NCBI GenBank assembly: GCA_043754515.1
Contig: JAYUUO010000151.1
Span: 1-11,719 of the forward strand
Origin: Armatimonadota bacterium
GTDB taxonomy: Bacteria > Armatimonadota > Armatimonadia > Armatimonadales > Armatimonadaceae
Direction of reading: 5' to 3'
Length of the DNA: 11,719 nt
Below the pieces are notes generated by a model. That model was not told the DNA's origin, searched no databases, and was given only the letters and a program-made list of their open reading frames with translations. A program made the position numbers and the translations under genes. This document shows positions 1 to 11,719 of this stretch, one piece after another; position 1 is the first letter of the stretch; every line of letters starts with the position of its first letter.

Positions 1-606
1 TGCGAAGCGCAACGTCGGTTGGAACTCGCCGCGTGGGCCGAGAACCCGAAGCGCGATGTTTTAGAAGTCTCATCGGCGTATCCGCCCGTTACGGGTGAGT
101 TCATTCTGGAGGACATGCGACGCCTACAAGACGCCCAAGACGAGCAAGGCGACGAGGAATCGCTCGAGATGCTCAAGCCCTTCGGCTCCGTCTGTCGGGC
201 GATCCGGGAGGTGATCACGACTCTGCACGCCACCGGCGAGGTGCTTTTCGCGTTGCTCGATTCGGTGCGCCCTCCGTCCCTCGTGGGGGAGAGCCATCTC
301 GTACCGGAATGGCTCCAAGACGGGAAGACGGCGCGGGAGACGCAACGCGTCCCCTTGGCGGAGATGATACCGGGGTGGCTTGCCAACAGCCGCGACCCGA
401 TAGGCTTCCTTGTGGTGAACACGGACAGGCTGATCATGGAACTCCGGGTCGGCGACAAGAAGCTAGTCAGGTGCATCGAGTGCGGTAACATTTTCGCGAT
501 CAAGCCCGACGAGGAATGCGTCTGCTCCGACCGGTGCCGCGAGAGGATCAACTATTTCCGCGGCCTGGAAACCCGAACGGCCAGTGATCCGCCGGGAACC
601 CCGTAA
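1..606 (+). CDS. Hypothetical protein with C-terminal CGNR-like zinc finger, probably 5'-truncated by the window edge
   Basis: Frame is open from position 1 to TAA at 604-606. C-terminal RCIECGNIF-x9-CSDRCRER-x4-R resembles the CGNR (ABATE-associated) treble-clef finger. Confidence 0.6.
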   Translation, partial: CEAQRRLELAAWAENPKRDVLEVSSAYPPVTGEFILEDMRRLQDAQDEQGDEESLEMLKPFGSVCRAIREVITTLHATGEVLFALLDSVRPPSLVGESHLVPEWLQDGKTARETQRVPLAEMIPGWLANSRDPIGFLVVNTDRLIMELRVGDKKLVRCIECGNIFAIKPDEECVCSDRCRERINYFRGLETRTASDPPGTP

Positions 607-764
607 GCACAGCGTAAGTGCCTTCGGCGAGCCGGCACCGTCGCCACGGCTGGTAGTGGGACCACGGCAAACGGACTCCTCACACCCATGGTCTGCCAAC
701 TGGTACCATCAGAAACGCTCGCCCTGTTTTGCTGACATCGCCGTTGATCAAGAGAGTCACTTTT

Positions 765-2093
765 TCAGGACGCCTTGAAAGAGGCGATCGCCGCGACGAA
801 ATCCACTTCTTTGAGGGAGTTCACATTGGCTAGGCGATCTCGTAGCCATTGTTGCGCTTCCGCGAGCGGCATACCGGTTATCGCAGCAGTGTTGCTTGCC
901 ACGTGATCAATACTCAAAGCGCCTTGCTCCCGGCTCTGGATGTATAAAAGACGCATCAATGTTTCCAGATTATGCTCGCTGTTGGTGCGTTGATCTATCA
1001 GATGATTCAGCAGGAGTGCGACCAATCGTCCGCCATCATAGACGAGAACCGCGTGCTTCGACTTGTCCCCGCTAGCGGCGCGTAATGAGAGAGGCAGGGC
1101 ATAAGTGCTGTACTGTTTCCACGACCATTCGCAGTTTTGAATGTACTTCTCCGGGGTGATCCAACCCTGGCGCAGGGCGATGACATCCTGATAATAAACG
1201 GTAAACCCTTCGATGAACCAGTACTCCGGTACACCATCGGTTATCATCGAGATCGCGCTGTTACCATTCCACAGGTGGAATAATTCGTGGGCAACAAAGC
1301 TACCCCAGAAGGGTAAAAGTGCTTCCGTCTCCTCCCCGAGGAATGGCATACAAGCACTCACACAGCATCCGATAACACCACCGCGCAGAACATCCTCGGT
1401 GACCGTCTCGACGGACACCATCACCCTCCGCATCGGGACATCGCCAAATATGCCACACATAGAAGTAAACACAGAAGTGATCGCGTTCCGTAGCATCTCG
1501 ATATGAGCACGCCACTCGCCCTGTACAGTCAGCTTCAGTAAGCAGCCTTCCTCCACCCAATTGCTGACCGCGTGATCACCAAAAATCAGGAACGCTTGAA
1601 CCAACTGGTCTGTGTCGGTGACGAAGTAGCGACGCGCCACCGCCTGATCTTCTTGCCACACTGTGGTTACAGTCTCATCGCTATCCACATCTACGACGAA
1701 CGGGAAATCACCGTCGGGCAAAATGAACACCGCCCAGCCTGTCCAAAACGAGTAATCGCCTGTCCTATGCGGTGTTTCATCGCGCATGGAAGGCGGCAGG
1801 AGTGTTTCATGCGTCAGGACGATGCTGTATCCCCACTTCCACGGGGTGGGGGCGTGTAAATCAGTGACCTTCCAACCATTCTTTCCGCCGCCTACAAGCA
1901 CAATGTCATTGTTGATTGCATCTCGAAGAGTTAAATTGCGTACGAACGTCGCGTGCCCATCGGGCAAGTTTTCGGCGAAACTATGATCCATATAAAGCTG
2001 CTTCACGGGTGATGTAGTTTCGCCTGTTACATGAAGCATCAATACGTCACCTTCCTCACTTATATTCAGGTGGTAATGGACAAGGGGAGTCAT
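765..2093 (-). CDS. Zinc metallopeptidase, gluzincin / M61 glycyl-aminopeptidase-like
   Basis: 442-aa ORF with HELFHLWN (HExxH) followed by YWFIEGFTVYY (third Zn ligand Glu) and a later VYDGG, a pattern typical of M61/M1-like peptidases. Confidence 0.8.
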   Translation of the reverse strand: MTPLVHYHLNISEEGDVLMLHVTGETTSPVKQLYMDHSFAENLPDGHATFVRNLTLRDAINNDIVLVGGGKNGWKVTDLHAPTPWKWGYSIVLTHETLLPPSMRDETPHRTGDYSFWTGWAVFILPDGDFPFVVDVDSDETVTTVWQEDQAVARRYFVTDTDQLVQAFLIFGDHAVSNWVEEGCLLKLTVQGEWRAHIEMLRNAITSVFTSMCGIFGDVPMRRVMVSVETVTEDVLRGGVIGCCVSACMPFLGEETEALLPFWGSFVAHELFHLWNGNSAISMITDGVPEYWFIEGFTVYYQDVIALRQGWITPEKYIQNCEWSWKQYSTYALPLSLRAASGDKSKHAVLVYDGGRLVALLLNHLIDQRTNSEHNLETLMRLLYIQSREQGALSIDHVASNTAAITGMPLAEAQQWLRDRLANVNSLKEVDFVAAIASFKAS

Positions 2094-2223
2094 GGTCTAG
2101 TATCGGCCTGATTGAGTGATTGCGCGAAAATTTAGTTGCAGACCCGCGCGGCTACGGAGATCCTCGAAAACACCGTTTCTGATAATGTGTTTGGTGACGC
2201 TATCCACCCCCAGAACCAGAGCG

Positions 2224-2874
2224 TCATGCGGTAGCGGGGTCGTCTCCGGCGAACGCACGCCGGTAGATCTTCGCGAGCGGAACCGTGACCACCGTGTCGT
2301 CGAGCAGTAGTGTCAGAGAATCGGTGAGAGCGATCGAGAGGGCAACTATCGCCCATAGGTTGTCCGCGATCTTTTCGTAGTGCGTCACGGAGACGCGGTC
2401 CTGCTCAATCAGGATGTAGTACTGGAGCGATTCGATCCTCTGAAAGTCCTCGAACTTCTCGCCCCGGTCGTATGCCGCCGTGGACGGGCTGAGCAATTTC
2501 ACTATCGCGACGGGGTTGCGCAGGGATTTGTCGTTGTCCACCCGCGGTTCCCCACAAACGAGGCAGGCGTCGGGGTAGTAGTACTGCCCCGTCGCCGGGA
2601 CGTAAACCCGCATGTCGCTGTCCAGGACGTCACAGGCACTTCCCTCCAACAGGTTCCCGAGGGCGCGGCGCGTGTCCGTCGCTATCGCCGAGTGTTCGTA
2701 AGAGGCCCCCGACATACTCCATGCCTTTCCGCCGTGGTACTCGTGCTTATCGCTGGCGGCCCGCTCCCAGCGCAAATACGCATCACGACTCATGGATTCA
2801 CCGGTTCGCGGTGTCATGCGCTCAACCAGGGCTGAGGGCTGGGGTTGCAGTGGTCGGATAGCGGTTAAAGACAC
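2224..2874 (-). CDS. Uma2 (DUF820) family putative endonuclease
   Basis: Motifs YLRWER..KHEYHGG..MSGAS..H, YYYPD, NP..IVxLLSPST..YDRGEKF and YYILIEQD. GTG start has an AGGA SD and a promoter upstream. Confidence 0.9.
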   Translation of the reverse strand: MSLTAIRPLQPQPSALVERMTPRTGESMSRDAYLRWERAASDKHEYHGGKAWSMSGASYEHSAIATDTRRALGNLLEGSACDVLDSDMRVYVPATGQYYYPDACLVCGEPRVDNDKSLRNPVAIVKLLSPSTAAYDRGEKFEDFQRIESLQYYILIEQDRVSVTHYEKIADNLWAIVALSIALTDSLTLLLDDTVVTVPLAKIYRRAFAGDDPATA

Positions 2875-2894
2875 GGCGTTGCGTTTCCTACTCT

Positions 2895-2903
2895 ATTGTA
2901 GCA
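2895..2903 (-). promoter_or_regulatory. Extended -10 promoter (TGcTACAAT) for the Uma2 gene
   Basis: Minus strand reads TGC-TACAAT-agagtAGGAaacgcaacgcc-GTG. Confidence 0.55.
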
Positions 2904-2924
2904 TGGCAGCACACGATCGCGATT

Positions 2925-3936
2925 CTACCGGTTGGCGAACAGTTGGCGGATCACCTCGTCGGCTTTGATCTCGTCAATCGTGATGTCGGAGACCGGAAGG
3001 TGCGCGAGCATTTCGCCGGCCCGCTTCGCGCTGTCGGCGCGCGGCACCCGCATCACGGCGTGGAGCGGGTCGGGCACTTCGGCGACCCGCCCGAACGCTT
3101 CTAGTTGAGCGGGATCTATCGCCCGCTCGAAGGTGAGGCGTATCTGTTTCTCGTCCGAATAGCGCGACACCAGGTCGGCGAACGGGCCGTCGAACATCTT
3201 CGCGCCCCCGTCAATGATGATCACCCGCGCGCACAACTCTTTGACGTCCTGCATGTAGTGGGACGTGAGCAGGATCGTGGAGTTGTGCCGGATTTGGTAC
3301 ATCCGCAAAAACTCGCGGATGCGCACCTGCGACACGACGTCCAGCCCGATGGTCGGCTCGTCGAGGAACACGACGCGCGGCGCGTGCAGGAGCGCGGCGA
3401 CCAGTTCGCACTTCATCCGCTCGCCGAGGGATAGTTTGCGCACCTGCGTGTCGAGAATCGCCCCGATGTCGAGCAGTTCGCTCATTTCGTCGAGGCGTGT
3501 CTTGTAGTCAGCGTCGGAAACGTCGTAGATTTCCTTCAGGAGCAGGAGCGATTCGCGGGCGGGCAGATCCCACCAGAGTTGCTGTTTCTGCCCCATGACC
3601 AGCGCGATCTGCCGCAGGAACTCGGGTTTGCGCTGGAACGGCGTGTAGCCGAGTACCTTCGCGTCGCCCGACGTCGGACTAAAGGATCCCGGACAGCATC
3701 TTCAGCGTCGTGGTCTTCCCCGCGCCGTTGGGTCCGAGGAAGCCGACCATCTCGCCCGCGCCAACGCTGATCTCCACGCCCCGGACGGCCTCTTTGACCA
3801 CCTGTTTACGCGACCACAGCCCGCGAATACCGCCCCAGAGTCCCGGCTCTTTTTGTACGGAGATGAATGACTTGCGCAGATCGTGAGTGACAATCACCGG
3901 GTCGGAGGGGGGCGCGTCGCCCGTGGGGGAATTCAC
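2925..3936 (-). pseudogene. ABC transporter ATP-binding protein (COG4586-like) split by a +1 frameshift at about 3679-3683; real pseudogene, sequencing error or programmed frameshift
   Basis: N-terminal ORF has Walker [10 protein letters not shown] and ends SGIL*. The +1 frame continues PTSGDAKVLGYTPFQRKPEFLRQIALVMGQKQQLWWDLP, then signature LSLGERMK, Walker B VVFLDEPT and H-loop TSH. Start taken as GTG 3936 (7 nt after TATGAT); ATG 3948 is the alternative. Confidence 0.85.
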
Positions 3937-3943
3937 GAACGGT

Positions 3944-4003
3944 ATCATACCGCATCCGCCCCGGCGGTCGGCAGTGGCTCGCCCCCGTTTCGCGGGTTAT
4001 ACT
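3944..4003. promoter_or_regulatory. Divergent -10 boxes: TATGAT (minus, 3944-3949) and TATACT (plus, 3998-4003)
   Basis: Two 5/6 matches to TATAAT in a short GC-rich spacer between divergent genes, each just upstream of a GTG start with no SD. Confidence 0.5.
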
Positions 4004-4007
4004 AACG

Positions 4008-4985
4008 GTGCTTCCCGTGACTATCTTCTGGCATACCCTCAAAACCCTGCCATACCTGGCCTATTTGCGGGCGGGTGTAGACATTCTGGTCGTCGCCTAC
4101 CTCCTCTATCGTCTGATCCTGCTCGCGAAGGGGCGGCGTGCCTGGCAGATCATCATCGGGATCGGCGTGTTCTTTGCCTTTCTGATCGCCTCGGAGAAGT
4201 TGGGGCTGCTGACACTGAACTGGGTACTGCGGCAGGTGACCCCGCTCGGGCCGGTCGCGGTGGTGATCCTGCTTTACCCCGAGCTACGTGACATTCTGGA
4301 GCGGCTGGGGCGTCTCGACTTCTGGGGCGCGCCGATCCATGTCACCCCGCGCGAGGACGTTTCGATGACCATAGAGAAGGTCATCCGAACCGCCGTGGTG
4401 CTGTCCGGCTTGAAAACCGGGGCACTAATCGTGCTGGAGCGGGAGACAGGCCTCGACGACATCCTGACCACGGGAACCACCATGGATTGCGAGGTATCCC
4501 AGGAACTGCTCGGCACGATCTTTTACGATGGCACGCCGCTTCATGACGGCGCGGTGATCATACGCGGCAACCGCATCGCGGCGGCGGGTTGCCGTTTGCC
4601 CTCGTCGGAGTCTATCAATGTCCATTCCAACGTCCACATGCGCCACCGCGCCGCGATCGGAATGAGCGAGAACAGCGACGCGTTCACGGTGGTCGTTTCC
4701 GAGGAGAGTGGGACGATCTCTGTCGCGGCGAACGGTAAACTAGCGCGCGGCCTGAACGAGGCGAAGTTGCGCCAGCGGCTGCACGAAGGGTTCGGCATCT
4801 CCGCGCCGAAGAAGAACGCCTTCACCGTCGCGCTTCACCTGCCGGATAACATGACGTTCGGCAGGCGCAAAGCCGCTCGGGTGCCCGAAGCCGCCGCGGC
4901 ACAGGCGAATCCCGCCCCGCACGCCGAAAATGAGATGTTACCGCAGGTGCCGCGCGTGATTGAGGAAGGGACACCCGTGCCATGA
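4008..4985 (+). CDS. cdaA: Membrane-bound diadenylate cyclase CdaA/DacA
   Basis: Three N-terminal hydrophobic segments, PELR, GALIV, PLHDGA, RHRAA and VSEESG motifs of the DAC (DisA_N) domain. Followed by a YbbR gene. Start could be GTG 4008 or 4017. Confidence 0.95.
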   Translation: MLPVTIFWHTLKTLPYLAYLRAGVDILVVAYLLYRLILLAKGRRAWQIIIGIGVFFAFLIASEKLGLLTLNWVLRQVTPLGPVAVVILLYPELRDILERLGRLDFWGAPIHVTPREDVSMTIEKVIRTAVVLSGLKTGALIVLERETGLDDILTTGTTMDCEVSQELLGTIFYDGTPLHDGAVIIRGNRIAAAGCRLPSSESINVHSNVHMRHRAAIGMSENSDAFTVVVSEESGTISVAANGKLARGLNEAKLRQRLHEGFGISAPKKNAFTVALHLPDNMTFGRRKAARVPEAAAAQANPAPHAENEMLPQVPRVIEEGTPVP

Positions 4986-5989
4986 GGTTCGCCGCGCTCC
5001 GCTCCAATGTGGGTTATAAACTGTTCTCGCTCGTGCTGTCGGTGATGCTCTACTACATCGCCAGTGCCCAGCAGAACCCGCGCGGCACCCGCGACCAGTA
5101 TGTGCAACCCGAGATCGTGAAGTTGCCCAATACACTGGTGATGAAGGACCCGCCCGCGCTGATGACGCTCAACATTTCCGGCACCGAGGCCGAGCTATCC
5201 CAGTTAGATAAGCAGCCGCTCAAAGCCGTGATTGATGGGTCGCTGGTGAAACCGGGGTTGAACCGCCTCCGGGTCATGATAACGGTTCCGAAGGGGGTGT
5301 CGTTGAATAACACGCCGCCCTTGTCCCAGTTCTCCGTGGAGCGCAAGGAAAGCCGCGACTACGCGGTGGACGTCAACTTCAGCGGGACGCCGCCCGCCGG
5401 TCAGGTGTACGCCGACCCGATCCCGACGCCCGGAACGGTCACGGTTCAGGGTCTCGCCGAGGACTTGAAACGCGTCGGGCGCGTGGCCGCGAGCGTCGAG
5501 CGCGAACGCGACGAACTGGCCGTGGAGCGCAATGTGGATCTGTATGCCGAGGACGATCAGCATCGGCGCGTGGATGGGATCGAGATCACGCCCGCGCGGG
5601 TCAGGGTGCGCGTCAACCTGCGCCCGGTACCCACCACGAAGACCATGCTCCTATCGGCGGAACTGGTCGGCAAGCCCGCGCCCGGCTATCGGATAGCGAC
5701 CTACGACGTGTCGCCCGCCCAGATCGTGGTGCGCGGCGCGGTGGAGGCACTTTCGGCGCAGTCCTCGATCCCGGTCACGGTGGACGTGTCGGGAATCAAA
5801 GCCTCGCAGACCAAAGCGGTCACGCTCGCCCTGCCCCCCGGCATGTCCCCCCAGAAGACGTTGCCCGTATTCCAGGTCCGGCTGATCGTGGAGCCGATAC
5901 CGGCGGTGGAGGGGACTAAGCCAGTCGCGGCGTCTCCCTCGCCTCCATCTTCCTCGGCCCCGTCGCCCGCCGCGAGCGCGTCACCTTAG
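4982..5989 (+). CDS. cdaR: CdaR / YbbR-domain regulator of CdaA
   Basis: ATGA overlap with cdaA; N-terminal anchor KLFSLVLSVMLYY; repeated P-x-x-V-x-V-x-G YbbR-type beta units; Ser/Pro/Ala-rich tail. Confidence 0.9.
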   Translation: MRFAALRSNVGYKLFSLVLSVMLYYIASAQQNPRGTRDQYVQPEIVKLPNTLVMKDPPALMTLNISGTEAELSQLDKQPLKAVIDGSLVKPGLNRLRVMITVPKGVSLNNTPPLSQFSVERKESRDYAVDVNFSGTPPAGQVYADPIPTPGTVTVQGLAEDLKRVGRVAASVERERDELAVERNVDLYAEDDQHRRVDGIEITPARVRVRVNLRPVPTTKTMLLSAELVGKPAPGYRIATYDVSPAQIVVRGAVEALSAQSSIPVTVDVSGIKASQTKAVTLALPPGMSPQKTLPVFQVRLIVEPIPAVEGTKPVAASPSPPSSSAPSPAASASP

Positions 5990-5997
5990 CTATCCCG

Positions 5998-6023
5998 GTA
6001 AACCTATCTGGCCGGGAGGCGTA
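5998..6023 (+). promoter_or_regulatory. Possible ECF-sigma promoter (GTAAAC-N16-CGTA) upstream of the rhomboid gene
   Basis: Resembles the B. subtilis SigW-type consensus TGAAAC-N16-CGTA with exact spacing. The motif is short and could be chance. Confidence 0.3.
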
Positions 6024-6098
6024 GAAAGCATCGGATTACGGGTACATGAGCCGAAAAGCGCGGTGCCCGTTTTGGCCGCGCCCGAAGGAGACTCCCGA

Positions 6099-6866
6099 AT
6101 GATCCCGCTCCGTGACGAGAACCCGATCCGTATCACGCCCTGGCTGACCTATCTACTAATAGCCCTGAACGTCGCCGTCTTCCTGGTAGAGTTTTTCGGC
6201 GGGATAGGTACCACGCGCAGTGGTCTCGCGGGGCCACTGGCGGGCTTCACGATGGTGCCCGCCGAGTTGACCCACGGCCTAGACCTGCCGACGAACGGCG
6301 TTACGATCCGCCCCTTCTGGCTGACTATCTTCACTTCGATGTTTATGCACGGTGGTTGGCTTCATCTGATCTTCAACATGCTGTACCTGTTCATCTTCGG
6401 CAACAACATTGAGGAGGCTCTCGGGCGGCGTCGGTTCTTGTTGTTTTACATACTGTGCGGGCTTGGGGCGGCGGCGGCGCAGATCGCAGTCGCGCCGGAC
6501 AGCACGGTGCCTAACCTCGGGGCGTCCGGCGCGATCGCCGGGGTGCTCGGTGCCTACCTCGTGCTGTATCCGAAGGCAGGCGTTGATTCGCTCCTTTTCC
6601 TCGGTATCTTCTTCACCAAAATCCGTCTCCCCGCCTGGGTCATGCTGGGCTTCTGGATCGTCTCGCAGTTCTTTTCGCAACTCCTCGGCTCGATGATGAC
6701 GCGCCCCGGTTCCACGGGCGGTGTCGCATACATGGCGCACATCGGCGGGTTCATTTGCGGCATGATCTTGATCAAGCTCATGGGGACTAGGGCGAGGAGC
6801 CGGGGCGAGTTCGGTGCCTACAACGCGGGCGGCGGTTACCAGACGGGCGCGAACTATCGGGAGTGA
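6099..6866 (+). CDS. Rhomboid family intramembrane serine protease
   Basis: MIPLRDENP start with AAGGAG SD at 6085-6090; motifs SMFMHGGWLHLIFNM, GASGA (catalytic Ser) and AHIGGF (catalytic His). Confidence 0.95.
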   Translation: MIPLRDENPIRITPWLTYLLIALNVAVFLVEFFGGIGTTRSGLAGPLAGFTMVPAELTHGLDLPTNGVTIRPFWLTIFTSMFMHGGWLHLIFNMLYLFIFGNNIEEALGRRRFLLFYILCGLGAAAAQIAVAPDSTVPNLGASGAIAGVLGAYLVLYPKAGVDSLLFLGIFFTKIRLPAWVMLGFWIVSQFFSQLLGSMMTRPGSTGGVAYMAHIGGFICGMILIKLMGTRARSRGEFGAYNAGGGYQTGANYRE

Positions 6867-6928
6867 GTGCAGGCTGTGAATCGCGACGGTGCGCTCGCGG
6901 TAGAGAGAGCGGGCGCAAACAGCCCCCA

Positions 6929-7591
6929 TCACTCACCCTCATCAAAGCCGGGCGGTGTTTGCTCCGCTTCCAGCGCAAGTTCTCCGTGCAGTTCGAGGAA
7001 CAGTGCGCGTACGCGCGGATCGAGGCGCGTCGCAAAGGCGGTAGTCAGGTTGAGGACGCGGATCAATTCCTGTACATCCGCTAAATCTTTGCGTCGCGCC
7101 GCGCCGGTCATCCCCGAAGCGAGTTTCAACTCGACCAGAGTTTCCAGAGCCACCGTCCGCACGCAGTCAATCAGAACGGAGCTGGCCTTCAGGCCTGGGA
7201 ACCGCACTGACTTCGGCTTCCCATCCCCCGGATACTCGCCGGTCAGAATGATTTCGATCAGGACATTCCCCGCCGTGGCGCGGTACTTCTTCCGCGCCCA
7301 CTCGAACGCTGGTCTGTATACCCGTCCCACCAGCAACTCCCGCCGGAACGTTGCCAGGCCGTCCTCGGTCATCAGTAGGTCAATACCGGTCGTGAAGCGC
7401 TAGTAGCCATGCTGGTTGAGCGCGACCGCGCCGATCACGTAGTAGTCTATCCCGCGTTGCTCCAGATCGTCGGCCAGTTGACGCAAAGTGTCGTTCATGA
7501 TCCCGTCCCCCCGGAAGAAGCGGATCCCCTCCGCGAACGTGAGGGTGGGTTGCGATAATACTTGCTGAAAATCAAGCGTGGGCGCGGGCAT
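6929..7591 (-). pseudogene. Nucleotidyltransferase-like protein (pol-beta fold, DUF2204/AbiEii-like) interrupted by an in-frame TAG at 7400-7402
   Basis: ORFs 7400-7591 and 6929-7372 are in the same frame and read through as YYVIGAVALNQHGY*RFTTGIDLL. C-terminal LVELKLASG..RRKDLADV is typical of the family. GAGGA SD precedes ATG 7591. Confidence 0.8.
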
Positions 7592-7655
7592 GGCGTTACT
7601 TCCTCTGTTTTTATAATCACTCGCCGCCCACTTATAACCGGGGCACCGCTACCCC

Positions 7656-8750
7656 TCACACGATCCGCGTGCCCTTCCCGATCAGCGTGTTAGAGGCGAA
7701 CACGGACGGGTGCGTCACGGTGACGTCTTCCTCGACCCGGCAGTTATTGTCCATGATCACGTTCGATAGGTTCACGCCGTCCCCGACTATGACGTGCTCC
7801 TCCAGAATACAATCCGTCAGGGTCGCGTTGTTGCCGACTTTGCAGTCCGGCCCGATCACGCTCCGCCCGGCGATGGAGGCGCCGGCACCGATGCGTGCGT
7901 TTCTACCGATGTGTACGGTGGGCGCGATGTGCGCCGTCTCGTCCACGAACGCGCCTTCCTCTGCCCAGTAGCCGCGTTCCATCCACGCGCCGGGCACCTC
8001 GACCGTGATTTCGTGGTTCAGGATCGCGTCGGTCGCCTGCCGGTACTGCTCGGGTCGGCCGATGTCGAGCCAGTAGCCGGTCGCGGCGAACGCGAACACC
8101 GGTTTACCCTGCTCCAGTAATTGCGGGTATGTCTCGCGCTCGATGGACACGGGGCGCCCCGTCGGGATCGCGTCCAGTGCCTCCGGCTCCATGATGTAGA
8201 TGCCCGCGTTGATGTAGTCTATGCCAGTCGGCTCCATGTTCGGGTTCGCGGCGAGCATCTTTTTGGTCGCTTCACTCGGTTCGCGGAACTCTCTGACCCG
8301 CCCGTGTTCGTCGGTGATGATCACGCCGTACGGCGAGGGCGAGGGGACATCTTTGAGCGTCAAAGTCACCAAGGCGTGGTTGTCCTTGTGGAACCGGATG
8401 ATTTCGGACAGATCGAAGTCGGTCAACACGTCACCGTTGAGCACCACGAATGTGTCCCGGCCGGTCAGGTTCTGCGCGTTCTTGATCGCGCCGGCAGTGC
8501 CGAGCGGCGTGTCCTCGATCGCGTAGCGCATGGAGACACCGAACTTCGAGCCGTCCCCGAAGTGCCCCTGTATCTTATCCGCCATGTAGTTCGTGCAGAA
8601 GATCACCTCGTCAATGCCGTGCCGCTTCAGGAGTGCCACCTGATACTCCAGAAAGGCGCGGTTGACGACGGGGATCAGCGGCTTGGGGCGCGAATAGGTC
8701 AGCGGACGGAGACGGGTTCCAGCCCCGCCAGCGATAATAATGCCCTTCAT
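7656..8750 (-). CDS. NDP-sugar pyrophosphorylase (mannose-1-phosphate guanylyltransferase-like) with C-terminal hexapeptide-repeat beta-helix
   Basis: Motifs IAGGAGTRLRPLT..RPKPL, PLGTAGA, VLNGDV, INAGIY and YWLDIG, then left-handed beta-helix repeats. Confidence 0.92.
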   Translation of the reverse strand: MKGIIIAGGAGTRLRPLTYSRPKPLIPVVNRAFLEYQVALLKRHGIDEVIFCTNYMADKIQGHFGDGSKFGVSMRYAIEDTPLGTAGAIKNAQNLTGRDTFVVLNGDVLTDFDLSEIIRFHKDNHALVTLTLKDVPSPSPYGVIITDEHGRVREFREPSEATKKMLAANPNMEPTGIDYINAGIYIMEPEALDAIPTGRPVSIERETYPQLLEQGKPVFAFAATGYWLDIGRPEQYRQATDAILNHEITVEVPGAWMERGYWAEEGAFVDETAHIAPTVHIGRNARIGAGASIAGRSVIGPDCKVGNNATLTDCILEEHVIVGDGVNLSNVIMDNNCRVEEDVTVTHPSVFASNTLIGKGTRIV

Positions 8751-9619
8751 ACGAGGTCGTGTTCCTTGTGTTCTGTCATAATGCTTGAAAGGTCGCGGCG
8801 GAACGCCGCCCCCGTCTCTCCGTCCGCCAGCGCGAACAGCACGAACGCGCGGTAGTAGGAGTCGAACCCGCCGATGTCGTGCCGCGATTCTCCCGCGGCG
8901 AGCGGTTCGGCAATCCCGGTATGCCCCCGCGCGAGTAACTGTCGCAAAGCGTCCGTCAGCGACAACTCGCCGCTCGCGTCAAGAGGCGACCGGCGTAGCG
9001 CGTCGAACACCGCGAACGGCAAGACATATCGGGCGGATGCCGCGAAACGACTCGGTGCTTGCGCGGGTGATGGTTTCTCCACGATATTCTGTATTGCGAA
9101 AGAAGTAAAACAACCGTCTTCCCCCGCCGGGGTGGACGGCTCCACGATACCGTACCGGGAGACCAACTCCTCCGGGACGCGTTGCACCGCGAGTGCGAGG
9201 GTGCGCGCGTCCGCGTCCGCGTGGCGCATCAGCCGCCGCGTCAATCCCCCCGGCACCGGCTCGCGGATCACCGCGTCCCCGAGCGCGAGTAGGAACGGGC
9301 GGTCCGGTTCCAGAAGCGGTTCCGCGCACGCCACGGCATCCCCGAGGCCGCGCGCCTCTGTCTGCAACGCGTAGCCGAACTCAGTAGCCCCGTCCCCCGC
9401 CCCGATCACACCACGCAGGAGCGATTCCTTGGCGGGCGAGACGACGAAGATAACGCGCCGTATACCCGCCGCTCCGAGTTCCGCGACCAGATGTTGCAAT
9501 GCCGTCCGGCGTCCGAGCGGTAGCAATTCTTTAGGCAGGGCATCGGAGAGCGGCCGCATCCGGCTCCCTTTACCGGCTACGGGAACGACCGCTTCTGTCA
9601 CGCTAGCCTGCTCATTCAT
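8747..9619 (-). CDS. galU: UTP--glucose-1-phosphate uridylyltransferase-like sugar-phosphate nucleotidyltransferase
   Basis: Motifs AVVPVAGKGSRMRP..LPKELLP, Q..ARGLGDAV, LGD, SRYGIV, IVEKP, RYV, GELSLTDA and RHDIG. ATGA overlap with the next gene. Start taken at 9619; an in-frame ATG also lies at 9661. Confidence 0.8.
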   Translation of the reverse strand: MNEQASVTEAVVPVAGKGSRMRPLSDALPKELLPLGRRTALQHLVAELGAAGIRRVIFVVSPAKESLLRGVIGAGDGATEFGYALQTEARGLGDAVACAEPLLEPDRPFLLALGDAVIREPVPGGLTRRLMRHADADARTLALAVQRVPEELVSRYGIVEPSTPAGEDGCFTSFAIQNIVEKPSPAQAPSRFAASARYVLPFAVFDALRRSPLDASGELSLTDALRQLLARGHTGIAEPLAAGESRHDIGGFDSYYRAFVLFALADGETGAAFRRDLSSIMTEHKEHDLV

Positions 9620-9625
9620 GGTTAT

Positions 9626-9680
9626 AAAAAAGAAAAAGGACGCCTGACAGGGCGGCGTCATAGCCGCCCGGCGCGTCCTT
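9626..9680 (-). terminator. Intrinsic terminator or attenuator immediately upstream of the galU-like start
   Basis: AAGGACGC-gcc-GGGCGGC-tatgac-GCCGCCC-tgtcag-GCGTCCTT, with the 3' end running into the U tract TTTTTCTTTTTT. Confidence 0.8.
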
Positions 9681-9707
9681 ACGTCATTGGTTCACAAAAC
9701 TGGTATC

Positions 9708-9736
9708 AGGATAGCACGAATCGTTATAGGTGTCAA
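9708..9736 (-). promoter_or_regulatory. Sigma70-type promoter TTGACA-N17-TATCCT with extended -10 TG
   Basis: Perfect -35 (9736-9731), 17-nt spacer and TGc-TATCCT (hexamer 9713-9708). Predicted start site about 9701. Confidence 0.75.
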
Positions 9737-9744
9737 AGTGGGAA

Positions 9745-9865
9745 GGTGCCGTTCCAGGGCGACTGCCTGATACTCATGTTGCTAGCTTCAGGTATGTTTG
9801 CGGGTGCGTGGCGTAAGTGTTTCCGCCAGGTCGCCGCGCATTCGAGTTGTGGAAGTCGCCGAACC
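9745..9865 (-). ncRNA. Candidate structured non-coding RNA with loose 6S-like features
   Basis: Hand-found nested helices: GTTC/GAAC plus GGCGACT/AGTCGCC closing stem; TGCG/CGCA plus TGGCG/CGCCA arm; CCTGA/TCAGG arm. Family assignment is unverified. Confidence 0.4.
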
Positions 9866-9941
9866 ATAATGCAATCGGCCTGAGCGGGGCGGTTAAGTCC
9901 TGGCGTAACCGGAGCCGCCGTTCGAGCGTCTCTATAGCGAT

Positions 9942-10595
9942 ATGGGCATTTTTCTCTTGTTATTGGTCGCCGGATATATCGCCTACCGGTTTGTCGCGGA
10001 CCGGGCGGACGACGCGCGTCAGGCGTCTCGCGATACGCAAAGGATAGCACAGCGCCGTGCCGCTCTGGTGCGCGACTCGAACGCCCCGTCCTCGCACGAG
10101 GCATTCGGCGACGCCCTGCGCGAAGCCTCCCGCTATCGGGAGGCACTCGTTGCTTACGAAACCGCCGAGCGGCTGATGGCGGGTGGCGAGGCGACCGGCG
10201 TCGGGATACTGGGCGGCGGCGGTATCGAGAACAAGATCCGTCTGACGCGTTTGGATTTGACCGAGGAGGCTGAGCGGCCCGCGTCTTATCTGGCGCAGGT
10301 CGCGCGGCGCGAAAGCGTGTGCCGCCAGTGTGGCGCGCTCAACACCGCCGACGCGACGCACTGCGTGCAATGCGGGCTGGATCTGCCGACCAATACGTTC
10401 CTAGAAACGTGGCACCGCGACGAGATCCGGCGTCCAATTTTGCGCGAGATCCGCGAAGGGGTAATGATTATCGCGGTTGTGTTGCTTGCCCTTTATCTGT
10501 CCTCGTGGATGCCGATTGAGATCCAGGGATTGCTTCTCATTTCCACAATCTGCGTCCTCGGATGGAAGGGGTTGAAGGCGATCACGGATAAGTAG
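9942..10595 (+). CDS. Membrane protein with TPR-like repeat and zinc ribbon
   Basis: N-terminal TM helix; TPR-like HEAFGDALREASRYREALVAYETAERL; CRQCG-x9-CVQCG; two C-terminal TM helices. Confidence 0.8.
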   Translation: MGIFLLLLVAGYIAYRFVADRADDARQASRDTQRIAQRRAALVRDSNAPSSHEAFGDALREASRYREALVAYETAERLMAGGEATGVGILGGGGIENKIRLTRLDLTEEAERPASYLAQVARRESVCRQCGALNTADATHCVQCGLDLPTNTFLETWHRDEIRRPILREIREGVMIIAVVLLALYLSSWMPIEIQGLLLISTICVLGWKGLKAITDK

Positions 10596-10632
10596 GTTTG
10601 ATTGGGTGCGTTCGAGGCGGGCGGTAAGCGGG

Positions 10633-10667
10633 TCGGGCGGCGAGGCGTTCGGGCGGCGAGGCGTTCG
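10633..10667 (+). repeat. Tandem repeat, 2 x 16 bp (TCGGGCGGCGAGGCGT) plus the start of a third copy
   Basis: Exact copies at 10633-10648 and 10649-10664, followed by TCG. Confidence 0.85.
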
Positions 10668-10692
10668 TGCGGGGACGGGCGTAGGGTCGGGC

Positions 10693-10725
10693 GGGGGAGC
10701 GGACAATGAATTGTCCGCTCTCTAC
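10693..10725. repeat. REP-like palindrome
   Basis: GAGCGGACAAT-GA-ATTGTCCGCTC is a perfect 11-bp inverted repeat (10697-10720) followed by TCTAC, which reads GTAG on the minus strand, the hallmark end of GTAG-family REPs. Confidence 0.6.
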
Positions 10726-10860
10726 GGACGCCAAATACCATGATTTATTGCCCGCTCAAGCACGTCCGGCATGTTTTCATCTCCATCCGGGTACAAGGGA
10801 CCCAGAAATGGGGCGCGTTTAAGCCGCGTCCCGTCGCAATACTAACGGAGAAACAAACCC

Positions 10861-11382
10861 ATGGAGAGACTGAACATCGGTCTGAATGATGAGACCCGCA
10901 AGACTGTGTCCGACACGCTGAACAAGATCCTGGCCGCCGAGCAGGTGCTGTACATGAAGACCCGTAATTACCACTGGAATGTGGTCGGGCCGCATTTTCA
11001 TTCGCTACACGAACTGTTCGAGGATCAGTACACCGCGCTCGCCGAGTCCATTGATGCCATCGCCGAGCGTATACGTGCTCTGGGCTTCAACGCGACCGGC
11101 ACAATGGCCGAGTACCTGAAGTTGTCCAACCTCGCCGAGGAAGCATCCGCCACCTACCCCGAAGCCAGTGACATGATCGCGCGGCTAGTCGAGGGGCACG
11201 AGAACAACATTCGCACCCTGCGCGAGAAGATTGACATGATCGGTGACGAGTGCCACGACGGGGGTACCGCCGACTTCTTGACCGCGCAGATGGAAACGCA
11301 CGAGAAGATGGCGTGGATGCTTCGCTCGTTCCTCACGGGGCCGTCCACCGAGCATGGCCACACGTCTACCGCTAAGAAGTAG
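10861..11382 (+). CDS. dps: DNA starvation/stationary-phase protection protein Dps
   Basis: KTRNYHWNVVGPHFHSLHELFEDQY and DAIAERIRALG ferroxidase signatures, HEKMAWML, and GGAG SD at 10847-10850. Confidence 0.97.
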   Translation: MERLNIGLNDETRKTVSDTLNKILAAEQVLYMKTRNYHWNVVGPHFHSLHELFEDQYTALAESIDAIAERIRALGFNATGTMAEYLKLSNLAEEASATYPEASDMIARLVEGHENNIRTLREKIDMIGDECHDGGTADFLTAQMETHEKMAWMLRSFLTGPSTEHGHTSTAKK

Positions 11383-11416
11383 CGAAAGATGTGCGCGTTA
11401 GCGTTCTGGTTGTGGG

Positions 11417-11464
11417 AAGGCTCTCTCCGTTGTCGGTACCGACAGCGGGGTGGGCCTTTGCTTT
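11417..11464 (+). terminator. Long-stem intrinsic terminator of dps
   Basis: AAGGCTC-T-CTCCGTTGTCG-gtac-CGACAGCGGGG-T-GGGCCTT followed by TGCTTT. G-U pairs favour the plus strand. Confidence 0.75.
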
Positions 11465-11509
11465 ATGGGATGCGAACGATTTGCGCTGGTCCACCTGTGT
11501 TGCAGAGAA

Positions 11510-11539
11510 AGTGCCACGCCTGAAGAGTGCCGCGCCTGA
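11510..11539 (+). repeat. Direct repeat AGTGCCRCGCCTGA x2, period 16
   Basis: AGTGCCACGCCTGA (11510-11523) and AGTGCCGCGCCTGA (11526-11539), 13/14 identical. Confidence 0.7.
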
Positions 11540-11719
11540 CCCGATCGGCCATGGCCTTAGATCGTGTTTCAGGAGGTATAATCGAGGGCGTCCACAGTCG
11601 GGCGGTTACGCTTGACTTCCGCCCACGCTACCATAACACCGGCTCACAGTGAATCACCACGAAGACATCGCTATGAGCAGACAGTGCAGACAGTTACGAG
11701 ACGCACGGATTCTTGAGAC

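What the first reader, a model, noticed from the sequence alone, without database searches (positions are those of the whole stretch)
9620..9736. Promoter, ~76-nt leader and terminator in front of an NDP-sugar operon: undescribed attenuator or small RNA, possibly UTP-sensing
Seen: a near-consensus promoter (TTGACA-17-TGcTATCCT) would start an RNA at about 9701 beginning AGUUUUG. That RNA ends in a GC-rich hairpin plus an 11-U tract only 6 nt before the galU-like ATG, which has no SD. Known: initially transcribed U-runs mediate UTP-dependent reiterative transcription at E. coli pyrBI, carAB, upp and codBA, and GalU consumes UTP. I recognise no riboswitch or PyrR site here. Inference: either a conditional attenuator controlling nucleotide-sugar synthesis or a stand-alone sRNA.
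Basis: partly seen in the sequence, partly recalled or inferred. Interest (0 to 1): 0.72.

Follow-up and report, generated by a model that had tools for sequence, protein, structure and literature searches.

The report
Leaky leader terminator before sugar operon
A promoter followed by a conserved, terminator-shaped RNA hairpin sits in front of a nucleotide-sugar operon in one family of Armatimonadota bacteria; it likely works as a leaky transcription stop rather than a UTP sensor or a free small RNA, and the same design stands before several other housekeeping genes of that family.

Summary
The promoter, hairpin and U-tract are real. A covariance model finds the hairpin ahead of this nucleotidyltransferase operon in 13 of 32 family genomes (8 genera; 12 were training data, one independent). 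Only the promoter, the 6-7 bp stem base (GGACGC/GCGUCC) and the adjoining U-tract are conserved. The spacer is not, and the initial U-run occurs in 1 of 12 leaders, so UTP-sensing by slippage is not supported. I found no aptamer, shared uORF, antiterminator, NusG paralogue or Rfam match. Controls changed the reading: hairpin-plus-U-tract leaders, mostly with their own conserved stem base, also precede secE-nusG (20/20), tig (29/29, after tRNAs), rimO (20/29), ffh (15/26) and nusA (4/5). Most likely this is a sensor-less premature terminator that works like the rimP-leader or GraL, with read-through probably set by general elongation factors. Termination itself is untested; no real RNA data were available. 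The element appears undescribed (four paper searches), and this scan had no look-alike on other DNA. Verdict: new member of a known kind, modest interest. The family-wide set is the more interesting lead.

The parts
9731..9736 (-). -35 hexamer TTGACA
   Evidence: a TTGAC-17/18-TAnnnT match lies upstream of the hairpin in 12 of 14 homologous leaders
9708..9716 (-). extended -10 element TG-c-TATCCT
9679..9701 (-). predicted +1 (9701, inferred) and unconserved 5' spacer, starting AGUUUUG and holding a 2-codon AUG-ACG-UAA
   Evidence: spacer identity 0.31 between genera, early UUU in 1 of 12; AUG in 8 of 14 spacers vs 5.7 expected, no shared frame or peptide
9638..9678 (-). bulged terminator-like hairpin: conserved basal helix GGACGC (9678-9673) / GCGUCC (9643-9638), 3-nt bulge, upper helix 9669-9663 / 9656-9650
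   Evidence: fold; arms 0.94 and 0.88 identical between genera, middle 0.49 vs 0.33 shuffled; pair counts; model search
9626..9637 (-). U-tract U5-C-U6 directly after the stem
   Evidence: four U columns invariant in 14 of 14 aligned sequences; 5-7 U in the first 8 bases in 14 of 14
8747..9619 (-). GalU-like sugar-1-phosphate nucleotidyltransferase, 290 aa, first gene of the operon
   Evidence: PF00483; best NCBIfam model galU but below cut-off; found in 29 of 32 family genomes at E<=1e-30
7656..8750 (-). mannose-1-phosphate guanylyltransferase-like protein (NTP transferase + hexapeptide domain), 364 aa, start overlapping the upstream stop
   Evidence: NF052502 285 bits, below cut-off 440; 31 of 32 family genomes, 0 of 39 in the sister family at E<=1e-90

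Best explanation
The element is a conserved promoter followed by a hairpin and U-tract that likely acts as a leaky premature intrinsic terminator, so that most transcripts would stop at about 71 nt and a fraction would read through into the nucleotide-sugar operon. Shown: the sequence, the fold, conservation of promoter, stem base and U-tract, and the absence of a conserved aptamer, uORF or antiterminator. Inferred: RNA polymerase starts near 9701, pauses on the U-tract, and releases when the short (6-8 bp) basal helix closes. The bulge and the interrupted tract make it a suboptimal terminator, so the read-through fraction is probably set by general elongation factors (NusA, possibly NusG) and elongation rate rather than by a dedicated metabolite sensor. 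It is one of a small set of such leader terminators that this family keeps in front of housekeeping operons (secE-nusG, nusA, tig, rimO, ffh).
For: U-tract starts exactly at the stem base in all 14 leaders, while the first AUG lies 7-89 nt after the stem and the first real gene 163 nt after the hit in G013: terminator geometry, not start-site geometry. Model hit at this locus in 13 of 32 family genomes, including G013, which was not in the training set (E 1.35e-3). In G009 a tRNA-Thr gene lies between promoter and hairpin, the place where a terminator is needed. Basal helix probability about 1.0 in 12 of 14 leaders; opening it costs 5.2-15.3 kcal/mol, with no shared alternative fold. Hairpin-plus-U-tract leaders at secE-nusG 20/20, tig 29/29, rimO 20/29 and ffh 15/26, nusA 4/5; the 3' terminator of tig is not conserved. 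In G000, 5 of 124 consensus promoters carry such a site within 120 nt vs 0-3 in ten shuffles. The rimP-leader is described as a short conserved terminator with no larger element, no visible antiterminator and 4-130 nt to the gene (PMC2965389, passages); NusA promotes termination at terminators with weak hairpins or interrupted U-tracts and autoregulates through its own leader in B. subtilis (PMC12288461, passages).
Against: No transcript data: start, termination and read-through are all unmeasured. Covariation is weak (1 of 7 basal pairs has a two-sided change; pairs with two-sided change 3 vs 2.0 in shuffles, 157/500), so the fold rests on retained pairing. The element is missing in G004, G010, G011 and in the 8 loci of genus g5 that I could read, and genus g6 has a shorter hairpin with a poorer U-tract, so termination may not be the only or constant role. 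The near-invariant stem base (a GCGUC(C) end in only 1 of 93 ordinary after-gene sites) could equally mark a dedicated protein site. The local NusG has S-T where B. subtilis has the pause-promoting N81-T82 (alignment by eye to a recalled motif), which is inconclusive. The control genes secE, rimO and ffh were picked because G000 had a hairpin there, so they show recurrence and conservation, not prevalence.
Confidence: 0.5

Rival explanations
1. 5' stabilising hairpin plus U-rich translation enhancer or standby site (S1-type) for a gene without SD; little or no termination.
For: AUG within 7-19 nt of the stem in 9 of 14 leaders; no SD in the window; genus g6 keeps a perfect hairpin about 8 nt from the predicted start with a degraded tract; U-rich regions act as enhancers of rnd mRNA (PMC5934652, passages; that the rnd tract follows a stem-loop is recalled).
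Against: The tract is fixed to the stem, not to the AUG (7-89 nt, and 163 nt in G013); upstream of start codons this genome is A-rich, not U-rich; only 20 of 412 hairpin+U sites have an in-frame ATG within 40 nt.
Confidence: 0.2
2. Conditional attenuator read by a dedicated RNA-binding protein (possibly one of the operon's own nucleotidyltransferases) that binds the bulged stem and allows read-through when nucleotide sugars are short.
For: Stem base almost invariant across 8 genera and upper part above chance (0.49 vs 0.33); the rimP-leader paper reads such conservation without an antiterminator as a sign of protein recognition; element travels with the operon.
Against: Control leaders show the same kind of locus-specific stem-base conservation; loop and bulge vary in sequence and register; no regulator gene is linked in the 11 neighbourhoods read; one NusG per genome; the element persists where the galU-like gene was not found.
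Confidence: 0.15
3. Stand-alone trans-acting small RNA of about 70 nt, with the operon transcribed separately or by incidental read-through.
For: Strong promoter plus terminator would give an abundant short RNA; GraL is a precedent for a terminated leader that also acts in trans (PMC6829880, first part read); G013 may have a second -10-like site before its guanylyltransferase-like gene (seen by eye).
Against: No conserved single-stranded seed (spacer identity 0.31; 16-40 nt where a promoter is close); single copy per genome, always ahead of the same operon; too little room for another promoter in most genomes; CsrA found in only 2 of the 13 element-bearing genomes.
Confidence: 0.07
4. UTP-sensing through reiterative transcription on the initial AGUUUU, as at pyrBI, carAB, upp, codBA or gal.
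For: The window's predicted start has four U at +3 to +6; carAB needs only GUUU, and galETKM was among the promoters compared (PMC6245113, passages). UUU also occurs later in the first 10 nt of two more long leaders and in the g6 leaders.
Against: Early UUU in 1 of 12 leaders and in 0 of the 3 same-genus relatives at the strict position; single changes in the T-run abolish this control at carAB; extra 5' U could not pair with the C/U-rich 3' arm except by weak G-U pairs, unlike the poly-G of pyrG (10.1101/732214, passages). Local stuttering at this one promoter is not excluded.
Confidence: 0.04
5. Compact riboswitch in which the bulged terminator itself binds a nucleotide sugar or sugar phosphate.
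For: Conserved position ahead of a metabolic operon; semi-conserved upper stem and loop.
Against: No conserved sequence 5' of the stem, no alternative fold, no Rfam hit; conserved bases are the paired ones.
Confidence: 0.03

Closest known systems
rimP-leader (rimP-nusA-infB operon; PMC2965389)
   Same: Short conserved 5' terminator with a locus-specific stem sequence, no larger conserved element, no visible antiterminator, variable distance to the gene.
   Different: Different stem base (GGACGC/GCGUCC, not GGGc/gCCC next to the U-tract), longer bulged stem, different downstream genes, confined to one family; no Rfam match.
GraL / greA leader terminator of E. coli (PMC6829880)
   Same: Promoter, short leader and intrinsic terminator ahead of a gene, giving a short RNA; about one third of greA transcripts read through.
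   Different: GraL lies before an elongation factor that autoregulates through it and also acts in trans; neither is shown here, and the greA leader was modelled with an antiterminator.
UTP- and CTP-sensitive reiterative transcription (pyrBI, carAB, upp, codBA; B. subtilis pyrG attenuator)
   Same: The window's own start has a U-run; pyrG also pairs a short leader with a terminator.
   Different: The homopolymer start is not conserved (1 of 12) and no leader starts with GGG.
NusG-paralogue antitermination leaders (RfaH/ops, LoaP, UpxY; properties recalled)
   Same: Leader signal ahead of sugar-nucleotide or polysaccharide genes.
   Different: One full NusG-family gene per genome in 31 of 32 family genomes, plus one contig-edge fragment.
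rnd U-rich translational enhancer (via PMC5934652; stem-loop context recalled)
   Same: U-rich stretch shortly before a start codon.
   Different: Here the tract keeps its place relative to the stem while the start codon moves.

Membership tests
rimP-leader-type premature terminator (kind) | short conserved hairpin + U-tract in the 5' leader with no larger conserved element | tested here: met
   arms 0.94/0.88 vs spacer 0.31 identity; promoter upstream in 12 of 14
rimP-leader-type premature terminator (kind) | no visible antiterminator fold | tested here: met
   open state costs 5.2-15.3 kcal/mol; basal helix P about 1 in 12 of 14; L127 0.07 and L135 0.68 are exceptions
rimP-leader-type premature terminator (kind) | actual partial termination in vivo, factor-dependent | not testable with these tools
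   no RNA holder listed
rimP-leader (family) | GGGc...gCCC stem directly before the U-tract, upstream of rimP-nusA | tested here: not met
   stem base is GGACGC/GCGUCC; genes are nucleotidyltransferases; no Rfam hit
UTP-sensitive reiterative transcription (pyrBI/carAB/upp/codBA) | run of at least 3 T right after the start site, kept in orthologues | tested here: not met
   present in the window, 1 of 12 leaders overall
UTP-sensitive reiterative transcription (pyrBI/carAB/upp/codBA) | UTP-dependent slippage products | not testable with these tools
   needs in vitro transcription
pyrG-type slippage attenuator | GGG start that can pair with a pyrimidine-rich terminator arm | tested here: not met
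   none of 12 initial sequences starts GGG; 5' arm is purine/GC-rich
Riboswitch or PyrR/T-box leader | conserved sensor domain 5' of the terminator; Rfam match | tested here: not met
Leader-peptide attenuator | conserved uORF overlapping an antiterminator | tested here: not met
   AUG in 8 of 14 spacers vs 5.7 expected; three frames, 2-75 codons, no shared peptide
RfaH/LoaP/UpxY antitermination | a NusG paralogue in the genome | tested here: not met
CsrB/RsmZ-type sponge sRNA | CsrA present wherever the RNA is | tested here: not met
   CsrA found in 6 of 32 genomes, 2 of the 13 with the element, not in G000
Base-pairing sRNA | conserved single-stranded seed | tested here: not met
B. subtilis-type NusG-dependent pause/terminator | NusG with N81/T82 and a TTNTTT motif | tested here: inconclusive
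   tract contains TTCTTT (trivial in any U-tract); local NusG has S-T at that place by eye

The most novel reading that the evidence does not exclude
Armatimonadaceae gate a set of growth genes (secE-nusG, nusA, tig-clpP, ffh, rimO and this nucleotide-sugar operon) with promoter-proximal terminators that carry no sensor, and one global input (NusA/NusG level or an unknown antitermination factor) opens them together, tying sugar-nucleotide supply to the transcription, translation and export machinery.
Probability: 0.15. Interest if true: 0.65.

Novelty: new member of a known kind. Interest (0 to 1): 0.32.

Why it matters
As a single element it adds an unannotated, family-conserved leader terminator to a known class and removes a tempting UTP-sensor reading. 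The wider point is that this little-studied family keeps terminator-shaped hairpins, some only 6-16 nt past the -10, before several core operons including both Nus factor genes. That gives a compact natural set for asking what sets read-through at sensor-less attenuators such as the rimP-leader, and a caution: a conserved terminator before a metabolic operon is not by itself evidence of metabolite sensing.

Tried and rejected
Rfam at E<=1 on the window: nothing; on 12 related and control loci only tRNAs and sub-threshold miRNA/sRNA matches, none on the leaders. Paralogues in the own genome: blastn/nhmmer found none; the model's next hit was the tig-leader hairpin at E 0.08. Single-protein scan of genome contigs found nothing; the alignment scans gave 160 loci, and the motif appeared only in Armatimonadaceae-like ones. 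Sister-family model hits (11 of 39 genomes) were ordinary terminators or a different leader. 'Stem base is just the local terminator style': rejected, 1 of 93 after-gene sites (the scan missed at least one such site, the tig 3' terminator). CsrA binding to upstream GGA: rejected. Start codon inside the 5' arm (GUG/AUG in 6 leaders, by eye): frames differ and it is absent in the window's genus. In-frame ATG at 9661 in the loop: the two closest orthologues begin at the position of 9619. Expression: no RNA holder listed; the two runs laid were probably DNA and uninformative. Paper searches with no relevant hit. The 1992 rnd paper is not held. Earlier scan findings by sequence and by relatives: none.

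Full report
Observation. The minus strand carries TTGACA (9736-9731), 17 nt, and TGcTATCCT ending at 9708. A start at 9701 is inferred from spacing. The RNA would run AGUUUUG..., then a hairpin at 9678-9638 and a U5-C-U6 tract at 9637-9626, 6 nt before the ATG at 9619. The 76-nt stretch folds at -30.1 kcal/mol (z -3.44; 1 of 200 shuffles). The promoter match alone is not above chance (4 sites vs 3.4 expected). Rfam gives nothing at E<=1. The downstream genes are a GalU-like and a mannose-1-phosphate guanylyltransferase-like nucleotidyltransferase, both below the curated cut-offs. In relatives the operon often continues with a DegT-type aminotransferase and further nucleotidyltransferases. Record titles of the closest relatives name Armatimonadota and Armatimonadaceae.

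Conservation. In 22 orthologous loci, 11 relatives and the window showed the same hairpin. A model built from 14 sequences and run over 71 genomes of the order hit this locus in 13 of 32 family genomes from 8 genera. Twelve of these were training sequences. The independent hit, G013 (E 1.35e-3), has promoter and hairpin 163 nt before the guanylyltransferase-like gene, in a genome where the galU-like gene was not found at E<=1e-30. Genus g6 has a shorter, perfect hairpin with a similar 3' arm and a poorer U-tract in 5 of 5 readable loci. The element was not seen in G004, G010, G011, in 8 readable loci of genus g5, or in the more distant Armatimonadota loci I read. For the per-segment counts I used 14 leaders: the 13 genomes plus metagenome locus L045; L042 and L043 were left out as near-duplicates.

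What is conserved. Between 8 genus representatives the 5' arm is 0.94 identical, the 3' arm 0.88, the tail 0.62 and the 15 nt before the stem 0.31; the middle scores 0.49 against 0.33 shuffled. A promoter match lies upstream in 12 of 14, 22-46 nt from the stem in 10 of them. In G009 a tRNA-Thr gene sits between promoter and hairpin. The U-tract always begins at the stem base, whereas the first AUG is 7-89 nt away. Basal pairs are kept in 11-14 of 14 sequences, but covariation is weak: one basal pair has two-sided changes, and the count of such pairs does not beat shuffles (157/500), although cells do (3/500).

Mechanisms tested and not supported. UTP slippage: an early UUU occurs in 1 of 12 leaders; at carAB single changes in the T-run abolish control (PMC6245113, passages). 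UUU a few bases later in two more long leaders and in g6 is noted but lies behind G-C anchors. pyrG-type slippage needs a GGG start (10.1101/732214, passages), which no leader has. Riboswitch or sRNA seed: nothing conserved 5' of the stem. Antiterminator: the basal helix has probability about 1 in 12 of 14 leaders, and freeing its 3' arm costs 5.2-15.3 kcal/mol with no shared alternative. Leader peptide: AUG in 8 of 14 spacers vs 5.7 expected, in three frames, no shared peptide; I checked this because earlier scan notes report such attenuators in this genome. NusG paralogue: one full gene per genome. CsrA: 2 of the 13 genomes. Rho and NusA are present.

Controls that changed the reading. The model's second hit in the own genome was a hairpin between two tRNA genes and tig. 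Across the family this hairpin is present in 29 of 29 loci with its own conserved base, while the tig 3' terminator is not conserved. In G000, 5 of 124 intergenic consensus promoters have a hairpin plus U-tract in the first 120 nt (shuffles 0-3); looser promoter scores gave 8 of 211 and 11 of 280 (shuffles 1-5 and 1-9). These counts rest on my own crude gene calls. I followed three of the five: secE-nusG has the site in 20 of 20 loci (20 of 31 nusG hits fetched, chosen to span genera), 6-16 nt past the -10 where a promoter matched; rimO in 20 of 29 and ffh in 15 of 26 (by eye 19 and 11 are the homologous hairpin; 1 and 2 loci were dropped for short upstream sequence). nusA, chosen from the literature, has one in 4 of 5 genomes, not in G000. 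rimO, ffh and tig were confirmed by family models; secE was named from its sequence and place before nusG. So stem-base conservation is a shared property of leader terminators here and does not point to sugar or UTP sensing. These controls were not picked blind and say nothing on prevalence.

How it most likely works. Inferred: the promoter fires strongly, the polymerase pauses on the U-tract, the short basal helix closes and most complexes release a roughly 71-nt RNA; the rest read into the operon. A bulged stem and interrupted tract fit a suboptimal terminator, the type that NusA strengthens in B. subtilis, where nusA is itself autoregulated by a leader terminator (PMC12288461, passages). 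That both Nus genes carry such leaders here fits. I put this at 0.5, a U-rich translation enhancer or stability hairpin at 0.2 (it may coexist), a dedicated protein-read attenuator at 0.15, a trans-acting sRNA at 0.07, UTP slippage at 0.04 and a riboswitch at 0.03. None of the transcription steps is shown: no RNA holder was listed.

Comparison with what is known. It works like the rimP-leader, described as a short conserved terminator with a specific stem sequence, no larger element and no antiterminator, 4-130 nt from the gene (PMC2965389: abstract, passages, section 5), and like GraL, where about a third of transcripts read through (PMC6829880, first of six parts). It is not a member of either family: different stem, different genes, no Rfam match. 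That paper predicts 15,930 putative attenuators in 302 genomes, so 5' terminators are common. Its supplement has 4 rows with 'uridylyltransferase', 4 with 'guanylyltransferase' and none with 'Armatimon' (I saw the first two of each, in Bacillus and Burkholderia). For rnd I saw only a passage in PMC5934652.

Novelty. Four searches found no description of this element. The library lacks most subscription papers, and I did not see the supplements of large RNA-motif surveys, which could list it. The scan has no look-alike, though it has noted similar promoter-terminator leaders on unrelated DNA. Verdict: new member of a known kind, interest 0.32. The boldest open reading is a family-wide set of sensor-less leader terminators opened by one global input (probability 0.15, interest 0.65).

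Noticed in passing
G000:C64 near 5876-5970 (L345) and L350-L369: secE-nusG leader: CAGGG...CCCUG hairpin plus U-tract in 20 of 20 family loci, 6-16 nt past the -10 where a promoter matched; candidate NusG autoregulatory terminator; no Rfam hit in L345.
   Followed up: partly
L038:3348-3390 (G000:C22) and L244-L272: Conserved hairpin + U-tract between tRNA-Leu/tRNA-Gly and tig in 29 of 29 loci; stem base resembles this element's (GGAYRC/GYRUCC).
   Followed up: partly
L274 (rimO), L275 (ffh), L370-L373 (nusA): Further conserved promoter-proximal hairpin + U-tract leaders.
   Followed up: partly
window 9756-9882: Degenerate copy of a short multicopy element with terminal inverted repeats just upstream of the -35; 46 copies of the terminal motif in the genome; MITE-like by appearance.
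   Followed up: partly
L222-L224, L226, L230, L231, L233, L234: In the sister family, a different conserved leader ending in a GACGC...GCGUC terminator precedes a ~100-aa gene with a hydrophobic C-terminus; no Rfam hit on it in L222 and L224.
   Followed up: no
window 7591-7400 and 7372-6929 (-): Two adjacent ORFs that look by eye like one nucleotidyltransferase-like gene in two pieces; no Pfam or NCBIfam hit.
   Followed up: no
G000:C231 near 3605-3750 (L346): Long hairpin + U-tract in the leader of a glutamine-synthetase-like gene (named by eye); no Rfam hit.
   Followed up: no
L132:1773-1848 (G009): tRNA-Thr(CGU) lies between the promoter and the hairpin in one genome only of those scanned.
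   Followed up: partly
window 4008-6866 (+): cdaA, YbbR-domain gene and a rhomboid gene in a row.
   Followed up: no
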